In this document: piece after piece, positions 1-64,000 of the stretch
How the letters are laid out: each line of letters begins with the position of its first letter
Numbering within the stretch: the first letter of the stretch is position 1
NCBI GenBank assembly: GCA_963786935.1
Contig: CAWBAN010000001.1
Coordinates: 1,408,001 to 1,472,000, forward strand
Source of the DNA: an uncultured bacterium
GTDB taxonomy: Bacteria > Krumholzibacteriota > Krumholzibacteriia > Krumholzibacteriales > Krumholzibacteriaceae
Direction of reading: 5' to 3'
DNA: 64,000 nt
Notes under the pieces: model-generated
Seen by the model: the letters and a program-made list of their open reading frames with translations, nothing else
Databases searched by the model: none
What the model was told of the DNA's origin: nothing
Made by a program: the position numbers and the translations under genes

Positions 1-235
1 CGTTGACCGGCGAAGCGAGGAGCGTGATCCTCGCGTCTCCGAAGCGCGCCCGGAGCCCTCGGAACGCCGGAACGGCGAGGAGCATGTCTCCCATCTGGTG
101 GTGCTGCCTGATGACGAGGAGCCGCCTAACCGGCATGAGCTCGAATTCCCGGGCGGTCATGCGGCGCTTCGACAGAAAGAGGGAGACGAGGCGCGCGAGC
201 GCCAGTTTCCCCCGCCTCTCGATCCCTTTGATCAT
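1..235 (-). CDS. Glycosyltransferase family 9 (heptosyltransferase-like), 5' part; runs off the window start
   Basis: Manual translation from ATG at 235 after a GGAGGAG SD: MIKGIERRGK...RRLLVIRQHHQMGDMLLAVPAFRGLRARFGDARITLL, the typical GT9 N-terminus (xxGD motif). Confidence 0.8.
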   Translation of the reverse strand, partial: MIKGIERRGKLALARLVSLFLSKRRMTAREFELMPVRRLLVIRQHHQMGDMLLAVPAFRGLRARFGDARITLLASPVN

Positions 236-428
236 CGGCTCCTCCGAAAAAAAGAAAAATCGCCGGAACTTTTTTCGCCCCCTCGCGTATTACCCCCAGA
301 GAGCGGGTGTTTTACCCCCATCCCACAATCCCTTCTTGCGGATGGCGGCCTCCCCCAAAAGGCCGCCATCATCTTTTTCGGCCCCGGGGAGGCGCCCGCC
401 CGCGGCGCCGGCTTCGTGAAAACGGCGC

Positions 429-1382
429 TCATGCCTGCCGCTTCAGGCTCCGCTCGTCGGGCACGCTTTCGAGGATCTTGAGATAGCTCTCGAACCGCCC
501 GCGCGCGATGTCCCCCCGCTCGACCGCGTCCTTCACGGCGCAATCGGGCTCGTGACTGTGCGTGCAGGTCGCGAAGCGGCAGCCGTCGCGGTACGGGGCG
601 AAATCGCGGAAGAATCCCGCAAGCTTCTCCTTCGACACGCCCCAGATGCCGAACTCCCGGACTCCCGGCGTGTCGCCGAGGTACCCGCCCCGCGCGAGGG
701 GATGAATCTCGAAATGGCTCGTCGTATGCGTCCCCTTGCCGGTCCGCGCGCTCACGCTTCCCACGGCCAGCTCGAGGCCGGGCTGCACGCGGGAGACGAG
801 CGAGCTCTTCCCGCTCCCCGAAGGCCCCGTGAAGATCGAGAGCTTGCCGGCGAGCGCCCCCGCGAGCTCGTCGACTCCTTCCCCGGTGCGGGCGCTCGCG
901 CAGACGCACGCGTACCCCATCGTCCGGTAGGGGGCGAGCGACTCGTCGATGCCGGAGCGGGCATCGGCGAGATCCATCTTGTTGACGCAGATGAGCGCAT
1001 CCATGGAGCCGCACGACGCCGAGACGAGCATGCGGTCGAGGAGCCGCAGGTTCAGCGCGGGCTCCTTCACCGCGAAGACGAGGATCGTCTGATCCATGTT
1101 GGCGCCGAGGATCCGGTATCCCTTCCGCTGCGACGGATCGGTCCGTGCGAGGATCGACCGCCGGGCCTCGAGCTCGACGATCACCCCCTGCCGCGCACCG
1201 CCGCCGCGCTCGACCCTGACCTGCACGATGTCGCCGACGACGGGCAGCACTTCCTCGGGCACGCTCCCGAGACGAAACCGCCCGCGGAGCGAGCAACGAA
1301 TCTCCCCGGAGCCGGTTTCGACGAAGAACGCCGCACCCTTGCCCCGAACGACGAGCCCTCGAATGATCTCCATAGCCTCCAT
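429..1382 (-). CDS. rsgA: Ribosome small subunit-dependent GTPase A
   Basis: OB-fold PVVGD, circularly permuted GTPase motifs NKMD, GPSGSGKSS, GTHTT, DTPG, and C-terminal CRFATCTHSHEPDC zinc finger; start 1382 or 1373. Confidence 0.95.
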   Translation of the reverse strand: MEAMEIIRGLVVRGKGAAFFVETGSGEIRCSLRGRFRLGSVPEEVLPVVGDIVQVRVERGGGARQGVIVELEARRSILARTDPSQRKGYRILGANMDQTILVFAVKEPALNLRLLDRMLVSASCGSMDALICVNKMDLADARSGIDESLAPYRTMGYACVCASARTGEGVDELAGALAGKLSIFTGPSGSGKSSLVSRVQPGLELAVGSVSARTGKGTHTTSHFEIHPLARGGYLGDTPGVREFGIWGVSKEKLAGFFRDFAPYRDGCRFATCTHSHEPDCAVKDAVERGDIARGRFESYLKILESVPDERSLKRQA

Positions 1383-1502
1383 GGCGCGAACATCCCTTTC
1401 CCGCGCGCGAAAATCCCTCATCGAGCGTAGCAAAATTATTTTCCCCTAAAAAGGTGAAATTGTTATAGAATGTTCAACGGGGCATGCTATATTATGAGGA
1501 GT

Positions 1503-1970
1503 ATGGAAGCAAGCAAGCTGATTTCGTTCTTCGAAGAGGATCTTTGCATATTTCATCTCCGGTCGCGCAAGAAGATGAGCGTGCTCCAGGAGATCGTGCA
1601 TCATCTCGCCCTCAAGAACAAAATATCGGACGAGAACTTCATCATCGACATGCTGAAGAACCGCGAGAGCCTCGGCAGCACCGGGCTCGGCAACGGCGTC
1701 GCGTTCCCGCACGGACGCTCGCTCGCCATCAAGGAGCTCTCCGTGCTCTTCGCCCGTTCGGCGTCCGGAATCGATTTCGACGCGCTCGACGGAAAACCGA
1801 CGCGGGTCTTCTTTCTCATTCTCGCTCCGTCCGACAAGGGTTCCGAGACGTACCTCGCGATCCTGAGCGAGCTCATCGGCCTCATCCAGAAGCCCGCGAA
1901 GCTCAAGAGCCTCTACGAGGTCACCGACTACCCGTCGCTCGTGAAGATTCTGGAGGATAAGGATCTGTGA
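1503..1970 (+). CDS. PTS EIIA (Ntr/fructose type) domain protein
   Basis: RESLGSTGLGNGVAFPHGR with the phospho-His, GIDFDALDG; GAGGAG SD. Confidence 0.9.
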   Translation: MEASKLISFFEEDLCIFHLRSRKKMSVLQEIVHHLALKNKISDENFIIDMLKNRESLGSTGLGNGVAFPHGRSLAIKELSVLFARSASGIDFDALDGKPTRVFFLILAPSDKGSETYLAILSELIGLIQKPAKLKSLYEVTDYPSLVKILEDKDL

Positions 1971-2311
1971 GAGACGAGCACCGGCTCCTCATCGCCCTGC
2001 AGGACCTCGACATCATGATCAAAGAGGTGAAGGACAAGGCTACCTCCAAGGAGCTTCAGAGCCTCGGATTCAAGCTCACCGGCCTGAACGAGCTGCAGGA
2101 GGCGAGGGAAAAGATCGCGAAGAAGACGCCGAAGGGGCTCCTGCAGCGCTACGAGAAACTCACCGAGCATTTCACCGTCGCGATTCTTCCCGTCACGGGA
2201 AATCTCTGCCTCGGATGCTTCGTCAAGCTGCCCACCTCGTTCTTCTCCGCGGTGAGCAGGAACGAGCTCCAGACGTGCGAGAACTGCGGAAGGCTGCTGT
2301 ACATTCCGTAG
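1967..2311 (+). CDS. Coiled-coil/C4-type zinc ribbon protein
   Basis: LIALQDLD N-terminus, CLGC...CENCGRLLY; GTGA overlap with the upstream gene. Confidence 0.85.
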   Translation: MRDEHRLLIALQDLDIMIKEVKDKATSKELQSLGFKLTGLNELQEAREKIAKKTPKGLLQRYEKLTEHFTVAILPVTGNLCLGCFVKLPTSFFSAVSRNELQTCENCGRLLYIP

Positions 2312-2429
2312 GCTCCCATCGGCTCACAAGAGCCCGACGCGAGTTTTTCCAACTTCTTCTTGATAAACCCGCCGCCTTCAGGTAAAGTATTTTAACCAGG
2401 CAAGAAACTTAACGAACGCGGGGCTTCTC

Positions 2430-5400
2430 ATGCAGAACGACAAGACCGGGGACGCGCTCAATGCGAGGTATTCCATCCGGAAAACGCTCGGCGATTATCC
2501 TCCGTGGCGCGGCTACAGCGTCACCGACTCCCTGAGCGAGCGGGAGTATCTCCTGTTCTCGGTCGACACGCCGCAGGGCGTCTCCTTGTCGATTGAAGAT
2601 CTCCGGATGCGGGATTATCTCTTTTCCCGGTCGGGGAAGCTCGCGCAACCGGTCATCTCGCTCCAGCAAACGAACGGCTCGATTACGTTCCTCCTTCCCC
2701 ATGCGGACATCGTCCCCCTGGCGGATGCGCTTCCCCGGATGAAGCCGGCCGCGGCCGCCGAAGTCGTGCGCGCGATCGCCTCCTTCATCCGCGCCCGCCT
2801 CGCTGAGGGGCTCCGTTTCTGCAATCTTACGATCGATTCATTTCATCTGTCGAACGGCGAGCCGGCCCTGCTCCCCGTCGCGTACCTGCTCCCCGGCGAA
2901 TGCCTCCGCCGCATGACGGAAAACCGGTGGGCCGCCGCGGAACGCGCGGGCGCGCCCGTCGGGGATCTTCGCGCCGCGGGAGCCGTTCTCGCAGGCCTCG
3001 CGCCCGCGCTCGATGACGAAACCGCTTCCCGGATCGAGCGACTCGCCGTTCGACTCCGAGCGCTCGATCCCGCGGCGCCGGAGACGGAAATCCGCGCCGC
3101 ACTCGACGAACTCGCCGCCTGCGCCGGCGAGAACCTCCCCCAGGACCGTTTCATGCCGCCGGATTTCGCCGAGGCCACTCCCCCGGCAGCGGTCGTTCGC
3201 GCGATGCGGCACGCCGCGCTCAAGGCGCGCGACGGCGAAAAGCAGCTCGTGATCGTGACCGGCGCGCGCGGAGGGGGCAAGACGCGCTTCCTGGAATTCG
3301 TCTCCGACCGCCTCGTGAACGAATGGGGCTTCCGCCACGGCCTCATCGCGGGGGATCTGGCCCTCTACCAGGATTCCGCCGAACGGGAACCGGGCGATCC
3401 CCGCGATTTCGTCATCGTCGATGACCACGCGGACGAGCCGCTGCTGGCGTGTCATGTCGTCGATTTCGCGTGCCAGGCGCTCGAGCGCTGCAATCTCGTC
3501 GTCATCTCATCGGGCGAGGACGCGCCGGTCGTCGCGCGGTACCTTCGGGAGGAAGTGTCGAGACGGCACATCGAGATACGGGAGATCGAGCTTCCCGCTC
3601 CCGCCCGCCGGCGGGAAGATCGGGTGCCGGGAACGGACGGTCCGGGACCGCTCGACGACCTCTCCGGCGAGGAGCGTTCGGTCCTCGCGTTTCTCGCGGT
3701 CTTCGGATTCGAAGCGCCGCTCTCGTTCCTGCTCGGCATTTTCGCGCCGGAGGAAAACGGGATTTTCGCCGCGCTCCAGGGCCTCGTCGCCCGCGGTCTC
3801 GTGAAATCGCGCGTCGAGATCTCGAGCCTCGCCGGCGGAGCGCTCGCGAGCGTTTACGCGCCGGCGGGCGGCTCGATCGCCCGCGAAGCCCTGGCGAGCC
3901 TGCCCCCGGAGCGGCGGGAATCGATCCACCGGAGCATCGCGCGCCTCCTCGCGGAAACGCGGAACGCGCCCTCGCTCTACACCTTCTTCCATCTCGCCCG
4001 AAGCGGGGCCCGCGAGGAAGCCGCGCTCAAGGGGCTCGAAACGCTGCGGTCCTTCATGAAACGGAAGAAGCTCGCCGCGCTCGCCTGCTTCAACGCGAGC
4101 TTCATGGACGAGAAGCTCGACCGGATGCTCCCCGACGACGTGCGCTTCGGCCTCTACCTCGATCTCGGCAACCACTTCTCTCTGACGGGAAACATGGAGC
4201 GCGCGGAGTGCTTCTTCAACCAGTGCCGCGAGGAGATACCCCGCGTGAAGAGTCCCGAGCGATTCCGGCACCTCGCCGTCGAGGCCGCACGGCGCGAGAG
4301 CGAGATCCTCGAGAAGCGGGGGGAGTTCCTCAAGGCGGAGAAACTCCTCGAAAAGGCGCTCGAGACCCACGGAGAGCAGCTCCTCTCGGGGGAACGCGCC
4401 AAGCTCTACAACGACATCGCGTGGATCCACTACCGGCTCGGCGCCTTCGACCGTTCCTGGGAGCATTGCCTCGTCGTGCACAAGCTGCTCGACGAGAAAC
4501 AGAATCCGGCCGAGATCGCGCAGGCGTACAACCTCATGGGGACGATCAATTGGAACCGGAGCCGGTACGACGACGCGATCCTCTGCTACAAGCGATGCCT
4601 CGTGCTCCGCGAGGAGTGCGGCGACGAGATCGGCATCGCGGCGAACTACAACAACCTCGGCCTCGTGTACCGTTCCCTCGGACTGTTCGCCGATGCGCTC
4701 GATTGTTTCAAGAAAAGCATGGAGATCAAGAGGCGGCACGAGAATCTTCCGGGTCTCGCCGCCGCCCATCTGAACCTCGCGCTCGTGTACCTCGATCTCG
4801 AGAAGATCAAGGACGCCGAACGGAGCTGCGTCACCGCCGTGCGCCTCGCCGAGGAGATCGGCAATCAGCAGCTGCTCGCCGAATCGCACGGCACGATGGG
4901 CGAGATATGGTTCCTCCAGGGAAATTACGAGAAGGCGCAGGGCTGCTACGCGAGGGATCTGCAGCTCTGCGACAAGACGAAATCGCTCCGCGAGCGGGCC
5001 GTCGTCTACCGGAAACTCGGCGATCTCAATTTCGCTCTCGGGAAGATCCCTGAAACGCGCGAGCTCCTCGCGCTCGCGCGCTCCCTCAACCAGAAGATCG
5101 GCTCGCGCCTCGAGACGGCGCTCCTCAGCCTGCTCGAGGGGAGGATTCTCCTCGCCGAGGGGAAGCGCGAAGACGGCCGAGACAAGCTCGAGGGAGCGAG
5201 CCTCGAGCTCTCGCTCCTCGGTAAGAAGAAGGCCGCTTCCGCCGTCGCCGCCGAGATCGGGGTGCTCTACCTCGAGGAGGGCAACGAGCCGCTCGCGCGG
5301 GATTACCTCCTGCGCGCGATGTCGCTCGTCGCGGCCGGCGATCAGCCCCCGCTGCAGGCGCGCTCGCTCCAGGACGCGCTCGACGCGCGGAGCCCTCTGA

Positions 5401-6968
5401 GCCGCGATCAGATCGTGAGCGACGCGGACCGGTTTCAGGCGCTCATCAGGCTCACCTCGCTCGTGCGATCGGCCCGCGATCAGGATACCCTCCGGAGCAC
5501 GATCGTCGATTCGGCGCGGCGGATCGCCGCGATGGACCGCGCGGCGCTCCTCATGAAGGACGAGGGGCACGATTCGTTCCGCGTCGCCGCGTCGGGAGGC
5601 GGATTCACGGCGGGGAGCCTGCTCGCCGACCGGAACATCGCGGCCGTGCTCTCGTTGACGCTCCGGCTCGGATTCCCGCTCGACGTCACGCGCACGACGA
5701 TGCCGGAAAGCAAGATTTCCCGCGAGTTCCTCGACGAGCATCCGCGCCTCATCTGCGTCCCGCTGCGTCTGCAGGGAGACACGGCGGAGTTCCTCTACCT
5801 CGATTCGACGCGGAGCGCCGCACGGACGTCCGACGAGGACCACAGCCTGCTCCTCGCCTTCGGCCAGGAGGCGGGCGCGGCGCTCGAAAGGCTGACGCTC
5901 GTCGACCGGATCGACCGGCTCGAGAAATCGCGCTCGGCCGTGAAGAGCCCGATCGCGCGGCCCACGGAGCACGTCGCGCTCCAACGGCTCGTGGGATCGT
6001 CCCCCCCGATGCGGCATATCGCCGAGCTCATCGAGGGAATCAAGGACATGGATACGACGGTCCTCCTCACGGGATCGAACGGAACGGGCAAGGATCTCAT
6101 CGCCAAGATGATTCATTACGGCGGGAGCCGCGCCGCGCGGCCCTTCGTCTCGCTCAACTGCTCGGCGATCCCCGACGAGCTGCTCGAAAGCGAGCTCTTC
6201 GGCCACGAGAAGGGCACGTTCACGGGCGCGGTCCGGCAGCGCATCGGCCATTTCGAATCGGCGAACGGCGGCACGCTCTTCCTCAACGAGATCGGAGACA
6301 TGCCGCTCCGGCTCCAGCCGAAGCTCCTCCACGTCCTCGAGAACCAGCAATTTTACCGGCTTGGGGGGACGCAGACGATCTCGACGAACGTCCGCATCAT
6401 CACCGCCACGAACAAGGATCTCCTCGGACTCGTGCGGGAGGGCGGATTCCGGGAGGATCTCTACTACCGCGTCAACATCTTCCCGATCCGCGTTCCGGAT
6501 CTCAAGGAGCGCATCGAGGACATCGAGCCGCTGTGCAACCACTTCCTGATGACCTTCTGCAGACTGTACGGCATTCCGCCGAAGAAGATATCCTCCGAGG
6601 CGATGTCGCTCCTCACCGCCTACGATTGGCCGGGGAACGTGCGGGAGCTCGAGAACCTCGTGAACCGGATCATCATCATCTCGAAGAAGGAAACGATTCT
6701 CCCCGAGGACCTGCCGGACGTCATCCTGCGGCGTCCCGAAAGCGCGCGCGCGCAGTCGCGCGCGACGATCGAGGAAACGGTCGACTCGCTGCTCGAAAAC
6801 GTCGAGTTGACGACGGGCGATCCGATCCTTCCCCGGATCGAGGGAATGATCGTGAGCAAGGTCGTCGAGAAGATCGGCGACAAGACGAAGGCGGCCGCGG
6901 TGCTCGGAATATCGAAACCCACCGTCTACGCGAAGCTGAAGAAGTATGGAAAGAACAAAACCGCGTAG
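2430..6968 (+). CDS. Multidomain sigma54-interacting transcriptional regulator (degenerate kinase-like, P-loop, TPR, GAF, AAA+, Fis HTH)
   Basis: GARGGGKT P-loop, TPRs (AYNLMG, YNNLGLVY), ESELFGHEKGTFTGA, FREDLYYR, WPGNVRELEN, C-terminal AAAVLGISKPTVYAKL. Confidence 0.9.
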   Translation: MQNDKTGDALNARYSIRKTLGDYPPWRGYSVTDSLSEREYLLFSVDTPQGVSLSIEDLRMRDYLFSRSGKLAQPVISLQQTNGSITFLLPHADIVPLADALPRMKPAAAAEVVRAIASFIRARLAEGLRFCNLTIDSFHLSNGEPALLPVAYLLPGECLRRMTENRWAAAERAGAPVGDLRAAGAVLAGLAPALDDETASRIERLAVRLRALDPAAPETEIRAALDELAACAGENLPQDRFMPPDFAEATPPAAVVRAMRHAALKARDGEKQLVIVTGARGGGKTRFLEFVSDRLVNEWGFRHGLIAGDLALYQDSAEREPGDPRDFVIVDDHADEPLLACHVVDFACQALERCNLVVISSGEDAPVVARYLREEVSRRHIEIREIELPAPARRREDRVPGTDGPGPLDDLSGEERSVLAFLAVFGFEAPLSFLLGIFAPEENGIFAALQGLVARGLVKSRVEISSLAGGALASVYAPAGGSIAREALASLPPERRESIHRSIARLLAETRNAPSLYTFFHLARSGAREEAALKGLETLRSFMKRKKLAALACFNASFMDEKLDRMLPDDVRFGLYLDLGNHFSLTGNMERAECFFNQCREEIPRVKSPERFRHLAVEAARRESEILEKRGEFLKAEKLLEKALETHGEQLLSGERAKLYNDIAWIHYRLGAFDRSWEHCLVVHKLLDEKQNPAEIAQAYNLMGTINWNRSRYDDAILCYKRCLVLREECGDEIGIAANYNNLGLVYRSLGLFADALDCFKKSMEIKRRHENLPGLAAAHLNLALVYLDLEKIKDAERSCVTAVRLAEEIGNQQLLAESHGTMGEIWFLQGNYEKAQGCYARDLQLCDKTKSLRERAVVYRKLGDLNFALGKIPETRELLALARSLNQKIGSRLETALLSLLEGRILLAEGKREDGRDKLEGASLELSLLGKKKAASAVAAEIGVLYLEEGNEPLARDYLLRAMSLVAAGDQPPLQARSLQDALDARSPLSRDQIVSDADRFQALIRLTSLVRSARDQDTLRSTIVDSARRIAAMDRAALLMKDEGHDSFRVAASGGGFTAGSLLADRNIAAVLSLTLRLGFPLDVTRTTMPESKISREFLDEHPRLICVPLRLQGDTAEFLYLDSTRSAARTSDEDHSLLLAFGQEAGAALERLTLVDRIDRLEKSRSAVKSPIARPTEHVALQRLVGSSPPMRHIAELIEGIKDMDTTVLLTGSNGTGKDLIAKMIHYGGSRAARPFVSLNCSAIPDELLESELFGHEKGTFTGAVRQRIGHFESANGGTLFLNEIGDMPLRLQPKLLHVLENQQFYRLGGTQTISTNVRIITATNKDLLGLVREGGFREDLYYRVNIFPIRVPDLKERIEDIEPLCNHFLMTFCRLYGIPPKKISSEAMSLLTAYDWPGNVRELENLVNRIIIISKKETILPEDLPDVILRRPESARAQSRATIEETVDSLLENVELTTGDPILPRIEGMIVSKVVEKIGDKTKAAAVLGISKPTVYAKLKKYGKNKTA

Positions 6969-7968
6969 CCGCTCGCCCCTGATCGTGCCGGCGCTCGTGG
7001 TCCTCGCCGCCCTCGCCGCCGTCTACCTCCCGATCCGTCTGGGCATCGCGAAGTCCGATCGCGCGCGCGAGGCGCCCACCCGGGGCGCCGCCGTCAGCGT
7101 GTTCCTCACGAATCAGCTCGCGGGCTACCGCGAGCCGTGCGGTTGAAAGAAGGACAAGCAATGCGGGATGGCCCGGTGGGCCTCCCTCGTCGATCAACGG
7201 CGGAGCGAGCGGGCGACGATCCTCATCGACGCCGGCGATTTTTCGCTGCCTCCCGATACGAGGAACCGCGATTTCAAGGAGCGGTATTTCTTCGAGGCGA
7301 TGAAGCTTCTCCGGTACGACGCCGTCGCCGTCGGCGACGGCGAAACGCGCGACGGGCTCCTCGCGGCCGCCGAACGTCTCCGCCTGCCGCTCGTGAGCTC
7401 GAACATCCGCGACCGTGCGACGGGAGAACCGGTGGCCGCCGAATCGATCGTCAAGGAGGTCGGCGGCTCCCGGACGCTCTTCGGACGCCGGGGCGCCGTG
7501 CGCGTCGGCATCTTCTCGGTCGTGCTTCCGTCCTTCGTTCACCGGGCCGGCCGGGACGGACGTCCGCAGTACAACGTACTGGATCCGAAGCTCTCGTCGC
7601 TCGCCGCGGCGGCGAATCTGCGCGCCCGGGGATGCGATCTCGTCATCGCGGTGAGCCACCTCGGGTGGCGAAACAGCCTCGAGCTCGCGCGGGACGTGCC
7701 GGGGATCGATCTCGTCCTGAACGGGCATCGCGAGCACGCGCGGACGCACCTGGAACGCGTCGGCTCGACGGCCGTCGTCGACGCGGGGGAAACGGAATGG
7801 TCGTTCTCCGAGGTGTCCGTGACGTTCGAGGGCGATTCGCTCGGCATCGCCGCGGCGAACGTCTGCGGCGAGGCGCTCGGGATGCGCGCCGATCCGAGGT
7901 TCGTCGAGATCCAGGAGAAATACGCCGAGGCGCTGCGGCGTCTTTCCGGCGGCGCCGCGAAGCGATAG
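6946..7968 (+). CDS. UshA/5'-nucleotidase N-terminal-like selenoprotein, 340 aa, Sec at TGA 7144-7146 (EPCGU)
   Basis: ORFs 6946-7146 and 7168-7968 are in the same frame, separated only by TGA. Joined sequence ...GYREPCG-U-KKDKQCGMARW...DAGD...VSSN...VSHLG...GIDLVLNGH is one calcineurin-like domain; a hairpin follows. Confidence 0.85.
7165..7186 (+). promoter_or_regulatory. Putative SECIS hairpin
   Basis: GGGA(T)GGCCC-GGT-GGGCC-TCCC; G-starting loop begins 29 nt after the UGA. Confidence 0.65.
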
Positions 7969-8109
7969 CCCCGAGGTCTCTCCGCCCGGCCCCCGGCCGC
8001 GCTCCCGGCCGGCGTCGTTTTTGCTTTGCGCGCCGGCGCGGACGGCGCTACAATCATTCCCGGGAAACCAGCGCGTATCCATCATGAAAATGAAAGAAGG
8101 TGAGTCGTC

Positions 8110-9063
8110 ATGAAGAGAACCGTCGCGATGCTCGCTGCGTTCACGGCTCTCGTCGCCGTCTGGGCCGGCGATCTCCCGGCGGCGGCTCCCGCCGCGCTCC
8201 TCCTTTCGTTCACCGGCGACGTCTCCGTCCACCGGAGCGACGGCGCCGTCGTCAAAGCCTCGTACGGCCTGCAGCTCGACGCGGGAGACGAGGTTCGCAC
8301 GGGGCCGAAGGGCGAGGCGGAAATCCATTTCGAGAACGGAACGTGGGTCAAGCTCGGCCCGGGGAGCGAATTGAAAATCAAGGGGAGCGGCGCGGCGAAA
8401 CGGGCGGCGGAGCCGCCGGATACGAAAGGCAGCTTCGAATCGCTTTCGGATTTTCTCAAGCTCCGGGACGCCGGAGGCGTGAGCACGCTCGCGGCGCTCC
8501 GATCGGGGGGAAAACGGCCCGAGATCCGTCTCGAGTCGCCGTGCCAGACGAGGGTGCGCGACGGCCGGCCTTCCTTCGCGTGGAGCGCGACCGACTCGAC
8601 CGCCGAGCTCAGGCTCAAGCTCTACGACGAGGGCGGCGTCCGCTGGCAGCAGGACGTCAAAGGCGCGCGCGAGATCCGGTATCCAGCCGACCGGGAACCG
8701 CTCGTCGCCGGAATCGCGTACTCGTGGACCCTCGAAACGACCGATCCGCTCAAGTTTCCCCCGCTCCGAACGCAGGCGGCGTTCTTCGAGGTGATGCCGT
8801 CTGACGAAGCGCGGCGGGTCGAGGCGGCGGTCGGCGCCGTCGACCGCGCGTCGATCCCGAGCGAATCGGCCTACCGCATCGTGCTCGCGAGCATCTACTT
8901 CGACCACCGGCTCCTCGACGACGCGATCGCCGAAACGGCGGGCGCGCTCGCGATCGATCCGGGCAACCGGGATCTCCATGCGATCCTCGCGCGGCTCTAC
9001 GCGGAGACGGGACGATCGGAAGAAGCGATGAGCGAGTACGACAAGCTCCTCGAGAAGCGCTGA
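8110..9063 (+). CDS. Secreted FecR-like domain + TPR protein
   Basis: Signal peptide, LDAGDEVRTG...AEIHFENGTWVKLGPGSEL (FecR-like), C-terminal TPR. Confidence 0.75.
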   Translation: MKRTVAMLAAFTALVAVWAGDLPAAAPAALLLSFTGDVSVHRSDGAVVKASYGLQLDAGDEVRTGPKGEAEIHFENGTWVKLGPGSELKIKGSGAAKRAAEPPDTKGSFESLSDFLKLRDAGGVSTLAALRSGGKRPEIRLESPCQTRVRDGRPSFAWSATDSTAELRLKLYDEGGVRWQQDVKGAREIRYPADREPLVAGIAYSWTLETTDPLKFPPLRTQAAFFEVMPSDEARRVEAAVGAVDRASIPSESAYRIVLASIYFDHRLLDDAIAETAGALAIDPGNRDLHAILARLYAETGRSEEAMSEYDKLLEKR

Positions 9064-9102
9064 AGGCGCGGCGGCTCACCCTCGCTTCACGGGACGCGCG
9101 AT

Positions 9103-10626
<1,524 letters not shown>

Positions 10627-10708
10627 AGCGAGGCCGCCCACCGGGCGGCCCCGCTCATTGCTCCGCCGCGCGATCGCATCCGGGCGCCTGCCGCCGCGAA
10701 TGCCGACG

Positions 10709-13700
10709 CTACCGCAGCAAAATCATCTTGCGCGACTGCACGTACGATCCCGCCTGCAAGCGGTAGAAATAGATCCCGCTCGCGACGTTCCGCCCGTTCT
10801 CGTTCCGCCCGTCCCAAGCGACGCGATAGAAGCTCGCCTTCAGATCCCGGTCGACGAGGGTCTTGACGCGGCGGCCGCCGACATCATAGACGACGAGCGT
10901 CACGCGGGCGTCCTCGGCGATCGTGAACTTGATCGACGTCGACGGATTGAACGGATTCGGCGCGTTCTGCTCGAGCGAGAACGGCGCGCGGCAGACGACC
11001 GTGCACGGCCCTGAGAGATCCCGCGTCCGCCCTCCCGAGATCGCCTCGAGCTTGTAATAGTAGATCCGGCTCAGCGAAACGTCCGGATCCTTCATCTCGT
11101 ACGACGCGCCTCCCGCCGCTCCCGAAGAGGCCACCGGATCCGCGTTGACCGGTTCGTAGCCGTCGGCCTCGCGCTCGGAGCGCAGCACGTTGAAGCCCTC
11201 GATGTTCTCCTCGATAAGCGTGCTCCACCGCAGCACCGCCGCCTCGTTCTCGAACGCACCGGCGAAGGACGCGAGTGTCACCGCAAGGGGCGCGCTGATC
11301 ATGAACACGTCCTGGCTCATTCCCTGCCCGAGGATCTCCCCTCCCGCCCAGAGCGTGATCATGACGCGGCAGCGATCAGCCATGACCGCGGGAACGCGCC
11401 AGGTGAACGAATGGGCGTCGGGAATCCGCCGCGCGATCAGGAACCAATCGGCCCCGTCGTCGAAGGTGCCGTCGATCGAAACGGAATCGACGCGATAGCC
11501 GCTCGGCGATGTCCAGACGACGGCCGCCGGCGCACCCATCGTGACGATTTCCGCGCACGGATGCTGTACGACCGGTCTGATCGTGCGGATCGTATCGGCC
11601 CCGATGAACGCGCGGTTCCGCGCGGTCCCCGAGATCGCCACCGGAACGTACTCCCCCTGCGGGAGAATGGCCTGGAACGGCGCGCGGTCGAATTTCACGA
11701 CGAGCTCGCGAAGTCCATCGCCGTCCCGGTCCTCGATGCGCGCGTCGGCGCCGGGCGCCACGGGGATCGTGTCCTGCAGGAGCACCGTGGCGATATCGAT
11801 CTCCTCCGGCGCGTACGCCGCCGGCAGCTCGATCCTGCCCTCCACCCACCGTCCTCCCGAACTGAGCTTCAGCGTCCGCGGCGTGACGAGGATATCGGCC
11901 GCGAGCGGCCCGGGCGGCAGCCCCGTGGCGTTGAGGATCGTCACCGTGTTGTCCCCCGCGTTGCAGATGATCGCCCATCCGGACCCCGAGGGATCGAACG
12001 CGATGCACGCGGGATCCTTGCCGGTCGGGACCGTGTGGACCGGCGTGAGCTCGACGACCGGCGGCGGGATTTGCATGCCGGGTTCGATGGCGCCGACGGA
12101 GCCGGTCACCGTCAGCGCATAGGCGACCGCCTCGTCGCTGTCCTCGAAGATGATGTAGAGCATCGCACCGTCCGGCGTGACGACGACGCTCTTGACCGTC
12201 GTTCCCGTCTCCACGGTCGCGACGACCTCGTTCTCCGACGCGCTCCCCGGCTGCACGTCGTAGATGTAGATCGTGCCCGAGGTGCTCAGCACGATGAGGA
12301 GCGCACCGTCCGGCGTGATCGCGACGCTCTTCGTCGACGAGCCGGTCTCCACGGTCGCGACGGCGGCGTTCGAGAGGGCGTCGATGACGACGTATCCCCC
12401 GTCGGTCCCGACGTAGATGCGCGCGCCGTCGGGCGTCACGACGACGCTCTTCGCGGACGAGCCCGTCTCGACGGTCGCGACGACCTGGTGCCACGTCGCG
12501 CTCGCGTCGTCGCCGTCGATCACGCTCACGTCGCTCGAGCCCGCGTTCGCCACGTAGACGCGGCTTCCGTCGGGGTTGACGTCGACGTCGATCGGGTTCG
12601 TGCCGACGGTGATCGTCTGCACGACCGTGTTGAACGTCGTCGAGTCGGGATCGACGACGATCACCGAGACGGTTCCCGATCCGAAGTTGCATATGTACGC
12701 GTACGTGCCCGCCGGATCGATCGCGATCGCGACCGGGTTGTCGCCGACGGAGATGCTCGAATAGCTCGTCTGCCCCTCGACGTCGATCGGAACGACGACG
12801 TCCCCGTCGGGGCTCACCGAATAGGCGAGCGCGCCGTCGGGCGTCACGGCGACGCTCTTCGTCGACGAGCCGGTCTCCACCGTCGCGATGACCTCGTCCA
12901 CGGGGGAAGTGCTCGGCACGAGCACGGTGAAGAACATCGCGTTCGAGGTGTCCGCCCCGCAGGCCACGCGCACCTCGCCGCTGATCGCGTCGGCCGGCAC
13001 CGTGACCTTGAGGGACGTCACTGTCGCCTCGTACGGCGTCACGGCGCGGTCCCTGAAGAGGACCGCGTTGTTTGCCGCGACGGCGTCGAATCCCTGCCCG
13101 GAGAGCACGAGCTTCGCCCCGATCGTACCGCTCGCCGGCGCGACGGAGCTCAGCATGAGCGGCGGTTTCGAGCCGGTGATGAACGATCTGCCGCCCGGGT
13201 TCTCGAGGGCTCCGGCGTCCAGATCAAGGATGCCGCTCGTCCAAACCATCTCGTACGACCTGTCGTAGTCGAGCGCCGTCATCGGGACGAGGGTGACCTT
13301 CTTGTCGCCGTCGGCAAACCCGACGGTCACGGGGATCTTCGCTGCGGCGACCGGATCGAAGACGTAGAACGTCGAATCCGTGATGTTCGTGCGGGCCACG
13401 GCCCTGCTGAACGTCCCCTGAACCGCGGTGGTGACGCTCACGTTCGAGGCGCCGCCGAAGGGCAAAACCTGCACGAGTTGGAGCGGCAGGTATGCCGGAT
13501 CGTCGTAGGAATCGGCGACGAACTGCAGCGGAGATCCGGCGAGCCCGATCGCCTCCACCGAAACGAGCTGGGTCTGCACCCCGACGGTATCCCCGAGCGT
13601 CCATTCGAGCTCGGCGTAGCCGTTCTGATCGGTCGCGACCGTCTGCGTCGTGAGGCCCGATTCGGTGAAGTGCCCCCCACCTCTGGTCACCCTGAACGTC

Positions 13701-16700
13701 AGCGGCACACCCTGGATTCCAACCGTCGCGGTATCCGTCGGCGCGACGAACACCCGCAGGGGCGCGCTGAGGGGCTGACCGACGACGCCGCTCTGCTCGT
13801 TGCCGCCCCTCATCAGGAGGTAGTTGGCGCCGCTGAAGTCATAAACCCAGATGCTGTCGGAGAGCGCGTACTGCGCGACGACGTAGAACCGCGAGCCGTC
13901 CGCCGTGAAATCCATGTCGGTCGCGCCCACGATGCTCATGTCGAACCGCGCGTTCGTGATCTCGTGAGGCGTCGTGTTGAGGTTGATCGTGTAGTAGGCG
14001 CACTTGGGAAGGGCGAGAATCGCCCGATCGCCCCGGGGCGACACGTCGATCTTCGGAACTCCTCTCAGATTGCCGCCGCAATTCGTCGTTAGGATGCCCG
14101 CGACGGCGGGATTGACCGGATCGGACGTGTCGAGCGTCACGACGCTCTCGATCGTCGGCCCGTCCACGCGAACCGTCGCGACGAGGCATTCCCGACCGTC
14201 CGGCGTGAACGTGAGCGCCTGCGGATAGCGCACGGTGCTCATCGTGTCAGGCATCGAGATGCGCCCGACGATCTCGAGGTAACGCGCGTCGAGGGGATTC
14301 GTGTTGAGCACGAGGATGCTGTCTCCGAGGCCGGTCATATACGCGTACCGGCCGCTCGGATGGAAGGCGATCTTCCCCGGTGCGAATCCCTCCAGAAAGG
14401 CGACGGGTCTGTTCTCGTACGCCGAACCGGGCACGATATCGACGACGAAGAGGGTATCCCACGAGGTGGGGTGATGGATCGATAAGAACAGCCTCTCCCC
14501 ATCGGGGCTGATTGCAATGGTATTGATCGAGGCGGGCTCGGTCGGCCCCGGTGTGTACGCGATCCGGCCGATCTCGTAGCCGAAGAGATTCGAGTGGCGA
14601 TTGACGTTGAAACACCGCACGGCGATGTCGTTATCCACATCGATGAACGCCCGCTGCCCGTCCGGCGTGATGGCTATCGTGTTGATTGCGTCATTGCCCC
14701 CTGCGACCGAGCCGATGAACTGGTTGTAATCGGCGCTCTCCGGATCAGTATCGAGAATCGCGGCGGCGCCGTACAGCCCTCCCACCATCAGAAAATCCCC
14801 CGTGGGCGAGAACGCGAGGGCGTCCGTGAACTCCAGTTCCCATTCCGTCGGCACGCCCGAAGCGAGCCGGAGCGCGCCCGAACCCGACGAGGCCTTGAGC
14901 ATCTCGAAGTAGAGGGAGTTCGAAACCTGTCTGTTGCCCGCCGGGAAGACGTCGTCATTCACGATGATCCGGACCGGGCCGCTCTGCGCGTACGTCGGGA
15001 CTCCGACCTCGATCGCGGTGCCCGTGCTGTAGGTGGGCTGGATCCATTCCGCCTCGCCCGTCGGCCCGGCGAACTGCACGCGGATCTTCGCGGGATCCGT
15101 TCCGAATCCCGAGCCCGCCAGCACGAGTCGCGCGCCGAACGGAGCCGCCCTGCGCGAGATGCTCGCGAGCGTCGGCCCGAGCCCGATCGTCGTGACGACG
15201 ATCTGCCTCGTGTCGCGCGTCACCGAGAACGCGTAGAAACCGTCGGGGGATAGATCGATGTCGATCGGGCTCGCGCCGAGATCGATCGTCGCCGCGACGC
15301 TCCGGAACGTAGCGCTGTTCTCGTCGAGATCGATCACGTCGATGTAGTCGAGCTGCTGATTGCACGCGTAGAGATAGAAGCCCCCGGGCGTAATGGTCAT
15401 GCCCCGGTTCGATCCGCCCGTGACGATGTCCTGCACCTTGAAGAGCGGCTCGAGCGACACCACCGTCACGCTTCCCGTGCCGTCGCTCACGTAGGCGCGC
15501 TGGCCGGCCGGATCGATGACGACGTCCTGCGGATCGATGAGAACCGGCACCTGCGCGAGAAGCGTATCGGGGCCGAGATCGAAGACGTTCATCTTCCCGG
15601 CGCCGCTCAGCGTGAGGAGGCGCCGTCCCGCCGGATCGACCGCCATCTTGCCGCGGACGGTGCCGTCCGGAGAGGCGACCGCGCCGATCTGGTTCTCGTA
15701 CGTCGCACTCCCCGATTTCACGTCCCAGATCTGGACTTCTCCGGCGAGTGTGGCGATGTACGCCCGTCCCCCGCCCGGATCGACGCAGATCCCGAGCGGA
15801 TCGGCGGAGAGCTCGTGCTCGGCGACGATCGTGTTGAAGAGCGGGCCGTGGGAAAGATCGGTGTCGATCGTGCAGAGCTTCCGGTTGACGCGGCTCACGG
15901 CGTACACGCGCTTCCCGTCCGGCGTTGCCTCGACCGCCTCGAGCCCGCCCGGGACGGAGATCGTCGTCACGGTCAGATAGCTCTCGAGCCCCGGATCGAT
16001 GACGACGGCCGCGGCGCCCGCGTCGGTGGCGACGTACGCCCACCCGCCGTCGGGGAGCACGGTCAAGGACCGGGGCATCGCGTCCAGCTCCGCCACGCCG
16101 CTCTGGAAACCGCGCGCCACCTCCGTGGCGGAGAGCACGGTGAACGTGACGCCGTCGCTGATCAGCTCGCCGACCGTCACGGTCACGAGATCGGTCGTCG
16201 CGCTCTGGGGCACGCGCACGACGAGCCTGTTCGGAAACGCGTCGACGATCTGCGCCTGCTCGCTTCCGAACAGCACGGTGTTTTCGCTCGGCGTCGCGCT
16301 GAACCCGACGCCGTTTATCACGATGAGGTTCCCGACGACGCCCTTCGCCGGGGAGAGATTCATGATGGCCAGGGGCGGCAGCAGCTCCGTGGTGAAGGTG
16401 GACATGTACGGCAGCTCGAGACCGTTCCCGTACTTGTCGGCGAGCCCCATCCCGAGCGTGAGGTTGTACGATTTCCCGAAGTCGAAGGGAATCGTCGGCG
16501 TGAACGCGATGACGGAATCGTCCTTGAGGAAGGTCGCCTTGCCCGAAATGAAGTGGTTGTCCGCGTCCCTGAGGGCGAAGTTCCCCTGGATGCTCGCGTC
16601 GTCGATCGCCTCGGAGAAGGCGATCATGAGCGCCGCGTCAATCTGCACGTCCTCCGCGCTCTCCGAGGGAGTCATGCTTACGACCGTCGGGTGGCTCGCG

Positions 16701-17860
16701 TCGATGTTCGTGACGATGTCGATATCCGAAACCGTGGAACCGCCCGACACGGCGACCGCCGTCTTGTCGAGGGCGTTGTCCTGCGCGGATTCGGCCTGAT
16801 CGTAGTATTCCGGCGGAAAGACGATGTTCGCGGTCGAATCGACGAGGGCGTTGATGTAGCCCTTCTTGAGGTAACCGATCGCGGCGGTCCCGTCGAGCGG
16901 ATGAATCGCGACGTAATAGCTCCCGTCATCCATCCCGACGAAGGTATAGCTCCCGTCAGGGAGCGTGTAGTCCGCGGCGACGGTGTCTCCGGCCTCGTCG
17001 ATCGCGTACACGATCGCCCCCGGCACCGGGAGGCCGTCTTCCGAGCCGCTCGTCACCGTTCCCGATATCCTGTTCGCCGCCGCGAGCGCCGCCGGCGTGG
17101 CGTACGCCTTGAAGAAGACCAGCTCATCCTCCTTCGAAAGGCTCGCCGCGTCCGTTCCGGCCGGAAGGACAAAGAACATCGTCGACGTCGCCACGGGAGA
17201 GTGCGATATCCCGAACAGGTGCCCCGCCTCGTGCGTCGACACGCTCCGGATATCGATTCCGTTGGCGGGCCCGGCCGAATGCGTCTTGAATCCTTTCACG
17301 GGATTGAAGATCAGATCCGCGTCGACGATCTGGCCGGGAAGATAGCGCGTGCCCTGATACAGGCTGTCAACGGTGAACGACGTCGAGATGCCGACGGCGA
17401 TCACCGCGTTGGAGAACTGGTACTGGTAATCCTCGAACGTGATGAGATTGACGAGGTCGAGCGCAGCGGCCGACGTCTGCTGCGTCGTGCCGCCGTAGCT
17501 CACGGTGAAATCGACCCCCGCGATCGCCGTCCAGGCGTTCAGCGCATTCTGCATGGCGGTGAAATCGCTCCCGTCGTTGATGCTCGGAGCGCCCTTGGCG
17601 TTGATGTAGTACACGAACGGCAGGTCGGCGCTCATCCAGAACTCCGTGTGGCGGGCGCCGGCCGGGTCGTCGATGCATCCGTCGCCGTTGCGATCGAACG
17701 ACGACGCGTTGACCTGGGGACAGAGATCGACCGGGGACGGAACGCCGTCCCTATCGGGATCGTCGGCGATGAGCACGTTTCGATCGGCGCCCGAAAGAGC
17801 GAGGGATCCGAAAAGAAGGATCCCGAGAACGGCGAACAGCAGCATCAAATTGCGTTTCAT
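10709..17860 (-). CDS. 2383-aa secreted multidomain protein: metzincin (matrixin-like) protease, Ig-like/IPT domains, YVTN-type beta-propellers, C-terminal FlgD-Ig/T9SS-like domain
   Basis: Signal peptide; HEAGHLFGISH plus STM Met-turn; FSEAID Ig domains; repeated TPDG blades; LEQNAPNPFNPST...WDGRNENG...SGIYFYRL. Confidence 0.85.
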   Translation of the reverse strand: MKRNLMLLFAVLGILLFGSLALSGADRNVLIADDPDRDGVPSPVDLCPQVNASSFDRNGDGCIDDPAGARHTEFWMSADLPFVYYINAKGAPSINDGSDFTAMQNALNAWTAIAGVDFTVSYGGTTQQTSAAALDLVNLITFEDYQYQFSNAVIAVGISTSFTVDSLYQGTRYLPGQIVDADLIFNPVKGFKTHSAGPANGIDIRSVSTHEAGHLFGISHSPVATSTMFFVLPAGTDAASLSKEDELVFFKAYATPAALAAANRISGTVTSGSEDGLPVPGAIVYAIDEAGDTVAADYTLPDGSYTFVGMDDGSYYVAIHPLDGTAAIGYLKKGYINALVDSTANIVFPPEYYDQAESAQDNALDKTAVAVSGGSTVSDIDIVTNIDASHPTVVSMTPSESAEDVQIDAALMIAFSEAIDDASIQGNFALRDADNHFISGKATFLKDDSVIAFTPTIPFDFGKSYNLTLGMGLADKYGNGLELPYMSTFTTELLPPLAIMNLSPAKGVVGNLIVINGVGFSATPSENTVLFGSEQAQIVDAFPNRLVVRVPQSATTDLVTVTVGELISDGVTFTVLSATEVARGFQSGVAELDAMPRSLTVLPDGGWAYVATDAGAAAVVIDPGLESYLTVTTISVPGGLEAVEATPDGKRVYAVSRVNRKLCTIDTDLSHGPLFNTIVAEHELSADPLGICVDPGGGRAYIATLAGEVQIWDVKSGSATYENQIGAVASPDGTVRGKMAVDPAGRRLLTLSGAGKMNVFDLGPDTLLAQVPVLIDPQDVVIDPAGQRAYVSDGTGSVTVVSLEPLFKVQDIVTGGSNRGMTITPGGFYLYACNQQLDYIDVIDLDENSATFRSVAATIDLGASPIDIDLSPDGFYAFSVTRDTRQIVVTTIGLGPTLASISRRAAPFGARLVLAGSGFGTDPAKIRVQFAGPTGEAEWIQPTYSTGTAIEVGVPTYAQSGPVRIIVNDDVFPAGNRQVSNSLYFEMLKASSGSGALRLASGVPTEWELEFTDALAFSPTGDFLMVGGLYGAAAILDTDPESADYNQFIGSVAGGNDAINTIAITPDGQRAFIDVDNDIAVRCFNVNRHSNLFGYEIGRIAYTPGPTEPASINTIAISPDGERLFLSIHHPTSWDTLFVVDIVPGSAYENRPVAFLEGFAPGKIAFHPSGRYAYMTGLGDSILVLNTNPLDARYLEIVGRISMPDTMSTVRYPQALTFTPDGRECLVATVRVDGPTIESVVTLDTSDPVNPAVAGILTTNCGGNLRGVPKIDVSPRGDRAILALPKCAYYTINLNTTPHEITNARFDMSIVGATDMDFTADGSRFYVVAQYALSDSIWVYDFSGANYLLMRGGNEQSGVVGQPLSAPLRVFVAPTDTATVGIQGVPLTFRVTRGGGHFTESGLTTQTVATDQNGYAELEWTLGDTVGVQTQLVSVEAIGLAGSPLQFVADSYDDPAYLPLQLVQVLPFGGASNVSVTTAVQGTFSRAVARTNITDSTFYVFDPVAAAKIPVTVGFADGDKKVTLVPMTALDYDRSYEMVWTSGILDLDAGALENPGGRSFITGSKPPLMLSSVAPASGTIGAKLVLSGQGFDAVAANNAVLFRDRAVTPYEATVTSLKVTVPADAISGEVRVACGADTSNAMFFTVLVPSTSPVDEVIATVETGSSTKSVAVTPDGALAYSVSPDGDVVVPIDVEGQTSYSSISVGDNPVAIAIDPAGTYAYICNFGSGTVSVIVVDPDSTTFNTVVQTITVGTNPIDVDVNPDGSRVYVANAGSSDVSVIDGDDASATWHQVVATVETGSSAKSVVVTPDGARIYVGTDGGYVVIDALSNAAVATVETGSSTKSVAITPDGALLIVLSTSGTIYIYDVQPGSASENEVVATVETGTTVKSVVVTPDGAMLYIIFEDSDEAVAYALTVTGSVGAIEPGMQIPPPVVELTPVHTVPTGKDPACIAFDPSGSGWAIICNAGDNTVTILNATGLPPGPLAADILVTPRTLKLSSGGRWVEGRIELPAAYAPEEIDIATVLLQDTIPVAPGADARIEDRDGDGLRELVVKFDRAPFQAILPQGEYVPVAISGTARNRAFIGADTIRTIRPVVQHPCAEIVTMGAPAAVVWTSPSGYRVDSVSIDGTFDDGADWFLIARRIPDAHSFTWRVPAVMADRCRVMITLWAGGEILGQGMSQDVFMISAPLAVTLASFAGAFENEAAVLRWSTLIEENIEGFNVLRSEREADGYEPVNADPVASSGAAGGASYEMKDPDVSLSRIYYYKLEAISGGRTRDLSGPCTVVCRAPFSLEQNAPNPFNPSTSIKFTIAEDARVTLVVYDVGGRRVKTLVDRDLKASFYRVAWDGRNENGRNVASGIYFYRLQAGSYVQSRKMILLR
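12183..12888 (-). repeat. Four near-identical ~40-nt internal repeats encoding (V/I)ATVETGxxxKSV propeller blades
   Basis: Copies at 12183-12222, 12321-12360, 12441-12480 and 12849-12888; the second and fourth differ at 1 of 40 nt. Confidence 0.85.
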
Positions 17861-17875
17861 GGCGATCCTCCTTTC

Positions 17876-18424
17876 CTATCGACGGTCGAGAGTTTCGTTG
17901 ATGAATCGATCGAGGGAGACCTTCCGCTGACCGTTCGCCGGCTCGTTCGCGGGCTCCCCGACGACCTCGACGTCATCGAGATCGACTCCCGCGACGAAGG
18001 CCTTCCCCGTTTTCGCGTCGCGCACGATGTCGAATTTTCCCTGCGAGAATCCGGCCACGCTGAACGTGCCGGGGACGTTCGGCTCGAGGAAGAGGAGCAC
18101 CTCCTCGTCCGGCTTCCAGCCGAGCGCGCCCTCGACGTGCATGTTCACGTGGCCGACGATCCCGCCGAGCTGGATGACGCGGGCCTCGCGGAGCGCGCCG
18201 CCCTTGTACGTTTCGGCGACGGCGATCCGCGCCTCGGTGAAGATCTTCGTGTGTTCCGCGTTCCAGTACGAGTTCACGCTCGCGACCGTTCCCCGCACGA
18301 TGTTCGAGGATTCCGCCGCGAGGTCCTTGGGGCTCCGGTAGATGATCTTGGTAGCCTGGCCGGCGGCCGCCAGAATACAAAGAACACCTATCGAAACCCA
18401 CAGGATGCAGGCGCACCGTTTCAT
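17876..18424 (-). CDS. Secreted hypothetical protein, probable pro-domain-like partner of the downstream protease
   Basis: Signal peptide; ESSNIVRGTV...IFT...ETYKG...LGG...EEVLLFL...GFSQGKF pattern; 15 nt upstream of the giant ORF. Confidence 0.7.
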   Translation of the reverse strand: MKRCACILWVSIGVLCILAAAGQATKIIYRSPKDLAAESSNIVRGTVASVNSYWNAEHTKIFTEARIAVAETYKGGALREARVIQLGGIVGHVNMHVEGALGWKPDEEVLLFLEPNVPGTFSVAGFSQGKFDIVRDAKTGKAFVAGVDLDDVEVVGEPANEPANGQRKVSLDRFINETLDRR

Positions 18425-18660
18425 GGGCTGGTCCTCCCCCCGGTTTCGACGTCTCTGACTCGGAAGCGATCATCGAAGGCGCCGATCGCCCCACGACTCA
18501 GGATTCATTTCAACGAGAAATAATTGCGAAGCGCAGGAGCTGGCAGGGGACGCCGTGCACGCATCTTTCGCAACGGCTTGCAGCGAAGGCTCCCCCCTGG
18601 AATGCTGCATGGATTCCGGAATGTGACGCTGTCCCCCAGTCCCTCGCTCGCTTGCCGAAT

Positions 18661-18689
18661 ATTATACTCCCAATCGGAACCGTTGTAAA
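18661..18689 (-). promoter_or_regulatory. sigma70-type promoter for the 18424/17860 operon
   Basis: TTTACA-17 nt-TATAAT on the minus strand. Confidence 0.7.
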
Positions 18690-18776
18690 CAACATTTGAC
18701 AGGGCTAACTCTTTTTTCCAACGAGGATTAGTGCCGCGAGAGGAGAGCCGAGAACGCGCCGGGCGGAAATTTAAAA

Positions 18777-18851
18777 TGGTGGGGACTGTAGGATTTGAAC
18801 CTACGACTTCTATCGTGTGAGGATAGCACTCTACCGCTGAGTTAAGCCCCC
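18777..18851 (-). tRNA. tRNA-Val(CAC)
   Basis: Cloverleaf; anticodon arm CTATC-CTCACAC-GATAG, GTTCAAATC T-loop, encoded CCA. Confidence 0.95.
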
Positions 18852-18915
18852 ACGCATATGCAATTGTATAAAACGCGGCGCCCGATTGCAAGCACCGGTA
18901 TCATCGATGAGGATG

Positions 18916-19263
18916 CTATTTATCCGCTTCCCCCGGATCGTCCGATTTTTCGGCATCGTGCGGGTCTTCGAGCTCTTCGGGCGCTTCGGATCCGCCGAAT
19001 TCGAGCTCGCCGGCGCCCCTCCGCTCCTCGTTCTTCCTCATGACGGCCTTCGCCGCATCGAGGTCGCTCTCCTTGACGAAAAGCCTCACCTGACCGAGAC
19101 CGTCGACGGTGAACGGGAGAATGATCGGCGTCACACCGGTGCGGACGGCGACCTCGATTCCCTCGGACTCGAGCATCCCCTTGAGGACCTGCGCCTCGAA
19201 ATCCCCCTGCACCTTCGCGAGCTCGACGAGCTTCTCGTCCCGCTCGTCCTTGGAATTCTTCAT
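18916..19263 (-). CDS. DUF2007-like putative signal-transducing protein
   Basis: EAQVLKGMLESEGI...VRLFVKESDLDAA. Confidence 0.75.
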   Translation of the reverse strand: MKNSKDERDEKLVELAKVQGDFEAQVLKGMLESEGIEVAVRTGVTPIILPFTVDGLGQVRLFVKESDLDAAKAVMRKNEERRGAGELEFGGSEAPEELEDPHDAEKSDDPGEADK

Positions 19264-19346
19264 CGTTTTCCTCCCGGCCTTATGATAATACTACCTCCCG
19301 GGAGGGGGGGCAAGACAATGATGCCCCGTACGAGCGGAGAGTCCGG

Positions 19347-20219
19347 ATGAACCTGGGCGCGCACATGTCCATCGCCGGAGGAATGCATCGGGCCCTCGAG
19401 CGGGGCCGCTCGATCGGGTGCAACGCGGTGCAGCTCTTCGTCACGAACACGAACATGTGGCGAATGCGCGCGCTCGACCCCGGCGAGATCGCGCGCTTCA
19501 GGGAGCGCTCGGGAATGTTCGCTCCGAACTTCATCCTCGCCCACTCGAGCTACCTCGTCAATCTCGCCTCGCCCGACCGGTCGATCCTCGCGCGGTCGAT
19601 CGCCGGTTTCACCGCGGAGATGGGGCGCGCGGGCGCGCTCGGCATTCCGTACCTGGTCGTCCACCCGGGAAGCCATTGCGGCGCGGGGGAGGCGGCGGGC
19701 TTGAAGCGGATCGCCGCGAGCCTCGACGAGGCCGTTTCGGCGGCGGGCGAGCGCGCGCCGGAAATTTTGCTCGAAACGACCGCCGGCCAGGGGAATTCGC
19801 TCGGAACCACGTTCGATCAGCTCGCGCGGATCATCGGCGCGGCGCGCTCGAGCGGTTCGCTCGGCGTCTGCCTCGATACCTGCCACGTGTTCGCGGCCGG
19901 GTACGATCTGCGGACCGGACGGGCGTACGAAAAGACGATCCGCGAGTTCGAGAGCGCGCTCGGGCTCGGGCGGCTCAAGGCGTTTCATCTGAACGATTCG
20001 GCGAAGGGGCTCGGAAGCAGGGTCGACCGGCACGCGCTCATCGGCGCCGGCGCGCTCGGGCTCGGAGCGTTTTCGCTCCTCATGAGGGACGAGCGGTTCT
20101 TCGACCGTCCCATGGTGCTCGAAACGCCCAAGGGGCCGGACGACACAAACGATCGGCGCGCGCTCGCGCTGCTGCGGGATCTGCGCGCCGGCGCCCGGCG
20201 ACCGGCGCGAAAACGGTGA
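19347..20219 (+). CDS. nfo: Endonuclease IV
   Basis: GAHMSIAGG, HSSYLVNL, HPG, ETTAGQG, DTCH, HLNDS, DRH, LETP. Confidence 0.95.
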   Translation: MNLGAHMSIAGGMHRALERGRSIGCNAVQLFVTNTNMWRMRALDPGEIARFRERSGMFAPNFILAHSSYLVNLASPDRSILARSIAGFTAEMGRAGALGIPYLVVHPGSHCGAGEAAGLKRIAASLDEAVSAAGERAPEILLETTAGQGNSLGTTFDQLARIIGAARSSGSLGVCLDTCHVFAAGYDLRTGRAYEKTIREFESALGLGRLKAFHLNDSAKGLGSRVDRHALIGAGALGLGAFSLLMRDERFFDRPMVLETPKGPDDTNDRRALALLRDLRAGARRPARKR

Positions 20220-20226
20220 GATACCG

Positions 20227-21267
20227 TCACGCCGAGAACTCGGCGGCGAGCTTCCAGTACGGATCGGTCACCGGGTGCGTCAGCTCCGTCGCCGCTCCGC
20301 TCCGGATCACGCACAGCCCCTCCTTCTCCGGCACGATCTCCCCGCAGCTGGCGCTCGCGATGCCCTCGGCCGCGAGCGCTTCGACGAGCTCGTCGGCATC
20401 GCCTCCGTCGACGACGGCGATGAGGGTGCCCTCGCTGATCGACGAGAAGGGATCGAAGCCAAAGACCTCGGCCGTCTTCTTCACGACCGGCTGGACCGGG
20501 ATGAGATCCTGCTCGACGCGAAGCCCGTAGGATCCGGCCCGCGCCATCTCGTAGAGCCCGCCCCAGATGCCGCACTCGGTCGCGTCGTGCATGACGTGCA
20601 CGCCCTTGAACGTGCGGGCGATCGCGCAATCGTCGAGCACGCTCATCTGCGGGAAAATCGCGGCGGCCTCGCGCTGGAAGGCCTCTCCTCCCGCTTCGAC
20701 GAACTTCGCCGGGAAGAGCGCGGCGAGGAGCCCCGTCGTCTCGATCGCCGGTCCCTTCGTGATCACGATCTCGTCCCCGATCTTCACCCGGTGGGGGCCG
20801 CGCAGCTGCCGCTCGTCCCCGATGGCGATCGCCGTCGCGCCGCCGACCATCGGGTAGCCGCATCCGGTGTACCGGGCCGTATGCCCCGTCACGACGCTGA
20901 TGCCGTACCGCCGCGCCTCGTCGTGCACGGAGCCCCACAGCTCCTCGAGCTGCTCCTCGGTCGTCTCGGGAGGCAGATTGAGATCGATTGCGAGATGCCG
21001 CGGCTCGAGCCCGGAAACCGCGACGTCGCAGAACACGATGTGAAAGCCGAACCACGCCGCGCGCGCGAATCCGAGCGACGGAACGACGAAGAACGGATCG
21101 GTCGACAGCGCCATGACCTTGGCGCCGATCCTGATGACGCCGTAATCGACGCCGTGCCGCGGGCCGATGATGACGCTCTCGTCGGAGACGCCGAGACGGG
21201 GGTAGATGACGCGGTCGAAGAACTCCGGGTGTATCTTTCCGAGATCCGGCAGCTTCAATGAATTCAT
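20227..21267 (-). CDS. AIR synthase (PurM/HypE/ThiL) family protein
   Basis: GPRHGVD, STDP, DVAVSG, TGHT, MHDATECG motifs. Confidence 0.85.
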   Translation of the reverse strand: MNSLKLPDLGKIHPEFFDRVIYPRLGVSDESVIIGPRHGVDYGVIRIGAKVMALSTDPFFVVPSLGFARAAWFGFHIVFCDVAVSGLEPRHLAIDLNLPPETTEEQLEELWGSVHDEARRYGISVVTGHTARYTGCGYPMVGGATAIAIGDERQLRGPHRVKIGDEIVITKGPAIETTGLLAALFPAKFVEAGGEAFQREAAAIFPQMSVLDDCAIARTFKGVHVMHDATECGIWGGLYEMARAGSYGLRVEQDLIPVQPVVKKTAEVFGFDPFSSISEGTLIAVVDGGDADELVEALAAEGIASASCGEIVPEKEGLCVIRSGAATELTHPVTDPYWKLAAEFSA

Positions 21268-21405
21268 GGATAATCCCTCCGCCGGGGAGTATCCCCGCAA
21301 ACGGCCGTTCTGTCAAGCCGGGCGCTCGGGCGTCCGGCGTTTTCCCTTGTCCCCGCGCCGCACCGCCCCTATAATTCGAGCCTCAGACGCACGGGAGGAA
21401 TATTC

Positions 21406-22338
21406 ATGTATGACGTCACCGTCATCGGATCCGGGCCTGCGGGGCTCACCGCGGCCATCTACGCGCGCCGCGCGGAGCTCTCCACGCTCGTCGTCTCGGG
21501 GATGCAGCCCGGCGGACAGCTCACGATCACGTCCGAGGTCGAGAATTTCCCGGGATTTCCCGAGGGCATCCAGGGCCCCGAGCTCATGAACCGGATGCAG
21601 CAGCAGGCGGAGAAGTTCGGCGCGGAGTTCGATTACGGCGAGGCGACCGCCGTCGATCTCGACGGGAAGCCGTTCAAGGTCACCATCGGAAAACGGATCG
21701 TCGAAACCCGCTCGATCATCGTCGCGACGGGCTCGGCGTCCCGCTGGATCGGTATCGAATCGGAGAAGAAGCTCCTCGGCAAGGGCGTATCCGGCTGCGC
21801 GACGTGCGACGGATTCTTCTTCACCGGCAAGCGCGTCGCCGTGGTCGGAGGCGGAGACGCGGCCATCGAGGAGGCGACCTTCCTCACGCGTTTCGCGAGC
21901 GAGGTGACCATCGTGCACCGGCGCGACGAGCTCCGCGCGTCGAAGGCGATGCAGAAACGCGCCCTCGAGAATCCGAAGGTCCGCTTCGAGTGGAACTCAG
22001 TCGTCGAGAACGTGCTCGATCCGGCGCAGAACAAGGTCACCGCGCTTATCCTCAAGAACATCAAATCCGGCGAAACAAAGGAGCTCCCCGTCGACGGCGT
22101 CTTCGTCGCGATCGGCCATGTTCCCGCCACGACGCTGTTCAAGGGCAAGCTCGAGCTCGATGAAAAGGGATACATCGTGGCGCGCGGTACGCGCACCTCG
22201 GTGAGCGGCGTATTCGCCGCCGGCGACGTGCAGGATCCGCGCTATCGCCAGGCGATCTCGGCCGCGGGGAGCGGATGCCAGGCGGCCATCGAGGCGCTCA
22301 AGTTCCTCGAGGGAGAGGACGCCCAGCCGGGCTGGTGA
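21406..22338 (+). CDS. trxB: Thioredoxin reductase
   Basis: GSGPAG, GGQL, CATCDG, GGGDAA, HRRD, GDVQD. Confidence 0.97.
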   Translation: MYDVTVIGSGPAGLTAAIYARRAELSTLVVSGMQPGGQLTITSEVENFPGFPEGIQGPELMNRMQQQAEKFGAEFDYGEATAVDLDGKPFKVTIGKRIVETRSIIVATGSASRWIGIESEKKLLGKGVSGCATCDGFFFTGKRVAVVGGGDAAIEEATFLTRFASEVTIVHRRDELRASKAMQKRALENPKVRFEWNSVVENVLDPAQNKVTALILKNIKSGETKELPVDGVFVAIGHVPATTLFKGKLELDEKGYIVARGTRTSVSGVFAAGDVQDPRYRQAISAAGSGCQAAIEALKFLEGEDAQPGW

Positions 22339-22343
22339 GCATC

Positions 22344-23093
22344 ATGGAACAGTTTTCCGGAAAACGCGCGCTCGTCACGGGGGGCTCGCGCGGCATCGGG
22401 CGCGCGATCGCGCTCAGGCTCGCCGGGCTCGGCGCCGACGTCGCCGTCAACTACGTGAAGAACGAGCAGGCGGCGGCCGAGACGGCGCTCGCGATCGAGC
22501 GGCTCGGCCGGCGCGCGCGAGCGATCAGGGCCGACGTCGCCGAGCCGAAAGAGGTGAAGGGCCTCTTCTCGGCGGTGAAGGATACGTTCGGCGGGCTCGA
22601 CATCTTCGTTTCGAACGCCGTTTCGGGAGTGCTCGGGCCCGCGACGCGCATCGGAAAATTCGGCTGGGATCTCGCGCTCAACGCGAACGCCCGCGCGTTC
22701 CTCCTCGGCGCGCAGGAGGCGGCGAAGCTCTTCCCCGAATCGGGCGGAAGGATCGTCGCGGTCTCTTCGATCGGGAGTTTCTCGTGCCTCCCCGGCTACG
22801 CGGCGGTCGGCGCGAGCAAGGCGGCCCTCGAAACGCTCGTGCGGTATTTCGCGAAGGAGCTCGCGCCCCGCGGGATCAACGTGAACGCCGTCTCCGGCGG
22901 GCCCGTCGACACCGAGGCGCTCGACTATTTTCCCGAGAAGGAGCGTCTCCTCGAAACCTGGAAGGACCGCGCGCCGGCGGGCCGCATCGCGAAACCGGAA
23001 GAGATCGCCGCGGTCGCCGTGTTCCTGCTCTCGGACGACGCCTCGTGGATCCAGGGGCAGACGATCGTCGTCGACGGCGGCTTCACGCTGTAA
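22344..23093 (+). CDS. fabL: SDR, enoyl-ACP reductase FabL-like
   Basis: TGGSRGIG, SNAVSGVLGP, YAAVGASK (Yx6K), NAVSGGPVDTEAL. Confidence 0.8.
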   Translation: MEQFSGKRALVTGGSRGIGRAIALRLAGLGADVAVNYVKNEQAAAETALAIERLGRRARAIRADVAEPKEVKGLFSAVKDTFGGLDIFVSNAVSGVLGPATRIGKFGWDLALNANARAFLLGAQEAAKLFPESGGRIVAVSSIGSFSCLPGYAAVGASKAALETLVRYFAKELAPRGINVNAVSGGPVDTEALDYFPEKERLLETWKDRAPAGRIAKPEEIAAVAVFLLSDDASWIQGQTIVVDGGFTL

Positions 23094-23096
23094 CGC

Positions 23097-23618
23097 TCAC
23101 GCGCCGTCGAGGTGACGGCCTCCCTTGCGCTCCATCCATTCCTGCGGATCGGTGAAGTACTCGAGCGTGTCCTCGAGGGAGAGCCGGTGCTCGCGCTCCA
23201 TCGACGCGAGCAGGGTAAAGAATCGCTTCTCGGCCTTGTCCTTGGCCTGATCGGCGAGCTTCTCGTAGAAGTTCTCCCCCTGGTGCTCGAACCCGATCGC
23301 CGTCTTGACCGCCGCGACGTCGTCGTCGTCGCTCTCGGGAGAGTCCGTCGCTTCCTTCACGAGACGGCCGAGCGCCTCCGTGACCCTCGTCGGAATGTCC
23401 AACGAAAATCCGTCGGGCCACTTGTTGCGCTCCTCGAGCTTCTGGTGCAGATCGACGAGGCGTTTGTAGTGCTCGTTCTCGTCGGCGGCGATGGATTCGA
23501 ACATCTGTCTCCCGAGCGCGTCCTTCGTGCGCTTCGCGTGCGCGAGATAGAAATCGCGCTCCTTCTCTTCGTTCGTGAGCGCGAGCTTGAGCGCTTCGAG
23601 CTTGGCCGCGTTGTCCAT
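23097..23618 (-). CDS. Ferritin-like (rubrerythrin family) di-iron protein
   Basis: Duplicated E...FY...DENEH / EREH motifs. Confidence 0.85.
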   Translation of the reverse strand: MDNAAKLEALKLALTNEEKERDFYLAHAKRTKDALGRQMFESIAADENEHYKRLVDLHQKLEERNKWPDGFSLDIPTRVTEALGRLVKEATDSPESDDDDVAAVKTAIGFEHQGENFYEKLADQAKDKAEKRFFTLLASMEREHRLSLEDTLEYFTDPQEWMERKGGRHLDGA

Positions 23619-23646
23619 GGCAACCTACCTCCCCTGCTTCCATTCC

Positions 23647-23676
23647 TTGACACGAAGGGCCGCGAGACCCTATTAT
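23647..23676 (+). promoter_or_regulatory. sigma70-type promoter
   Basis: TTGACA-18 nt-TATTAT upstream of 23770. Confidence 0.5.
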
Positions 23677-23769
23677 CAGTAAGCATTTTTGTCGCGTTCT
23701 CTGATTCAAAGTACGGTTGCCCCCGGTGCAAGTAAAGCGAAATGTGGGGCGTCACGAAAGGATAACGAC

Positions 23770-24276
23770 ATGGCGCGTGAACGGGACCTCACGACTCTCG
23801 AAGTGCTCAGCATCGCGATCAAATCGGAGATCGAGGCGATCAAGCTCTACCACCGGATGAAGGACAAGGCGAAGAATCCCGACCTTCAGACGAAGCTCGA
23901 TTTCCTCGCGTCTCAGGAGAAGAACCACGAGCGGATCCTCACGGAGGCCTACCGGAAGAAGTTCCCCGGGGTTGAGCTGAGCATGCCGCCGAAGACGCTC
24001 GTCCCGAGCATCGAAGACACCATTCCGGCCGAGGCGACGCTCAAGGATCTCTTCGCCGCGGCGATGGACGCGGAGAAGAAGGCGGACGATTTCTACTCGG
24101 GGCTCGCGAAGAAAACGCGCGACCAGAGCAGCCGCTCGATGCTCGAATATCTCGCGAGCATGGAGCGGAGCCATTTCTCGATTCTCGAGGCCGAGTTCCG
24201 TCAGCTCGAGTTCACCGAGGACTACAACACGGACGATTTTCTCCGGGGCGAGCGCCTCATGAACGTCGGGCCCTGA
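23770..24276 (+). CDS. Ferritin-like (rubrerythrin family) di-iron protein
   Basis: AIKSEIEA..Y, EKNH, EKKA..FY, ERSH; AAGGA SD. Confidence 0.85.
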   Translation: MARERDLTTLEVLSIAIKSEIEAIKLYHRMKDKAKNPDLQTKLDFLASQEKNHERILTEAYRKKFPGVELSMPPKTLVPSIEDTIPAEATLKDLFAAAMDAEKKADDFYSGLAKKTRDQSSRSMLEYLASMERSHFSILEAEFRQLEFTEDYNTDDFLRGERLMNVGP

Positions 24277-24294
24277 GCGTTCGGGCCCGGTCGC

Positions 24295-25598
24295 TCATTT
24301 CGTGTAATAGTCTATCATCCGTTCGATCGCGCGCCTGCAGACCGGGCAGAACGGCCCGGTCTTCTTCGAGAACATGATGCAGTCGCGGCACGGCCGGTAG
24401 AGCCCCTTCGCCGAATAGCCCGCCCCTTCGAACGCCCCGACGACGCCGTCGTACAGCGAGTCGTTGGGCGTCGGGACCGGCGTTCCCGCGCGGATGAGAT
24501 CCCCCCATTTCACGTTCGCCGTATCGAGGAGCGCCGTGATGTTCGGCTCCCACGGCTCCATGCCTTTCGGATAGAGATCGTTGTACGCGACTTCCGAGCT
24601 GTAGTATTCGTCGCCGAGCGCGGCGAACGAGTGGCCGAACTCATGCACGAAAACGTAGGCGTCGAACTCGTTGTCGGAGCAGCCGTTCGAATAGAGATTG
24701 AAGATGCCCCCTCCCCGTACCGCTTCGAGTTCACGATGACGATGACGGCGTCGTACGGGACGTTGCCCGCGATGTCGCGCATGATCTTGTTCGAGAAACC
24801 GAGCATGTACCGGGAAATGTCGAACGCGTTGTAGGAGAATCCGAGGATCGAGTTGCGGTACTTTCCCTCGCGCGGTTCGTCCACGCCCGATTCGTTCGAT
24901 ATCGTCTCGACGAGACGCACGTTGAAATCCCGCTTCCTCCCCTTGAACGGCTCCGTGTTGAAGAGCGCGCCGAGGAGCCGCTCGGTGTCGCCGCGGAGCT
25001 TGTGCGTCTCGTTCTGATCGTAGCCGTCTCCGAGGATCGCGATATCGACCTTGTCGCCCGAGGGCCCGCCGTCGACGAGCTGCCGGACGCGGAAGCCCCC
25101 GTACCGCCGCTCGGCGTTGATATGATAGTCGGCGGGATCGACGACGAGATCGTAGACCGGCGTGAGCACGTTCTTCCGGTCCCGCGTGTCGATTCTCACC
25201 TGCACGGGGCCCTTCGGCAACGGGATGATGAGCGACTCGTGAAAGGTCCGGGGAAATCCGGCGATCGCCTCGCCGGTCGTCTTCCATTCGTCGAAGTGCG
25301 TCGAGAAACCGCGCGAATAGATCATCGCGTTCGTCTTCAGGTCGAACACGCGGAGGATGCAGGTGCCGAGATTGAGCGTATCGAGGAGGGCGCGCGGATT
25401 GCCCGCCCAGTGCGGCTCGATTCTCAATTCGTCGAGACTGTACGTCTCGCTCTTCGCGTCGCCGGTGTGGTAGAGATCGATCCTGAGCGATTTCGCGGTG
25501 AAGTAACGGTCGAAGTCGGGACACGCGGCCGGGCGATCGGCGGCGGCGATTCGAGCGCCCGCGGCCATGATCAACGCGAAAAGCGCGAGACGACGCAT
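24295..25598 (-). pseudogene. Peptidase M64 (IgA peptidase family) split by a 1-nt frameshift near 24707-24716
   Basis: The frame from 25598 gives a signal peptide and ...VNSKRYG; a different frame continues GGIFNLY...HEFGHSFAALGDEYY...EPNIT...CIM...FCPVC. Confidence 0.85.
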
Positions 25599-25652
25599 CG
25601 ATGACCTCCTCGTATGCGGTGCGGCCGCGCCGCGCCGCGATGATCCCGCCGC

Positions 25653-26378
25653 TCAGCGCGAGCGGGTCACGCCGGCGCGCGCGCACGATCGCTCGATCGG
25701 GCAGATCGAGCAGCGCGGCGACACCGGCGCGCAAACCGTTTTTCCGAACGTGACCAAAAGATCGTTGATTTCGAGCCAGTGCCCCTTCGGGAGCGTCGCG
25801 CGGAGACAGGCTTCGGTCTCGACCGGCGCTTTCGTTCCGACGATCCCGAGACGGTTCACGACCCGGTGCACGTGCGTGTCGACGCAGATCCCCGGGAGCG
25901 CGAATCCGAGCGTGAGCACGAGGTTCGCCGTCTTTCTCCCGACGCCCGGGAGCGAGAGGAGCCCCTCCATCGTGTCGGGCACGCGGCCGCCGAGCTCGCC
26001 GTCGATCTTCGCCGACAGGGCGCGGATCGCCTTCGCCTTCGTGCGATAGAATCCGGCGGGGTAGATGAGCGCGGCGACGCGCCTCTCGGCGAGCGCGGCG
26101 AGCGCTTTCGGCGTCGACGCCGCGGCGAAAAGCCGCCGGGCCGCCTCCCCCGTCACCTCGTCCTTCGTCCGGGCGCTGATCACGGTCGATACGAGCACCT
26201 TGAAGGGCGAGCGCGTCCGCCGGGCGATCCGCGTCACCGAGGGCTCTTCCCGCCCGTAGACCGCTTTTCTCACGGAAGGAACGATCCGGCGCAGGACCGC
26301 CGTCGCCGCCCGTCTCCCCTTCGGGAACCAGTCGGCCCGGGGCTCTTTTAAATTCGAAGGGGCATTCGTCATGGACAT
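25653..26378 (-). CDS. nth: Endonuclease III
   Basis: HhH LPGVGRKTA, VDTHVHR, C-x6-C-x2-C-x5-C. Confidence 0.93.
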   Translation of the reverse strand: MSMTNAPSNLKEPRADWFPKGRRAATAVLRRIVPSVRKAVYGREEPSVTRIARRTRSPFKVLVSTVISARTKDEVTGEAARRLFAAASTPKALAALAERRVAALIYPAGFYRTKAKAIRALSAKIDGELGGRVPDTMEGLLSLPGVGRKTANLVLTLGFALPGICVDTHVHRVVNRLGIVGTKAPVETEACLRATLPKGHWLEINDLLVTFGKTVCAPVSPRCSICPIERSCARAGVTRSR

Positions 26379-26533
26379 CTCCCGCGCGCTCGGGATGCAA
26401 CGGGCGGCAGCGCCCGCGCCGAAGTCGGATTTCGTACGCTACCACACGTTTGGCGCCGCTTCAACTCATTTCCCTTGACAGGGGGCGCCACCGGTTTTTA
26501 TCCTTGCACGTTCACGAACGAGGAGGAATCACC

Positions 26534-27685
26534 ATGGATTGGACCTTCACTGACGAGCAGAAGATGCTCAGGGACATGGTCCGCAAGTTCGTCGTCAACG
26601 AGATCAAACCGATCGCTGAAAAAATAGACCAGGAAGAGAAGATCCCCCGGGAGCTCATCAAGAAGATCGCCGAGCTCGGGCTTCTCGGCGTCTCGTTTCC
26701 CCCCGAATACGGCGGCGCCGGCATGGGCGAGACGGGCTACTGCATCGTGCAGGAGGAAATCGGGCGGGGCTGCTCCTCGACCGCGACCTTCATCGGCGCG
26801 CACCAGAGCATCGGAAGCTCCGGCATCTACCTGTTCGGCACCGAGGAGCAGAAGCGGAAATACCTCGTGCCGCTCGCCGAGGGGCGCAAGATCGCCGCGT
26901 TCGCCCTCACCGAATCGAACGCCGGCTCCGACGCGTTCAACAGCGAATCGACCGTCGAGGACAAGGGGGATCACTGGCTCCTCAACGGACGCAAAACCTT
27001 CATCACGAACGGGAGCTTCGCCGACGTCTTCACCGTATTCGCCAAGCATCGGGGCGGGAAGGCCGACGGCAAGGTCTCGAGCTTCATCGTCGAGAAGGGC
27101 TCTCCCGGATTCTCCATCGGGAAGATCGAGCACAAGATGGGCATCCGCGGCTCCGAAACGGCCGAGCTCGTCTTCGAGGACGTGAAGATCCCGTACGAGA
27201 ATCTTCTCGGGCGCGCGGGACGCGGGGTCATCGTCGGGATGCGCATCCTCGCCTGCGGGCGTCTCGGCCTCGGCGCCGCGACCCTCGGCGCGGCGAAGGA
27301 GGCGCTCGCCTTGAGCGCCGCCCACTCGAAGGAGCGCGTCCAGTTCGGGCACAAGATCTCGCAGAACCAGGCGATCCAGTGGATGCTCGCCGACATGGCG
27401 ACCGAGATCTACAACATGGAGTCGATCGTCTACCGCACCGCGTGGATGTACGACCAGGGGATGGACGTGACGAAGGAATCGTCCATGGTGAAGCTCTACT
27501 GCTCCGAAGCGCTCGATCGCATCGTCGACACGGCGCTCCAGGTTCACGGCGGGTACGGCTACATCCGCGAGTACGCGATCGAGCGGATGTACCGCGATTC
27601 GCGCATCAACAGGCTCTTCGAGGGAACGAGCGAGATCCAGCGCCTCATCATCGCGCATGAGGTGCTCCACGCGCGGCAGATCTAG
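26534..27685 (+). CDS. Acyl-CoA dehydrogenase
   Basis: FALTESNAGSD, KTFITNG, KMGIRGS, RVQFG, QVHGGYGY, FEGTSEIQ; GGAGG SD. Confidence 0.95.
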   Translation: MDWTFTDEQKMLRDMVRKFVVNEIKPIAEKIDQEEKIPRELIKKIAELGLLGVSFPPEYGGAGMGETGYCIVQEEIGRGCSSTATFIGAHQSIGSSGIYLFGTEEQKRKYLVPLAEGRKIAAFALTESNAGSDAFNSESTVEDKGDHWLLNGRKTFITNGSFADVFTVFAKHRGGKADGKVSSFIVEKGSPGFSIGKIEHKMGIRGSETAELVFEDVKIPYENLLGRAGRGVIVGMRILACGRLGLGAATLGAAKEALALSAAHSKERVQFGHKISQNQAIQWMLADMATEIYNMESIVYRTAWMYDQGMDVTKESSMVKLYCSEALDRIVDTALQVHGGYGYIREYAIERMYRDSRINRLFEGTSEIQRLIIAHEVLHARQI

Positions 27686-27780
27686 GGAGCGCGCACCGAA
27701 AGTCATCGCGCGGCCGGGCCGGGGCGCCGCGCATGCTTCGATAACGAACGGGAAGGCATCGAGCCTTCCCGTTCGCCGTT

Positions 27781-29313
27781 TCAGATCCCTTCGAGGAACC
27801 GCGGCACGCGGTACTGCACCGCCTCGGCGAGGTGCCGGGCGGCGATCGCCTCCGAGGCGTCGAGATCGGCGATCGTCCGCGCCACCTGGACGATGTTCCG
27901 CCTGCTCCGGGCGCTGAAGAGGAGACGGCGCTGCGCCGCGGCGAGAAGCTCGCGCGCGGCGCGCTCCATCGAGTCCGGCGATTCGAGGCGCGCCGCGCTC
28001 GCGCCGGCGTTCCGCTCCGCGTCTCCCGCGCCGCGAGAGCGCGACCGCTGCCGGTCGACCGCGGCAAGCACCGCGCGGCGCATTTCTTTGGAGCTCATCC
28101 CCGTTCCGTCCGAACCGCGCTCGAAATCCTTCGGATCGACCGGTTTCACCGGCACGTGCAGCGCGATGCGATCGATGAGGGGCCCCGAGATCTTGGCGAG
28201 GTACCGCCTGATCGAGATCGGCGTGCACCGGCACGGCCGGCGGTCCGTGCCCGCGTATCCGCAGGGGCACGGATTCATCGCGGCGACGAGCTGGAACCGC
28301 GCCGGATAGGCGAATGAAAGCCCCGCCCGCGCGATGACGATTCTGCCCTCCTCGAGCGGCTGCCGCAGGCTCTCGAGCACGTTCCGCTTGAACTCGGTGA
28401 GCTCGTCCAGAAAGAGCACGCCGTTGTGCGCAATCGTGATCTCCCCCGGCGCGGCGCCCCTTCCTCCCCCAATGAGCCCGGCGTCGCTCGCCGAATGGTG
28501 CGGGGCGCGGAACGGCCGATCGAGGCTCAGCGCCGCGCCGGCGCCCGTGCCGGCGACGCTCGCGATCTTCGCGTTCTCGAGCGCCTCCTCATCCCCGAGC
28601 GGCGGAAGTATCGTGGGCAGGCGTTTGGCGAGCATCGTCTTCCCGGAGCCGGGAGGGCCGACCATGATGACGTGATGCCCTCCCGCGGCGGCGATCTGCA
28701 TCGCCCGCTTCGCGGCGGCCTGCCCGACGATCTGGCCGTAGTCGACGTCCTCGCCGCCGGTCTCCGCCCGCCGCGGGGGAGCGCTCGCCGCGGCCCGCGG
28801 CGCCCCGCCCTCGAGCACGCGGAGCGCCTCGCGCAGATCCGCGCACGGCACCGCTTCGATCCCCTTCACGACGCCCGCCTCCGCGCCGTTCGCGTCGGGG
28901 ACGAGGAGACGCCGCGCGCCCAACTCGCGCGCGAAGAGCGCGATCGGGAGCACGCCTTTGACCGGCTTGAGGCGACCGTCGAGGGCGAGCTCGCCGAGAA
29001 TGATCGACGCCGGCGATACCGCGGCCGCCGTCTGACCGCTCGCCGCGAGGATGCCGATCGCGATGGGCAGGTCGAATGCCGCCCCTTCCTTGCGCACGTC
29101 GGCGGGCGCGAGGTTCACCGTGATCCGCTTCTGCGGGAGCTTGTAGCCGTTGTTCCTGATCGCCGACGTGACGCGCTCGCGGCTCTCGCGGACGGCCGCG
29201 TTCGGAAGCCCGACGATCGTGAATGAAGGAAGCCCGGCGGCGAGATCGATCTCGACCGTGACCCCGAACCCGTCGATACCCAACACCGCACCCGAACGAA
29301 TCTCAGCGATCAT
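27781..29313 (-). CDS. comM: YifB/ComM Mg-chelatase-like AAA ATPase
   Basis: NLAPADVRKEG, GPPGSGKT, PFRAPHH, LFLDE, AMNPCPCG. Confidence 0.93.
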   Translation of the reverse strand: MIAEIRSGAVLGIDGFGVTVEIDLAAGLPSFTIVGLPNAAVRESRERVTSAIRNNGYKLPQKRITVNLAPADVRKEGAAFDLPIAIGILAASGQTAAAVSPASIILGELALDGRLKPVKGVLPIALFARELGARRLLVPDANGAEAGVVKGIEAVPCADLREALRVLEGGAPRAAASAPPRRAETGGEDVDYGQIVGQAAAKRAMQIAAAGGHHVIMVGPPGSGKTMLAKRLPTILPPLGDEEALENAKIASVAGTGAGAALSLDRPFRAPHHSASDAGLIGGGRGAAPGEITIAHNGVLFLDELTEFKRNVLESLRQPLEEGRIVIARAGLSFAYPARFQLVAAMNPCPCGYAGTDRRPCRCTPISIRRYLAKISGPLIDRIALHVPVKPVDPKDFERGSDGTGMSSKEMRRAVLAAVDRQRSRSRGAGDAERNAGASAARLESPDSMERAARELLAAAQRRLLFSARSRRNIVQVARTIADLDASEAIAARHLAEAVQYRVPRFLEGI

Positions 29314-29407
29314 CCCGTACCTCCCCGCACCATATTCCCCGATCGCCCGCGCCCTTCGGCGCAGCTGCGCGCCCCCCGGCGCGTCACGGCGCCCGCCGGG
29401 GCGCCGC

Positions 29408-30400
29408 CTAGAACGAGAACTTCGGAACGCCCGGCCGTTTCTTCCCGCGCCGCCGCGTGAGCACCGCCGCCGCGACGATCGGGAGCGCGATCGTGGCGTC
29501 GCAGAGGACGGTGACCTGCTTCGCGTCCGCCGCGATCTTGCCCCACGACACGGCCTCGTCGAACGTGCACCCGCTCAATCCCCCCCACTGGGGCGGATCG
29601 GCGACGAACTGAATCGCGTAGCGGTGCCCCTCGACGCGCCGTCCGAGCACCTGATTGGTCACCTCGGTCTGCTGGATGAAGTTCTTCGGCGTGCCGCCGC
29701 CGACGTAGATCACCATCGTCCGCTTCATCGCGGCGATGTCGGCGGTCTCCTCGACGTCGCCCACCATGTCGAAAATCACCTTCGGCGTGCGGCCGGCGAG
29801 CCCGATGCCGATCGAGGAGTCCCCGATCGCGGGGCAGTACACCGGCACGCCTTTCCGGTAGGCCGCGCTCAGAATCCCCTGCTGCCCCTTCGACAGACGA
29901 TTCGCCTCCTTGCCGAGAAGGGAGAGGAACTCCCTCGTCGTGTACGGCCGGTCCTCGAGCGTCCTCGTCGCCCATGCGCCGATCTTCTTGTCGAGGCTCT
30001 GGAATCCCTCCTCGTCGGCGAACGTGTCGTAGATCCGATCGACCATATCCTCGCGGAGCTTCGCGTCGTCCGCGTTCGGAGAGCCGAGGTAATGGTAGCT
30101 TCCCGCCGTTTCGTAGAAATCGTGGTAGAGGTTCGCCCCCGTCGACGCGATCACGTCGATGAACCGGCGCTCGATGAGCGTCACGAGCACCTTGCGCATG
30201 CCCGCGGGCACCATGGCGCCGGCGAGCCCGAGCATGACGATGATATCGTCGTCGAGCGCCTCGGCCCAGATGCGGGCGGCGTGCCCGAGTCCCCGCGCCT
30301 GGAAGCTGCACCCCTCGAGCCCTTCGAGGAGCGCGTCGCACGTCATGCCGGCCCTGAGCTCGATCGGCCGCGTCGGATGGGAAAGGTACTTACGCTTCAC
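29408..30400 (-). CDS. Deoxyhypusine synthase-like protein (SpeY/homospermidine pathway type)
   Basis: STGANLYHD, RIYD, PAIGDSSIG, GGGTPKNF, GGLSGCTFDEAVSWGK with the catalytic Lys. Confidence 0.9.
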   Translation of the reverse strand: MKRKYLSHPTRPIELRAGMTCDALLEGLEGCSFQARGLGHAARIWAEALDDDIIVMLGLAGAMVPAGMRKVLVTLIERRFIDVIASTGANLYHDFYETAGSYHYLGSPNADDAKLREDMVDRIYDTFADEEGFQSLDKKIGAWATRTLEDRPYTTREFLSLLGKEANRLSKGQQGILSAAYRKGVPVYCPAIGDSSIGIGLAGRTPKVIFDMVGDVEETADIAAMKRTMVIYVGGGTPKNFIQQTEVTNQVLGRRVEGHRYAIQFVADPPQWGGLSGCTFDEAVSWGKIAADAKQVTVLCDATIALPIVAAAVLTRRRGKKRPGVPKFSF

Positions 30401-31232
30401 GGTTCAGCTCCTTCCGGATATATCTCGAAATCGCCTCATAGACGATCTTCGCCGCGATGAAATTCGACGTCTCGTCGCGCTCCACGGGCATGAGCTCGAC
30501 CGCGTCCATCGCCACGACGCGCTTGTTCTCGAACACGAACGTGAGGAGATCCATCAGCTCGTCCCACTGGAGGCCCCCCGGCTCCGGCGTCCCGACGGCG
30601 CGGAGGATCGAAGGATCGACCGCGTCGAAATCGATCGACAGGTAGACGGATTCGGGAAGCCGCCGGATCGCTTCCCACGCTCCCTCGTTCCAGAACCCGA
30701 AGATCCGCGTGCCGTCGCAGCCCCGCAGGTATTCGCGCTCCTCGCTCGAGTAGCTCCGCACGCCGATCTGGACGAGCTTTCCGAACGGGAGCGAATTGCG
30801 CGCCGCGCACGCGTGGCTCTCCTTCTCGCCGAGGTACTGCGCGCGCATGTCGGCGTGCGCGTCGAGCCACACGATGCCGATTGACTCGAGGCCGAGCCCC
30901 TCGAGGATCCACGGCGTGATCGAGTGCTCGCCGCCGAGAAAGCAGGGAAGCGTCCGACTGAAATACTCGCGATTGGCGCGGACGAACGATACCACGTCGT
31001 CCTTGCTCGCGAGCTTCTCGCGGAGGGTGACGATGCCCGTTTTCTCGAGATCGACGTCGAGCGCGGAGTTGTAGAACTCGATCTGCAGCGATGCGTCGAG
31101 GATCGCCTGCGGGGCGCGGGCGGTGCCCCTCCCGTAGGAGGCGCTCCATTCGACGGGAACAGGGATCACGGCGACGCGATCCCTGTTTGCTCCCGAAACT
31201 TCCGTTCCGAGAAAATCGTATGTCCGTTCCAT
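30390..31232 (-). CDS. speB: Agmatinase / ureohydrolase
   Basis: GGEHSIT, DAHAD, SHAC, SIDFDAVDP, GTPEPGG. Confidence 0.92.
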   Translation of the reverse strand: MERTYDFLGTEVSGANRDRVAVIPVPVEWSASYGRGTARAPQAILDASLQIEFYNSALDVDLEKTGIVTLREKLASKDDVVSFVRANREYFSRTLPCFLGGEHSITPWILEGLGLESIGIVWLDAHADMRAQYLGEKESHACAARNSLPFGKLVQIGVRSYSSEEREYLRGCDGTRIFGFWNEGAWEAIRRLPESVYLSIDFDAVDPSILRAVGTPEPGGLQWDELMDLLTFVFENKRVVAMDAVELMPVERDETSNFIAAKIVYEAISRYIRKELNREA

Positions 31233-31792
31233 CACCGGCTCTTGTAGTTGCAGAACACTGCCGCGGCAACGGTCGTCGTCCACATCCCATCCTTGCCGAG
31301 CACCGTCTGCGTGATGTTCGTCGTGCGGACGATCTGGCGCGCGATCTTCCACTCCTGCTTGCGCTCGTTCCACGCCCGTGTCAGGTCGATCTCGATGCCG
31401 AGCGTCGAGGCGAGCATCGTCGCGGCGAGATCCTCGGTGTAATCGCCGAGCTCCTCCTGCCGCTTTCCATAGGCGTGATGCTCGGAGATGTAGCCGTACC
31501 GCTTCCGGTCCTCGGGTATCGCCACGCCGATCGCGGAGCCGACGAGCCGGCTCTGCTCGTCCGTGTGGTTGGTGCTCAGCACGCAGTAGACAATCTCGCC
31601 CGGATGCAACATCGAAGCCCCTCGCGTCCGCGGGATCAGGACGCAGTGAGGCGGGAAGATGCTCGAAACGTGGACGAGGTTGAACTGCGACAATCCCGCG
31701 GCCCGCAACGCGAGCTCGAAGCTGGTGAGCTTCTCCTTGTGTCTCCCGGCGCCGCGCGTCAGGAATATCTTGTCGGGGACTTTACCCTCCAC
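31232..31792 (-). CDS. pdaD: Pyruvoyl-dependent arginine decarboxylase
   Basis: SFELALRAAG..FNLVHVSSIFP (Ser-Ser cleavage site), GYISEHH; GTG start after GAGG. Confidence 0.9.
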   Translation of the reverse strand: MEGKVPDKIFLTRGAGRHKEKLTSFELALRAAGLSQFNLVHVSSIFPPHCVLIPRTRGASMLHPGEIVYCVLSTNHTDEQSRLVGSAIGVAIPEDRKRYGYISEHHAYGKRQEELGDYTEDLAATMLASTLGIEIDLTRAWNERKQEWKIARQIVRTTNITQTVLGKDGMWTTTVAAAVFCNYKSR

Positions 31793-31914
31793 GGAGTACC
31801 TCTCTTCGAAAGGGTGCGATGTTTGTGCGGCTTCGCCGTTCCGCCGAACCGCCGCCCCACACCGATTGATTCGGTTCGAATGCATTATGAACGAGGCGAG
31901 CGCGTTGTCAACCC

Positions 31915-31950
31915 AAAATAAAACGGGAGCGGCCCGTGCCGCTCCCGTTC
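31915..31950 (-). terminator. Intrinsic terminator after the small basic protein gene
   Basis: Minus strand AACGGGAGCGGC-ACGG-GCCGCTCCCGTT followed by TTATTTT. Confidence 0.85.
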
Positions 31951-31986
31951 AGTAGCACCTTCAAAGTGGGATATTGAGAAGATGTG

Positions 31987-32142
31987 CTATGCCTTCCTGG
32001 CTACCTTTCTGCGAATTCTGCGAACTTTGCGTTTCAGCTTCCTGACTTTCCTCTTCGCTTTCGCCTTGACGACTTTCTTCTTGATCTTCACTCTCCGTTT
32101 CACCTTCGCTTTGACTCTTGCCTTCTTAATGGCTTTTGGCAT
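31987..32142 (-). CDS. 51-aa Lys/Arg-rich histone H1/protamine-like protein
   Basis: MPKAIKKARVKAKVKRRVKIKKKVVKAKAKRKVRKLKRKVRRIRRKVARKA; AAAGGAG SD, promoter upstream, terminator downstream. Confidence 0.8.
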   Translation of the reverse strand: MPKAIKKARVKAKVKRRVKIKKKVVKAKAKRKVRKLKRKVRRIRRKVARKA

Positions 32143-32259
32143 TTCTCTCACTCCTTTGTGAAAGTTGAAAGCCCGCCATCGCCTCTTTTGCCTGCGTTGC
32201 CTCGCGTGATGTGATGCATTTAGAAGTCGCGCAACGCATGCACCGAATTAATTGAGCCC

Positions 32260-32314
32260 ATGTTATTCACTTGAGAAAAAATGTGTCAAGACTTTTTGAA
32301 ATTATTTTCAAAAA
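32260..32314 (-). promoter_or_regulatory. Promoter of the basic-protein gene with an AT-rich inverted repeat
   Basis: TTGACA(32289-32284)-18 nt-TAACAT; TTTTTGAAA-TTAT-TTTCAAAAA at 32293-32314. Confidence 0.6.
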
Positions 32315-32477
32315 TATTTTCGCGCCGCGTCGCTTCGCGCGACACGAAACGATCATGCATTCGTCCGAAACGAGCACGCGCTCGACGACGGGGCTCATCG
32401 ATTCGCGCGTGTCGCGGCGCGGGCAATCGCGCGCCGAATCGATGCGACGCCGCGGCCGCCGCGAGAGGCGGCCCGCA

Positions 32478-32506
32478 TTGACACGGGCGCGCCGTGTAGT
32501 TATCAT
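32478..32506 (+). promoter_or_regulatory. sigma70-type promoter
   Basis: TTGACA-17 nt-TATCAT. Confidence 0.7.
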
Positions 32507-32550
32507 TCGGTAACCCGCGCTCGACGCGGATGCACCACGGAGCGTATCGA

Positions 32551-33549
32551 ATGCGACAGGAAGCGGTATTCATGCGGAGCGAGGAAACGCTCTTCGCGTT
32601 TCTCGCGGAGCGACTCGACGGCGTGTTCGCGCGCGGCGACCGCGTGGCGATCAAGATGCACATGGGAGAGCCCGGCAACACGCGCATCATCCCGGCGCCG
32701 TTCGCGAAGCGAGTCGGCGGGTGTCTCAAGCGGCTCGGCGCCAAGCCGTTCATCTTCGACTCGCCGGTCGTGTACCGGAGCCCCCGCGGCGACGAGCGCC
32801 GCTATCTCGAGACGGCGGCGGCCCACGGATTCTCGAAGAAGGAGCTCGGCTTCCCCGTCGTCGTCTCGAACGCCGGCGTCCCGGTGAAGGGATCGCTCAT
32901 GACCTACCGGGTCTGCACGGAGCTGCTCGAGGCGGACGGCGTGCTCCTCCTCTCGCACGTCAAGGGACACGTCGCGTGCGGCATGGGGGGCGCCGTCAAG
33001 AACGTCGGCATGGGATGCATGGCCAAGGAAACGAAGGGCGCCATCCACGAGGGGGGCGAGCCGGTCTACGGGAAAGGCTGCACGCAGTGCGGCACGTGCG
33101 TCGAGAACTGCCCGACGGAGAACATCACGCTCGACGAGACGGGGCCGCGATTCGGCGCCACGTGGTGCCCGGGATGCAGTAACTGCGTCCTCGTCTGCCC
33201 GGCGAAGTGCATCCGGCCCCGCGTCGCGACGTTCGACGATCTCCTCGCCGAGGCGGCGGCGCTCGGGCACGGACGATTCAAGAAGCGTTTCTCGGTGAAC
33301 GTTCTCAGGAACATCACGAAGTTCTGCGACTGCATGTCCGACCCGGGACCGCTCATCGCGCCGGACATCGGGTTCGTGTGCGCGGACGACATGGTCGCGG
33401 CCGACGCCGCGACCCTCGAGACGATCGCCCGCGAGACGGGGCGCCCGGACGTCTTCGCCGAGCACCACAAGCACTCGGCCGGGGAGCACGTGCGGGCGGC
33501 GGCGCGGTTCGCCGGCGTCGACGCGTCCGTCGCCGTGAAGGAGATCTGA
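32551..33549 (+). CDS. DUF362-family Fe-S protein with ferredoxin insert
   Basis: VAIKMHMGEPGN, SHVKGH..GMGGAVKNVGMGC, CTQCGTCVENCP, CPGCSNCVLVCP, CDC...DIG. Confidence 0.88.
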   Translation: MRQEAVFMRSEETLFAFLAERLDGVFARGDRVAIKMHMGEPGNTRIIPAPFAKRVGGCLKRLGAKPFIFDSPVVYRSPRGDERRYLETAAAHGFSKKELGFPVVVSNAGVPVKGSLMTYRVCTELLEADGVLLLSHVKGHVACGMGGAVKNVGMGCMAKETKGAIHEGGEPVYGKGCTQCGTCVENCPTENITLDETGPRFGATWCPGCSNCVLVCPAKCIRPRVATFDDLLAEAAALGHGRFKKRFSVNVLRNITKFCDCMSDPGPLIAPDIGFVCADDMVAADAATLETIARETGRPDVFAEHHKHSAGEHVRAAARFAGVDASVAVKEI

Positions 33550-33550
33550 C

Positions 33551-35254
33551 GTGGCGGGGAGCGCCATCACGTTCGCGCTGCTCGGCCCGGGGCTCGGCGG
33601 CGTTATCGACGTCCTCGCCGGCAATCCGATCGTCCTCCTCTTTTCGATCATCGGGCTCGGCTTCCTCCTCGGCAACATCAGGATTCTCGGATTCAACCTC
33701 GGGGTCGCCGCCGTCCTCTTCGTCGGCATGGCGTTCAGCGCGCTCGACGGGCGCCTCATCCTCCCCGATCACATATACGTCATCGGGCTCGTCCTCTTCG
33801 TGTACGCCATCGGCCTCCAGTCGGGCACCGGGTTCTTCGCCTCGTTCCGCAAACGGGGGCTGCGGCTCAACGTGCTCGCCGTCGCGATCCTCTGCGCGGG
33901 AGCGGCGATCGCGGTGATCCTCAAGAGCGTCATGGGGCTCTCCGCGCCGAGCGTCGCGGGGCTCTTCTGCGGCGCCCTCACGAACACGCCGGCGCTCGCC
34001 GCGACGATCGAGACGATCGACAACATGAAGGGAGCGTTCCCCCCCGAAACGGCGAAGCTCTACCTCGAGAGCCCCGTCGTCACCTACGGGCTCGCGTATC
34101 CGTTCGGCGTTCTCGGCGTCATCCTCTGGTTCTTCTTCTTCGTCAAGATATTCAAGATCGACTTCGCGAAGGAAGAGGCCGCGCGCCTCACGGAGTCGGG
34201 CGCGGGGAGCATCGTCAGCAGAACGTTCAAGATCACCAATCCCGCGATCGACGGCAAGACCGTCGCCGGCGCGCTCGCCGCGCTCGGCGAGCCCGGATTC
34301 GTCCTGAGCCGCATCAAGCAGGGAGACGTGATCTCCGTTGTGCTCCCGAATACGGTGCTCTCGCTCGGGAATCTCGTCGTCGCCGTGGGCAATCCCGACA
34401 CGCTCGAGCGCGCCCGCATCGTCTTCGGCGAGTTGAGCGCCGAGCACCTTCCCGAGACGTCGGGGAACATCTCCTACCGGCGCATCTTCGTTTCGAACAA
34501 GCGGGTGATCGGCAAGACGCTCCGCGAGCTCGATCTGCACAAGCTCTTCGACGCGACGATCACGAGGCTCCGCCGCGGCGACGTGGATTTCGTCCCCGCT
34601 CCCGACACGATCCTCGAGGCGGGGGACCGCATCCGCGTCGTGACGCGCCGCGACAACATCGACGCGATCTCGAAATTCTTCGGCGATTCGATCCGGTCCA
34701 TCTCCGAAACGGACTTCCTCTCCCTCTCGCTCGGCGTCGTGCTCGGCGTTTTTCTCGGGATGATCGCGTTTCCGCTCCCCAACGGGATGGTCTTCCGGCT
34801 CGGCTTCGCGGGAGGGCCGCTCATCGTCGGCCTCATCCTCGGCAAGATCGAGCGCACGGGGCCGATCATCTGGGGGCTCCCCCTTCCGGCGAATCTCGTC
34901 CTCAGGCAGGTCGGGCTCGTGTTCTTCCTCGCGGCGATCGGCACGAAGGCGGGGCCGGGATTCGGCGCGACGTTCAAGACGGGCGGATGGGGGCTTATCG
35001 CGGCCGGCGCGCTCATCACCACCCTCGTCGCCGTGGGGGCGATTCTCGCCGGGTACAAGTACCTCAAGCTCCCGATGTCCGCGGTCATGGGCGTCGTCTC
35101 GGGGATGCACACGCAGCCCGCCTGCCTCGCCTACGCGAACCAGCAGGCGGCGAACGAGCTGCCGAACATCTGGTACGCCGCGGTGTACCCCGCATCCATG
35201 ATCGCGAAGATCCTGCTCGCGCAGATCATCGTCTCGTTCCTCCTCGTGGCCTGA
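33551..35254 (+). CDS. AspT/YidE/YbjL family transporter
   Basis: GLVLFVYAIG, GALTNTPALA, YGLAYPFG, two central TrkA-C domains, duplicated TM domain. Confidence 0.92.
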   Translation: MAGSAITFALLGPGLGGVIDVLAGNPIVLLFSIIGLGFLLGNIRILGFNLGVAAVLFVGMAFSALDGRLILPDHIYVIGLVLFVYAIGLQSGTGFFASFRKRGLRLNVLAVAILCAGAAIAVILKSVMGLSAPSVAGLFCGALTNTPALAATIETIDNMKGAFPPETAKLYLESPVVTYGLAYPFGVLGVILWFFFFVKIFKIDFAKEEAARLTESGAGSIVSRTFKITNPAIDGKTVAGALAALGEPGFVLSRIKQGDVISVVLPNTVLSLGNLVVAVGNPDTLERARIVFGELSAEHLPETSGNISYRRIFVSNKRVIGKTLRELDLHKLFDATITRLRRGDVDFVPAPDTILEAGDRIRVVTRRDNIDAISKFFGDSIRSISETDFLSLSLGVVLGVFLGMIAFPLPNGMVFRLGFAGGPLIVGLILGKIERTGPIIWGLPLPANLVLRQVGLVFFLAAIGTKAGPGFGATFKTGGWGLIAAGALITTLVAVGAILAGYKYLKLPMSAVMGVVSGMHTQPACLAYANQQAANELPNIWYAAVYPASMIAKILLAQIIVSFLLVA

Positions 35255-35315
35255 TGCGCCGGCGTCTCGATCGTCCCCGGCGCCCGCTCATGTCAAAACA
35301 GGTCGCCCGCCGCCG

Positions 35316-35344
35316 TTGACTTCTCCGGCATTTTGCCGTACAAT
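35316..35344 (+). promoter_or_regulatory. sigma70 promoter giving a probably leaderless mRNA
   Basis: TTGACT-17 nt-TACAAT; only 7 nt separate the -10 box from ATG 35352, and there is no SD. Confidence 0.7.
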
Positions 35345-35351
35345 TAACGGC

Positions 35352-35870
35352 ATGAAGAAGATCGTCGCGCTCGCCGCCGCCCTGCTCATACTCTCCCCTG
35401 GTCTCGTCCGGGCGGTGGACGTGGACGTGCAGGCGGAGGATTTCACGAACTCCTACAACATCGAGCCCGAGATCATCCGCGCCGACGGCGGATCGCTCCT
35501 CGGCCTCGACTATCCGGGCGAGTGGGCGGAGTTTCATTTCGCGGCCTCGACGTTCGGAACATACACCGTGATGCTGCGCTGCTGGGGCAACGCGAACGTC
35601 CCCTACCATTTCCATCTCGCCATCATGCCCGTTCAGGGGGAGGATCCACAAACAATCGAGATCAGCTACATCGGCAAAGGCTTTTGCGGAGCTTGAGGCA
35701 CCGCGCTCTACCCCACCGGGAGTGGGGTCAGGATCTTCGAATCCCCGCTCACCTTCAGGCTGATATTCGTGTCGGGAGAGAACAACGCCTGGATCGACTG
35801 GTTCCGTTTCTCGTCGGCGACCGCGACGGAGAGCCAGTCCTGGGGAGCGATCAAGAGCCTGTTCCGCTAG
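35352..35870 (+). CDS. Secreted CBM6/35-like selenoprotein, 172 aa, CxxU (CGAU) with Sec at TGA 35694-35696
   Basis: Signal peptide, QAEDF, GEWAEF, GTYTV; read-through gives GTALYP...NAWIDWFRF...ESQSWGAIKSLFR-TAG, completing the fold and adding a C-terminal tag. Confidence 0.82.
35710..35728 (+). promoter_or_regulatory. Putative SECIS hairpin
   Basis: Perfect 7-bp stem ACCCCAC-CGGGA-GTGGGGT; loop starts 21 nt after the UGA. Confidence 0.7.
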
Positions 35871-35914
35871 AGCCGACGCCGAGCCGCGCCGGAATCCCCC
35901 CGCCCACCCCCACC

Positions 35915-37894
35915 CTAGAACTCGATCGAGGAATAGAGCGAGTACATGTCGGTTTTCGATTCCGCCTCGCCGGATGAGGTGATCGCGTCGTTGTCGACCC
36001 GCTCGTAGCGCAGCCGGAGCGCGCCGATCTTCTCGAACTCGCGCCGCAGCTCTGCGACGATTCCGCGCCGGCGCTCATCGAGGGGGGAACCGGTGCCGTC
36101 CCGCCACCTTTTGCTTTCGAGCCAGCCGAGCTCCGCGCCGAATCCTCCCCTGAGGACGAGGTCGAGCGAGGCGCCGGCGAGGGAGATCTGCGCGCGATCC
36201 GTCTCGCTCGGCGCGAGGTCGGCCTCGCGGAGCCTCTTGTAGAAGAGATCGATCGAAACGCGATCGTCGAAGAGCGGCACGCGGGCCGACGTGCGGAGCC
36301 CTTCGGTGTTCTCCTCGTACGAAAGGGCGGCATAAGGCGTGGCGTATCCGCGCGAGAGCCGCAGGTAATCGACGAGCACGGCGGGGCCGAGCGGCTTCTC
36401 GATCACGATCCCCCCGAACCCTCCGCTCCCCCGGTGGAATTCGTCCACGTACTCGAGACTCTGATTCAAGATGCCCTTTTCCTTGGTGTCGTTCCACGCG
36501 ATGATCTCGCCGCGCAGACGGGCGTATCGCACGATCGGCGCCTCCGCCGTGAAGCTCAGCGTCCGCGTTTGGATCCACGGATCCGCGGCGTAATATCCGA
36601 GCCCGACAAAATCGACCGAGTTTTTGTTCTCGAAGCTCGCGATCGCGTGAGCCGCCGCTCTCCAGAACGATCCGGTCCGTTCGTCGAGGCGCTGCCACCG
36701 CAGCTCGGCGCCGGCGATCTCCTGCGAGTATTGCGCCCGCTCCTCCCCGCCGTAGCGGTACGCCCCATAGTCCGTTTCGAGCTCCCGCCGCGGGATCGCA
36801 TAAAAAACACGCGCCTCGAAATCGGCCGCGGAGTATGTCGCGTGCGCCCCCTCGAACGTGAGAACGGGCCCGAGCTCCTCGAGACTCTCGAGAAGGAGCA
36901 CCCCCGCGGCAGCGCCGCCGCACCCGCATCCCGCGTCCCCGCCGATGCGCGGATTGTCGTCCCAGTCCCAGCGCATGAGCGTGAGCGGCGTCATGAAGAT
37001 GTCGTAGTACCCGAGCCTGCCGATGAATCCCCCCGCTTCGACCTCGGCGAACGCGCTTCCCCATTCCGACCCGAGGTATTCCGGCCCCGACGCGAGAACC
37101 TCCTCCCCTTCGTTGCTGATTCTGAGGAGGCCTCCGGCGCGCAGCGACTTCGCGAGCCTCAGCGATCCCTCGACCTCGAGCCGGTACTGCACGCCGCGCT
37201 GCGTGCTCGCCGGTTCGCCGTAGAGCCCCGTCGCGTCATCCCCCTGCGCGTCGACGGCGAGAAGCCTGATCCGCTGCAGCCCGTGATAGGAAAACGCGAT
37301 TCCCCTCGCGGGCGCCGCCGGAACGGCGGCTTGCACCGGCTCGCCGGACGCGCCGGGCGCTTCCGCGCTCTCCGCGGCGGCGACGCTTCCCTCCCGCAGC
37401 ATCTCCTCCATCGCCGCGCCGGCGTCTCCCTCGGGATCGAACCGGATCCCGCGCACGATCCCTTCCCGGTCGACGAGAATCAGCGCAAACGCCTCGAAGG
37501 GGATACCGTAGCTCGAAGCCGCCATTCCTCCCGCGTCGAGCGCCTGCGGGAACGTGATGCGGTTCGACTCGATCGTGCCGCGGACGGCGAGCCGGTCCCC
37601 GTCATCCGTATTGATGCCGAGGACCGTGATGTCCTCTCCTCCATACAGGCGATAGAAGCGTTCGCAGCCGAGGAGCGATTCGACGCAGTGCGGGCAGCTC
37701 GAACGCCAGAACACGAGAAACGTCTGCTCGTGCCGCGGGAAGAGTCCGTCCGACCGCACGGCATCTCCGCCCTCCATGAGACGCAGCTCGAACGAGGGCG
37801 CCGCCCGCCCCGGCTCGACGGCGAGCGCGGGCGCCGCCGCGCAAACGCACGCCGCGATCGCGATCGCGGCCCCGGCACGGAACAGTCGCTTCAT
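35915..37894 (-). CDS. TlpA/redoxin (CPHC) domain fused to a probable outer-membrane beta-barrel
   Basis: Signal peptide, APSFEL, FWRSSCPHC, VLGIN; amphipathic strands, GCGCG motif, terminal YSSIEF. Confidence 0.7.
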   Translation of the reverse strand: MKRLFRAGAAIAIAACVCAAAPALAVEPGRAAPSFELRLMEGGDAVRSDGLFPRHEQTFLVFWRSSCPHCVESLLGCERFYRLYGGEDITVLGINTDDGDRLAVRGTIESNRITFPQALDAGGMAASSYGIPFEAFALILVDREGIVRGIRFDPEGDAGAAMEEMLREGSVAAAESAEAPGASGEPVQAAVPAAPARGIAFSYHGLQRIRLLAVDAQGDDATGLYGEPASTQRGVQYRLEVEGSLRLAKSLRAGGLLRISNEGEEVLASGPEYLGSEWGSAFAEVEAGGFIGRLGYYDIFMTPLTLMRWDWDDNPRIGGDAGCGCGGAAAGVLLLESLEELGPVLTFEGAHATYSAADFEARVFYAIPRRELETDYGAYRYGGEERAQYSQEIAGAELRWQRLDERTGSFWRAAAHAIASFENKNSVDFVGLGYYAADPWIQTRTLSFTAEAPIVRYARLRGEIIAWNDTKEKGILNQSLEYVDEFHRGSGGFGGIVIEKPLGPAVLVDYLRLSRGYATPYAALSYEENTEGLRTSARVPLFDDRVSIDLFYKRLREADLAPSETDRAQISLAGASLDLVLRGGFGAELGWLESKRWRDGTGSPLDERRRGIVAELRREFEKIGALRLRYERVDNDAITSSGEAESKTDMYSLYSSIEF

Positions 37895-37994
37895 GAAGAT
37901 CTCCTCCCCGATCCGTTCCCCGTTGAAGTTTCCTCGCGCCACCAGTATATTCGCACCTTCGGGGCGCTCAAACATATTTCGCGGGGTTATCGGG

Positions 37995-39329
37995 ATGCAT
38001 GTCGACCGGCGCATGAACATCGAAATCGTGAAGCTCTCCGGGCCGGTCATGATCGGCATGCTCTCGCACACGATGCTCCAGCTCGTGGACACGGCGATGG
38101 TCGGGAGGCTCGGAATCGCCCCCCTCGCCGCGGTCGGGCTCGCTTCGCTCTTCCTGCACGTCACGGTCCTCGCATTCGGCTCGCTCGGCGTCGGCACGCA
38201 GGCGATCACGGCGCGGCGGCACGGCGAGCGCCGGTTCGACGAGTACCCGCGCATCGCGCTCAACGCGTTCGCCCTCGCCCTGGCCGTCGGCATTCCCGTC
38301 TCGATCGCGGGCGGCTACCTCACCCCGTGGATCTTCCCGAAGCTCGCCGCCGATCCGGCCGTCGCGCGCGAGGGGATCGCCTATATGAGCATCCGGTTCG
38401 GCGGCCTCTTCTGCGTCATCGCGATGATGACCCTCGGCGGGTTCGCCTACGGCGCCGGCCGCGTCAAGATCGACATGATCGTCTCGGTCGTCGTCAACGG
38501 ACTCCATATCCTCCTCAACTACCTCCTCATCTTCGGACACGCGGGCTTTCCTCGCCTCGAGGTGCGGGGGGCGGCGATCGCGTCGGTGATCAGCACGGTT
38601 ATCGGGATGCTCCTCTACCTCGCCCTCGTCCGCTTCAGGATTCTCGGGGGGCTTCCGGCGCCGCGTCCCGGCGCGCAGCTGTCGAAACCGCTCATGGCGC
38701 GGATCGTGCGGATATCGGGGCCCCGCGCCGTCCAGAGCGTGACGATCGCGGGATTCGTCGTGTTCCTGAGCCTCATCGGGCGGATCGGCGTCGGCGAGCT
38801 GGCCATCAGCAACGTCATCTTCAAGGCGTTCGACCTGTCGTTCATGATCGGGCTCTCGATCGGAACCGCCTCCGCGACCCTCGTCGGGCGCAGCCTCGGG
38901 GAGCGGAATCCGTCGCTCGCCGCGCGATACGGATGGCACGCCGCCGCGATCGGCTCCCTCCTCATGGGGATCATCGGGGCGTCGTTCGTGTTCTTCCCCC
39001 GTGCGATCATGGGCGTCTTCACGGACGATCTCGCGGCGATCGAGAAGGGAACCGCCGTGTTCAGACTGCTCGGCGCGTTCCAGTTCATCGACGCGGTCGG
39101 CATCATCCTCTCCCGCACCCTCCAGGGGGCCGGCAGCACCCTCTACGTCATGCTCGCCGAGATGGCCTGCATGGGCGGCATCCTCCTGCCGGTCTCCTAC
39201 GTGTCGGTCGAAATCCTCCACCGGGGAATCCTTTCCGCGTGGTGCGCGGTCTATCTCTACATCGTCTGCTTCGCCGCCGCGATGGCGTGGAAATTCAGGG
39301 AGGGCGGCTGGCGGCACATCGAGCTGTGA
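37995..39329 (+). CDS. MATE family efflux transporter
   Basis: LVDTAMVGRLG..PLAAVG, LNYLLIFG, GAAIAS, TLVGRSLG, C-terminal GGW. Confidence 0.93.
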   Translation: MHVDRRMNIEIVKLSGPVMIGMLSHTMLQLVDTAMVGRLGIAPLAAVGLASLFLHVTVLAFGSLGVGTQAITARRHGERRFDEYPRIALNAFALALAVGIPVSIAGGYLTPWIFPKLAADPAVAREGIAYMSIRFGGLFCVIAMMTLGGFAYGAGRVKIDMIVSVVVNGLHILLNYLLIFGHAGFPRLEVRGAAIASVISTVIGMLLYLALVRFRILGGLPAPRPGAQLSKPLMARIVRISGPRAVQSVTIAGFVVFLSLIGRIGVGELAISNVIFKAFDLSFMIGLSIGTASATLVGRSLGERNPSLAARYGWHAAAIGSLLMGIIGASFVFFPRAIMGVFTDDLAAIEKGTAVFRLLGAFQFIDAVGIILSRTLQGAGSTLYVMLAEMACMGGILLPVSYVSVEILHRGILSAWCAVYLYIVCFAAAMAWKFREGGWRHIEL

Positions 39330-39340
39330 GCGGCCCGGGC

Positions 39341-39361
39341 CCGCCCCGCGGGGCGGCTTTT
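39341..39361 (+). terminator. Probable intrinsic terminator after the MATE gene
   Basis: CCGCCC-CGCG-GGGCGG followed by CTTTT. Confidence 0.55.
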
Positions 39362-39363
39362 CC

Positions 39364-39404
39364 TTGACTTCGTCTTTATATTATTATATGAGTATATAGG
39401 AATA
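39364..39404 (+). promoter_or_regulatory. Promoter/operator of the ArsR operon
   Basis: TTGACT followed by an AT-rich imperfect inverted repeat (TATTATTATATGAGTATATAGGAATA) in an otherwise GC-rich context. Confidence 0.55.
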
Positions 39405-39421
39405 CGAGAAAGGGATCTTCG

Positions 39422-39781
39422 ATGACGTTCGACGCCGGATCGATGCCGTTCGAGCTCGTGGCGAGGCGCCTCAAGGCGCTCGCCGATCCCTCGCGGCTCG
39501 CGGTGCTCCGGTTCCTCTGCGACGGAGAACGGTGCGTGACCGAGATCGTCGATGAAACGGGGCTCGCGCAGGCGAACGTCTCGAAGCACCTGCGCATCCT
39601 GCTCGGCGAGGATTTCGTCCGCGCCCGCCGGGAGCGCCGGAACGTGTTCTATCGCCTCTCGAACGGAATGAGCGAGGAGATATGCGCGATCATCTGCAGG
39701 TCGATACGGGAACGGGCGTCCGGCGAGACGCGCGCGCTCGCGCGCTTCGGGGGCCGGAAACGCGCGCGAAAGGCCGGTTGA
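39422..39781 (+). CDS. ArsR/SmtB family transcriptional regulator
   Basis: LKALADPSRL..L..L...ERCV.EI....GLAQANVSKHLRIL...V...R....FYRL; Cys-rich. Confidence 0.93.
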   Translation: MTFDAGSMPFELVARRLKALADPSRLAVLRFLCDGERCVTEIVDETGLAQANVSKHLRILLGEDFVRARRERRNVFYRLSNGMSEEICAIICRSIRERASGETRALARFGGRKRARKAG

Positions 39782-39786
39782 ACGTC

Positions 39787-39945
39787 ATGGTCAAAGTCCT
39801 CATTTTCGTCGCGGTCTGGATCGTCGTTATGAAATTCGTCCTCCCGCGGCTCGGGGTGCCCACCTGAATGTCGCAGACGTGCGGGATCGGGGACCGATCC
39901 GCGGCCGAGAAACACGACGAATCGAACGAGGGAGCGAAGAGGTAG
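39787..39945 (+). CDS. Small single-TM probable selenoprotein, 52 aa, Sec at TGA 39865-39867
   Basis: MVKVLIFVAVWIVVMKFVLPRLGVPT-U-MSQTCGIGDRSAAEKHDESNEGAKR-TAG; read-through fills the gap to the next gene; hairpin at 39881-39902. Confidence 0.68.
39881..39902 (+). promoter_or_regulatory. Putative SECIS hairpin
   Basis: GC(G)GGATCGG-GGA-CCGATCCGC; loop starts 24 nt after the UGA. Confidence 0.65.
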
Positions 39946-39950
39946 GCGTC

Positions 39951-40148
39951 ATGCCGATTTTCGAATACGAATGCGGGAAGTGCGGCAGGCTCTTCGAGGA
40001 GCTCGTCATGAGCGCGGGCCAGGAGATCGCGTGCCCCTCGTGCGGCTCCGCGGACGTCGAGAAGCTCATTTCCCGGATCGCCAAGAGCTGCGGCGGATGC
40101 TCGTCGTCGGGGGGCGCCTCGTGCGGCCCCACCTGAGGAGGCTGCTGA
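39951..40148 (+). CDS. FmdB-family zinc ribbon protein, probably with C-terminal Sec (…SCGPT-U-GGC-stop)
   Basis: MPIFEYECGKCG..FE...CPSCG; TGA 40134-40136, then GGA GGC TGC TGA; hairpin CGCGGCG-GTC-CGCCGCG at 40149-40165. The family call is secure; the Sec call is less so. Confidence 0.75.
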
Positions 40149-40177
40149 CGCGGCGGTCCGCCGCGCGGAGAAACAGG

Positions 40178-40215
40178 AAGCCCGGGAGAACGGCGTTTCT
40201 CCCGGGCTTTTATTT
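40178..40215 (+). terminator. Intrinsic terminator of the ArsR operon
   Basis: AAGCCCGGGAGAA-loop-TTCTCCCGGGCTT followed by TTATTT. Confidence 0.85.
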
Positions 40216-40216
40216 C

Positions 40217-40291
40217 TGGTAGCCCCTAGGGGAGTCGAACCCCTGATTCTTGGCTGAGAACCAAGCGTCCTAACCACTAGACTAAGGGGCC
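40217..40291 (-). tRNA. tRNA-Glu(CTC)
   Basis: Anticodon arm CTTGG-TTCTCAG-CCAAG, GTTCGAC, CCA end. Confidence 0.95.
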
Positions 40292-40303
40292 ACCGTGTCG
40301 TTC

Positions 40304-40377
40304 TGGCTGGGGAGGAAGGAGTCGAACCCTCATTAACTGATCCAGAGTCAGGTGTCCTGCCATTAGACCACTCCCCA
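40304..40377 (-). tRNA. tRNA-Gln(CTG)
   Basis: TGGGGAG acceptor, anticodon loop CTCTGGA, GTTCGAC, GCCA end. Confidence 0.95.
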
Positions 40378-40493
40378 ATAGCTTCAAGAAATTATATAAT
40401 ACGCAGTCGGAAATCAACCCCTCTTTTTGCCAGGCCCCGGTATTCCCGGGGGAGAATCCGCGAGCCCCCGGCGCGGCCGCACCCCCGCGGCGA

Positions 40494-42080
40494 TCAAGGA
40501 TCCATCTTCGCGCCGAGCGCCGCCGCCGCGCGGAGCCGCTCGATCGTTTTCGCTTTCCCGATGAGCGTGATCACCCAGAATATGTCCGGCGACACGGTCT
40601 TGCCGGTGAGCGCCACCCTGCTCGGGTGGATGAGCTCCCCCGCCTCGATCTGGAGGCGGTCGACGAGCGTCCGGAGCGTCTCCTCGACCGACGATCGGTC
40701 GAAGTACCGGAGCTTCTCGTACTCGTCGGCGAGGGCGGAGAGCCGCGCGCTCGCCTCCCTCGTCTTGAGATGGTTGTTCACCGCCGCCTCGTCGCGCGCG
40801 TAGTCGTCGCGGTAAAAATACCTCATGAGCTCGGGGACGTCCTTGAGCAGCTTGAGCCGGTTTCCGAGCGCGTCGATGATGAGGGCGAGCCGGGGAATCT
40901 CCTTCGCGTAGGCCCGCTCGCCCCCGTCGGGCGCCTCGGCCCGCACCGGCTCCTTGCCCGGAACGAGCTTCAGATCGACGGGCCGGGACAGGTCCACCTC
41001 GAACGACGGCGGCAGGAGCCCCTCCTCCTCGAGCACGCCGTACACGAGCTCGATCTTTTTCGCCTGCGTGAGCGACTTGAAATGCTCGGCGTTGATCCAT
41101 TCCATCTTGCCGAGATCGAACACCGCCGGATTGCTCGAGACCTTCTTGAGCGAAAACGCCTCGATGAGCGCCTTGAGGGTGAAGAGCTCGCGCTTGCCGT
41201 CGTACGACCAGCCGAGGAGCGCGAGGTAGTTGACCATCGCCTCGCTCAGGTAGTGCTGCTCGCGGTACGAATCGACCGAGGTCGCGCCGTGGCGCTTGCT
41301 GAGCCTCGTCTTGTCGTGACCGAGGATCATCGGCAGATGCGCGAACTTCGGGAGCCGGTATCCGAGCGCGTCGAAGAGGTGCACCTGCCGCGGCGTGTTG
41401 GATATGTGATCGTCGCCGCGGATCACGTGGCTGATCTTCATGTGCCCGTCATCGACGACGACGGCGTAGTTGTAAGTCGGCCGCCCGTCCGACTTGATGA
41501 GGACGAAGTCGTCGAGATCGGCGTTCGCGAAGCTGAAATCCCCCCTGATGACGTCCCGGAAGCGCACCGCTCCCTCGAGCGGCATCTTGAACCTGACCAC
41601 GAACGGGAGGTCGCGGACGAGCTTCTCCTCGACGACGTCCGGCGGGAGCTCCCGGCAGGTCATCGTGTATTTCGGGGGCAGCTTCTTCGCTTCCTGCTCC
41701 GCCCGCGCCGCGTCGAGCTCCTCGCTCGTGCAGAAGCATCGGTACGCCTTCCCCTCGCGCAGCAGCCGGTCGACCTCGGAATGATACAGAACGCTCCGCG
41801 CGGATTGAATGTACGGCCCGTACTCCCCGCCGGCGTCGGGACCCTCGTCCCACTCGAGGCCGAGCCACCGGAGCCCGCGGAGGATGCCCTCGTACGACTC
41901 GCGCGTCGACCGCGCCGCGTCGGTGTCCTCGATGCGGAGCACGAACACGCCTTGATTCCTGCGGGCGTAGAGGAAGTTGTAGAGCGCCGTCCGCGCCCCG
42001 CCGACATGGAGGTGCCCCGTCGGGCTCGGGGCGAACCGCACCCGCACGGCGTCGTCGCGCTGTTCGATCAGATTCATCAT
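40494..42080 (-). CDS. gltX: Glutamate--tRNA ligase
   Basis: RFAPSPTG.LHVGG, LRIEDTD, CFC, RLSKRHG. Confidence 0.97.
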   Translation of the reverse strand: MMNLIEQRDDAVRVRFAPSPTGHLHVGGARTALYNFLYARRNQGVFVLRIEDTDAARSTRESYEGILRGLRWLGLEWDEGPDAGGEYGPYIQSARSVLYHSEVDRLLREGKAYRCFCTSEELDAARAEQEAKKLPPKYTMTCRELPPDVVEEKLVRDLPFVVRFKMPLEGAVRFRDVIRGDFSFANADLDDFVLIKSDGRPTYNYAVVVDDGHMKISHVIRGDDHISNTPRQVHLFDALGYRLPKFAHLPMILGHDKTRLSKRHGATSVDSYREQHYLSEAMVNYLALLGWSYDGKRELFTLKALIEAFSLKKVSSNPAVFDLGKMEWINAEHFKSLTQAKKIELVYGVLEEEGLLPPSFEVDLSRPVDLKLVPGKEPVRAEAPDGGERAYAKEIPRLALIIDALGNRLKLLKDVPELMRYFYRDDYARDEAAVNNHLKTREASARLSALADEYEKLRYFDRSSVEETLRTLVDRLQIEAGELIHPSRVALTGKTVSPDIFWVITLIGKAKTIERLRAAAALGAKMDP

Positions 42081-42096
42081 GCTCCCGTTCCCGCCC

Positions 42097-42954
42097 CTAC
42101 CGGTCGATCCGTATCCGGTCGACGAGCGCGCCGTAATTGATGCCGAACGCCTTCGTGCTCGCCTCGTCGAGCGAGGCCCCCTCGCCGAGCCGGTCGAGGA
42201 AGGAAAGAACCTGCTCCATCGAATGCTGCTGGAGCAGATTCTCGAGCATCCGATAGGCGGAGAAATACGCGATCCGCGAATCCGCGCGGTCCGTTCCCTC
42301 CGCGATCGCGCGCTCGATCGCCTCGGGGGTCGGATTCATATTACGCCCCTCGTACTGGAACTCCGGCTGCTGGATCCTGAGAATCTCCTCTTCGCCGGCG
42401 ATGCGCGAGGCGAGCGCCTCCTTGAGCCAGTACGGAGACCTCCCTCCCGAACGGCGGTTGATCGCGACCTGCGCGATGCGGTTGGCGATCCCCTGCGCGG
42501 CGATCTGGCGCTTGATCAGGATGTCGAACGGCTCGAAGATGATCGTATCCCCCTTGATGAACCCGTAGTTCCACCATTCCTTGTGCGTCATGAGGAGGTA
42601 TTCGTCGAGATCGGCCGTGCCGACGAGCACGATCTTCCCCGCGGCGGGACGGGCGATCTCGTTCGTGACTTTCTCGTAGCTCCCCTTGGCGAAGCCGAAG
42701 ACCTTGACCGCGAGGTAGCGGGCAATGTCGGACGAGGGATAGCGAAGCTCGATCTGCGCGTTCGCCATGACGCCCCCGTTGACGACATGATAGTCGTCGA
42801 CGGTGAGATGATACCCCTCGATCGGGGCCAGGAGGGAATCGGGCACACGGAATTTCTCGGAGCTCTCCGTGCCGTTCTTATCGCCTTTCCCGCAGCCGGA
42901 TGCCGCCAGCAGCGCGCACAGCGCCGCGATCACCGTCGTTCTCCGCATCATCAT
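42097..42954 (-). CDS. Lipoprotein, peptidase MA-like fold lacking HExxH
   Basis: Lipobox LAASGC; PYWLKEALA and AY..AY motifs present, but the HExxH position reads NRIAQ. Confidence 0.65.
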   Translation of the reverse strand: MMMRRTTVIAALCALLAASGCGKGDKNGTESSEKFRVPDSLLAPIEGYHLTVDDYHVVNGGVMANAQIELRYPSSDIARYLAVKVFGFAKGSYEKVTNEIARPAAGKIVLVGTADLDEYLLMTHKEWWNYGFIKGDTIIFEPFDILIKRQIAAQGIANRIAQVAINRRSGGRSPYWLKEALASRIAGEEEILRIQQPEFQYEGRNMNPTPEAIERAIAEGTDRADSRIAYFSAYRMLENLLQQHSMEQVLSFLDRLGEGASLDEASTKAFGINYGALVDRIRIDR

Positions 42955-43961
42955 CCTTTCTTTGCTCGTCCGCGCGGCCGGCGCGCGGTGAACGAGCGTT
43001 TGCGTATTTCCGCGCCGACCGTTTCGATGAGAAGCCCTCGTTCGTTCTCCCGCAGCTTCCGGAACTCCCCGCGCCCCGCCTCGTTCTCGCGCAGCCAGGT
43101 CCGGGCGAACTCGCCGCTCTCGATCCGCTCGTAGAGCCGCTCCATCTTCCGCTCGACGCCCTCGTCGATGAGATCCTCGCCGAACTTGAGGCTCCCGTAC
43201 GCCGCGGTGCCGCTGATGACGTCCCGCATGCCCGCGAGCCCGAGGCGCGAAAACAGGTCGACGATGATCTTCACCTCGTGGAAACACTCGAAATACGCCA
43301 CCTCGGGGCTGTACCCCTTTTTCACGAGCACGTCGAAGGCGCGTTTCATGAGGGCGGTCACGCCGCCGCAGAGCACGGCCTGCTCGCCGAAAATATCGCT
43401 CACGGCCTCCTCGCGGAAGCTCGTCTCGTACGCGCCGGCGCGGAGGCACCCGAGCGCGCCCGCGACGGCGAGCGCGATCTTCTTCGCGTCCCCCGAGACG
43501 TCATGGCCGACGCCCACGAAGCACGGGAGCCCGCTCCCCTCGAGGTACGACTCGCGGAGCCTTCCCCCCTGCCCCTTCGGAGCGACGAGCAGACAATCGA
43601 ACGGGCCGGCCTCGATCTCGCCGAACGCGACGGCGAAGCCGTGCGCGAAGCACAGGGCCGCGCCGGGCCTGAGCGCGTCCCGGATCTCGTCGCGGTACAC
43701 CGCGCCCTGCGCCTCGTCGGGCAGCAGCACCATCAGGATGTCCGCCCGCCGGGCCGCTTCGGCGACGGTCGCGACCTCGAAACCGTCCTCCCGCGCGCTT
43801 TTCCAGCCGGCCTTTCCCTCGCGGGCGCCCACGATGACCCTGCAGCCGCTGTCGCGGAGATTCAGCGCTTGGGGACGCCCCTGGTTCCCGTATCCGGCGA
43901 CGGCGATCGTCCTGCCGGAGAGCGCGCCGGGGTCGGAGTCCTTTTCCATATATATGCGCAC
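42951..43961 (-). CDS. ilvC: Ketol-acid reductoisomerase
   Basis: GYGNQG..QALNLRDSG, LLPDE, FAHGF, VAPKG, DIFGEQAVLCGG, AYFEC; GTG start MRIYMEKD. Confidence 0.95.
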   Translation of the reverse strand: MRIYMEKDSDPGALSGRTIAVAGYGNQGRPQALNLRDSGCRVIVGAREGKAGWKSAREDGFEVATVAEAARRADILMVLLPDEAQGAVYRDEIRDALRPGAALCFAHGFAVAFGEIEAGPFDCLLVAPKGQGGRLRESYLEGSGLPCFVGVGHDVSGDAKKIALAVAGALGCLRAGAYETSFREEAVSDIFGEQAVLCGGVTALMKRAFDVLVKKGYSPEVAYFECFHEVKIIVDLFSRLGLAGMRDVISGTAAYGSLKFGEDLIDEGVERKMERLYERIESGEFARTWLRENEAGRGEFRKLRENERGLLIETVGAEIRKRSFTARRPRGRAKKG

Positions 43962-44139
43962 GCGATGCTCCGTTGTTCGCATCTTGCGAATCAGTAAATA
44001 TTTATAACAGAATAGCGAACCGGTCGCAAGGGGGATGTGCCGGAACGGAGGCGCGCCGCCCGGGCGACGGCCCCCCTGATCAGGCGCGGAGCTTTTCCAT
44101 TGACAGAAGCGCTTTTTCACCTTAATTTGGGGCGGAAGT

Positions 44140-44215
44140 GGCGGTGTAGCTCAGCTGGTAGAGCAGGGGAATCATAATCTCTGTGTCCGGGGTTCGAGTC
44201 CCTGCACCGCCACCA
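44140..44215 (+). tRNA. tRNA with CAU anticodon (elongator Met more likely than Ile2)
   Basis: GGCGGTG acceptor with paired G1:C72 (so not initiator), loop ATCATAA, GTTCGAG, CCA; TTGACA upstream at 44100. Confidence 0.9.
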
Positions 44216-44263
44216 GATTTATATTCAGACCCTTACGCTCCGCATCTCAAAGTCAGCATTAAG

Positions 44264-45646
44264 ATGAGCTGCATCGAGAAGGTCAGGGATTACATCCGCG
44301 CCCGCCGCTTGATCGCGCCCGGCACGAGGGTGCTCGCGGCCGTTTCGGGCGGTCCCGATTCGATGGCGCTCATGGGGATTCTCTCGGATCTCGCCGCCGA
44401 GCTGCGCATCGAGCTCGCCGCCGCGCACTTCGACCATGGAATCCGCGCCGAGGCGGGCCGCGAGCGCTCGCTCGTCGAACGGGCGGCGCGCCGGCTGGAG
44501 ATTCCGCTGTTTCTGGGCTCGGGCAGCGTCCCCGCGGAGGCGCGCCGGTCGAAGAAGGGGATCGAGGAGACGGCGCGCATCCTCAGATACCGCTTTCTGG
44601 ACGAGACGGCGCGCGCCTGGAGCGCCGGCTCCGTCGCGCTCGGGCACAGCAGGGACGACCAGGTCGAAACGATCCTCCTCCATATTATCAGGGGCTCGGG
44701 GTGGCGCGGCCTCACGGGCATCTCTCCCCGGCGCGGGCTCTTCGTGCGACCGCTCCTCCCGTGCGGGCGGACGGAGCTCAGGGCGTACGCGAGAAGCCGC
44801 CGCATCCCGTATGCGATCGACCGGAGCAATCTGGATAACCGGTTCCTCCGCAACAGGATCAGGAACCGGCTCATCCCGTCACTGGAGCGGGGCTACAATC
44901 CCGCCGCGGCGGAGGCGCTGCTCCGCCTCGGCGAGAACATCGCCGAAGGATGGGAAGCCCTCGAGAAACCGCTTCTCGATCTCATCCCCCGCGCCGAGGC
45001 GTCCGGCGAGGTCGTCTTCCCGGTCGCGAAGATGGCGCCGCTGACCGATTTCCAGCTTTATCTGCTCCTCGATCTCGCGCTGCGCGAGCGCTTCGGCGTG
45101 ATGCAGGACGTCGAACGGGCGCACTTCGACGCCGCCAAGCGCCTGATCCGCGCGGGGCGCTCGGGCAGGCACGTGCGCTTCCCGCACGGAATCGCCGCTC
45201 GCATCGAGCACGGGAGCCTCGTCATCTCGAAAAGCGAGGCGCCCCGCCCGGCCCCGGGCGAGGTGATCATCGCCGGCCCCGGCACGCATCCGCTTCCCTG
45301 GTGGAATCTCTCGGCGGCGGTCGAGCGGACCGACGCGAGGCGCATCGATCCGCGGGGAAGCGCCGCGGAAGGTTTCTTCGCCGGCGTCGCATTTCCCGTT
45401 CGCGTCAGGGGAAAGCGACCGGGGGACCGAATCGTCCCGTTCGGCATGAAGGGGAGCAGGAAGCTGAGCGACCTGTTCATCGACCGCAAGGTGCCGCTCT
45501 CGCGGCGCGGCGCCATACCCGTGTTCGAGGACGCCCGGGGCGTTTTCTGGATTCCCGGCGTCGCCTCCGCTGAGCGGACGAGGATCACTCCGGGGGCGCG
45601 GCGCACACTCCGCATAAAACTTTTTTCGGAGGGCGGCAAAAAATGA
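44264..45646 (+). CDS. tilS: tRNA(Ile)-lysidine synthetase
   Basis: AVSGGPDSMAL, HFDHGIR, GHSRDDQVET, RNRIR, C-terminal GSRKLSDLFIDRKVP. Confidence 0.95.
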   Translation: MSCIEKVRDYIRARRLIAPGTRVLAAVSGGPDSMALMGILSDLAAELRIELAAAHFDHGIRAEAGRERSLVERAARRLEIPLFLGSGSVPAEARRSKKGIEETARILRYRFLDETARAWSAGSVALGHSRDDQVETILLHIIRGSGWRGLTGISPRRGLFVRPLLPCGRTELRAYARSRRIPYAIDRSNLDNRFLRNRIRNRLIPSLERGYNPAAAEALLRLGENIAEGWEALEKPLLDLIPRAEASGEVVFPVAKMAPLTDFQLYLLLDLALRERFGVMQDVERAHFDAAKRLIRAGRSGRHVRFPHGIAARIEHGSLVISKSEAPRPAPGEVIIAGPGTHPLPWWNLSAAVERTDARRIDPRGSAAEGFFAGVAFPVRVRGKRPGDRIVPFGMKGSRKLSDLFIDRKVPLSRRGAIPVFEDARGVFWIPGVASAERTRITPGARRTLRIKLFSEGGKK

Positions 45647-45726
45647 TGTCCTCGCGGGAGGCTTGTGATAAACTTCACGGATGAAAGCGGGTATCGTCCC
45701 TGGATCGAACACGGAAAGGCCGCGCG

Positions 45727-46338
45727 ATGCAGATCGGCAGAGTGCTCATAACGCGGGAAGAGATCGAAACGCGGGTCTGCGAGATCGCGGACCAGATCTC
45801 CGCGGATTACGCGGATAGGAATCCCGTTCTCATAAGCCTCCTCAAAGGAGGCTTTATTTTTCTCGCCGATCTCGTGCGGCATATCACGATCCCTCACGAA
45901 GTCGACTTCATCACCGTTCACAGCTACCGCGAGGGCTTCACGAGAAGCGAGCGGATCGAGATCCTGAACGATCTGAAGCGGAGCGTGAGCGACCGCGACG
46001 TCATCATCATCGAGGGAATCGTCGACACCGGCCACACGCTCTCCTTCCTCGAACGCATGCTCGAGGATCGCCGCGTGCGCAGCCTGCGCGTCTGCACGCT
46101 GCTGGACAAGCCGTCGTGCCGGGAGATCACCGTTCCCGTCGATTACGTCGGATTCAAGGTGCCCGACGTCTTCGTCGTCGGCTACGGCCTCGATTTCATG
46201 GAGCGGTTCAGGAATCTCTCCTACATCGCCGAGCTCACGGCCGCGCCTGTCGCCCCCGCCGCCGCCGCGCCCGAAACGAGCCATGCCGGCGCGGCTCCCG
46301 AAGCGAAGGAAGCCGGCACGGCGGCCGGGGCGAAATGA
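45727..46338 (+). CDS. hpt: Hypoxanthine phosphoribosyltransferase
   Basis: LKGGFIFLADL, IVDTGHTL, LLDK, FVVGYGLD. Confidence 0.93.
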   Translation: MQIGRVLITREEIETRVCEIADQISADYADRNPVLISLLKGGFIFLADLVRHITIPHEVDFITVHSYREGFTRSERIEILNDLKRSVSDRDVIIIEGIVDTGHTLSFLERMLEDRRVRSLRVCTLLDKPSCREITVPVDYVGFKVPDVFVVGYGLDFMERFRNLSYIAELTAAPVAPAAAAPETSHAGAAPEAKEAGTAAGAK

Positions 46339-46404
46339 AATCCCCGTTATGGACAAATCCACGCTTTTTCGTTATGTTCCGGATTGAGCCGGAAACGGAT
46401 TATT

Positions 46405-48408
46405 ATGACGCAAGACAAGCGGGACAAGAGTAAGCCGCGCAAGGAGCAGCAGATGCCGAAGAAATGGCCTCCGTCCGGTTCCTTGCCGGGCCCCCAGCGG
46501 ACCTCGCGTTCGATGGCGCTCTGGGTGATGGTCCTCATCATCATGTTCATGGCCTACCTCCTGTTCAACTCGAACAAGGAGCGGGAGTGGACCCTCACCT
46601 ACACGCAGTTCATCAAGCAGGTCGAGAAGGGGAACGTCGCGCGCCTCAAGATCAAGGGGCTCGAGCTCCGGGGGAAGCTCGTCGGCGAGATCGTGATCCC
46701 CATGGGAAACGGCGACGCCACCATCTCGAGCTTCCGCGTCATCCTGCCGGCCGAGGATAAGGATCTCCCCGACAAGATCTGGGCGAAGAACCCCGACGCC
46801 CAGATCGAAGCGGAGTATCCGGGCAGCAGCGTCTGGGTGAAAGCGCTCGCCACGGCGCTCCCGCTCCTCGCGCTCTTCGTGCTCTGGATCATCCTCATGC
46901 GCCAGATGCAGTCGGGCGGCAACAAGGCGTTCTCGTTCGGCAAGAGCAAGGCGAAGATGATCGACGCCGGGCTTCCGCGCGTGACCTTCGCCGACGTCGC
47001 CGGCGCCGACGAGGCCAAGGAGGAGCTCCGCGAGATCATCGAATTCCTGCGCGATCCGAAAAAATTCCAGAAGCTCGGGGGACGGATTCCGAAGGGAGTC
47101 ATCCTCCTCGGACCGCCCGGCACCGGCAAGACGCTCCTCGCGAAGGCGGTCGCCGGAGAGGCGGGCGTGCCGTTCTTCAGCATGAGCGGCTCCGATTTCG
47201 TCGAGATGTTCGTCGGCGTCGGCGCGAGCCGCGTGCGCGACCTCTTCGACAAGGGAAAGAAGCACGCCCCCTGCATCCTCTTCATCGACGAGCTCGACGC
47301 GGTGGGCCGACACCGCGGCGCCGGGCTCGGGGGCGGGCACGACGAGCGCGAGCAGACGCTGAACCAGCTCCTCGTCGAGATGGACGGATTCGAGACCAAC
47401 GAGGGGGTCATCCTCCTCGCCGCGACGAACCGCCCCGACGTGCTCGATCCGGCGCTCCTGCGCCCCGGACGATTCGACCGCCGGGTCGTCGTCGACATGC
47501 CGGACCTCAAGGGGCGTCTCGGGATATTCAAGGTGCACACGCGCAAAGTGCCGCTCGCGGACGACGTCGATCTCGACACGCTCGCGCGCGGAACGCCCGG
47601 CTTTTCGGGCGCCGACATCGCCAACATGGTGAACGAGGCGGCGCTGCTGGCCGCGCGGCGCGACCGGGACAAGGTCATGATGGAGGATTTCGACGAGTCG
47701 AAGGACAAGGTCATGCTGGGACCCGAGCGCAAGAGCCGCATCATGAAGGAGGACGAACGGCGGATGAGCGCCTACCACGAGGCGGGGCACGCCGTCGTCG
47801 GCATGCACCTCGAGCACGCCGATCCGCTCCACAAGGTGAGCATCATCCCCCGCGGCCGGACGGGCGGCGTCACCTCGTTCCTCCCGACGGACGACCGGCA
47901 CGAGGTCTCGCGCGAATGGTGCATCGATTTCATCACGATATCGCTCGGCGGACGCGTCGCCGAGGAGCTCGTTCTCAGCCGGATCGGGACGGGGGCGCAG
48001 GAGGACATCAAGCAGGCCTCGCGCCTCGTCCGCAAGATGGTCATGCAGTGGGGCATGAGCAGCCACATGGGACCGATCGCGTACGGCGACCAGGACGAGC
48101 AGATCTTCCTCGGCAAGGAGATCGCCGTGCGGCGCGACTACAGCGAAGAAACCGCGCGCGAGATCGACAACGAGGTGCGCACGCTCATGAACGAATGCCA
48201 TGAACGGGCCCGGCGCCTCCTCGCGAAGCACCTGGACGATCTCCACAAGGTCGCCGCCGCGCTCCTCGAGCGCGAATCGCTCGACGCGGAGGACATCAGG
48301 ATCCTCCTCAACGACGGGACCCTGCCGCCGGCCAAGCGGAATTCGAATAACGGCGGCGCGGCGAAACCCGCATCCGGCGACGTCGCGCCGGACGGATCCG
48401 CCGCGTAG
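46405..48408 (+). CDS. ftsH: ATP-dependent zinc metalloprotease FtsH
   Basis: Two TM helices, [26 protein letters not shown]. Confidence 0.98.
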
Positions 48409-48458
48409 CTCCCGCGCCGGACGGCGCCGCGGCGCCCTTCACGGACACGTATCGAATT

Positions 48459-49673
48459 ATGCGCTATCCTCTCCGTTTGATTTCTTCCCGCCCGAGAGGC
48501 GCCCTCGCGCGCGCCATGGCCGAAGCGGGCGTCGATCCGCACGGCGTGGCGATCATCGAGCGCAAGGCCGAGACGATCGTCGTGCGCGTCGATCGCGTCC
48601 CGGCGCCGGTTGCGAACATCATCAAACAGCAGCTCCTCTCGATGGGCGGGGACGCCGCGGTGCACCGGGACGCGATCACCGGGGGCCCGCCGCAGTCGAG
48701 CGTCTACATCGTCGCGGATCGCGCGAGGCTCGCGCAGCTTCCCGCGAAGCTCGCCCGGCAGCCCTTCGGCCTCGCCGAGCTCGGCGCCGGCATCGAGCGG
48801 CTGCTCGACGCGACGGAGCGGCCGCCGTCGAGCGTCCCCCTCCCCCGCGGATCGATCGATCTTGCGAACGGACCGGTCGTGACGGGCGTGCTCAACGTCA
48901 CCCCGGACAGCTTCTCCGACGGCGGCGCCTATCTCGATCCCGGCGCCGCCCGCGAGCGCTCACTCGAGATGATCGAGGAGGGGGCGCGCGTCATCGACAT
49001 CGGCGGCGAGTCGACCCGCCCCGGCGCCGCGGAGCTGGGCATCGAGACGGAGCTCGCCCGCGTGATGCCGGTGCTCAAGGCGCTCGGCGGCGCGATCTCC
49101 GTTCCCCTTTCCATCGACACGAGGCACGCGGCCGTCGCGCGGGCGGCGATCGACGCGGGGGCGTCGATCGTCAACGACGTCAGCGGCCTCCGCCACGACC
49201 CGGCCATGATCGACGCGGCGCGCGAATCGGGAGCCGCCGTCGTCGTCATGCATATGCTCGGGACGCCGGAGACGATGCAGGCGAATCCGAGCTACGCGGA
49301 CGTCACCGGCGAGATCATATCGTGGTTCGAGGGGCGGACGGCCGAGCTGGTCCGGGCCGGCATCGATCGCGCGAGGATCATCGTCGATCCGGGCATCGGC
49401 TTCGGAAAAAGGCTCGAGGACAACCTCGCGCTCTTGAACGAGCTCGGGGATTTCGCCGGCCTCGGGTTTCCCGTCATGGTCGGCTATTCGAGAAAGTCGT
49501 TCCTCGGGAAGATCACCGGCCGCGAGCCGTCGCGGCGGCTTCCGGGCGGGCTCGCCGCGCTCGCGAAGTGCGTCGCCGGCGGCGCGTCGTTCATCCGCGT
49601 CCACGACGTCGCGGAAACGGTCGATTTCCTGAAGGTCTGGAACACGATAGAAGGCGGGGAGGGCGGCCGATGA
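48459..49673 (+). CDS. folP: Dihydropteroate synthase with N-terminal extension
   Basis: LNVTPDSFSDGG, GGESTRPG, SIDT, DPGIGFGK, SRKS, RVHDV. Confidence 0.95.
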   Translation: MRYPLRLISSRPRGALARAMAEAGVDPHGVAIIERKAETIVVRVDRVPAPVANIIKQQLLSMGGDAAVHRDAITGGPPQSSVYIVADRARLAQLPAKLARQPFGLAELGAGIERLLDATERPPSSVPLPRGSIDLANGPVVTGVLNVTPDSFSDGGAYLDPGAARERSLEMIEEGARVIDIGGESTRPGAAELGIETELARVMPVLKALGGAISVPLSIDTRHAAVARAAIDAGASIVNDVSGLRHDPAMIDAARESGAAVVVMHMLGTPETMQANPSYADVTGEIISWFEGRTAELVRAGIDRARIIVDPGIGFGKRLEDNLALLNELGDFAGLGFPVMVGYSRKSFLGKITGREPSRRLPGGLAALAKCVAGGASFIRVHDVAETVDFLKVWNTIEGGEGGR

Positions 49674-50446
49674 GCGCGTTTCATCTCAACCTGACGATCG
49701 ACATTCTCGACATCATCATCGTCGCGTTTCTCTTCTACCGGCTCTTCCTCCTCATCAGGGGAACGAGAGCCGCGCAGATGTTCATCGGCCTCTTTCTCCT
49801 CATCGTCGTCTCCTTCGTGGCGCGATGGCTCAACATGAACGCGCTGAACTGGATCCTCTCGAGCCTCAAGACGGTCTGGGTCGTCGCCTTCGTGATCCTG
49901 TTCCAGCCGGAGCTCCGGCGCGCCCTGTCGCTCCTCGGGCAGAACCGCATCATCGGGTATTTCCTCAAGGTCGAGGAGTCGAGCACGGTGAGCGAGATCG
50001 TCAAGGCGTGCCACCAGCTCACCCAGGCCGGCCTCGGCGCGATCATCGTCATCGAGAAGGACGTCGGCCTGCGGAACTATATCGAGACGGGGACGACGCT
50101 CGACGCCCGCGTCTCGGCCGAGCTGATCGTCACGATCTTCACCGCGCCGAGCCCGCTCCACGACGGCGCCGTCATCATCGAGAAGAACCGGATCGTGGCC
50201 GCCGGCTGCATCCTGCCTCTGTCCCAGAATCCGCGCCTCACGTCGTCGCTCGGCACGAGGCACCGCGCCGGGCTCGGCCTGAGCGAGGAAACCGACGCGG
50301 TCGTCGTCATCGCGAGCGAGGAAACGAAGACCATCTCGCTCGCGGTCGGCGGCAAGCTCAAGCGCAAGCTCGATATCAACACGCTCCGTAACGATCTCGT
50401 CGGCATGATCGGCATCAAGGCCGAGGACACGGCTTCCGCTTCCTGA
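49670..50446 (+). CDS. dacA: Diadenylate cyclase CdaA/DacA
   Basis: Three TM helices, FQPELRRAL, PLHDGA, GTRHRA. Confidence 0.95.
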   Translation: MSAFHLNLTIDILDIIIVAFLFYRLFLLIRGTRAAQMFIGLFLLIVVSFVARWLNMNALNWILSSLKTVWVVAFVILFQPELRRALSLLGQNRIIGYFLKVEESSTVSEIVKACHQLTQAGLGAIIVIEKDVGLRNYIETGTTLDARVSAELIVTIFTAPSPLHDGAVIIEKNRIVAAGCILPLSQNPRLTSSLGTRHRAGLGLSEETDAVVVIASEETKTISLAVGGKLKRKLDINTLRNDLVGMIGIKAEDTASAS

Positions 50447-50682
50447 AAAAGGGAGGAGTGCAGGCCTTCCGCATCCCCACATCCGCCTCACCGCCGGCCG
50501 ACACTCCTCTTCCCTTCAGACTCGATCGCTTCCCGGACAGGCAAAAGGAATGCCGCCGCGCGTCCGCGACGCGCGAATTTCCAATCGATGGCGCGGGAAT
50601 GAGTTGCGGAAGGGGCCGCCTCGAACGAACGGCGTGGATGGGCCGGCGGCGCGTGAACGCCGGCGACGCGGCGCGCACGGCG

Positions 50683-52227
50683 TTACCGCCGGATTCTGCC
50701 GTTCAGAACGAGGTGCTCGACGTGCGAGACGACGTCCTGATCGAATTTCTCTCGCTGGCTCTTGAGCTGATCGATGCTCTCTTCAAGGGAATAGGCGCGC
50801 CGGTAGGGGCGATCGCTCGTCATGGCGTCGAAGCTGTCGGCCACGGCGACGATACGGGCCCCGAGGGAAATCTCGCTCCCCTTGAGGTGATCCGGGTAAC
50901 CCTTCCCGTCGAGCCGCTCGTGGTGATGGCGGACGAGGTCGCACGCCTGCTCGAGGAACTTCATGTTCTTGATGATATTCGCCCCGACCTCGGGATGGCT
51001 CCTGACGATGTCCCACTCCTGTTCGGTGAGCTCTCCCGGCTTGTTGAGAATGTTCTCGTACACGCCGAGCTTGCCGATGTCGTGGAGCGCGGCGCCGAAG
51101 CTCACGATCTCGACGTCGCGTTTCGGCAGATGCATCTCCTCGGCGATCATGCGGGCGTACTCGGCGACGCGGTCGGTGTGGCCCCGCGTGTACGCGTCCT
51201 TCGCCTCGATCGTCGAGACGAGCAGCTTGATCGTCGACAGGTAGGTCGCCTGCAGCTCGGCGTAGAGCCTCGCGTTTTCGAGGCCGGTCGCGGCCGACGT
51301 GCAGATCGACTTGAACAGCTCGAGCTCGTCGTGGGAATACTCCTGTCGGTTCACCTTTCCGCCGATGAACACGATCCCGATGAGCCGCGATTTCACGATG
51401 AGGGGATACCCGTAATCGAATCCGAAACGCGTGAGAAAATCAGCCTCGCGTTTCGCGTCCTCCGGGAACTCCGCGCCGCCGAGCCTGACGCACGCCTGCT
51501 TGCCGAGAAGATACGCCGACAGGGCGATCTCGCGCGAGAGCCGCACCGACTGGAGCACGCCGTTGGAAACGCTGCTGCCCCCCGCGTACGACAGGTAGCC
51601 GTCCATCTCGTCCAACGCGTAAAAGAGCGCCACCGAGCCCACGCCGAGCTGTCCGAGGACGGTCAGGCAGAAGACGCGGATGAGATCGTCGGGATCGCGG
51701 AGCCGGTTGAGATCCTGGCTGAGGCCCGACAGGGAGCGCATGTCGAGGACCTTCTTCTTGAGCTCGCGGTTGATCCGCGAATAATCGGCGTGCCCGCGGA
51801 GCACCTCCCCCTCGAGCTGCAGATTCTGCTCGCGGAGGTTGTTCTTGCGGCTCGCCTGTGCGAGGTAGTTCTCGATCTTGACGAGCATCTCCTTGAGGGA
51901 AAACGGCTTTTTGAGATAATCCTGCGCGCCCGCCCGAAGCCCCTTGACCATCGAATCCTGGATCGAATTCGCCGAAATCATGATAACCGGCACGTCGCGA
52001 TGGACGTCCCGCGCGCGGATCGAATCGCAGACCTCGAAGCCGTCCTTCCCGGGCAGCGCGACGTCGAGCACGACGAGATCCGGCTGGAAGCTGTCGTACT
52101 TCTCGAGCGCCGCGTCCCCGTCGGAGGCCGATTCGGTCGCGTACCCCTTGTTCCGCAGGCACTCGGTCAATATCTCGATGACGTTGGGGTCGTCGTCGAC
52201 GACCAGGATGCTTCCGTTGCCGCTCAC
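50683..52227 (-). CDS. REC-GAF-HD-GYP c-di-GMP phosphodiesterase response regulator
   Basis: VVDDD...LDVALP...KP receiver; GAF; YTRGH, LHDIGK, HHERLDGKGYP, VADSFDAM, RPY. Confidence 0.92.
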   Translation of the reverse strand: MSGNGSILVVDDDPNVIEILTECLRNKGYATESASDGDAALEKYDSFQPDLVVLDVALPGKDGFEVCDSIRARDVHRDVPVIMISANSIQDSMVKGLRAGAQDYLKKPFSLKEMLVKIENYLAQASRKNNLREQNLQLEGEVLRGHADYSRINRELKKKVLDMRSLSGLSQDLNRLRDPDDLIRVFCLTVLGQLGVGSVALFYALDEMDGYLSYAGGSSVSNGVLQSVRLSREIALSAYLLGKQACVRLGGAEFPEDAKREADFLTRFGFDYGYPLIVKSRLIGIVFIGGKVNRQEYSHDELELFKSICTSAATGLENARLYAELQATYLSTIKLLVSTIEAKDAYTRGHTDRVAEYARMIAEEMHLPKRDVEIVSFGAALHDIGKLGVYENILNKPGELTEQEWDIVRSHPEVGANIIKNMKFLEQACDLVRHHHERLDGKGYPDHLKGSEISLGARIVAVADSFDAMTSDRPYRRAYSLEESIDQLKSQREKFDQDVVSHVEHLVLNGRIRR

Positions 52228-52242
52228 GTGATCGATTTCCTC

Positions 52243-54054
52243 CTACGGCGTCGCCACGGTCTGGTACACCGATTGCGCTATTTCCTTCTCCATGATTCGC
52301 GCGAAATGCATGATGACCTCGCGGTCATACCGCAGCCCGTAATTCTCCTTGAGCGCGCCGAGCGCCTCGCGCTCCGAGAGCGCGGGTCTCGTCGGGCGCT
52401 CGTGTATCATCGCGGCGTAGCTCTCGATGACCGATATGATCCGCGAGCCGAGGGGGATTTCCTTGCCGCGCAGGCCGTACGGGTATCCCTCGCCGTTGAA
52501 CCGCTCGTGGTGCGTCCGCACGATGCCGATGACGTGATCGCTGAACTTCATCCGCGACAGCATCTCGGCCCCGTCCTCGGGGTGCCGCTTGATGATCTCC
52601 CACTCTTCCTTCGTGAGGTCGCGCGGGCTTCGCAGGATGAGGTCGCTCACCTTCACCATGCCCATGTCCCGGAGCACCGTGCCGTAGACCAGATCCTTGA
52701 AATGCTCCTCCGGATAATCCATGTTCTTCGCCACCATGCCCACGTATCGGGAGACGATCTCGGACGTCCCCTTGAGAAGCGTGTTTTCCTCGATGATCGA
52801 GATGAGCGTCTTGACGATGCCGAGCGTGCGTTCATGCTCCCGGTCGAACATCATCGCGTTGTCGTACGCCCCCTGGGCGATGTTGACGAGAATGCGCAGG
52901 AACTCGAAGTCCTCCTGCTTCATGCCTCTGCCGGCGATTCGCTTGCCGAGCAGCACGATTCCCGATATCCCGTCCTTCGTCCGGAACGGGCACACGTATT
53001 CGATTCCCTCGTTCTTGATGACGGCCCTGGCGCGCTCGTCCATCGGGAATCCGTCGACCGGGATCACGTTATTCTCCCCCGTCGCCTTCAGAATGGCGTC
53101 GGCGGGCACGTCGAGGCGCATGAGCGCATCGGGCTCGAAGCCCTTCGACATCGTCGGCTTGAAGGATTTCCCCTGATTTTCGAGAAATACGGCCGATTCG
53201 ACCCCCCCCTGCGCGATCGCGGTGAGGAGGAATATGTCGAGGAGCTTCCGGCGGTCCCAGATCGCGTTGAAATCGGCGCTGATCGAGAAGAGCGTCTTGA
53301 GCTCGAGGATGCGCCGCCGGAGCTGCCGGTTGAGATCGACGATCGCTTCGTCATCCTTTTTCTGCGGCGGCTGCTCGGCGGGCTTCCTTCCGGGCCCGCG
53401 GCTCAATGCGGGAAGCGCGGCGGCGGACGGCCCGCTGAATATCTCGGCGATGATCTCTTCGGCGTCCTCGTCGATTTCAGGATCGGCTGAAGCGGACGGA
53501 GCCGGTTCGGCCGGGCCCGGCTGCGATGCGGCGACGACGTTGTCGTACGGCATCAGGATCACGCCCGGCGCGGCGGGCGTCGGCGCGACGTCCGCGCTCG
53601 GCGCTGCATTCGGCGGCGCCGCGCTCACCGGCGGCGCTGCATTCGGCGGCGCGGGGCTCGCCGGAGCCGCGGCGGATTCCGCCGGGGCGCCCGCCCGGGT
53701 CGCGGACGGCTTGCCGGCGGCGTCGAGCGCTTCCGCGAGCGAGCGATGGATCGAAACGGACCGCTCGCCGTCCTGGAGGAATTGCGCGATGATGTCGTTC
53801 GTGACGGCGAACCGCACATCGCCGCCCTTCGAGACGAGCGCGTCGACGAAATCGCGGAGAATTTTGGCGACGCCGCCGCCGAGCGACGAGAGCTCGGAGA
53901 AATCGAAGATGACGGCGCGCAGATCCCGTTTGAGGCATTCCTCGACGAGGCGCTGCACCTTGGCGTTCTCGTGGAAGCCGAGCTTCCCCTCGATCCGGAA
54001 CGCGGCGACGCCCGGGATGCCTGATTCGACCCTTTCGAATTTCGTTCTCACCAT
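52243..54054 (-). CDS. STAS-like + Pro/Ala linker + GAF + degenerate HD-GYP protein
   Basis: STAS-like N-terminus; HHERFNGEGYP retained, but LRDMG replaces LHDIG and IESY replaces ADSF. Confidence 0.85.
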   Translation of the reverse strand: MVRTKFERVESGIPGVAAFRIEGKLGFHENAKVQRLVEECLKRDLRAVIFDFSELSSLGGGVAKILRDFVDALVSKGGDVRFAVTNDIIAQFLQDGERSVSIHRSLAEALDAAGKPSATRAGAPAESAAAPASPAPPNAAPPVSAAPPNAAPSADVAPTPAAPGVILMPYDNVVAASQPGPAEPAPSASADPEIDEDAEEIIAEIFSGPSAAALPALSRGPGRKPAEQPPQKKDDEAIVDLNRQLRRRILELKTLFSISADFNAIWDRRKLLDIFLLTAIAQGGVESAVFLENQGKSFKPTMSKGFEPDALMRLDVPADAILKATGENNVIPVDGFPMDERARAVIKNEGIEYVCPFRTKDGISGIVLLGKRIAGRGMKQEDFEFLRILVNIAQGAYDNAMMFDREHERTLGIVKTLISIIEENTLLKGTSEIVSRYVGMVAKNMDYPEEHFKDLVYGTVLRDMGMVKVSDLILRSPRDLTKEEWEIIKRHPEDGAEMLSRMKFSDHVIGIVRTHHERFNGEGYPYGLRGKEIPLGSRIISVIESYAAMIHERPTRPALSEREALGALKENYGLRYDREVIMHFARIMEKEIAQSVYQTVATP

Positions 54055-54079
54055 CGGATTGTTCCCTGCCGCGAAGCGG

Positions 54080-54322
54080 TCACTCAAGGACCTTGACCAC
54101 CTCTTCTTCCTGAGCGAGCCAGCGGTCGAGAACGCTCCTCAGGAAGCGCCATTCGCTTCCGACCTTCTTCGCCGGTATTTTCTTTTCCTTGGCCAGCCGG
54201 CAAACGGTCTTCACATGCATCTTGAGGTACTCCGCCGCCTCGACCGACGTCATGACCTCGGTCGCGTCGTCATGGCCTCCGATGATGATGCTGCCGTAAT
54301 CGTGCTGATGCTGACTAGACAT
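54080..54322 (-). CDS. Excisionase-family (HTH_17/BldC-like) DNA-binding protein
   Basis: VMTSVEAAEYLKMHVKTVCRLAKEKKIPAKKVGSEWRF; GAGGTGG SD. Confidence 0.88.
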   Translation of the reverse strand: MSSQHQHDYGSIIIGGHDDATEVMTSVEAAEYLKMHVKTVCRLAKEKKIPAKKVGSEWRFLRSVLDRWLAQEEEVVKVLE

Positions 54323-54378
54323 TGCCACCTCTCTCCGTTGGTGGTCCGACCTCGCCCCTGCCCGAGAGATCGGTCCGC

Positions 54379-55992
54379 TCATGAATGCACACGCGGGACC
54401 GTTACCTCCTGATCGCTCCCCTGCCCACCATCCTCGTATGTACCTGCTTCCTCCGGGCCGCCTTCGATGCCCCGAAGAGAGCTCGTGATTCGCAGCAGAA
54501 GATCCGTATCGATGATCGGGAACTCCTCTTCCCCGAGATTCAACGTCATGCGCGCAAGCGACGCCCATGATCCTTCCGTCACCTGTTCCGCGAGGCAATC
54601 GACCGTGCGGCCCGCGCCGTCGATGAGGAGGCCGAACCGCTTCTCGGCCCGGCCGATGACGAGCACGCGATCGGCCTTCCCGGACGACTCGAATTCGTCG
54701 ACCACGGCGATCTCCTCGAGCGCGTACACGGGCACGCGCCCGCCCGCGACGGTCACGGAGCGCCCCCCCGAATCGCGACCGGACTCGATCGCGTCCGTGC
54801 CGACCGTCGAATCGATCGCGTGCGCCGGCACGGCGATCTTCTTGCCCGACGCGTTGCAGATGCGGTAATCGGTCCTCCCGTTCGCGCGCGGGAGGGTGAA
54901 CATGAACCGCCCCTCGCTTCCACCCCCCGGCTCGATCCAAAGGAGCGAGCCGAATCCCTCGAGCCGGCTCCGGATTTCCCTGAAGCATGGATAGAACGCG
55001 CCCGCGTCGTCGCGGTCGATCTTCGAATCGCACAGGAAATCGGGGGCGTTGTCCTGTATCTTCACGACGAGGAACGAGCCCTCGGCCCGTATGTCGACGC
55101 CGATCGCGAGCGACAGGTCGTCGCGGACTTCGTTCCGCTTGCAGATATCGAATATGCACCTGATGAGCACGGCGGCGAGCGCGGTCGCGTTCTCGCGGTC
55201 GAGCGTGCATTCGACGCAGCGCGTCGCGAGCCGGGCGTTCCAGCGCCGGAGCTTCAGGTATGCGCCGAAGAAATCCTTCAGCCCGTCGAGCACGACATCG
55301 CCCGATATCCGCGCCGTGAAGGGCTTCGTGCTCTTTCCCACCATGCGCACCGTCTCCGCCGCGAGCCCCATGTAGAATTCGCTTTCGCCGAACGCCGCCT
55401 CGAGATCGCGCACCGACTTTTCCCCGCGGCTCGGCTTGTCGATGAACTCCTGGAACATGTCACGGACCGCGGCGAGCGATTCCATCAGCCGCGTGAACGT
55501 CGGAACGTGCTCCCGATCCGCCGCGCCGTCCTCCGCGGGACGTCTCTCGCCCGCCGGTGCGGGGGCGATCGTCAGCGTTTCCGCGGCCTGCTCCTGCGGC
55601 TCGTTCGTGAGGCACTCGATCTCTTTCAACAGGCCCTCGAACTGCTCGTGACGGCCGAGCTCCTCGAGCTCGCCCGCGAGAATCTCCGCGACGATCTGCT
55701 CCTCGATCTCGAGGATCTCCGATACGAGCGTGGCGAGCTGCTCGTCCCAGCACCGTCCCGCGGTCGCCGAGCGCTCCATGAGGTCGCGGAACGCCTTGAG
55801 CGTCCTGCTCCAATCGGCGAGCTCGAGCATGCGCGTGCTCCCCTCGAGGAGACGCGTCGAGAGGCATGCCCGGCGGATCGGCTGCTCGCCGAAGCGAGCG
55901 CCCGAGGAGAAGCCCATGAGGTCGTTGAGCTTCTCGATGTGGTCGTTGACCTGCTCGCCGAACAGACGCCTGTTATCTTCGTTCAGTATCAC
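54379..55992 (-). CDS. Degenerate CheA-like protein (Hpt-like, HATPase-like, CheW domain)
   Basis: Hpt-like RLLEGSTRMLEL; IQDN...GRFMFTLP; CheW-like IAVP...RVPVY...GLLID; start GTG 55992 or TTG 55995. Confidence 0.75.
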   Translation of the reverse strand: MILNEDNRRLFGEQVNDHIEKLNDLMGFSSGARFGEQPIRRACLSTRLLEGSTRMLELADWSRTLKAFRDLMERSATAGRCWDEQLATLVSEILEIEEQIVAEILAGELEELGRHEQFEGLLKEIECLTNEPQEQAAETLTIAPAPAGERRPAEDGAADREHVPTFTRLMESLAAVRDMFQEFIDKPSRGEKSVRDLEAAFGESEFYMGLAAETVRMVGKSTKPFTARISGDVVLDGLKDFFGAYLKLRRWNARLATRCVECTLDRENATALAAVLIRCIFDICKRNEVRDDLSLAIGVDIRAEGSFLVVKIQDNAPDFLCDSKIDRDDAGAFYPCFREIRSRLEGFGSLLWIEPGGGSEGRFMFTLPRANGRTDYRICNASGKKIAVPAHAIDSTVGTDAIESGRDSGGRSVTVAGGRVPVYALEEIAVVDEFESSGKADRVLVIGRAEKRFGLLIDGAGRTVDCLAEQVTEGSWASLARMTLNLGEEEFPIIDTDLLLRITSSLRGIEGGPEEAGTYEDGGQGSDQEVTVPRVHS

Positions 55993-56005
55993 CAAGCGGC
56001 GCACC

Positions 56006-57880
56006 TCATCTCTGTACCGGGCTCTCCTCGACGTACTCGACGGCGCCGAGGTCGAAAAGATCGTGAACGGGATCGTCGTCGCGTTTTTCGGCGGCCGGCG
56101 TCGATTCCGCGGCCGGCTCGAACGCGACTTCGGGCTCTTCACGCGGCGTTGCGGGCGCCGCCGCCTGCACCGTGACGTCCACCTGCCCCGCATCTTCCTC
56201 CACGTCCGCCTTCTCGACTTCCACGGTGCGCCATGCGCGCTCGGACGCGCCGTCGAGATTCCTCAGGGACGTCATATCGGAAAAATCGGACGATTGTTTC
56301 TCTCGCGGCTGCTCGGTCTGCGGCTTCGGCTCCGTTTTCCGCTCGGGTTCCGCCGCCTGCGCGAACGCCGCCCTCATCTCGTCGAGATTCTCGAACGAAA
56401 AGCTCTGCTCCTCGCCGGCGCCGCCCGCGGCCGTTTCGCGGGACGCTCCCCGCGCGCCCACACCGCCCCACGACGAGCCGTGATCGATAACGAGGCCGGC
56501 ATCGTCCGCCGAATCGGCGGCGGGAGCCGTGTCGGCCGCGACGGGCCGCGCATCCGGAGCGCTCGCCGGTTCGGCCGCGGCGGCCGGCCGCGATTCCTTC
56601 CGCCCGTCTCCCAGCAGAAGCTCGTGCACGTCGTGCAGCTCGCTTCCGAGACCCATGATCCGCGTTTCGAGCGCGGCGCTTCGCCCTTCGATCCGCCGCG
56701 CGATTTCCACGATGGCGCCGGAAACGTCCGCGCCGACGGGTGGCCCGTCGACGTCGGCGGACATGCCGGAACACTCTTTGATCGCGTAGCAGTTACCGAG
56801 AAGCCCCTGGGCGATGGTCGAAACGCCGCCGCTCAGCTTATGGAAGCGCTCGGCGGTCGAGCGAACGCGCTCCGCGAACGTCGCCAGGGCGTGCTCGTCC
56901 ACGTCGCCGCGCGCCGCCATGAGCGCGAGCTGTATCGCGATCCCGTTGTTTTCCTCGGAGAACTCGTGCAGCGCGCGGCCGCCTTCCTCGAGCTTGCGGA
57001 CGGCGCCTTCCATGTCGACGACGGTCGACTTGAGCGTTCCCTTCCGCGAGCCGGCTGCGTCCTTCGGAGCCGCCGCGCGCCCTCGGGCGTCGGCGCCGAT
57101 GCGCTCCGCGACGCTCGTGAGCTCGGCGACGGCGTTCGTGATCGCGAGCAGCTCTTCTCCGGCGCCGCTGATCGCCTCCATCGCCTTGCCGTAGGCGAGG
57201 GCGGCCTGGCCGTACGCCCGGCGCTCCCGCGCGTTCCGCTGTTCCAGCTCCGCGATGCGCGCGCGGTCGGTTTCGACGCGATCGCGCAGCTTGTCGTAAA
57301 TCGAACCGGCGTCGCTCCCCTCGGGCGCGTCCCCCGCGGCGGCGTTTCCGCCGAGCAGGCTCTCGATCTCCGATTTGAGGTCGGCGTAGTTCGACACGGT
57401 GTCCTTCGTCCCGAGATCCTGGGAAATCTCGCGAATCTGATCGCCGTAGCTCCGCAGCACCGCCTGAAGCTCGGGATACGGGGAGAGCCGCGCGATCTGC
57501 GCCGGATTCGTGAGATCGTCGATGCTTTCGGCGAGCGATATCATCGAGCGGTAGTCCTGCCCCGAGTCGAGATAGAATTTATAGCGATGCACCGCGGACG
57601 CGATGAGGAAATACGCGAAGAGAGAAACGATGACGACGGCCGCCGCGAGCGGCGCCATGTCGTTGACGAAGAGCATCGAATTGACGGTCCAGCCGCTCGT
57701 CCCCGACTCGATCCACTTGAGATCGACGTCGTAGAAGCTCACGAGGTAATACCCCACCCCAAGGCTCATGAACACAAGAAGAAGAGACACGAATATCCCT
57801 ATTTTCCAGGGCGACGTGAGGACCGGCCGCTTGCTCCCGCCCCCGTTCTTCTTCGCCTTCGACTTCTTGTTCTTCTTCAC
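56006..57880 (-). CDS. Membrane MCP-like protein with degenerate signalling hairpin
   Basis: Two TM helices; EENNGIAIQLALMAARGD...ATFAERVRSTAER resembles the MCP tip; acidic low-complexity tail ending LFDLGAVEY; GTG start after AAGGAG. Confidence 0.75.
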   Translation of the reverse strand: MKKNKKSKAKKNGGGSKRPVLTSPWKIGIFVSLLLVFMSLGVGYYLVSFYDVDLKWIESGTSGWTVNSMLFVNDMAPLAAAVVIVSLFAYFLIASAVHRYKFYLDSGQDYRSMISLAESIDDLTNPAQIARLSPYPELQAVLRSYGDQIREISQDLGTKDTVSNYADLKSEIESLLGGNAAAGDAPEGSDAGSIYDKLRDRVETDRARIAELEQRNARERRAYGQAALAYGKAMEAISGAGEELLAITNAVAELTSVAERIGADARGRAAAPKDAAGSRKGTLKSTVVDMEGAVRKLEEGGRALHEFSEENNGIAIQLALMAARGDVDEHALATFAERVRSTAERFHKLSGGVSTIAQGLLGNCYAIKECSGMSADVDGPPVGADVSGAIVEIARRIEGRSAALETRIMGLGSELHDVHELLLGDGRKESRPAAAAEPASAPDARPVAADTAPAADSADDAGLVIDHGSSWGGVGARGASRETAAGGAGEEQSFSFENLDEMRAAFAQAAEPERKTEPKPQTEQPREKQSSDFSDMTSLRNLDGASERAWRTVEVEKADVEEDAGQVDVTVQAAAPATPREEPEVAFEPAAESTPAAEKRDDDPVHDLFDLGAVEYVEESPVQR

Positions 57881-57973
57881 CTTTATCTCCTTCATCGTCA
57901 TATGCAACACGAACGGTCCGGTTCGCTCTTCCGGCGTTCAGAAAGCTCGTAATTCGTGGTCGATGCGGCAGTT

Positions 57974-57989
57974 CGCAAGTATTATGCCA
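57974..57989 (-). promoter_or_regulatory. sigma54 (-24/-12) promoter of the MCP-like operon
   Basis: Minus strand TGGCAT-AATAC-TTGCG (GG-N10-GC). Confidence 0.75.
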
Positions 57990-58116
57990 GGGGTCGCCGG
58001 GCACCAAACTGCCGCTCCTATAAGGTGTTATGAGGAATTTCGAAGGAAAAATAGGGATAGGGCGCAGCAATGCGCGGCGGGCGCTTTGCGTTTTGCATGG
58101 ATGCGCGCGGGGCCGA

Positions 58117-58920
58117 TCAGCGCCGGGCGCGGACGAGGGAACGGTAGAGCCGCGGCGCGCGGTCCCTGAAGAGATGGTTGTTCGGCGTGAAATTCTTGTC
58201 GTCCGCCGCCGCGACGTCCACCTCGACGACCCGGAGCGACTCGCTGCGGTCGCTCGCGGAGGCGAGCACCTCCCCCGCCGGTCCCACGATCTGGCTCCCG
58301 CCGGTGAAGGAGAGGGACACGTCTCCGCGTCGTTCGCTCCCGATGCGGTTCGCCGTGATCGCGAAGACGCGGTTCTCGATGCAGCGCGTCTTCATCGCGT
58401 CCTGCGCGTACGGGAGCACGAGGTTCGACGGATGGCAGAGAATGTGCGCCCCTTCGAGCGCGAGCGCGCGGGATATCTCGGGGAAGACCCAATCGAAGCA
58501 GATGAGCATCCCGAGCTTCGCCTCGCCGGCCGAGACGACCTTCAGCGACGAGCCTCTCGCGAAGAAGAGCTTTTCGCGGTCGAAGAGATGCGCCTTCTGG
58601 TAGACCTCGACCTTCCCCTTCGGCGAGACGAAGACCGCGGAGTTGTAGAACTTCCCCCGCTGCTTCTGCGCGACGCCGAACACGAGGTTCAAGCGCTTCC
58701 GCTTGGCCAGCTTCAGCATCTCGGACACCGTGTATCCCCCGGGGACGGCTTCGGCGAGAGACGAGAGCTCTTCCTCGTTCCGGAAGAGGTATCCTGTGTT
58801 GAACAGCTCGGGGAGCACGATCGTCGCGTCGGAGATCCTGTCGAGCACCGCCGCCGCCTTGCGGACGTTCTCCCTGACCTCCCCGAACCGCGGATGCATT
58901 TGCAGAAAACCGATTCGCAT
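58117..58920 (-). CDS. Carbon-nitrogen hydrolase (nitrilase family)
   Basis: Catalytic triad LPEL, YQKAHL, ICFDW. Confidence 0.93.
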   Translation of the reverse strand: MRIGFLQMHPRFGEVRENVRKAAAVLDRISDATIVLPELFNTGYLFRNEEELSSLAEAVPGGYTVSEMLKLAKRKRLNLVFGVAQKQRGKFYNSAVFVSPKGKVEVYQKAHLFDREKLFFARGSSLKVVSAGEAKLGMLICFDWVFPEISRALALEGAHILCHPSNLVLPYAQDAMKTRCIENRVFAITANRIGSERRGDVSLSFTGGSQIVGPAGEVLASASDRSESLRVVEVDVAAADDKNFTPNNHLFRDRAPRLYRSLVRARR

Positions 58921-59042
58921 CCCTTTCCCTCCGTTTTGTGTGGCCGCGCCGGACCGCGCACGGCGCAGGCTCGAATTATAGCAGATAACTCGTCGCAAAA
59001 CATCGGCTTATTGAAAACGGGGCGCGGAGGCCGCGTGCCGCG

Positions 59043-59058
59043 TGGCATGGAGCTTGCA
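59043..59058 (+). promoter_or_regulatory. sigma54 (-24/-12) promoter
   Basis: TGGCAT-GGAGC-TTGCA. Confidence 0.75.
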
Positions 59059-59114
59059 CGAATCGAGGCGGATATCGGTTCATGCATCGTGCGCTGCATC
59101 AGGAGCGAAGCACC

Positions 59115-59906
59115 ATGGCGGTCGCGACACTGCATACGTTTCCCGGCGCCCCGCGGCAGATCTCGCCTCAGGAAGCGTACTTCTTCATGATGAACGCCCT
59201 CCTCCACAGCAGGATGGAGGCGGGCTTCCCGTCGAACGACGACTGCTTCGACGAAGACGTGAACGTCTATCTCGCGGGGCTGCTTGCGTCCCTCGTGTAT
59301 CCGCTGCGCGAGGCGGACAGGACGCGCGGCACGCCCTGCGGAGACGCGTCTCTCTTCGAAGCGGCGGGCGCGGCGGCCGGGACGAGGGAACGATTCGACC
59401 TGTACCGGCGCGCCGGCGATTCGCTTCTCGTGTCGCTCGGCATCTTCAAGAACGCGCGCTCGAGGCGGCCCGACTCGGTGCCGCACCTCGCGCTGAGCGA
59501 CGCGGCCCACATCGGCCGGGGAAAGGCGTACTACGCGATCGCGCGCGCCTACGCCGCGCAGATCCACCGCCGGAACACCGCGATCGGCGAGGTGCTCGGG
59601 AAGCTCTCGGATAATTTCGAACGGTACCTCGGCGTCCTCTCCCTCATGGGGGGAGAGCACCTCAACATCTTCAAACAGCTCTCGCAGGGGGAGCTCTATC
59701 ATCTCGAGAGCGCGCCGCGGCCGGTCGAACGGAGCGCGGATCTCGCGGCCCGGTACGACCGGTTCCTCGATCGGTATTCCGTATACCTGCGGGATAAATC
59801 GGCTTCCGCGCGGGATGCGCTCGTCGCGGCCGTCGAGGGAGTCCGGGAGATGGATCCCTCGTTCTCGTTCGATCTCGACGCGCGGGAGCGCGTCAGCCCT
59901 GCTTGA
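59115..59906 (+). CDS. Helical hypothetical protein
   Basis: AGGAG SD, typical codon bias; YLAGLL...YRRAGDSLL..LGIF...GKAYY. Confidence 0.75.
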   Translation: MAVATLHTFPGAPRQISPQEAYFFMMNALLHSRMEAGFPSNDDCFDEDVNVYLAGLLASLVYPLREADRTRGTPCGDASLFEAAGAAAGTRERFDLYRRAGDSLLVSLGIFKNARSRRPDSVPHLALSDAAHIGRGKAYYAIARAYAAQIHRRNTAIGEVLGKLSDNFERYLGVLSLMGGEHLNIFKQLSQGELYHLESAPRPVERSADLAARYDRFLDRYSVYLRDKSASARDALVAAVEGVREMDPSFSFDLDARERVSPA

Positions 59907-60786
59907 GAAACTCCTCGCAGATTTTGAAAACGCGCGCGGCGTCCTCCCCCTTCACGAGCACGTGCCGGTCGCTCGGGAGCAGCTCGAATCGCGACTTCGG
60001 ATTCGACGACACGCTCTTGAGGAAGTGGAGGCTCTTCGGAGAGACGACCCGCTCGCGCGCGGCCTGGATCACGAGCATCGGCTGCTGGATCTTCTTGACG
60101 CGCGAGCGCGTCTTCTCGAGAAACTGCACGAGGCTGTACTCTTTCGGCACGATTCCCTTCGCGGCGAACGGCGCGACGCTTTGGACGAGCTTGAACGCGA
60201 GGTACCGGCGACCCGCCGCGGGAAAGAGCGCCGGAGAGATGAGAATGGCTCCCTTGACGGGCGCCTCCTGCATGAGATTCAGAGCGAGGGTTCCCCCGAA
60301 GCTGAATCCGACGACGTACGTGTTCGGCGCGAAGGTCAGGAGCGCGTCGAGGACGACCCTCGAATCGAGGAGACCCCGTTCCCAGTTGTAGCCTCCCCGC
60401 GCGCCGTTCCCCCGCTTCCGGTCGAGGATCTTCCGCCAGTGAAAGCCGCCGCGGGCCTGCTCGCGGGGCGCCTGCGAGCCGCCGACGGCGAGATTGATCC
60501 CGTAGACCGTATAGCCGGCCTGAAACAGGTGCTCGGCGAGATCGCGCATCTCCGCGGCGGTGCCCCCCGCCCCGTGCAGAAGCATGCAACAGAGCGCCTC
60601 GCGGTTCTGGAGATAGAGGAAGCTCCGGTCCGTCTCCGAGACACCGACCTTCCGCTCGATGAAAATGCGGCTCTCGTGGAAAAACTTGATGAAATCCGCA
60701 CGGAGCGTGAAGCTGTTCGGATTCTTCTGGATGAGCTTTCCGAGCTCCCATACCGAATGATCGATCCGCGCGAGCGTGTCTTTCAT
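59893..60786 (-). CDS. Alpha/beta hydrolase (carboxylesterase-like)
   Basis: LLHG, GFSFGG nucleophile elbow, C-terminal DRHV. Confidence 0.85.
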   Translation of the reverse strand: MKDTLARIDHSVWELGKLIQKNPNSFTLRADFIKFFHESRIFIERKVGVSETDRSFLYLQNREALCCMLLHGAGGTAAEMRDLAEHLFQAGYTVYGINLAVGGSQAPREQARGGFHWRKILDRKRGNGARGGYNWERGLLDSRVVLDALLTFAPNTYVVGFSFGGTLALNLMQEAPVKGAILISPALFPAAGRRYLAFKLVQSVAPFAAKGIVPKEYSLVQFLEKTRSRVKKIQQPMLVIQAARERVVSPKSLHFLKSVSSNPKSRFELLPSDRHVLVKGEDAARVFKICEEFLKQG

Positions 60787-61526
60787 GCATGCCCTCCCGC
60801 CCGCGCAGCGCGGGCCTCCGCGACCGGCGCCGGCGCGCCGCCGCACGCCTTGACGCAGATGCCGCATATCAGAGTATTGAGTTTTTCACTTTTTGAGAAA
60901 CGCCTGACCTGCGCCGCGCACCGGTCGAGATCGAAGGCGAGCGGATCCATCTTGATCGCGCCGGCCGGGCAAACGCCCACGCAGGCATGGCAGGCGCCGC
61001 ATCCCGCCGCCGCGTCGAGCTCGAGCCCGCGATCGGGGAGCGGCGCGTCGGTGAGGACCGAGACGTAGCGCACCTGCGAGCCGAACGAGGGGTGCACGAG
61101 CAGGTTGTTCCGCCCGCGCCAGCCGATGCCGGCGAGCGCGCCGAGCTCGCGGTGCGAGAGATGCCCGAGGAGCCGGTCCCAATCCATCATCTGGGAGGCG
61201 GGCACCGGGAGCGCCCGATGTCCCATTCGCCGGCACTCCGTCGCGCAGTAGAGCGCGGCCTGGTCGAGAGCGAAATTCACCGTGCGGTAGTGATGGTAGT
61301 AGGTCCAGTTCGGAGCGCCTTCGATCGTCGCGAGCACCTCCCCCGAGAGACGGCAGCCGAGCACGATCGCGTGGCCGAGGGACGCGGCGACCTCGCGGAT
61401 GGAGGCGTGAAAGCCCTCCCGCTCGGCCGGGCCGACGCGCGCCGACGAGACGACGTCGACGCCGAAGCGCGCGGCTTCACGCCGAAGCTTCTCGAGGGTC
61501 TCGCGGGGTGTGTGCGAATCCGCCAT
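60783..61526 (-). CDS. QueG/reductive-dehalogenase-like 4Fe-4S protein
   Basis: SHRELGALAGIGWRGRNNLL..P.FGS.VR, CGACHACVGVCP, CGICVKAC. Confidence 0.85.
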   Translation of the reverse strand: MADSHTPRETLEKLRREAARFGVDVVSSARVGPAEREGFHASIREVAASLGHAIVLGCRLSGEVLATIEGAPNWTYYHHYRTVNFALDQAALYCATECRRMGHRALPVPASQMMDWDRLLGHLSHRELGALAGIGWRGRNNLLVHPSFGSQVRYVSVLTDAPLPDRGLELDAAAGCGACHACVGVCPAGAIKMDPLAFDLDRCAAQVRRFSKSEKLNTLICGICVKACGGAPAPVAEARAARAGGHA

Positions 61527-62992
61527 TAGCTCGTCCGGTAGTTCGGCGCTTCCTTCGTGATCGTGATGTCGTGCGGGTGGCTCTCGCGGAGGCCCGCCGC
61601 CGTGATGCGTATGAAGCGCCCGTTCTTCTTGAGATCCTCGATCGTCGCGACGCCGCAGTATCCCATCCCCGCGCGCAGCCCCCCGATGAGCTGAAACACG
61701 TTGCTCGAGAGCGCGCCCTTGTACGACACGCGCCCCTCGATCCCCTCGGCGACGAGCTTGCCCTCCTCCTTGACCCCCTCCTGGAAATACCGGTCGCTCG
61801 AGCCTTTCTTCATCGCCTCGATCGAACCCATGCCGCGATAGATCTTGTAGTTCTTTCCCTCGTAATAGACGATCTCGCCGGGGCTCTCGTCCGTCCCGGC
61901 GAAGAGGCTCCCGATCATGACGCTGTCCGCTCCCGCCGCGATCGCCTTGACGATGTCCCCGGAGTACTTGATGCCGCCGTCGGCGATGATGGGCACGCCC
62001 GCCTTCGAGGCGACCGCCGCGCAGTCCATGATCGCGGTGAGCTGCGGCATGCCGATGCCGGCGATGACGCGCGTCGTGCAGATGGCGCCGGGGCCCATCC
62101 CGACCTTGATCGCGTCGATGCCGAGACGGATGAGATCGCGCGCCGCCTCGGGCGTCGCGATGTTCCCCGCGATGAGCTGGAGGCCGCGGTGCCGCTTCTT
62201 GATCTTCGCGACCGCCGCCAGCGTGTTCGTCGAGTGCGCGTGCGCCGTGTCGACGACGACGACGTCGGCGCCCGCCTCGCGGAGCGCGTCGACGCGGCGC
62301 ATGTAGTCGGCTCCGACACCGACCGCCGCCCCGACGCGCAGGCGGCCGTTCGCGTCCTTGCACGAGAGCGGGAAATCGAGCTTCTTCTGGATGTCCTTGT
62401 ACGTGATGAGCCCCTTGAGCCGCCGCTTGCGGTCGACGACGGGGAGCTTCTCGATGCGGTTCTCGTGCAGAATCTTCTTCGCCCGCTCGAGGGTGATCCC
62501 CTCGAGGGCGGTGATGAGATTCTCCGAGGTCATCACCTCGTGCACCTTCATGTCGTCCCGCTCGAGGAACCGCAGATCGCGGCTCGTGAGAATGCCGACG
62601 AGCACGCCGTCCTTCGTGACGGGAAGCCCCGAGATGCCGAACTTCCGCATCGTCTGCTTCGCCTCGCGCACGAGCTGGTCCGGGGACAGCGTGACGGGAT
62701 TCGTGATCATGCCGCTCTCGCTCCGTTTCACGCGGTCGACGTGCTCGGCCTGCTCCATGACGGAGAGATTCTTGTGAATGATGCCGATGCCCCCCTCGCG
62801 GGCGAGCGCGATCGCGAGCCCCGCCTCGGTCACCGTGTCCATGGCCGCCGAGACGATCGGGATGTTGAGACGGATCGAGCGGGTCAACCTGGTTCTCGTA
62901 TCGGTTTTGCTCGGGAGGATGCGCGATTTTCGGGGGATGAGGAGAACGTCGTCGAACGTGAGCCCTTCCTTGACAACCTTCGGTTTATTCAC
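61526..62992 (-). CDS. guaB: IMP dehydrogenase
   Basis: [19 protein letters not shown] pair, [26 protein letters not shown]. Confidence 0.98.
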
Positions 62993-63087
62993 CTGCGGCG
63001 AAAGAGGCGTCGCCTCTTTCTTCCTCCTCTCGTCTCGAAGGATCCTCGGCGCCGATTCATATATAGTCTACGCCATTGTAATGTGTG

Positions 63088-63116
63088 AACATACCGCCTG
63101 CCGTTGCGCCTGTCAA
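63088..63116 (-). promoter_or_regulatory. sigma70-type promoter for guaB
   Basis: TTGACA-17 nt-TATGTT. Confidence 0.6.
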
Positions 63117-63925
63117 GCATTGTCGGGGAGACCGTCGAGGGGCGCCATCGTGAGGCGCCGCCGCTCGTAGGTCGCGACCGCGGCGACGCCGAACTCCCGC
63201 AGGAGGCCGACTGCCGCGTCGAAGTCCCTCCCGACGTCGGCGGGCGAATGGGCGTCCGAGCCGACGGTCGCCGGAACCCCTGCGTCGACGCAGGCAGCAA
63301 AGAAGCCGCGCTCGGGGTACACCGAGCCCGCGTTGCGCCGGATGCCCCCGGTGTTGATCTCGATCGCCATCCCCCGCGCGGCGAGGAGCCGGGCGACCTC
63401 GCGGTGATCCTTCTCCATGGAGCGGGCGGGCTGGAAGGCGCCCCGCCGGAGCGCGTCGGGGTGCGCAACGATATCGAAGAGCCCCGTCTCGATCATGCGC
63501 TTCAGCTTCTCGAAGTACTTCGGGAACGCCGTGACCGGATCCTCGCTCGCGAAGCGCGCGATGCCGGCCTTGCTCGTGAAATGCCAGTCGCCGAGGAAAT
63601 GGAGGGCGCCGATCACGTAGTCGAAGGGCTGGGACGCGAGAAGGCGCTTCGTCTCATCCTCGTATCCCTCGAGATAATCGGCCTCGATGCCGAGCTTGAT
63701 CGTGATGCGCCCGCGGTATTTCTCCCGGAGCGAGAGCACCCGCTCGACGTAGAGCGGCAGCTTCTCCTCGGGCATCGCGTGATACGGATCGGGATTGACG
63801 GCGAGCGGCAGGTGGTCGCTGAATCCTATCTCGGCGAAGCCCTTGGCGAGCGCCGCCTCGACGTACTCGGCGAGATCGCCCTGTCCGTGCCCGCTGAAGT
63901 TGCCGTGCAGATGGTAGTCGATCAT
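63113..63925 (-). CDS. PHP-family histidinol-phosphatase (HisJ/HisK type)
   Basis: DYHLH, FSDH, GIEADY, DYVIGALH, AHPD, EINT, GSDAH. Confidence 0.9.
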   Translation of the reverse strand: MIDYHLHGNFSGHGQGDLAEYVEAALAKGFAEIGFSDHLPLAVNPDPYHAMPEEKLPLYVERVLSLREKYRGRITIKLGIEADYLEGYEDETKRLLASQPFDYVIGALHFLGDWHFTSKAGIARFASEDPVTAFPKYFEKLKRMIETGLFDIVAHPDALRRGAFQPARSMEKDHREVARLLAARGMAIEINTGGIRRNAGSVYPERGFFAACVDAGVPATVGSDAHSPADVGRDFDAAVGLLREFGVAAVATYERRRLTMAPLDGLPDNA

Positions 63926-64000
63926 GGTGGAGAGAAGATAGCAGATGGTGCTCGGCCGGGCAACATCGAGAAGTCACCCAGGTAGCCCTATCGCGGCTCC

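Follow-up and report, generated by a model that had tools for sequence, protein, structure and literature searches.

An exported CBM6-type jelly-roll protein of Krumholzibacteriota predicted to carry selenocysteine and encoded beside a TlpA-porin fusion

Results

Comparison with homologs shows positions 35352-35870 of the window (the whole stretch of 64,000 nucleotides that was analysed) to be one gene, predicted to encode a 172-residue selenoprotein in which UGA-115 is read as selenocysteine (Sec). The best explanation overall, which we hold to be highly probable, is a Sec-decoded, exported CBM6/35-type jelly-roll with a putative redox role in the envelope. As judged from sequence matches the family occurs throughout one uncultured phylum, to which all genomes searched belong, and close homologs are named Candidatus Krumholzibacteria in the sources. 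The features of the gene are as follows.

35352..35870, plus strand: Sec gene, 172 codons and a TAG stop (read-through ORF, homologs covering positions 1-172)
35352..35414, plus strand: predicted export signal peptide, residues 1-21, MKKIVALAAALLILSPGLVRA (hydrophobic helix; cleavage site placed by eye)
35418..35819, plus strand: CBM6/35-like beta-jelly-roll domain, residues ~23-156 (AF2 model, Foldseek, profile matches)
35685..35687, plus strand: Cys112 codon TGC of the local C-G-A-U motif (Cys kept in just 15/59 Sec forms)
35694..35696, plus strand: predicted Sec codon UGA, residue 115 (aligned column U 59, C 8 in 67 homologs)
35707..35732, plus strand: putative SECIS hairpin (covariation, de novo RNAalifold, register shared with the selD SECIS)
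35838..35867, plus strand: C-terminal tail SWGAIKSLFR, a tag common to ~39 other ORFs of the genome

Selenocysteine Decoding of UGA-115

The gene starts with the ATG at 35352, and ...KGFCGA precedes the TGA at 35694-35696 (codon 115). The frame had been noted to remain open beyond this codon, and 57 sense codons do lie between TGA-115 and the TAG at 35868-35870, including NAWIDWFRF and ending in ...ATESQSWGAIKSLFR. The read-through sequence around Sec115 is ...GFCGA-U-GTALY..., the same junction being GFCGA-U-GTALYPTGSGVR. Homologs were collected from genomes of the same phylum and aligned in 42 rows, later enlarged to 67; they cover positions 1-172 with a single in-frame TGA, and among 44 match rows from 61 related genomes exactly one in-frame TGA was present in 39. 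The column of codon 115 holds U 40 times and C twice in the 42-row alignment, and TGA 59 times, Cys eight times and no other residue in the 67-row alignment. TGA is kept in homologs down to ~25% identity, and the full-length representatives in a library of 1.84 billion proteins have Cys at the Sec position in 12/12 cases. Over 36 ortholog pairs dN/dS was 0.33 before the Sec codon and 0.42 after it, and family profile matches extend to position 171, beyond the UGA; by these estimates the frame 3' of UGA-115 is conserved and under purifying selection.

SelA, SelB, SelD and tRNA-Sec were found in the source genome, all four above curated cut-offs. SelA is present in 200 of the 208 genomes of the phylum; the distribution of TGA forms is consistent with their restriction to Sec-using genomes but, as nearly the whole phylum has SelA, does not discriminate. 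The initial annotation had named Trp, Arg or Gly at codon 115 of homologs, an unconserved downstream frame and a genome lacking Sec machinery as findings that would speak against Sec; none of the three was found and its Sec reading is upheld. In the mechanism that we propose, Sec would be inserted at UGA-115 through SelB and tRNA-Sec under the guidance of a hairpin that starts 13 nt downstream.

That the TGA is instead a true stop (through a nonsense mutation, in a pseudogene or between two separate ORFs) or is reassigned to another amino acid is extremely improbable: gene callers do terminate the protein at residue 114 and the hairpin is by itself not significant (see below), but the retention of TGA or Cys in distant homologs, the selection on the downstream frame and the covariation of the hairpin argue against a stop, and TGA is not generally reassigned in the source genome since it terminates the upstream gene (33551-35254) and 17/42 homolog genes of the 172-codon ORF.

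The SECIS Hairpin

The perfect 7-bp hairpin with a CGGGA loop 21 nt past the UGA, to which the initial annotation had pointed, is present. Its core stem pairs ACCCCAC (35710-35716) with GTGGGGT (35722-35728) around the loop CGGGA (35717-35721) and is prolonged by three more pairs with one bulge; the apical loop begins 21 nt beyond the last letter of the TGA and, if the U is taken as nt 1, occupies nt 24-28. A 76-nt fold of the single sequence gave z = -0.38, with 75/200 shuffles folding equally well, and its MFE structure did not contain the 7-bp hairpin. Alone the hairpin is thus within chance in G+C-rich DNA, and its significance derives from the cross-homolog comparison only. From the homolog alignment RNAalifold recovers the hairpin de novo; 91.8% of cells in the core helix are paired vs 35-57% for slid controls, compensatory changes occur in 5/5 core pairs, and the covariation score is 0.531 vs 0.220 for shuffles, 0/500 of which reach 0.531. 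In one stem pair the third position of a Ser codon, where changes are synonymous, pairs with the first position of a Thr/Ala codon (AU 13, GC 17, UA 6). The loop starts at nt 21-27 after the UGA in 37/40 homologs, and its GG is invariant.

bSECISearch reportedly requires a stem-loop with a G in the apical loop in a window of 16-37 nt 3' of the UGA, and the stem-loop predicted here carries such a G shortly 3' of the UGA. A search of the 64-kb window with Rfam at gathering thresholds returned four tRNAs only and matched no SECIS family. The selD SECIS of the same genome (G000 contig C1, 1324868-1325791, minus strand) has the same register after the UGA, with the first paired nucleotide at nt 14, the apical loop from nt 24 and a GG in the loop; its stem sequence differs, however, and in place of the 5-nt CGGGA loop of the CBM-fold gene there are a loop of 3 nt and a bulged U.

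Fold, Export Signal and C-terminal Tail

It is well supported by modelling that the selenoprotein folds as a stand-alone CBM6/35-type beta-jelly-roll. Such a fold had been guessed initially, and both Foldseek and profile homology bear it out. The AF2 model of the 172-aa protein has a pLDDT of 85.8 and a pTM of 0.75. Its best Foldseek match is the CBM6 structure 2cdp_D (E 4.4e-7, TM-score 0.76 on the target), and CBM6, CBM35 and CBM36 occupy the top ranks of 83 matches with E <= 1e-3. The family profile finds multidomain proteins at E 1e-24 to 1e-13, Pfam CBM_6 being present in 10/10 of those checked, and its best PDB match is 8zvk_A (E 6e-7, profile positions 25-83 only). In direct searches the read-through protein has 0 matches in Pfam and NCBIfam at E <= 10, and 0/42 members pass the Pfam CBM_6 gathering threshold, with weak matches in 7/42 (best E 0.013). 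The family shares the beta-jelly-roll and the N-terminal framework motifs, AE-[DN]-[FY] and G-E-W, with CBM6, CBM35 and CBM36 (PF03422 CBM_6 and relatives). It differs in that the Sec protein stands alone, attached to no enzyme and without a catalytic CAZyme domain. Another difference is the strand 8-9 loop, which in the Sec family carries the invariant Sec/Cys and lies outside the region of CBM6 profile similarity, the profile alignment ending at position 84. The model places Sec115 in this loop, which is rich in Gly and connects strands 100-107 and 122-128; the loop consensus is F-T-G-x-G-[YFL]-G-U.

Export of the selenoprotein through its N-terminal signal peptide is predicted and well supported; the AF2 model has a hydrophobic helix at residues 2-13, and homolog N-termini are of like character. 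A type IX secretion sorting domain (Por_Secre_tail / FlgD_ig) was not found in the selenoprotein, which ends in a short SWGxIKSLFR tail; in 5/42 homologs a T9SS-type C-terminal domain replaces this tail. A limited literature search found no paper on a C-terminal tail of the SWGxIKSLFR type.

The Neighbouring TlpA-porin Gene

The gene next to the Sec gene encodes a protein that combines a thioredoxin-like domain with a barrel, its start at MKRLFRAG having been picked from homolog lengths.

35915..37894, minus strand: neighbour, 659 aa, signal peptide + TlpA/ResA-like thioredoxin domain + porin-like beta-barrel
37685..37696, minus strand: CPHC active-site motif (C67, C70) of the TlpA-like domain, invariant in 46 sequences
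36920..36928, minus strand: C-G-C (C323, C325) in the long conserved barrel loop 300-344, invariant columns in 46 sequences

The model of this protein (pLDDT 84) has a thioredoxin fold like that of ResA (TM-score 0.85), with a ResA CPHC variant among the structural matches, and a barrel like those of OccK/AlgE/MOMP. Pfam assigns AhpC-TSA and Redoxin, and homologs are named 'TlpA disulfide reductase family protein'. With an exported thioredoxin fold and a CxxC site the neighbour belongs by these features to the TlpA/ResA reductases, whose role is to reduce particular client proteins in the envelope. Its N-terminal domain is of the same thioredoxin type as in the TlpA/ResA-CcdA/DsbD pathway. It differs in being fused to a porin-like barrel of ~460 residues with a second invariant Cys pair, CGC, and its presumed client bears Sec and not a Cys pair. 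The CGC loop joins strands 290-299 and 345-355, and pLDDT is below 50 at 318-330. No paper on a TlpA-porin fusion was found in a limited literature search.

The barrel gene is present in 45/208 genomes, 43 of which also have the selenoprotein; by the query used 11 genomes have the selenoprotein only, 2 the barrel only and 152 neither. This table overstates the association as related genomes are not independent samples. The two genes adjoin in 39/43 genomes (tabulated by hand), and in 12 wide loci with both genes they are convergent in 6 and co-directional in 6, so that adjacency is maintained across an inversion. In the source genome they are convergent and hence not co-transcribed. Second and third selenoprotein copies in one genome are without a TlpA-porin neighbour. 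A third conserved neighbour, e.g., an inner-membrane electron donor such as CcdA/DsbD, was not found near the loci, the sole extra neighbour cluster being proteins with a common T9SS-type C-terminal domain. Close to the locus the source genome also encodes a regulator of the ArsR type and a MatE exporter, a context conserved among close relatives only.

Cysteines Near Selenocysteine

The 59 Sec forms differ in the cysteines near Sec: 15 have CxxU, 6 CxU and 7 UxC, while in 31 any Cys is more than three residues away, and 3 are entirely devoid of Cys. CxxU is retained in 9/9 of the closest orthologs, and one Cys-form representative (P0026) has CxxC at the corresponding place. A Cys within the last three residues occurs in just 19/99 truncated representatives. 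In these alignments the CxxU motif is lineage-specific and confined to the source genus and a few relatives. A selenenylsulfide switch is not the shared mechanism of the family, as more than half of the Sec forms are without a Cys within three residues. The initial annotation had proposed such a switch at a CxxU motif; the motif itself stands for this protein (C112/U115) but is not general in the family.

Discussion

Possible Role of Selenocysteine in the Envelope

The conserved adjacency to the TlpA-porin gene suggests an envelope thiol/selenol relay. The reading that we prefer, tentatively and at somewhat less than an even chance, is that Sec is an envelope redox centre kept reduced by the neighbouring TlpA-porin protein. 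The periplasmic CPHC domain and the CGC barrel loop of the neighbour could hand reducing equivalents to Sec115, and in the source genus Cys112 may be the resolving residue, giving a C112-U115 selenenylsulfide. As most members are without a nearby Cys, the partner thiol would be that of the TlpA-porin or of the substrate, and the substrate, to judge from the CBM-like scaffold, may be an oxidant, disulfide or chalcogen compound that is linked to a glycan or bound to a surface. Several findings count against a relay, namely the 11 genomes with the selenoprotein and no barrel gene, the convergent orientation here, the absence of the neighbour beside the second and third copies, the low-confidence model of the CGC loop, and the lack of a third conserved gene near the loci.

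A narrower reading, in which the function lies literally in an intramolecular C112-U115 selenenylsulfide switch, is doubtful. Such a bond is possible in this particular protein, given its C-G-A-U motif, and the motif in the closest orthologs, the CxU and UxC arrangements elsewhere and the CxxC of P0026 favour it. Across the family, however, the second Cys is not maintained; the fold does not resemble that of thioredoxin, and the motif is placed on a loop that is flexible and Gly-rich and not at a helix N-terminus.

Slightly less likely still is that Sec serves as a soft ligand, the jelly-roll binding or shuttling a chalcophilic metal(loid) or S/Se species at the envelope and exchanging it with the adjacent porin, whose TlpA domain would hold the ligand residue reduced. 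A lone Sec, which is the commonest arrangement, suits a ligand or a single nucleophile; the partner barrel is of a substrate-channel type (OccK/AlgE/chitoporin class), and the ArsR-type regulator and MatE exporter of the source genome would fit. Against it, that context is limited to close relatives, no metal-binding motif or family was detected in Pfam or NCBIfam, and the interchange of Sec and Cys fails to separate a ligand from a catalyst.

To return to the envelope redox centre, it is tempting to extend the preferred reading to a relay that spans the outer membrane, from CPHC to CGC on the barrel loop, to Sec115 of a surface-docked selenoprotein and on to an extracellular substrate, a scheme that we regard as unlikely. 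The CGC is on the long third loop of the barrel, and strand parity would make this loop the counterpart of the one that in classical porins folds into the pore. If true, such a relay would be the first described thiol-based reducing route across the bacterial outer membrane and the selenoprotein the first cell-surface selenoenzyme built on a lectin scaffold, with a bearing on how, where haem or flavin shuttles play no part, reducing power can be delivered past the outer membrane.

It is quite improbable that the protein is an ordinary glycan-binding lectin or CBM that serves surface attachment and whose Sec is structural or protective only. The CBM6-type fold, the profile homology and the kept framework motifs are in its favour. 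On the other hand, a costly Sec codon and SECIS are kept phylum-wide with Cys as the sole alternative, which argues for a chemically active residue, no catalytic CAZyme domain is attached, and the conserved partner is a thiol reductase and no glycan enzyme.

Relation to Known Selenoproteins and Database Annotation

The bacterial selenoproteins known so far are for the most part oxidoreductases of the cytoplasm or periplasm, and their folds are thioredoxin-like or those of metallo-enzymes. The predicted bacterial CxxU, UxxC and UGC families (SelW-like, AhpD-like, DsbA/DsbG-like, DUF1573 'UGC', Prx-like; PMC9312934, Table 1) are mostly built on a thioredoxin-like fold, with a redox motif of two fixed residues. 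The present family resembles them in its in-frame UGA with Sec/Cys pairs, a SECIS just downstream, a truncated database annotation and a likely reactive Sec. It differs in its jelly-roll fold, in that Sec alone is invariant, and in that the Sec protein is predicted to be exported and is tied to an outer-membrane protein. No CBM6-fold selenoprotein is among 87 listed selenoprotein families, and a limited literature search found no paper on this one. The exported CBM6-fold family is thus apparently undescribed relative to Pfam, NCBIfam and these 87 families, which agrees with the initial failure to recognise it as a known selenoprotein family. It would place an invariant Sec, mostly without a partner Cys, on an exported CBM scaffold tied to a previously unremarked TlpA-porin fusion, and would give the uncultured Krumholzibacteriota a testable envelope redox system.

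For the bacterial selenoproteome this means one more family and the correction of a systematic mis-annotation. Truncation by annotation pipelines had been anticipated, and Sec forms do appear in the databases as 'hypothetical protein' stubs of ~114 aa, gene callers stopping at residue 114; in public data this truncation at the Sec codon affects at least 99 sequence clusters.

A selenocysteine gene with a conserved downstream frame

The initial annotation had read this locus as a secreted, CBM-like selenoprotein whose frame continues through an in-frame TGA and is followed by a perfect 7-bp hairpin with a CGGGA loop. Open frame and hairpin are both present, and window 35352–35870 is a UGA-selenocysteine gene with a SECIS element.

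Features of the selenoprotein locus (window coordinates) and related loci of the source genome, G000
35352–35870, plus strand: selenoprotein gene, 172 codons, ATG at 35352, final stop TAG at 35868–35870
35694–35696, plus strand: in-frame TGA, codon 115
35710–35728, plus strand: hairpin, ACCCCAC (35710–35716), loop CGGGA (35717–35721), GTGGGGT (35722–35728)
35838–35867, plus strand: C-terminal tail of the selenoprotein
35915–37894, minus strand: TlpA-porin gene, 659 aa, tail-to-tail with the selenoprotein gene
G000:C1:1324868–1325791 (L010), minus strand: selD, itself a selenoprotein gene, SECIS hairpin with a GGA loop and a bulged U
C1:255085–255963, C3:186578–187123 and C5:150628–151173: examples of G000 ORFs with the same tail (among loci L104–L119)

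The read-through protein (P0001) begins MKKIVALAAALLILSPGLVRA..., reads ...KGFCGA directly before the TGA and continues for 57 further sense codons to its end, ...NAWIDWFRFSSATATESQSWGAIKSLFR. In a six-frame search of 60 related genomes and G000, matches were found in 35 of the 61. Exactly one in-frame TGA was present in 39 of the 44 match rows, two in one row and none in four (two short fragments and two full-length tandem paralogs). With the fragments left out and TGA written as U, the first alignment of 42 full-length rows has U in 40 and Cys (TGT or TGC) in the other two. After addition of 25 rows from the remainder of the phylum, the codon-115 column of 67 homologs holds 59 U, 8 C and nothing else, the TGA-or-Cys pattern that had been anticipated. 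The downstream frame is likewise conserved: the region 3' of the TGA aligns through to the end in every row, and dN/dS is 0.33 upstream versus 0.42 downstream of the Sec codon (nine close orthologs, 36 pairs). TGA does serve as a normal stop in G000, where the gene upstream ends with TGA 35252–35254, and it is the terminal stop of 17 of 42 homologous genes; given the U-or-C column, it is nevertheless scarcely conceivable that TGA 35694–35696 is a genuine stop or is reassigned to another amino acid.

The decoding machinery, on which the initial annotation had made its reading depend, is complete in G000 (five contigs, 96.5% complete): SelA (494 bits), SelB (356 bits), SelD (361 bits, with one in-frame TGA of its own) and tRNA-Sec (71.7 bits) all score above curated cut-offs. 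SelA occurs almost throughout the phylum (200 of 208 genomes, and all 125 of high quality); every carrier thus has a Sec-decoding background, and co-occurrence of SelA with TGA forms does not discriminate.

Sec and Cys forms stand side by side in four genomes, at L034 (G004:C100), L035 (G001:C241), L064 (G082:C214) and L065 (G085:C70); the Cys paralogs of L034 and L035 have one broken pair in the hairpin. At L045 (G040:C20:41832–42347, minus strand) a second in-frame TGA falls exactly at the tail Trp (SWG) of all other homologs; it may reflect a sequencing error, a further recoding event or a genuine stop that deletes the tail.

The prediction that annotation pipelines would truncate the protein is borne out in the databases. 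A family profile gave 761 matches at E <= 1e-3 among 1.84 billion representative proteins. Among the best 150, 99 proteins of 107–153 aa stop precisely at the Sec position, and all 12 full-length forms (176–206 aa) have Cys there; the rest are 34 large multidomain proteins, one C-terminal fragment annotated as an ORF of its own and four others. This is the textbook pattern for a selenoprotein family that includes a few Cys forms. A word-index search found 31 close homologs, each covering 58–66% of the query; all named ones are called 'hypothetical protein', two being from Candidatus Krumholzibacteria or Krumholzibacteriia MAGs.

The SECIS element

Taken alone the hairpin is unremarkable in such G+C-rich DNA: a single-sequence fold of 76 nt gave z = -0.38, with a minimum-energy structure that differs from it. 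Rfam reported only four tRNAs over the window. Across the 40 Sec forms of the first alignment (54 nt from the TGA), unguided RNAalifold recovered the same hairpin with 6 pairs, all showing compensatory changes. Pairing in the 5-bp core reaches 91.8% of cells, with both-sided changes at all five pairs, and the covariation score of 0.531 (shuffled, 0.220 +/- 0.024) was reached by none of 500 shuffles. Sliding the 3' partner by 1–3 columns lowered pairing of the whole 7-pair structure from 80.4% to 35–57%. In one stem pair the first base of a Thr/Ala codon is matched with the synonymous third position of a Ser codon, as AU (13), GC (17) or UA (6), a pattern that protein constraints alone would not produce. 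Both loop G's are invariant across the aligned Sec forms. The loop starts 21 nt past the TGA here and at nt 21–27 in 37 of 40 homologs. selD of G000 served as internal control (Sec context ...SCAGUAAK...); its first paired base is nt 14 and its GG-containing loop starts at nt 24, and the hairpin studied here has exactly the same register.

Fold and family motif

The read-through protein had no Pfam or NCBIfam match at E <= 10. An AlphaFold2 model built from the 42-row alignment (pLDDT 85.8, pTM 0.75) has an N-terminal helix (residues 2–13), presumably the signal peptide, eleven strands between 23 and 156 and a low-confidence C-terminal helix (164–170). The jelly-roll suspected from the sequence was recovered by Foldseek against the PDB, with 83 matches at E <= 1e-3 led by CBM6 modules (2cdp_D, E 4.4e-7, TM-score 0.76 on the target), then CBM35 and CBM36. 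Profile homology agrees: all ten multidomain proteins checked are CBM_6/CBM_35 proteins, and a PDB profile search found CBM6-bearing chains (best E 6e-7) at N-terminal framework positions 25–84 only. Yet none of the 42 members passes the Pfam CBM_6 threshold (weak matches in seven, best E 0.013), and the protein thus represents a divergent branch of the CBM6/35 superfamily that stands alone.

Relative to that superfamily the Sec loop is the family's own invention. The model places Sec115 in the loop joining strands 100–107 and 122–128; by strand parity, loops 51–57, 80–83 and 108–121 would share one end of the sandwich, the end at which CBM6 modules have their 'cleft A' site. G51, G108, U115 and G123 are invariant in the family, and L52, E57, W58, G69, G79 and G110 nearly so.

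The proposed CxxU motif with its selenenylsulfide switch held only in part. C-G-A-U occurs here and in the closest orthologs, and P0001 may form an internal selenenylsulfide. Among the 59 Sec forms, however, CxxU is present in 15, CxU in 6 and UxC in 7, 31 have no Cys within three residues and 3 have no other Cys beyond the signal peptide, so that this cannot be the mechanism common to the family. Similarly, only 19 of the 99 truncated representatives among the best 150 profile matches have Cys in the last three residues, the commonest endings being GYG (28) and GFG (10). The family motif is accordingly F-T-G-x-G-[YFL]-G-U.

Export and C-terminal tail

The CBM6-fold protein is very probably exported. 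Most homologs end in ...(V/T)E..SWGxIKSL(Y/F)R, and in five a domain of ~90 residues takes the place of this tail. It matches Pfam Por_Secre_tail and FlgD_ig, which are type IX secretion sorting domains, and this argues that the family is destined for the outer membrane or beyond. About 39 other ORFs of G000 end in the same tail (consensus ...(G/A)(V/T)E..(S/T/N)WGxIKSL(Y/F)R), most with signal-peptide-like N-termini; 14 of 16 scanned were without a Pfam family. The tail has the look of a C-terminal tag, so far undescribed, that serves sorting or anchoring in this phylum; a literature search touching on it found no description.

A conserved TlpA-porin neighbour and a possible redox role

The selenoprotein family has a conserved linkage to a TlpA-porin fusion. 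The 659-aa neighbour consists of a signal peptide, an AhpC-TSA/Redoxin domain with CPHC and a ~460-residue C-terminal part (end ...SSIEF) without a Pfam match. At E <= 1e-10, 142 homologs share this architecture, named 'TlpA disulfide reductase family protein' (Candidatus Krumholzibacteriia and others) or 'peroxiredoxin' at source; no paper on the architecture surfaced in a literature search. The AlphaFold2 model (pLDDT 84, pTM 0.81) has a thioredoxin fold (36–171; ResA in Foldseek, TM-score 0.85), which a disordered linker connects to some twenty long, antiparallel strands resembling OccK/OpdK, AlgE, MOMP and chitoporin (E ~4e-9). C67 and C70 (CPHC) and C323 and C325 (GDAGCGCG) are invariant in 46 aligned sequences, and CGC sits in a long conserved loop (300–344).

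Among the 208 genomes, 54 have a full-length selenoprotein or Cys form and 45 the barrel domain; tabulated by hand, 43 hold both, 2 the barrel only, 11 the selenoprotein only and 152 neither. The genes are adjacent in 39 of the 43; in two of the other four genomes each gene sits at the end of a separate contig, and in the remaining two they lie 4.9 kb and 220 kb apart. Of 20 loci with wide flanks, 12 have the pair: six are convergent, from the window's own family and three further ones, and six, all from a single family, are co-directional. The pairing has thus outlived a rearrangement. As related genomes are not independent, it is suggestive rather than statistical proof. At L085 (G015:C6:116005–117383) the ortholog beside the selenoprotein gene matches in three pieces in different frames, and is either frameshifted or mis-assembled.

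The leading reading, though a tentative one, makes Sec115 the reactive residue in a redox reaction of the envelope, with the TlpA-porin keeping it reduced. Electrons would pass from its periplasmic CPHC domain to Sec115, perhaps via the CGC loop of the barrel. The third loop of classical porins folds into the pore, and the CGC loop could therefore be reachable from both faces. A less likely reading, which the linkage to a porin would also suit, makes Sec a soft ligand whose metal or chalcogen partner the porin would handle. An ordinary lectin role, which the CBM6 fold would accommodate, is improbable.

Relation to known selenoproteins and wider gene context

Compared by name, none of the 87 prokaryotic selenoprotein families listed in 2022 is CBM-like or jelly-roll, a few domain-less 'hypothetical' entries not being excludable in this way (PMC9312934, Table 1). 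As far as their available text describes them, the nine families of deep-Sep (PMC12013277) are other proteins and the eight of a 2022 preprint (10.1101/2022.07.06.499078) are unrelated; the accessible part of BSepDB gives 111 families (PMC13326102). Literature searches combining Krumholzibacteri* with selenocysteine, or selenoprotein with type IX secretion, returned nothing on this family. It is rated a new selenoprotein family, set apart from the 87 by name and unprecedented in fold, location and partner.

No third conserved gene was found near the loci. The flanks (32530–35254 and 37776–39781, plus strand) encode a DUF362/4Fe-4S protein, an Asp-Al_Ex/TrkA_C permease, a MatE exporter and an ArsR-type regulator, a context retained among close relatives only. 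A polyamine gene set (29408–31885, minus strand) encodes a pyruvoyl-dependent arginine decarboxylase, an arginase-family (agmatinase-like) protein and a deoxyhypusine-synthase-family protein.

Follow-up and report, generated by a model that had tools for sequence, protein, structure and literature searches.

The locus analysed here raises the question of whether two very small genes lying behind an arsR gene both encode selenoproteins, and of what such a pair would do. It is contained in a 64,000-nucleotide stretch of DNA from an uncultured bacterium of the Krumholzibacteriaceae (hereafter, the window). A preliminary description of this DNA had proposed the order arsR, single-TM peptide, FmdB zinc ribbon and terminator, with two tandem small candidate selenoprotein genes, possibly undescribed as a system. 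We have confirmed the core observation, as all the elements were found where they had been placed, beyond chance level, and the two TGAs were indeed seen in the identical context CCC ACC TGA. The reading as two tandem selenoprotein genes was supported as well, its FmdB half as probable only.

Layout of the locus and its transcription unit

The features are listed below, with positions given for the window.

Upstream of arsR: MATE gene (PF01554, 151 bits)
39341..39356, + strand: terminator-like hairpin closing the upstream MATE gene (6 G-C pairs, loop of 4, then CTTTTCC)
39364..39392, + strand: candidate promoter (TTGACT 39364-39369, 17-nt spacer, TATGAG 39387-39392)
39393..39405, + strand: AT-rich box TATATAGGAATAC, between promoter and arsR
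39422..39781, + strand: arsR, ArsR/SmtB-family winged-helix repressor of 119 aa
39787..39945, + strand: membrane gene, very probably for a selenoprotein of 52 residues; single pass, with an N-terminal helix, LPRLGVPT-U-MSQTC and a charged tail
39865..39867, + strand: TGA very probably read as Sec, residue 27
39884..39900, + strand: SECIS hairpin 1, GGAUCGG-GGA-CCGAUCC; stem 39884-39890 with 39894-39900
39951..40148, + strand: 65-codon gene of the FmdB family, with a CxxC...CxxC zinc ribbon, a linker of Gly/Ser/Cys and the tail SCGPT-U-GGC
40134..40136, + strand: TGA probably read as Sec, residue 62; true stop TGA 40146-40148
40149..40165, + strand: SECIS hairpin 2, CGCGGC-GGUCC-GCCGCG, in the 3' untranslated region; stem 40149-40154 with 40160-40165
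40176..40211, + strand: intrinsic terminator of the three-gene unit (15 pairs, 8 G-C, then a T run)

The region 39364-40211 is likely to form a single small transcription unit of arsR, the membrane selenoprotein gene and the FmdB zinc-ribbon selenoprotein gene. The MATE gene ends with its own terminator-like hairpin at 39341-39356, so that the arsR unit appears as a separate transcript. The preliminary description had set the unit next to this exporter; the adjacency held, and we have rejected a link beyond it, since MATE adjacency was confined to the class and a terminator lies in between. The MATE neighbour of arsR is probably only synteny.

In six aligned upstream regions, the TTGAC of the candidate promoter was invariant, with the second hexamer being TATGAG or TATGAT in five and CATGAG in the remaining one (L053). 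The putative promoter was read from this conservation, the consensus scan of the locus having returned 0 promoter-like sites. The columns of the AT-rich box were mostly invariant in 6/6 relatives, which makes it a candidate ArsR operator. Gene order and the conserved promoter region together suggest that the unit is under ArsR control. The terminator also has the features of one on the minus strand, behind the convergent tRNA genes. An Rfam scan gave only two tRNAs above threshold, all sRNA matches being sub-threshold.

A 187-nt RNA-library contig, identical to the window, spanned 39993-40173 and thus both FmdB TGAs and hairpin 2; a second RNA run yielded a 92-nt contig over 39839-39903, and one RNA run searched gave no match to the locus. 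These contigs are metatranscriptome assemblies and as such are sure proof neither of transcription nor of recoding.

The membrane gene and its in-frame TGA

The membrane gene was present in 30 of 41 related genomes, each time with exactly one in-frame TGA, located at one column in all 30. Conservation went on after the UGA in 30/30 relatives (U-x4-C), with a conserved M-S-x-x-C motif, and U27, C32, L19, P20, G23, G35 and R37 were invariant in the alignment. RNA constraint may account for some of this conservation, because the conserved Gly-Asp-Arg is encoded by the top of hairpin 1. Among 76 loci of the collection, the Sec column held TGA in 74 and Cys in two. A profile search of 1.84 billion proteins recovered 474 relatives (cluster representatives); among the best 150 of these, the column held Cys in 94, a stop in 25 and W or G in 24, the W and G residues being TGA translated under other codes. 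The preliminary description had held that a lack of conservation after the UGA and of Cys-substituted homologs would speak against recoding; in the membrane gene, conservation past the UGA was seen in every relative and Cys homologs were abundant. We consider it very probable that this gene encodes a selenoprotein.

The family is large, with Sec and Cys forms and at least 10 phylum-level labels among its 474 cluster representatives, and yet gene finders miss it, since they truncate the Sec forms to 26-29 residues. Neither the membrane protein nor 13 free-standing Cys homologs matched Pfam-A or NCBIfam models beyond chance level; the 14th Cys homolog, P0136, is a natural thioredoxin fusion and matched through its thioredoxin domain only. 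The ESM Atlas returned for the membrane protein a sole "hypothetical protein" cluster at 0.87, and a word-index search returned 4 entries only, all truncated. Cys-form loci in metagenomes numbered 80. Run on 151 Planctomycetota genomes, the Cys-form profile found 15 genes, every one with TGA, so that the context of Cys-form genes was unobtainable from these 151 genomes.

The RNA element downstream of this TGA folds. Its GGA loop begins 24 nt past the TGA (nt 27 counted from the U of UGA), and across relatives 94.2% of the cells were paired, with 36 two-sided changes and compensatory changes in four of the seven pairs; 0/500 shuffles reached the score, and controls slid along the alignment were at most 42.9% paired. 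For hairpin 2, the corresponding values were 81.4% of cells paired, 30 two-sided changes and 0/500 shuffles. Hence, the SECIS covariation that the preliminary description had proposed to look for was found at both sites. The geometry that it gave, 7-bp stems with loops at 24 and 20 nt, was right for hairpin 1; hairpin 2 has a 6-bp stem, with a possible G-C pair within the loop, and its GGUCC loop begins 18 nt after the TGA.

The genome carries a tRNA-Sec (71.7 bits, anticodon tca), together with selB (356 bits), selA (494 bits) and selD (361 bits), all above curated cut-offs. The selD gene itself has one TGA and a comparable hairpin, with a GGA loop from nt 24. Both UGAs would be decoded by the ordinary bacterial route, in which SelB with Sec-tRNA binds the hairpin just 3' of the UGA.

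The FmdB gene and its late TGA

The product of the second small gene belongs to the FmdB family, defined by an N-terminal CxxC-x17-CxxC, as it scored 54.4 bits with TIGR02605 (cut-off 31.3) and 56.8 with PF09723 (cut-off 34.4). The four ribbon residues, C8, C11, C28 and C31, are ordinary Cys codons. The tail after the first TGA had been noted as GGC-TGA in the preliminary description; the actual sequence is GGA GGC TGC TGA (U-G-G-C-stop). The gene lay 3' of the membrane gene in 30/30 relatives (29 complete, one cut by a contig end), and a tblastn match was found in 43 of 76 loci from other phyla.

Its first stop was TGA in 29/29 relatives and in 42/42 complete genes from other phyla of differing G+C, and a second in-frame stop followed one to four codons past the first in every gene examined. 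The first-stop TGAs were thus invariant, whereas the true stops of the same two genes varied: TGA 13, TAG 12 and TAA 5 for the membrane gene in 30 relatives, and TGA 24, TAA 4 and TAG 1 for the FmdB gene in 29. The loop of hairpin 2 stood at nt 22-26 from the first TGA independently of tail length, both in the relatives and in other phyla, and the hairpin is separate from the true terminator. The known SelB-binding loop of the E. coli fdhF element contains G and U, like the GGUCC/GGUUC loops found here. A genome-wide scan with the hairpin-2 core motif gave 51 matches without useful pattern. The only other FmdB paralog of the genome ends with TAA, has no Cys tail and is followed by no such hairpin.

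The residues after the TGA differed by clade (GGC, AGC, SVC, GF, SPL, NPFR, GPRW). Tails were conserved within clades (GGC; GPRW; xPFR; GIPR) and not between them, so that protein-level conservation past the TGA across clades appears weak. The Cys orthologs sought for the membrane gene had no counterpart here, since none of the database homologs searched had Cys at the aligned Sec position; in the closest 25 of 29, the sequence stops right ahead of the TGA. FmdB paralogs with the ending ...GCCG occur in two genomes whose membrane protein is of the Cys form; they are unlinked to its gene and not necessarily orthologs. The FmdB partner of the membrane gene is not universal: tblastn detected it beside the Sec form in 1/17 loci, most of these loci coming from a Planctomycetota sample, and a local profile found no FmdB gene beside any of the 80 Cys-form membrane loci.

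Two readings with less recoding have to be weighed against these data. Were neither TGA recoded, the locus would encode a 26-residue membrane peptide, a coupled 25-residue ORF starting at the ATG after the TGA, and a 61-residue FmdB protein. Public gene calls do end at both TGAs, and an ATG directly follows the TGA of the membrane gene in the window and in 24/30 relatives. In the other 6/30, however, the residue after U is L, I or A (codons CTN, ATA, GCC), none of them a start, which excludes a stop-start pair of two ORFs, and this reading was rejected. The continuous ORF with Cys at the column in the homologs mentioned above, the covariation of both hairpins and the complete Sec machinery of the genome equally contradict an absence of recoding, whose probability we regard as practically negligible. 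More serious, and still very unlikely, is the proposal that the membrane protein is the sole selenoprotein, with FmdB ending at TGA 40134-40136 and the hairpin serving the 3' end of the operon in RNA stability, processing or attenuation. It would be compatible with the missing Cys-for-Sec homolog, with a tail of merely one to four clade-variable codons, with a hairpin lying outside the reading frame, and with TGA being also the commonest second stop (24/29 relatives). It would leave aside the contrast between an invariant first stop and the variable stops of the neighbouring gene, a second in-frame stop at most four codons on in every case, the fixed position of the loop despite changing tail length, the likeness of that loop to the fdhF one, the distinct terminator downstream and the paralog devoid of all these features. 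We have therefore kept the FmdB gene 39951-40148 as a selenoprotein gene, probable rather than proven.

Possible function and relation to known systems

The repressor belongs to the ArsR/SmtB family (NF033788, 79.9 bits, cut-off 55; PF01022, 56.1 bits, cut-off 22), and in relatives its gene adjoins membrane genes of the Sec form and of the Cys form alike. Among 22 homologs, C33 was conserved in 19, C88 in all and C92 in 17. The closest solved structures were 8qkf, followed by SqrR (6o8k-o) and BigR (3pqj), the last two being persulfide sensors. In the alignment, Cys33 is offset three residues from SqrR Cys41.

Genes neighbouring the relatives encode thioredoxin, peroxiredoxin, rubrerythrin and OsmC, CoA-disulfide-reductase-like flavoproteins with or without rhodanese, and a persulfide-dioxygenase-like Lactamase_B+rhodanese fusion with TauE. 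Their composition is mixed, with efflux parts and unrelated genes among them; HlyD/OEP efflux parts lie beside three Cys-form loci, and one Sec form has a DUF364 "heavy-metal chelation" gene as a neighbour. Beside the ~100 loci examined, we saw no transporter of the P-type ATPase, MerA/T/P, ArsB/Acr3 or CDF kinds. Together, the neighbourhoods point to thiol/reactive-sulfur chemistry over metal transport. Of the metal/redox-stress module of the preliminary description, they favour the redox side.

Our best guess is that the pair forms a module of selenols and thiols that acts in reactive-sulfur or thiol-redox stress and is controlled by an ArsR protein sensing through a Cys pair. The membrane product would be anchored by its single N-terminal helix and show U-x4-C to the cytoplasmic face, a topology suggested by charge distribution only. 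The FmdB product would be soluble, its zinc ribbon followed by a flexible linker of Gly/Ser/Cys and a C-terminal C-x3-U-G-G-C. Both selenol/thiol motifs may cooperate, either exchanging selenenylsulfides or together binding sulfane sulfur or a soft electrophile. This would be part of a stress response that ArsR switches through its conserved Cys33/Cys88(92) pair, with thiol oxidation or reactive sulfur species as the most likely trigger.

Metal sensing is the classic role of ArsR/SmtB regulators, and both proteins could instead be selenoproteins for soft metals or metalloids (Hg, Cd, Cu, As), their Sec/Cys motifs chelating the metal at the membrane and passing it to an exporter, with ArsR as metal sensor. 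The weak matches of the repressor to the CmtR and Rv2640c types (NCBIfam models), the MATE exporter upstream, and the HlyD/OEP and DUF364 genes at the four loci just mentioned would agree with this. So would the metal-linked selenoproteins listed in Table 1 of a review (PMC13188914), namely a putative mercuric transport protein, MbdU and SaoC. We nevertheless find such a role somewhat unlikely, given the absence of the metal-transport genes named above from the ~100 loci, the recurrent thioredoxin, flavoprotein disulfide reductase, rhodanese-fusion, TauE and peroxiredoxin neighbours, and a MATE gene that has its own terminator and a class-confined adjacency.

A more specific version of the redox/sulfur reading, unlikely in this full form, is that of a minimal selenium-based reactive-sulfur relay. 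The membrane U-x4-C would accept either sulfane sulfur or an oxidising equivalent on the inner side of the membrane; the FmdB C-x3-U tail would act as a free-standing thioredoxin-reductase-like Sec arm, to or from a flavoprotein disulfide reductase; and the ArsR protein would detect the same persulfide signal by Cys33/Cys88. Cys-form membrane proteins, which often have extra Cys-rich stretches, would do the same job alone, without an FmdB partner.

With respect to published selenoproteins, FmdB members were predicted from Global Ocean Sampling reads (Zhang and Gladyshev 2008, PMC2398784), and they share with the present one, as presented there, the family (TIGR02605/PF09723) and bacterial SECIS decoding. 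Such proteins are listed as U/CxxU or UxxU (PMC9312934, PMC13188914). According to these entries, Sec replaces a Cys of the zinc-ribbon CxxC; here, in contrast, the ribbon is all Cys and has no Sec inside it, Sec 62 is four from the C-terminus, and the SECIS lies in the 3' untranslated region. A Sec near the C-terminus is also found in the "star" selenoproteins (UXX-star families 1 and 2, KCU-star, SaoC), which are described in PMC13188914 as thought to bind metals or unknown substrates; with Sec few residues from the end, their SECIS must follow the stop codon. They have no sequence relation to the present pair, and the NCBIfam selenoprotein models matched neither protein at E up to 1. The Tso "three selenoprotein operon" (Haft and Tolstoy 2025, as cited in PMC13188914) resembles our unit, as far as outlined there, in having an ArsR/SmtB-type regulator, TsoR, beside several selenoprotein genes, and in its thiol/rhodanese chemistry. 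It differs in that our repressor reached 39.8 bits with the TsoR equivalog model (cut-off 115), the TsoA, B, C, X and Y models gave no match, and the unit here has just two very small proteins.

Neither form was found in Pfam, NCBIfam (June 2026), Table 1 of the 119-family 2026 catalogue (PMC13188914) or, by term search, the text of the BSepDB paper. The families of Haft and Tolstoy 2025 entered this comparison via NCBIfam models only, which gave no match, so a description there is possible. If the FmdB tail form is real, many entries of a very widespread family would lack their final, probably reactive, residues. A two-gene, ~120-residue selenoprotein module would be a very small system, usable for studying a SECIS behind a stop codon and the benefit of selenium versus sulfur.

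In SqrR/BigR operons, too, the ArsR repressor carries a Cys ahead of its DNA-binding helices and another in its final helix, and relatives of the membrane protein adjoin Lactamase_B+rhodanese, TauE and CoA-disulfide-reductase+rhodanese genes. Repressors of this type govern reactive-sulfur operons. Ours differs in having the Cys in different columns and in scoring 48.8 bits against the BigR equivalog cut-off of 155, and neither an FmdB protein nor a small membrane protein with Cys/Sec is known from the described SqrR/BigR operons. In animal thioredoxin reductase, a C-terminal Gly-Cys-Sec-Gly arm belongs to a large flavoenzyme. The present tail sits instead on a 45-residue zinc ribbon, with C-x3-U spacing and no reductase in the operon; the likeness lies in a flexible C-terminus where a Cys/Sec pair stands beside Gly, which could be a mobile redox arm.

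Layout of the unit and selenocysteine machinery

The gene order given in the preliminary description (arsR, membrane ORF, FmdB zinc ribbon, strong terminator) was present in all its parts, as listed with the surrounding features.

Upstream of arsR, plus strand: MATE exporter gene (PF01554, 151 bits)
39341-39356, plus strand: terminator-like hairpin ending the MATE gene
Upstream of arsR, plus strand: conserved promoter-like region (TTGACT, 17 nt, TATGAG, then an AT-rich box)
39422-39781, plus strand: arsR
39787-39945, plus strand: small membrane-protein ORF, starting five bases after arsR
From 39951, plus strand: FmdB zinc-ribbon ORF, five bases past the membrane ORF
40176-40211, plus strand: strong terminator
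40217-40377, minus strand: tRNA-Glu(ctc) and tRNA-Gln(ctg), converging on the unit
40494-42080, minus strand: gltX (glutamyl-tRNA synthetase), converging on the unit

The promoter-like region was not called by a consensus promoter scan; TTGACT and TATGAG were read from the sequence and the aligned relatives. By sequence, the terminator at 40176-40211 is predicted to act on both strands, and gltX recurs at this position across the class (L065-L084). The MATE exporter had been noted beside the module; a link between the two was considered improbable, since the adjacency is confined to the class and the MATE gene has its own terminator. A long ORF (35915-38293, minus strand) runs across the start annotated for the MATE ORF, so that its own start is tentative. 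Its product contains a signal-peptide-like start (MKRLFRAGAAIAIAAC...) and a thioredoxin-like WRSSCPHC motif; a relative in L079 matched AhpC-TSA/Redoxin.

A contig from a wetland metatranscriptome library was identical to the window over 39993-40173, and a contig from a second such library matched 39839-39903. These contigs are weak evidence for expression of the unit (DNA carry-over is possible) and are silent on recoding.

The source genome (3.26 Mb, 96.5% complete) carries a tRNA-Sec with anticodon tca (71.7 bits), selB (356 bits), selA (494 bits) and selD (361 bits). All four scored above the curated cut-offs, and the organism is able to make selenoproteins. With one in-frame TGA (context CAG-U-AAK), selD (L038, G000:C1:1324868-1325791, minus strand, outside the window) is itself a selenoprotein gene, and the hairpin 3' of its TGA, whose GGA loop begins at nt ~24, offers a case of a working SECIS within this genome.

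The membrane protein as a very probable Sec/Cys family

We have translated the membrane ORF through its TGA (39865-39867, U27) and compared it with all six frames of 41 related genomes. Homologs with exactly one in-frame TGA apiece were found in 30 genomes; nine others (61-100% complete) gave no match in this search, and five further rows were weak matches within long unrelated ORFs. When the 30 homologs were aligned, the TGA occupied a single column within the motif LPRxGxPT-U-MSxxC-xxGDR, with L19, P20, G23, U27, C32, G35 and R37 invariant. The real stop varied (TGA in 13, TAG in 12, TAA in 5). Two micro-ORFs arranged as a stop-start pair were excluded, since the residue directly behind the TGA was L, I or A, from non-start codons, in 6 of the 30.

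A 7-bp hairpin located 3' of the TGA (GGAUCGG-GGA-CCGAUCC) was kept in 28 aligned sequences, with 94.2% of the cells paired and compensatory changes at four of the seven pairs (36 cells). The observed score was reached by none of 500 shuffles, and slid controls were at most 42.9% paired. In the two most distant homologs, U and C are one codon further apart and the hairpin sequence differs, but the loop start is within 1 nt of the usual distance. The hairpin top encodes the triplet G-D-R, which is not kept in homologs with a Cys codon at the Sec column (Cys forms); this fits an RNA constraint existing only where Sec is used.

The alignment profile retrieved 474 proteins from 1.84 billion representatives (E up to 0.001). 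Among the best 150 of these 474, the Sec column was Cys in 94, W in 22 and G in 2 (the latter two among the database proteins P0008-P0156), the protein ended at this column in 25, and 7 had other residues or parsing misses. The W and G entries apparently come from Sec genes to which pipelines applied genetic codes with TGA as a residue. The next Cys stood behind four intervening residues in 106 of the 118 proteins with C, W or G, and such a predicted Sec/Cys exchange with a kept downstream Cys is the classical Sec/Cys signature. The proposal of this protein as a Sec candidate was borne out by the TGA in 30/30, the covarying hairpin and the Cys-containing homologs, a check on which had been suggested.

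Neither the window protein nor any of 13 Cys homologs that stand alone was matched by a Pfam-A or NCBIfam model, the NCBIfam models of Haft and Tolstoy 2025 (Tso, UXX-star and others) gave no match, and the ESM Atlas returned only a "hypothetical protein" cluster. A 14th Cys homolog, P0136 (208 aa), matched only via a thioredoxin domain with WCGPC (TIGR01068, 105.7 bits) fused to the Cys form (...FGVPTCMSGQC...); it could be a natural fusion or, alternatively, a merged gene call. The tables in the available text of a 2022 review (PMC9312934) and of a 2026 review (PMC13188914) list no membrane family with a single helix and this motif. In the main text of the BSepDB paper, the terms "FmdB", "zinc ribbon" and "membrane" do not appear, and a full-text literature search for an ArsR-linked small membrane selenoprotein gave nothing relevant.

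Scanning one genome per species yielded 76 loci, with TGA at the site in 74 and Cys in 2. The window's relatives are labelled Krumholzibacteriota, and other records Latescibacterota, KSB1, Zixibacteria, Armatimonadetes, Planctomycetota, Chloroflexota/Anaerolineae, Thermoanaerobaculia, Verrucomicrobiia and Desulfobacterota-type bacteria. In a Planctomycetota sample, 15 of 151 genomes had the gene, all with TGA. We regard the membrane protein as a new family with Sec and Cys forms, selenium incorporation being predicted.

The FmdB tail

The expected arsR, membrane gene and FmdB synteny held in part. FmdB was directly 3' of the membrane gene in 30/30 relatives (29 complete, one cut by a contig end) and within ~700 nt of it in 43/76 loci from other phyla, lying upstream in Anaerolineae; it was beside none of 80 Cys-form loci (L157-L236, metagenome contigs).

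The first FmdB stop (40134-40136, residue 62 in the window) was TGA in 29/29 relatives and in 42/42 complete genes of a second set, the two sets sharing some genomes. A second in-frame stop followed 1-4 codons later in every case (TGA 24, TAA 4, TAG 1 in the set of 29; TGA 31, TAA 6, TAG 5 in the set of 42). In the window, the TGA was as described, and the "GGC TGA" reported behind it is actually GGA GGC TGC TGA.

The window FmdB hairpin (40149-40165) is separate from the real terminator. Across the FmdB genes, this hairpin has an invariant CGGC/GCCG top, a GGUCC, GGUUC or AGUUU loop and a covarying lower stem (81.4% of cells paired, compensatory changes in 30 cells, 0/500 shuffles). The proposed SECIS covariation check came out positively for both hairpins. 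Counted from the first TGA, the loop begins at nt 22-26, independent of tail length, and FmdB genes of Anaerolineae and KSB1 have different hairpins in this position, the loops of which contain G and U. The sole other FmdB paralog of the genome (G000:C1:394921-395073, minus strand, outside the window), used as negative control, ends in TAA and has no such hairpin and a Lys/Glu/Ser-rich tail without Cys.

Most FmdB genes encode a Cys 3-7 residues ahead of U, and therefore a Cys/Sec pair in the tail is plausible. Of 29 database homologs, the closest 25 all ended just before the TGA position and none had Cys at it, and the tails behind it differ by clade (GGC, AGC, SVC, GF, SPL, xPFR, GPRW, GIPR); both points count against Sec in FmdB. 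The Sec candidacy of FmdB was thus backed by the TGA and the hairpin and not by Cys homologs, and we consider Sec in this protein quite probable.

A 2008 study of ocean reads predicted selenoproteins of the FmdB family (2 sequences versus 807 Cys homologs); in the portion of that paper available their motif is CxxU, which puts Sec within the ribbon (PMC2398784). The family appears solely as U/CxxU in the available text of the 2022 review (PMC9312934) and solely as UxxU in Table 1 of the 2026 review (PMC13188914). Whereas the 2008 proteins, as described there, have Sec inside the ribbon, that of the window protein would be in the tail, and this predicted site of Sec is new for a family already known to include selenoproteins.

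The ArsR protein and possible function

The observation made in the preliminary description was confirmed and its interpretation supported, with Sec, ArsR control, binding of the pair and chemistry being predictions. From the charge distribution, we infer that the membrane protein has its N-terminus out and its motif toward the cytoplasm; the zinc-ribbon protein, devoid of a signal peptide, would be on the cytoplasmic side too. The ArsR protein would act as a Cys-switch repressor governing a selenol/thiol pair, which would in turn act on reactive sulfur or thiol oxidation. Among 22 ArsR homologs, Cys33 was kept in 19, Cys88 in 22, Cys92 in 17 and Cys38 in just 6. Of the solved structures, 8qkf is the closest, followed by those of the persulfide sensors SqrR and BigR; the protein scored below the cut-offs for BigR and for TsoR, and its Cys positions do not match those of SqrR/BigR exactly.

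Outside the class, Sec forms adjoin pyridine-nucleotide disulfide oxidoreductases (L071, L095), and thioredoxin-like (L083, L104), rubrerythrin (L077, L104), OsmC (L100, L107), AhpC-domain (L079), TauE (L126), YeeE-type (L118) and NrfD (L116) genes adjoin them at other loci. Immediately downstream of Cys forms lies a CoA-disulfide-reductase+rhodanese gene in L090, L101 and L228; others have Lactamase_B+rhodanese upstream with TauE downstream (L185, L213), or peroxiredoxin (L171, L207), thioredoxin (L193, L235), DUF302 (L190, L230), cytochrome-bd-like (L165, L218, L234) and efflux (L176, L203, L212) genes; ArsR adjoins 8 of the 80 Cys-form loci. Action of the selenol/thiol pair on reactive sulfur or thiol oxidation is our best, if tentative, reading. 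Soft-metal handling, its main rival, seems somewhat less likely; no metal transporter was seen beside any examined locus.

Many Cys forms have extra Cys-rich stretches right behind the C-x4-C motif (e.g., CMSGGCCGPSSC), and these stretches resemble FmdB tails.

Follow-up and report, generated by a model that had tools for sequence, protein, structure and literature searches.

Within the window, as the whole 64,000-nucleotide stretch of DNA analysed here is called, lies a five-gene operon that recurs throughout the phylum Krumholzibacteriota and includes catalytically dead relatives of chemotaxis proteins. The reading that we favour, tentatively, is that these dead parts form a membrane-anchored scaffold which positions or gates an intact HD-GYP phosphodiesterase, lowering c-di-GMP locally. 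A scaffold of conserved dead chemotaxis parts had been proposed in an initial annotation of this DNA: that the parts are dead, conserved and not decaying is upheld by their residues, dN/dS values and folds, while that they position or regulate the phosphodiesterase is something we infer.

Organisation of the operon and its genomic setting

The ORF listing shows five intact ORFs, all co-oriented on the minus strand between 50683 and 57901, and separated, from gene 1 to gene 5, by 1 nt, 56 nt, an overlap or at most 25 nt, and 15 nt, respectively. A motif scan placed a sigma-54-type -24/-12 promoter motif, TGGCATAATACTTGC, at 57975–57989 on the minus strand, and rpoN is present in the genome. The scan of the 64-kb window gave two matches where 0.05 were expected, and 51 of 53 related loci carry a sigma-54 motif at most 500 nt upstream, against a background of 0.055 per 500 nt. 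ORF and domain searches revealed no cheY, cheR, cheB or cheW within the operon. The initial annotation had described five packed, co-oriented genes behind a -24/-12 promoter, without cheY, cheR, cheB or a separate cheW, and in both respects it was correct; degeneracy extends beyond its list, to the N-box, the ATP lid and the STAS phospho-Ser. No description of the operon was found in a literature survey that covered the titles and abstract openings of openly accessible papers.

A complete che cluster lies apart from the operon, on contig C3 of the source genome, which also has four GGDEF matches (one partial) and PilB/PilT-type ATPases; a search of the genome for flagellin gave no match. Near-perfect sigma-54 motifs precede a type IV pilin gene and pilM. 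The genome-wide scan for the motif yielded 37 matches, compared with 8–34 for wrong-spacer controls, and since it barely exceeds these controls a sigma-54 regulon shared with the pilus genes is weakly supported. The operon may be linked to type IV pilus behaviour.

The receptor-like protein and the pseudo-CheA

Gene 1 (56006–57901, minus strand) encodes a receptor-like membrane protein of 631 residues, in which two predicted transmembrane helices flank a very short periplasmic loop and are followed by a HAMP-like region (recognised by eye), a degenerate MCP signalling hairpin and, after an acidic linker, a C-terminal peptide that is conserved. The hairpin was identified by a profile match to a T. 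maritima MCP (E 5e-9); relatives score under the Pfam cut-off, and in family f5 neither hairpin nor tip was detected. In alignment with the canonical MCP of the same genome, the hairpin tip (approximately residues 308–357; 56831–56980, minus strand), where chemoreceptors bind CheA/CheW and one another in trimers, is substituted, and it differs between families; the initial annotation had likewise described an MCP-like protein with a degenerate tip. The methylation-site consensus occurs in only 2 of 32 receptor-like orthologues, against three sites in the canonical MCP. The C-terminal peptide motif, [IV]xDLx[ED][LF]GAV (56036–56068, minus strand), is a candidate docking tether. Its L and A never vary among the 36 sequences compared, and many f4 and f8 proteins have two or three copies of it.

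Gene 2 (54379–56004, minus strand) encodes a pseudo-CheA of 541 residues, comprising a P1 bundle, a disordered linker, P3, P4 and a P5 CheW-like domain. Its profile matches CheA P4-P5 (E 1.6e-12); in the AlphaFold model (pLDDT 82) P1 consists of five helices and P3 of a hairpin, and P4 and P5 are also present; and Foldseek returned CheA as its best matches (E 5e-14). The protein has the CheA fold, P1-P3-P4-P5. Structure predictions at odds with the MCP and CheA folds would have counted against the initial annotation; the CheA model and the MCP profile support the respective folds. Profiles were required for this: in single-sequence searches of Pfam, NCBIfam and the PDB both proteins went unmatched, except for one CheW match. 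A search of the PDB with profile A1 gave solely receiver domains among the 60 matches listed.

As claimed initially, the CheA-like protein is without its phospho-His: Arg51 occupies that position, and His is found in one of 63 homologues, P0050. The N-box Asn is absent from all 63, P0050 included, the G1 Asp being present in 62, and the distance from G1 to G2, which spans the ATP lid, is 22 residues in the pseudo-CheA versus 54 in the genome's real CheA. Because the P1 His and the N-box Asn are missing and the ATP lid is short, phosphorelay should be impossible. In most other lineages the pseudo-CheA bears an extra C-terminal receiver, itself degenerate. P4-P5 have been deleted in the reduced loci of family f4 (n=8), in which the receptor-like gene remains: a P1-receiver fusion is found in four, a P1-like frame (called by eye, and not significant by profile) in one, and nothing in three. 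The idea that the pseudo-CheA is wholly absent from these reduced loci was rejected, given the four fusions.

The two HD-GYP proteins

Gene 4 (52243–54087, minus strand) specifies a STAS-linker-GAF-pseudo-HD-GYP protein, as domain matches and alignment indicate; orthologues point to an ATG at 54054 as its start. The HD motif reads RD, with R for H in all 40 sequences compared, in agreement with the pseudo-HD-GYP of the initial annotation; E replaces D in 38 of the 40 and the first His is kept in one, while HHE is retained throughout. At the phospho-Ser position of the STAS domain there is Gly in 39 of 44 sequences and Ser in none, so the SpoIIAA-type D-S-S-G motif is not matched. The STAS domain was considered as a phosphorylation target of P4, and this was rejected, there being no Ser in the one and no N-box Asn in the other. 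The equivalents of the DvhD-type c-di-GMP contacts L577, the GYP Tyr and M646 are mostly present; that of R650 is Arg in 21 of 40 sequences, that of Y652 is Tyr in 15 of 40, and that of E668 is mostly Asn.

Gene 5 (50683–52227, minus strand) encodes a REC-GAF-HD-GYP protein, predicted from domain matches and alignment to be an active, PmGH-like cyclic-dinucleotide phosphodiesterase. Its metal ligands (E, H, HD, H, HHE, D) and GYP motif are invariant in 36 of 36 sequences, which bears out its description as intact, and the second Arg of RxxR is present in 35 of 36. The phospho-Asp of the receiver is found in 33 of 36 sequences; the receiver is intact in the order of the source genome, and degenerate in f4, f5 and partly f8. 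The substrate is probably c-di-GMP, and may be cGAMP. The GAF-HD-GYP halves of genes 4 and 5 are paralogues, about 30% identical and of PmGH-like architecture.

The HTH protein

Gene 3 (54080–54322, minus strand) encodes the Xis/MerR-like protein of 80 residues already noted initially, with matches to HTH_17/excisionase domains. It is a near-universal single-copy gene, found in 175 of 181 genomes of the phylum, with 31 invariant columns across 45 sequences. Its role as the excisionase of a mobile element was rejected on account of its housekeeping neighbours and this single-copy distribution. The BldC model gives E 0.09 (12.6 bits; the cut-off is 77), and a PDB sequence search gave no match. 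A second sigma-54 motif stands directly 5' of the gene in 45 of 45 loci (f4, f6, f7, f8, f9). The HTH gene is the universal core of the system, and most lineages provide it with a promoter of its own. It would be co-expressed with the operon, yet works without the other parts in some lineages.

Selection and distribution across the phylum

Synteny and dN/dS in relatives had been suggested as checks, and both speak for maintenance: the cluster recurs throughout the phylum, and dN/dS (domain dN over gene dS, compared per domain against L074) is far below 1. Values for the pseudo-CheA are 0.11 (P1) and 0.14 (P4), and those for the receptor tip, the dead HD and the active HD are 0.09, 0.03 and 0.05; for the tip they are about 0.09–0.14 in the four closest pairs and 0.49 in the fifth pair. 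P5, at 0.35, is the least constrained domain (range 0.32–0.47), and the linker of the STAS protein is close to 1. Because the dead domains (0.03–0.14) are under purifying selection, the operon is not in decay, as its intact ORFs had already suggested. Nor do orthologues retain the catalytic residues: besides the counts for the pseudo-CheA given above (His 1/63, N-box Asn 0/63), HD is found in 0 of 40 copies of gene 4.

Over the 181 genomes of the phylum the parts are nested, the HTH being followed by the dead HD-GYP protein (147), the receptor-like protein (141), full pseudo-CheA (96) and the active phosphodiesterase (91), and the operon is present in all 92 genomes of seven families. Absence of the system from f4 and f7 was rejected, as reduced forms were found there. 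Among the 78 f4 genomes the receptor-like gene occurs in 55 and the dead HD-GYP gene in 56, all 55 lying within the 56, and the active phosphodiesterase and full pseudo-CheA share the same four; in 11 of 11 f7 genomes the receptor-like and dead HD-GYP genes are both missing. The receptor-like protein thus co-occurs with the dead HD-GYP protein and not with the pseudo-CheA or the phosphodiesterase, a pattern drawn from few independent losses, about four on a rough tree that covers 45 loci and misplaces one short row, L053. The phosphodiesterase was found only in genomes with full-length pseudo-CheA; four f8 genomes have the pseudo-CheA and lack the phosphodiesterase. About 50 f4 genomes contain the receptor-like and dead HD-GYP genes without the partner phosphodiesterase, which means that gating this enzyme is not their sole job.

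Possible modes of action

In the scaffold reading, the receptor-like protein would anchor the dead STAS-GAF-HD-GYP protein at the membrane, its own C-terminal peptide serving as the tether; the dead HD-GYP protein, jointly with the P1 bundle of the pseudo-CheA, would place the intact phosphodiesterase and gate it, the dead and active HD-GYP proteins probably dimerising; and the gated enzyme would lower c-di-GMP locally. The scaffold contacts, the peptide tether, the heterodimer and c-di-GMP as substrate or ligand are what we infer. A combined reading, which seems rather unlikely, is of a chemosensory machine free of phosphochemistry, in which the repeated peptide of the receptor captures the dead HD-GYP sensor, which pairs with the phosphodiesterase via the His-less Hpt bundle and releases the nearly invariant HTH protein.

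It is unlikely that the output is transcriptional, with the HTH protein as effector, sequestered or released by the STAS domain together with the membrane complex according to c-di-GMP bound at the dead HD-GYP domain, and the phosphodiesterase as accessory reset. The HTH is the sole near-universal part; in L148-L150 and L156, where the remaining operon genes are lost, the next gene still encodes a STAS-only protein; and the sigma-54 motif directly before it marks HTH and STAS as a unit. However, in all 7 f7 loci and also in L159 the HTH stands alone, its sequence nearly unchanged, and is therefore independent of these partners, and neither a binding site nor a contact of the HTH was found. An allosteric array of chemoreceptor type, in which the tips bind P5 of the pseudo-CheA, perhaps with CheW from the canonical che cluster, and pass a membrane signal to the phosphodiesterase, would account for the retained MCP hairpin and CheA P3-P4-P5 folds, the 1-nt spacing of genes 1 and 2 and the purifying selection on the tip, and canonical CheW matches occur in the source genome and nearly all genomes of its order. 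We nevertheless consider it quite unlikely, since the receptor-like protein goes with the dead HD-GYP protein and P4-P5 are deletable, as in the reduced f4 loci that keep the receptor-like gene, which weakens a receptor-CheA array and suggests a membrane tether for the HD-GYP pair. P5 is moreover the domain under least constraint, the hairpin escapes detection in f5, and five genomes with the operon, 96–100% complete (G052, G053, G055, G057, G058), gave no match to canonical MCP or CheW.

The intact receiver of gene 5 in this order means that an outside kinase could control the phosphodiesterase without a scaffold, and the genes might share little beyond sigma-54 co-regulation, the phosphodiesterase being a response regulator of that kinase and the dead proteins acting apart, for example as a polar landmark. 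The phospho-Asp and the independent loss of parts speak for this, as do the two HD-GYP genes of G182, far from the other operon genes, and the layout of gene 1 (transmembrane segment, coiled-coil, acidic tail, terminal motif), which we take to resemble that of polar hub proteins. Separate action is all the same distinctly unlikely, as gene order is retained in 54 of 80 loci examined, the phosphodiesterase is not found without full pseudo-CheA, and its receiver is degenerate elsewhere (f4, f5, partly f8). The stepwise deletions in f4 and f7 and the low sequence identity between families might finally suggest that the operon is what is left of a decaying Wsp-like chemosensory system, functionless today. 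The frames are open, though, dN/dS is far below 1, the replacement residues do not vary, the promoters are conserved and every genome of seven families has the operon, so that this is very improbable and, at the level of sequence, largely refuted.

Comparison with known systems

The Wsp system of Pseudomonas comprises the receptor WspA, the CheA-REC hybrid WspE and the output protein WspR. Like it, the present operon combines a single receptor with a kinase that in most lineages is a CheA-REC hybrid and with a c-di-GMP enzyme fused to REC; unlike it, both the kinase and the receiver attached to it are degenerate, the output is not a cyclase but an HD-GYP phosphodiesterase accompanied by a dead paralogue, CheW and methylation enzymes are absent, and an HTH gene is included. 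The active CheA and CheW required of Wsp- and ACF-type systems appear to be lacking. The degenerate HD-GYP of V-cGAP3 has a regulatory role. In that protein (PDB 5Z7C) degenerate and intact HD-GYP domains share one chain, whereas here each has a gene of its own, the dead one with a STAS head and the active one with a REC head; the GAF-HD-GYP architecture of genes 4 and 5 is that of PmGH (PDB 4MCW).

With the MCP-CheA-CheW core unit (T. maritima, E. coli; PDB 1B3Q, 2CH4, 8C5V) the operon has in common the MCP hairpin and the order P1-P3-P4-P5. It differs in that the pseudo-CheA is without phospho-His, N-box Asn and P2, has a short ATP lid and a dispensable P5, and in that CheW/R/B/Y and a sensor domain are missing, as is, mostly, the methylation consensus. 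In P. aeruginosa, CheA localises the phosphodiesterase Pch (DipA), whose control needs CheA His49 and an active pathway (PMC3861689). A chemotaxis protein positioning a c-di-GMP phosphodiesterase is also what is proposed here, although the present operon differs in its His-less pseudo-CheA and its dedicated dead HD-GYP paralogue. HD-GYP proteins dimerise via the stalk, and the metal-free HD-GYP of DvhD (PDB 9RBZ) is a c-di-GMP receptor (PMC13090378); its substitutions are SQ and MN, as against RD with HHE kept in gene 4. The HTH protein resembles BldC/Xis-like small regulators as a standalone chromosomal HTH_17 protein of about 70–80 residues, conserved across the phylum; its score on the BldC model is poor, and no PDB sequence matched it.

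Significance

The HTH protein is a near-universal single-copy regulator in an uncultured phylum. The dead/active GAF-HD-GYP pair offers a clean model of how a pseudo-enzyme may control the breakdown of c-di-GMP, and the natural deletion series provides small testable units: the P1-receiver mini-protein, the receptor with the dead HD-GYP protein, HTH with STAS, and HTH alone. Autophosphorylation of CheA is the defining trait of chemosensory pathways; if selection maintains a CheA without it, along with a receptor-like protein, in most of a phylum, this would demonstrate that chemotaxis architecture can also be put to a contact-based use.

Operon organisation and promoters

The five co-oriented minus-strand genes that the initial annotation had grouped as an operon were recovered as open frames at matching positions: gene 1, for a receptor-like protein (56006–57901); gene 2, a pseudo-CheA (54379–56004); gene 3, an HTH protein (54080–54322); gene 4, a STAS-GAF-dead-HD-GYP protein (52243–54087); and gene 5, a predicted REC-GAF-HD-GYP phosphodiesterase (50683–52227). 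Successive genes are separated by 1, 56, at most 25 and 15 nt, and the operon is flanked by a nitrilase-family gene on one side and a convergent dacA-like gene on the other. The proposed -24/-12 promoter likewise stands: TGGCATAATACTTGC at 57975–57989 agrees with the sigma-54 consensus, sigma-54 is encoded in this genome, the window has two such motifs against 0.05 expected, and 51 of 53 loci show one upstream of the operon, where 0.055 would be expected in 500 nt; of the two exceptions, one offers just 64 nt of upstream sequence. A sigma-54 motif at 59043–59057 (+) precedes a 274-aa gene (59082–59906, +). This gene, for which a Pfam search gave no match, stays close to the operon in 33 of 45 loci, four of the seven HTH-only loci of family f7 among them.

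A second sigma-54 motif is found ahead of the HTH gene in all 45 loci of families f4, f6, f7, f8 and f9, and in none of the 35 loci of the order Krumholzibacteriales and family f5. In this order a CCGCGTG-like word, possibly a regulator site, occupies its place in 23 of 31 loci (about 54383–54389, minus strand, in the window); in some of them it lies 3' of the stop codon of the upstream gene. The lone HTH genes of f7 (L140–L146) have a 120–170 nt leader behind the promoter, with blocks conserved within genera; this is a possible structured RNA leader.

Domain analysis of the encoded proteins

Sequence and structural model together indicate that gene 2 encodes a protein which is CheA by descent and fold, yet predicted to be no kinase. 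Its single sequence matched only CheW in Pfam, and a 47-sequence profile matched P4-P5 of T. maritima CheA (E 1.6e-12). The AlphaFold model (pLDDT 82) comprises a five-helix P1, a two-helix P3, P4 and P5, with a disordered linker standing in for P2, and its best eight Foldseek matches are all CheA chains, so that the fold first suggested is borne out. The missing phospho-His is general: of 63 full-length homologues, 38 have Arg at the P1 position, 14 have Lys and just one has His, and the N-box Asn is found in none, so these catalytic residues are not retained by orthologues. The G1 Asp persists in 62 of the 63, and the G1-G2 lid is 22 residues long, where the genome's real CheA has a lid of 54. 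The sole homologue with the His, P0050, also gives a weak Hpt match; it too lacks the N-box Asn. Homologues not belonging to this order end in a receiver whose acidic pocket is broken, 25 of 45 having Glu in place of the phospho-Asp.

Gene 1 specifies two TM helices flanking a very short loop. The juxtamembrane region is conserved, and the protein has an MCP-type hairpin (profile match E 5e-9) whose tip is substituted, as had been read from the sequence; its Atlas neighbours are mostly MCP clusters, and the methylation consensus occurs in just 2 of 32 orthologues. A long acidic linker leads to a conserved C-terminal peptide, [IV]xDLx[ED][LF]GAV, of which the window's protein has one copy and many f4 and f8 proteins have two or three. 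By eye, the window's peptide (56036–56068; L-x-x-L-G-A-V-E-Y) resembles a receiver-domain alpha4-beta5 segment.

Genes 4 and 5 encode GAF-HD-GYP paralogues of about 30% identity, with PmGH as the closest architecture, and the division into a dead and an intact enzyme is upheld. Gene 5 keeps all metal ligands in 36/36 orthologues and the phospho-Asp in 33/36, its receiver degenerating in f4, f5 and partly f8. The HD motif of gene 4 is RD (Arg in 40/40), with Glu replacing the AD Asp in 38/40 and HHE retained in 40/40, while its STAS domain has Gly in 39/44 at the position of the SpoIIAA phospho-Ser. The c-di-GMP contacts of the receptor DvhD (PMC13090378) are only partly kept in gene 4. Four gene 4 orthologues (L048, L050, L120 and L147, from f4, f5 and f8) are longer, at 720–780 aa, with an additional central region that Pfam does not clearly match.

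Distribution, nested losses and selection

Among 181 genomes of the phylum at least 80% complete, the HTH gene is single-copy in 175 (124 of 125 high-quality genomes). The GAF-dead-HD profile matches in 147, fragmented genomes contributing a few low-scoring matches that may be to the paralogue; the receptor-like profile matches in 141, and two f5 misses do carry the gene in their loci. The active phosphodiesterase occurs in 91. Full-length pseudo-CheA is present in 92/92 genomes of seven families (E <1e-40) and in four f4 genomes, confirmed at their loci; the remaining weak matches in f4 and f7 look like canonical CheA. Of 80 loci, 60 picked by pseudo-CheA match and 20 by HTH in genomes without one, 54 have all five genes in order; the cluster is conserved across the phylum.

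The losses are nested. Among 78 f4 genomes, all 55 with the receptor-like gene fall within the 56 with the dead HD-GYP, and just four have full pseudo-CheA and phosphodiesterase. Eight reduced f4 loci with receptor-like and dead HD-GYP genes show a P1-receiver fusion without P4-P5 (four), a P1-like frame (one) or no pseudo-CheA remnant (three). Further f4 loci are reduced to HTH and STAS protein, f7 loci to HTH alone (7/7), and four f8 genomes have pseudo-CheA without phosphodiesterase. These presence counts are not independent tests, because a rough tree, both of whose main branches contain the full operon, implies no more than about four independent losses.

Against L074, the closest relative tested, dN/dS was 0.11, 0.14 and 0.35 for P1, P4 and P5 of gene 2, 0.09 for the gene 1 tip, 0.15 for STAS, 0.03 for the dead HD and 0.05 for the active HD, compared with 0.07–0.27 for neighbouring housekeeping genes and near 1 for the STAS-protein linker; the domain ranking was repeated in four more pairs. 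As had been supposed at the outset, the operon is not in decay: this constraint and the recurrent sigma-54 motif make a relic very improbable.

Possible mechanism

The sequence excludes a phosphorelay via gene 2. The case for a classical tip-P5 array is weakened by three points: of all the domains P5 is under the least constraint, loci that have lost it may still have the receptor-like gene, and no CheW is needed; the same points tell against an allosteric array, which we consider improbable. The best fit, adopted tentatively, is a scaffold all of whose contacts we infer. The receptor-like protein would be a membrane tether with the STAS-GAF-dead-HD protein as its lasting partner; the pseudo-CheA, chiefly P1, would act as an adaptor on which the active phosphodiesterase depends, the latter probably within a dead-plus-active dimer. 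CheA-dependent localisation of Pch (PMC3861689) is a precedent and DvhD (PMC13090378) a second. Next to this scaffold, a transcriptional switch centred on the HTH protein is unlikely, though less so than the array; that the genes are co-regulated yet act independently is slightly less probable than either.

Relation to chemotaxis

The same genome has a canonical che cluster (L117:7960–17960, contig C3) with cheR, MCP, cheW, cheD, cheB, cheA with its His, cheC and cheY, several names being assigned from motifs; a sigma-54-like motif precedes it, a TPR protein follows, and the arrangement is conserved across the order. The genome also gives four GGDEF and eight HD-GYP-type matches and has PilB/PilT-type ATPases, with no match for flagellin. 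Sigma-54-like motifs also lie ahead of type IV pilin, pilM, a GGDEF gene and cheR, in a genome-wide scan barely above controls. Behind another (L160:1–1113; contig C1:550831) is a 371-aa protein without an NCBIfam match at 1e-12, whose N-terminal start resembles the MglA GTPase by motif.

A literature search at title and abstract level found no description of the operon. By the tests that define a CheA, a methyl-accepting receptor or a Wsp-type pathway, the system is none of these, though descended from one. Through an Atlas cluster (score 0.95), the operon may be linked to Eisenbacteria. It is also present in five nearly complete relatives where neither a canonical MCP nor a CheW was matched, and it is therefore independent of a working chemotaxis system.
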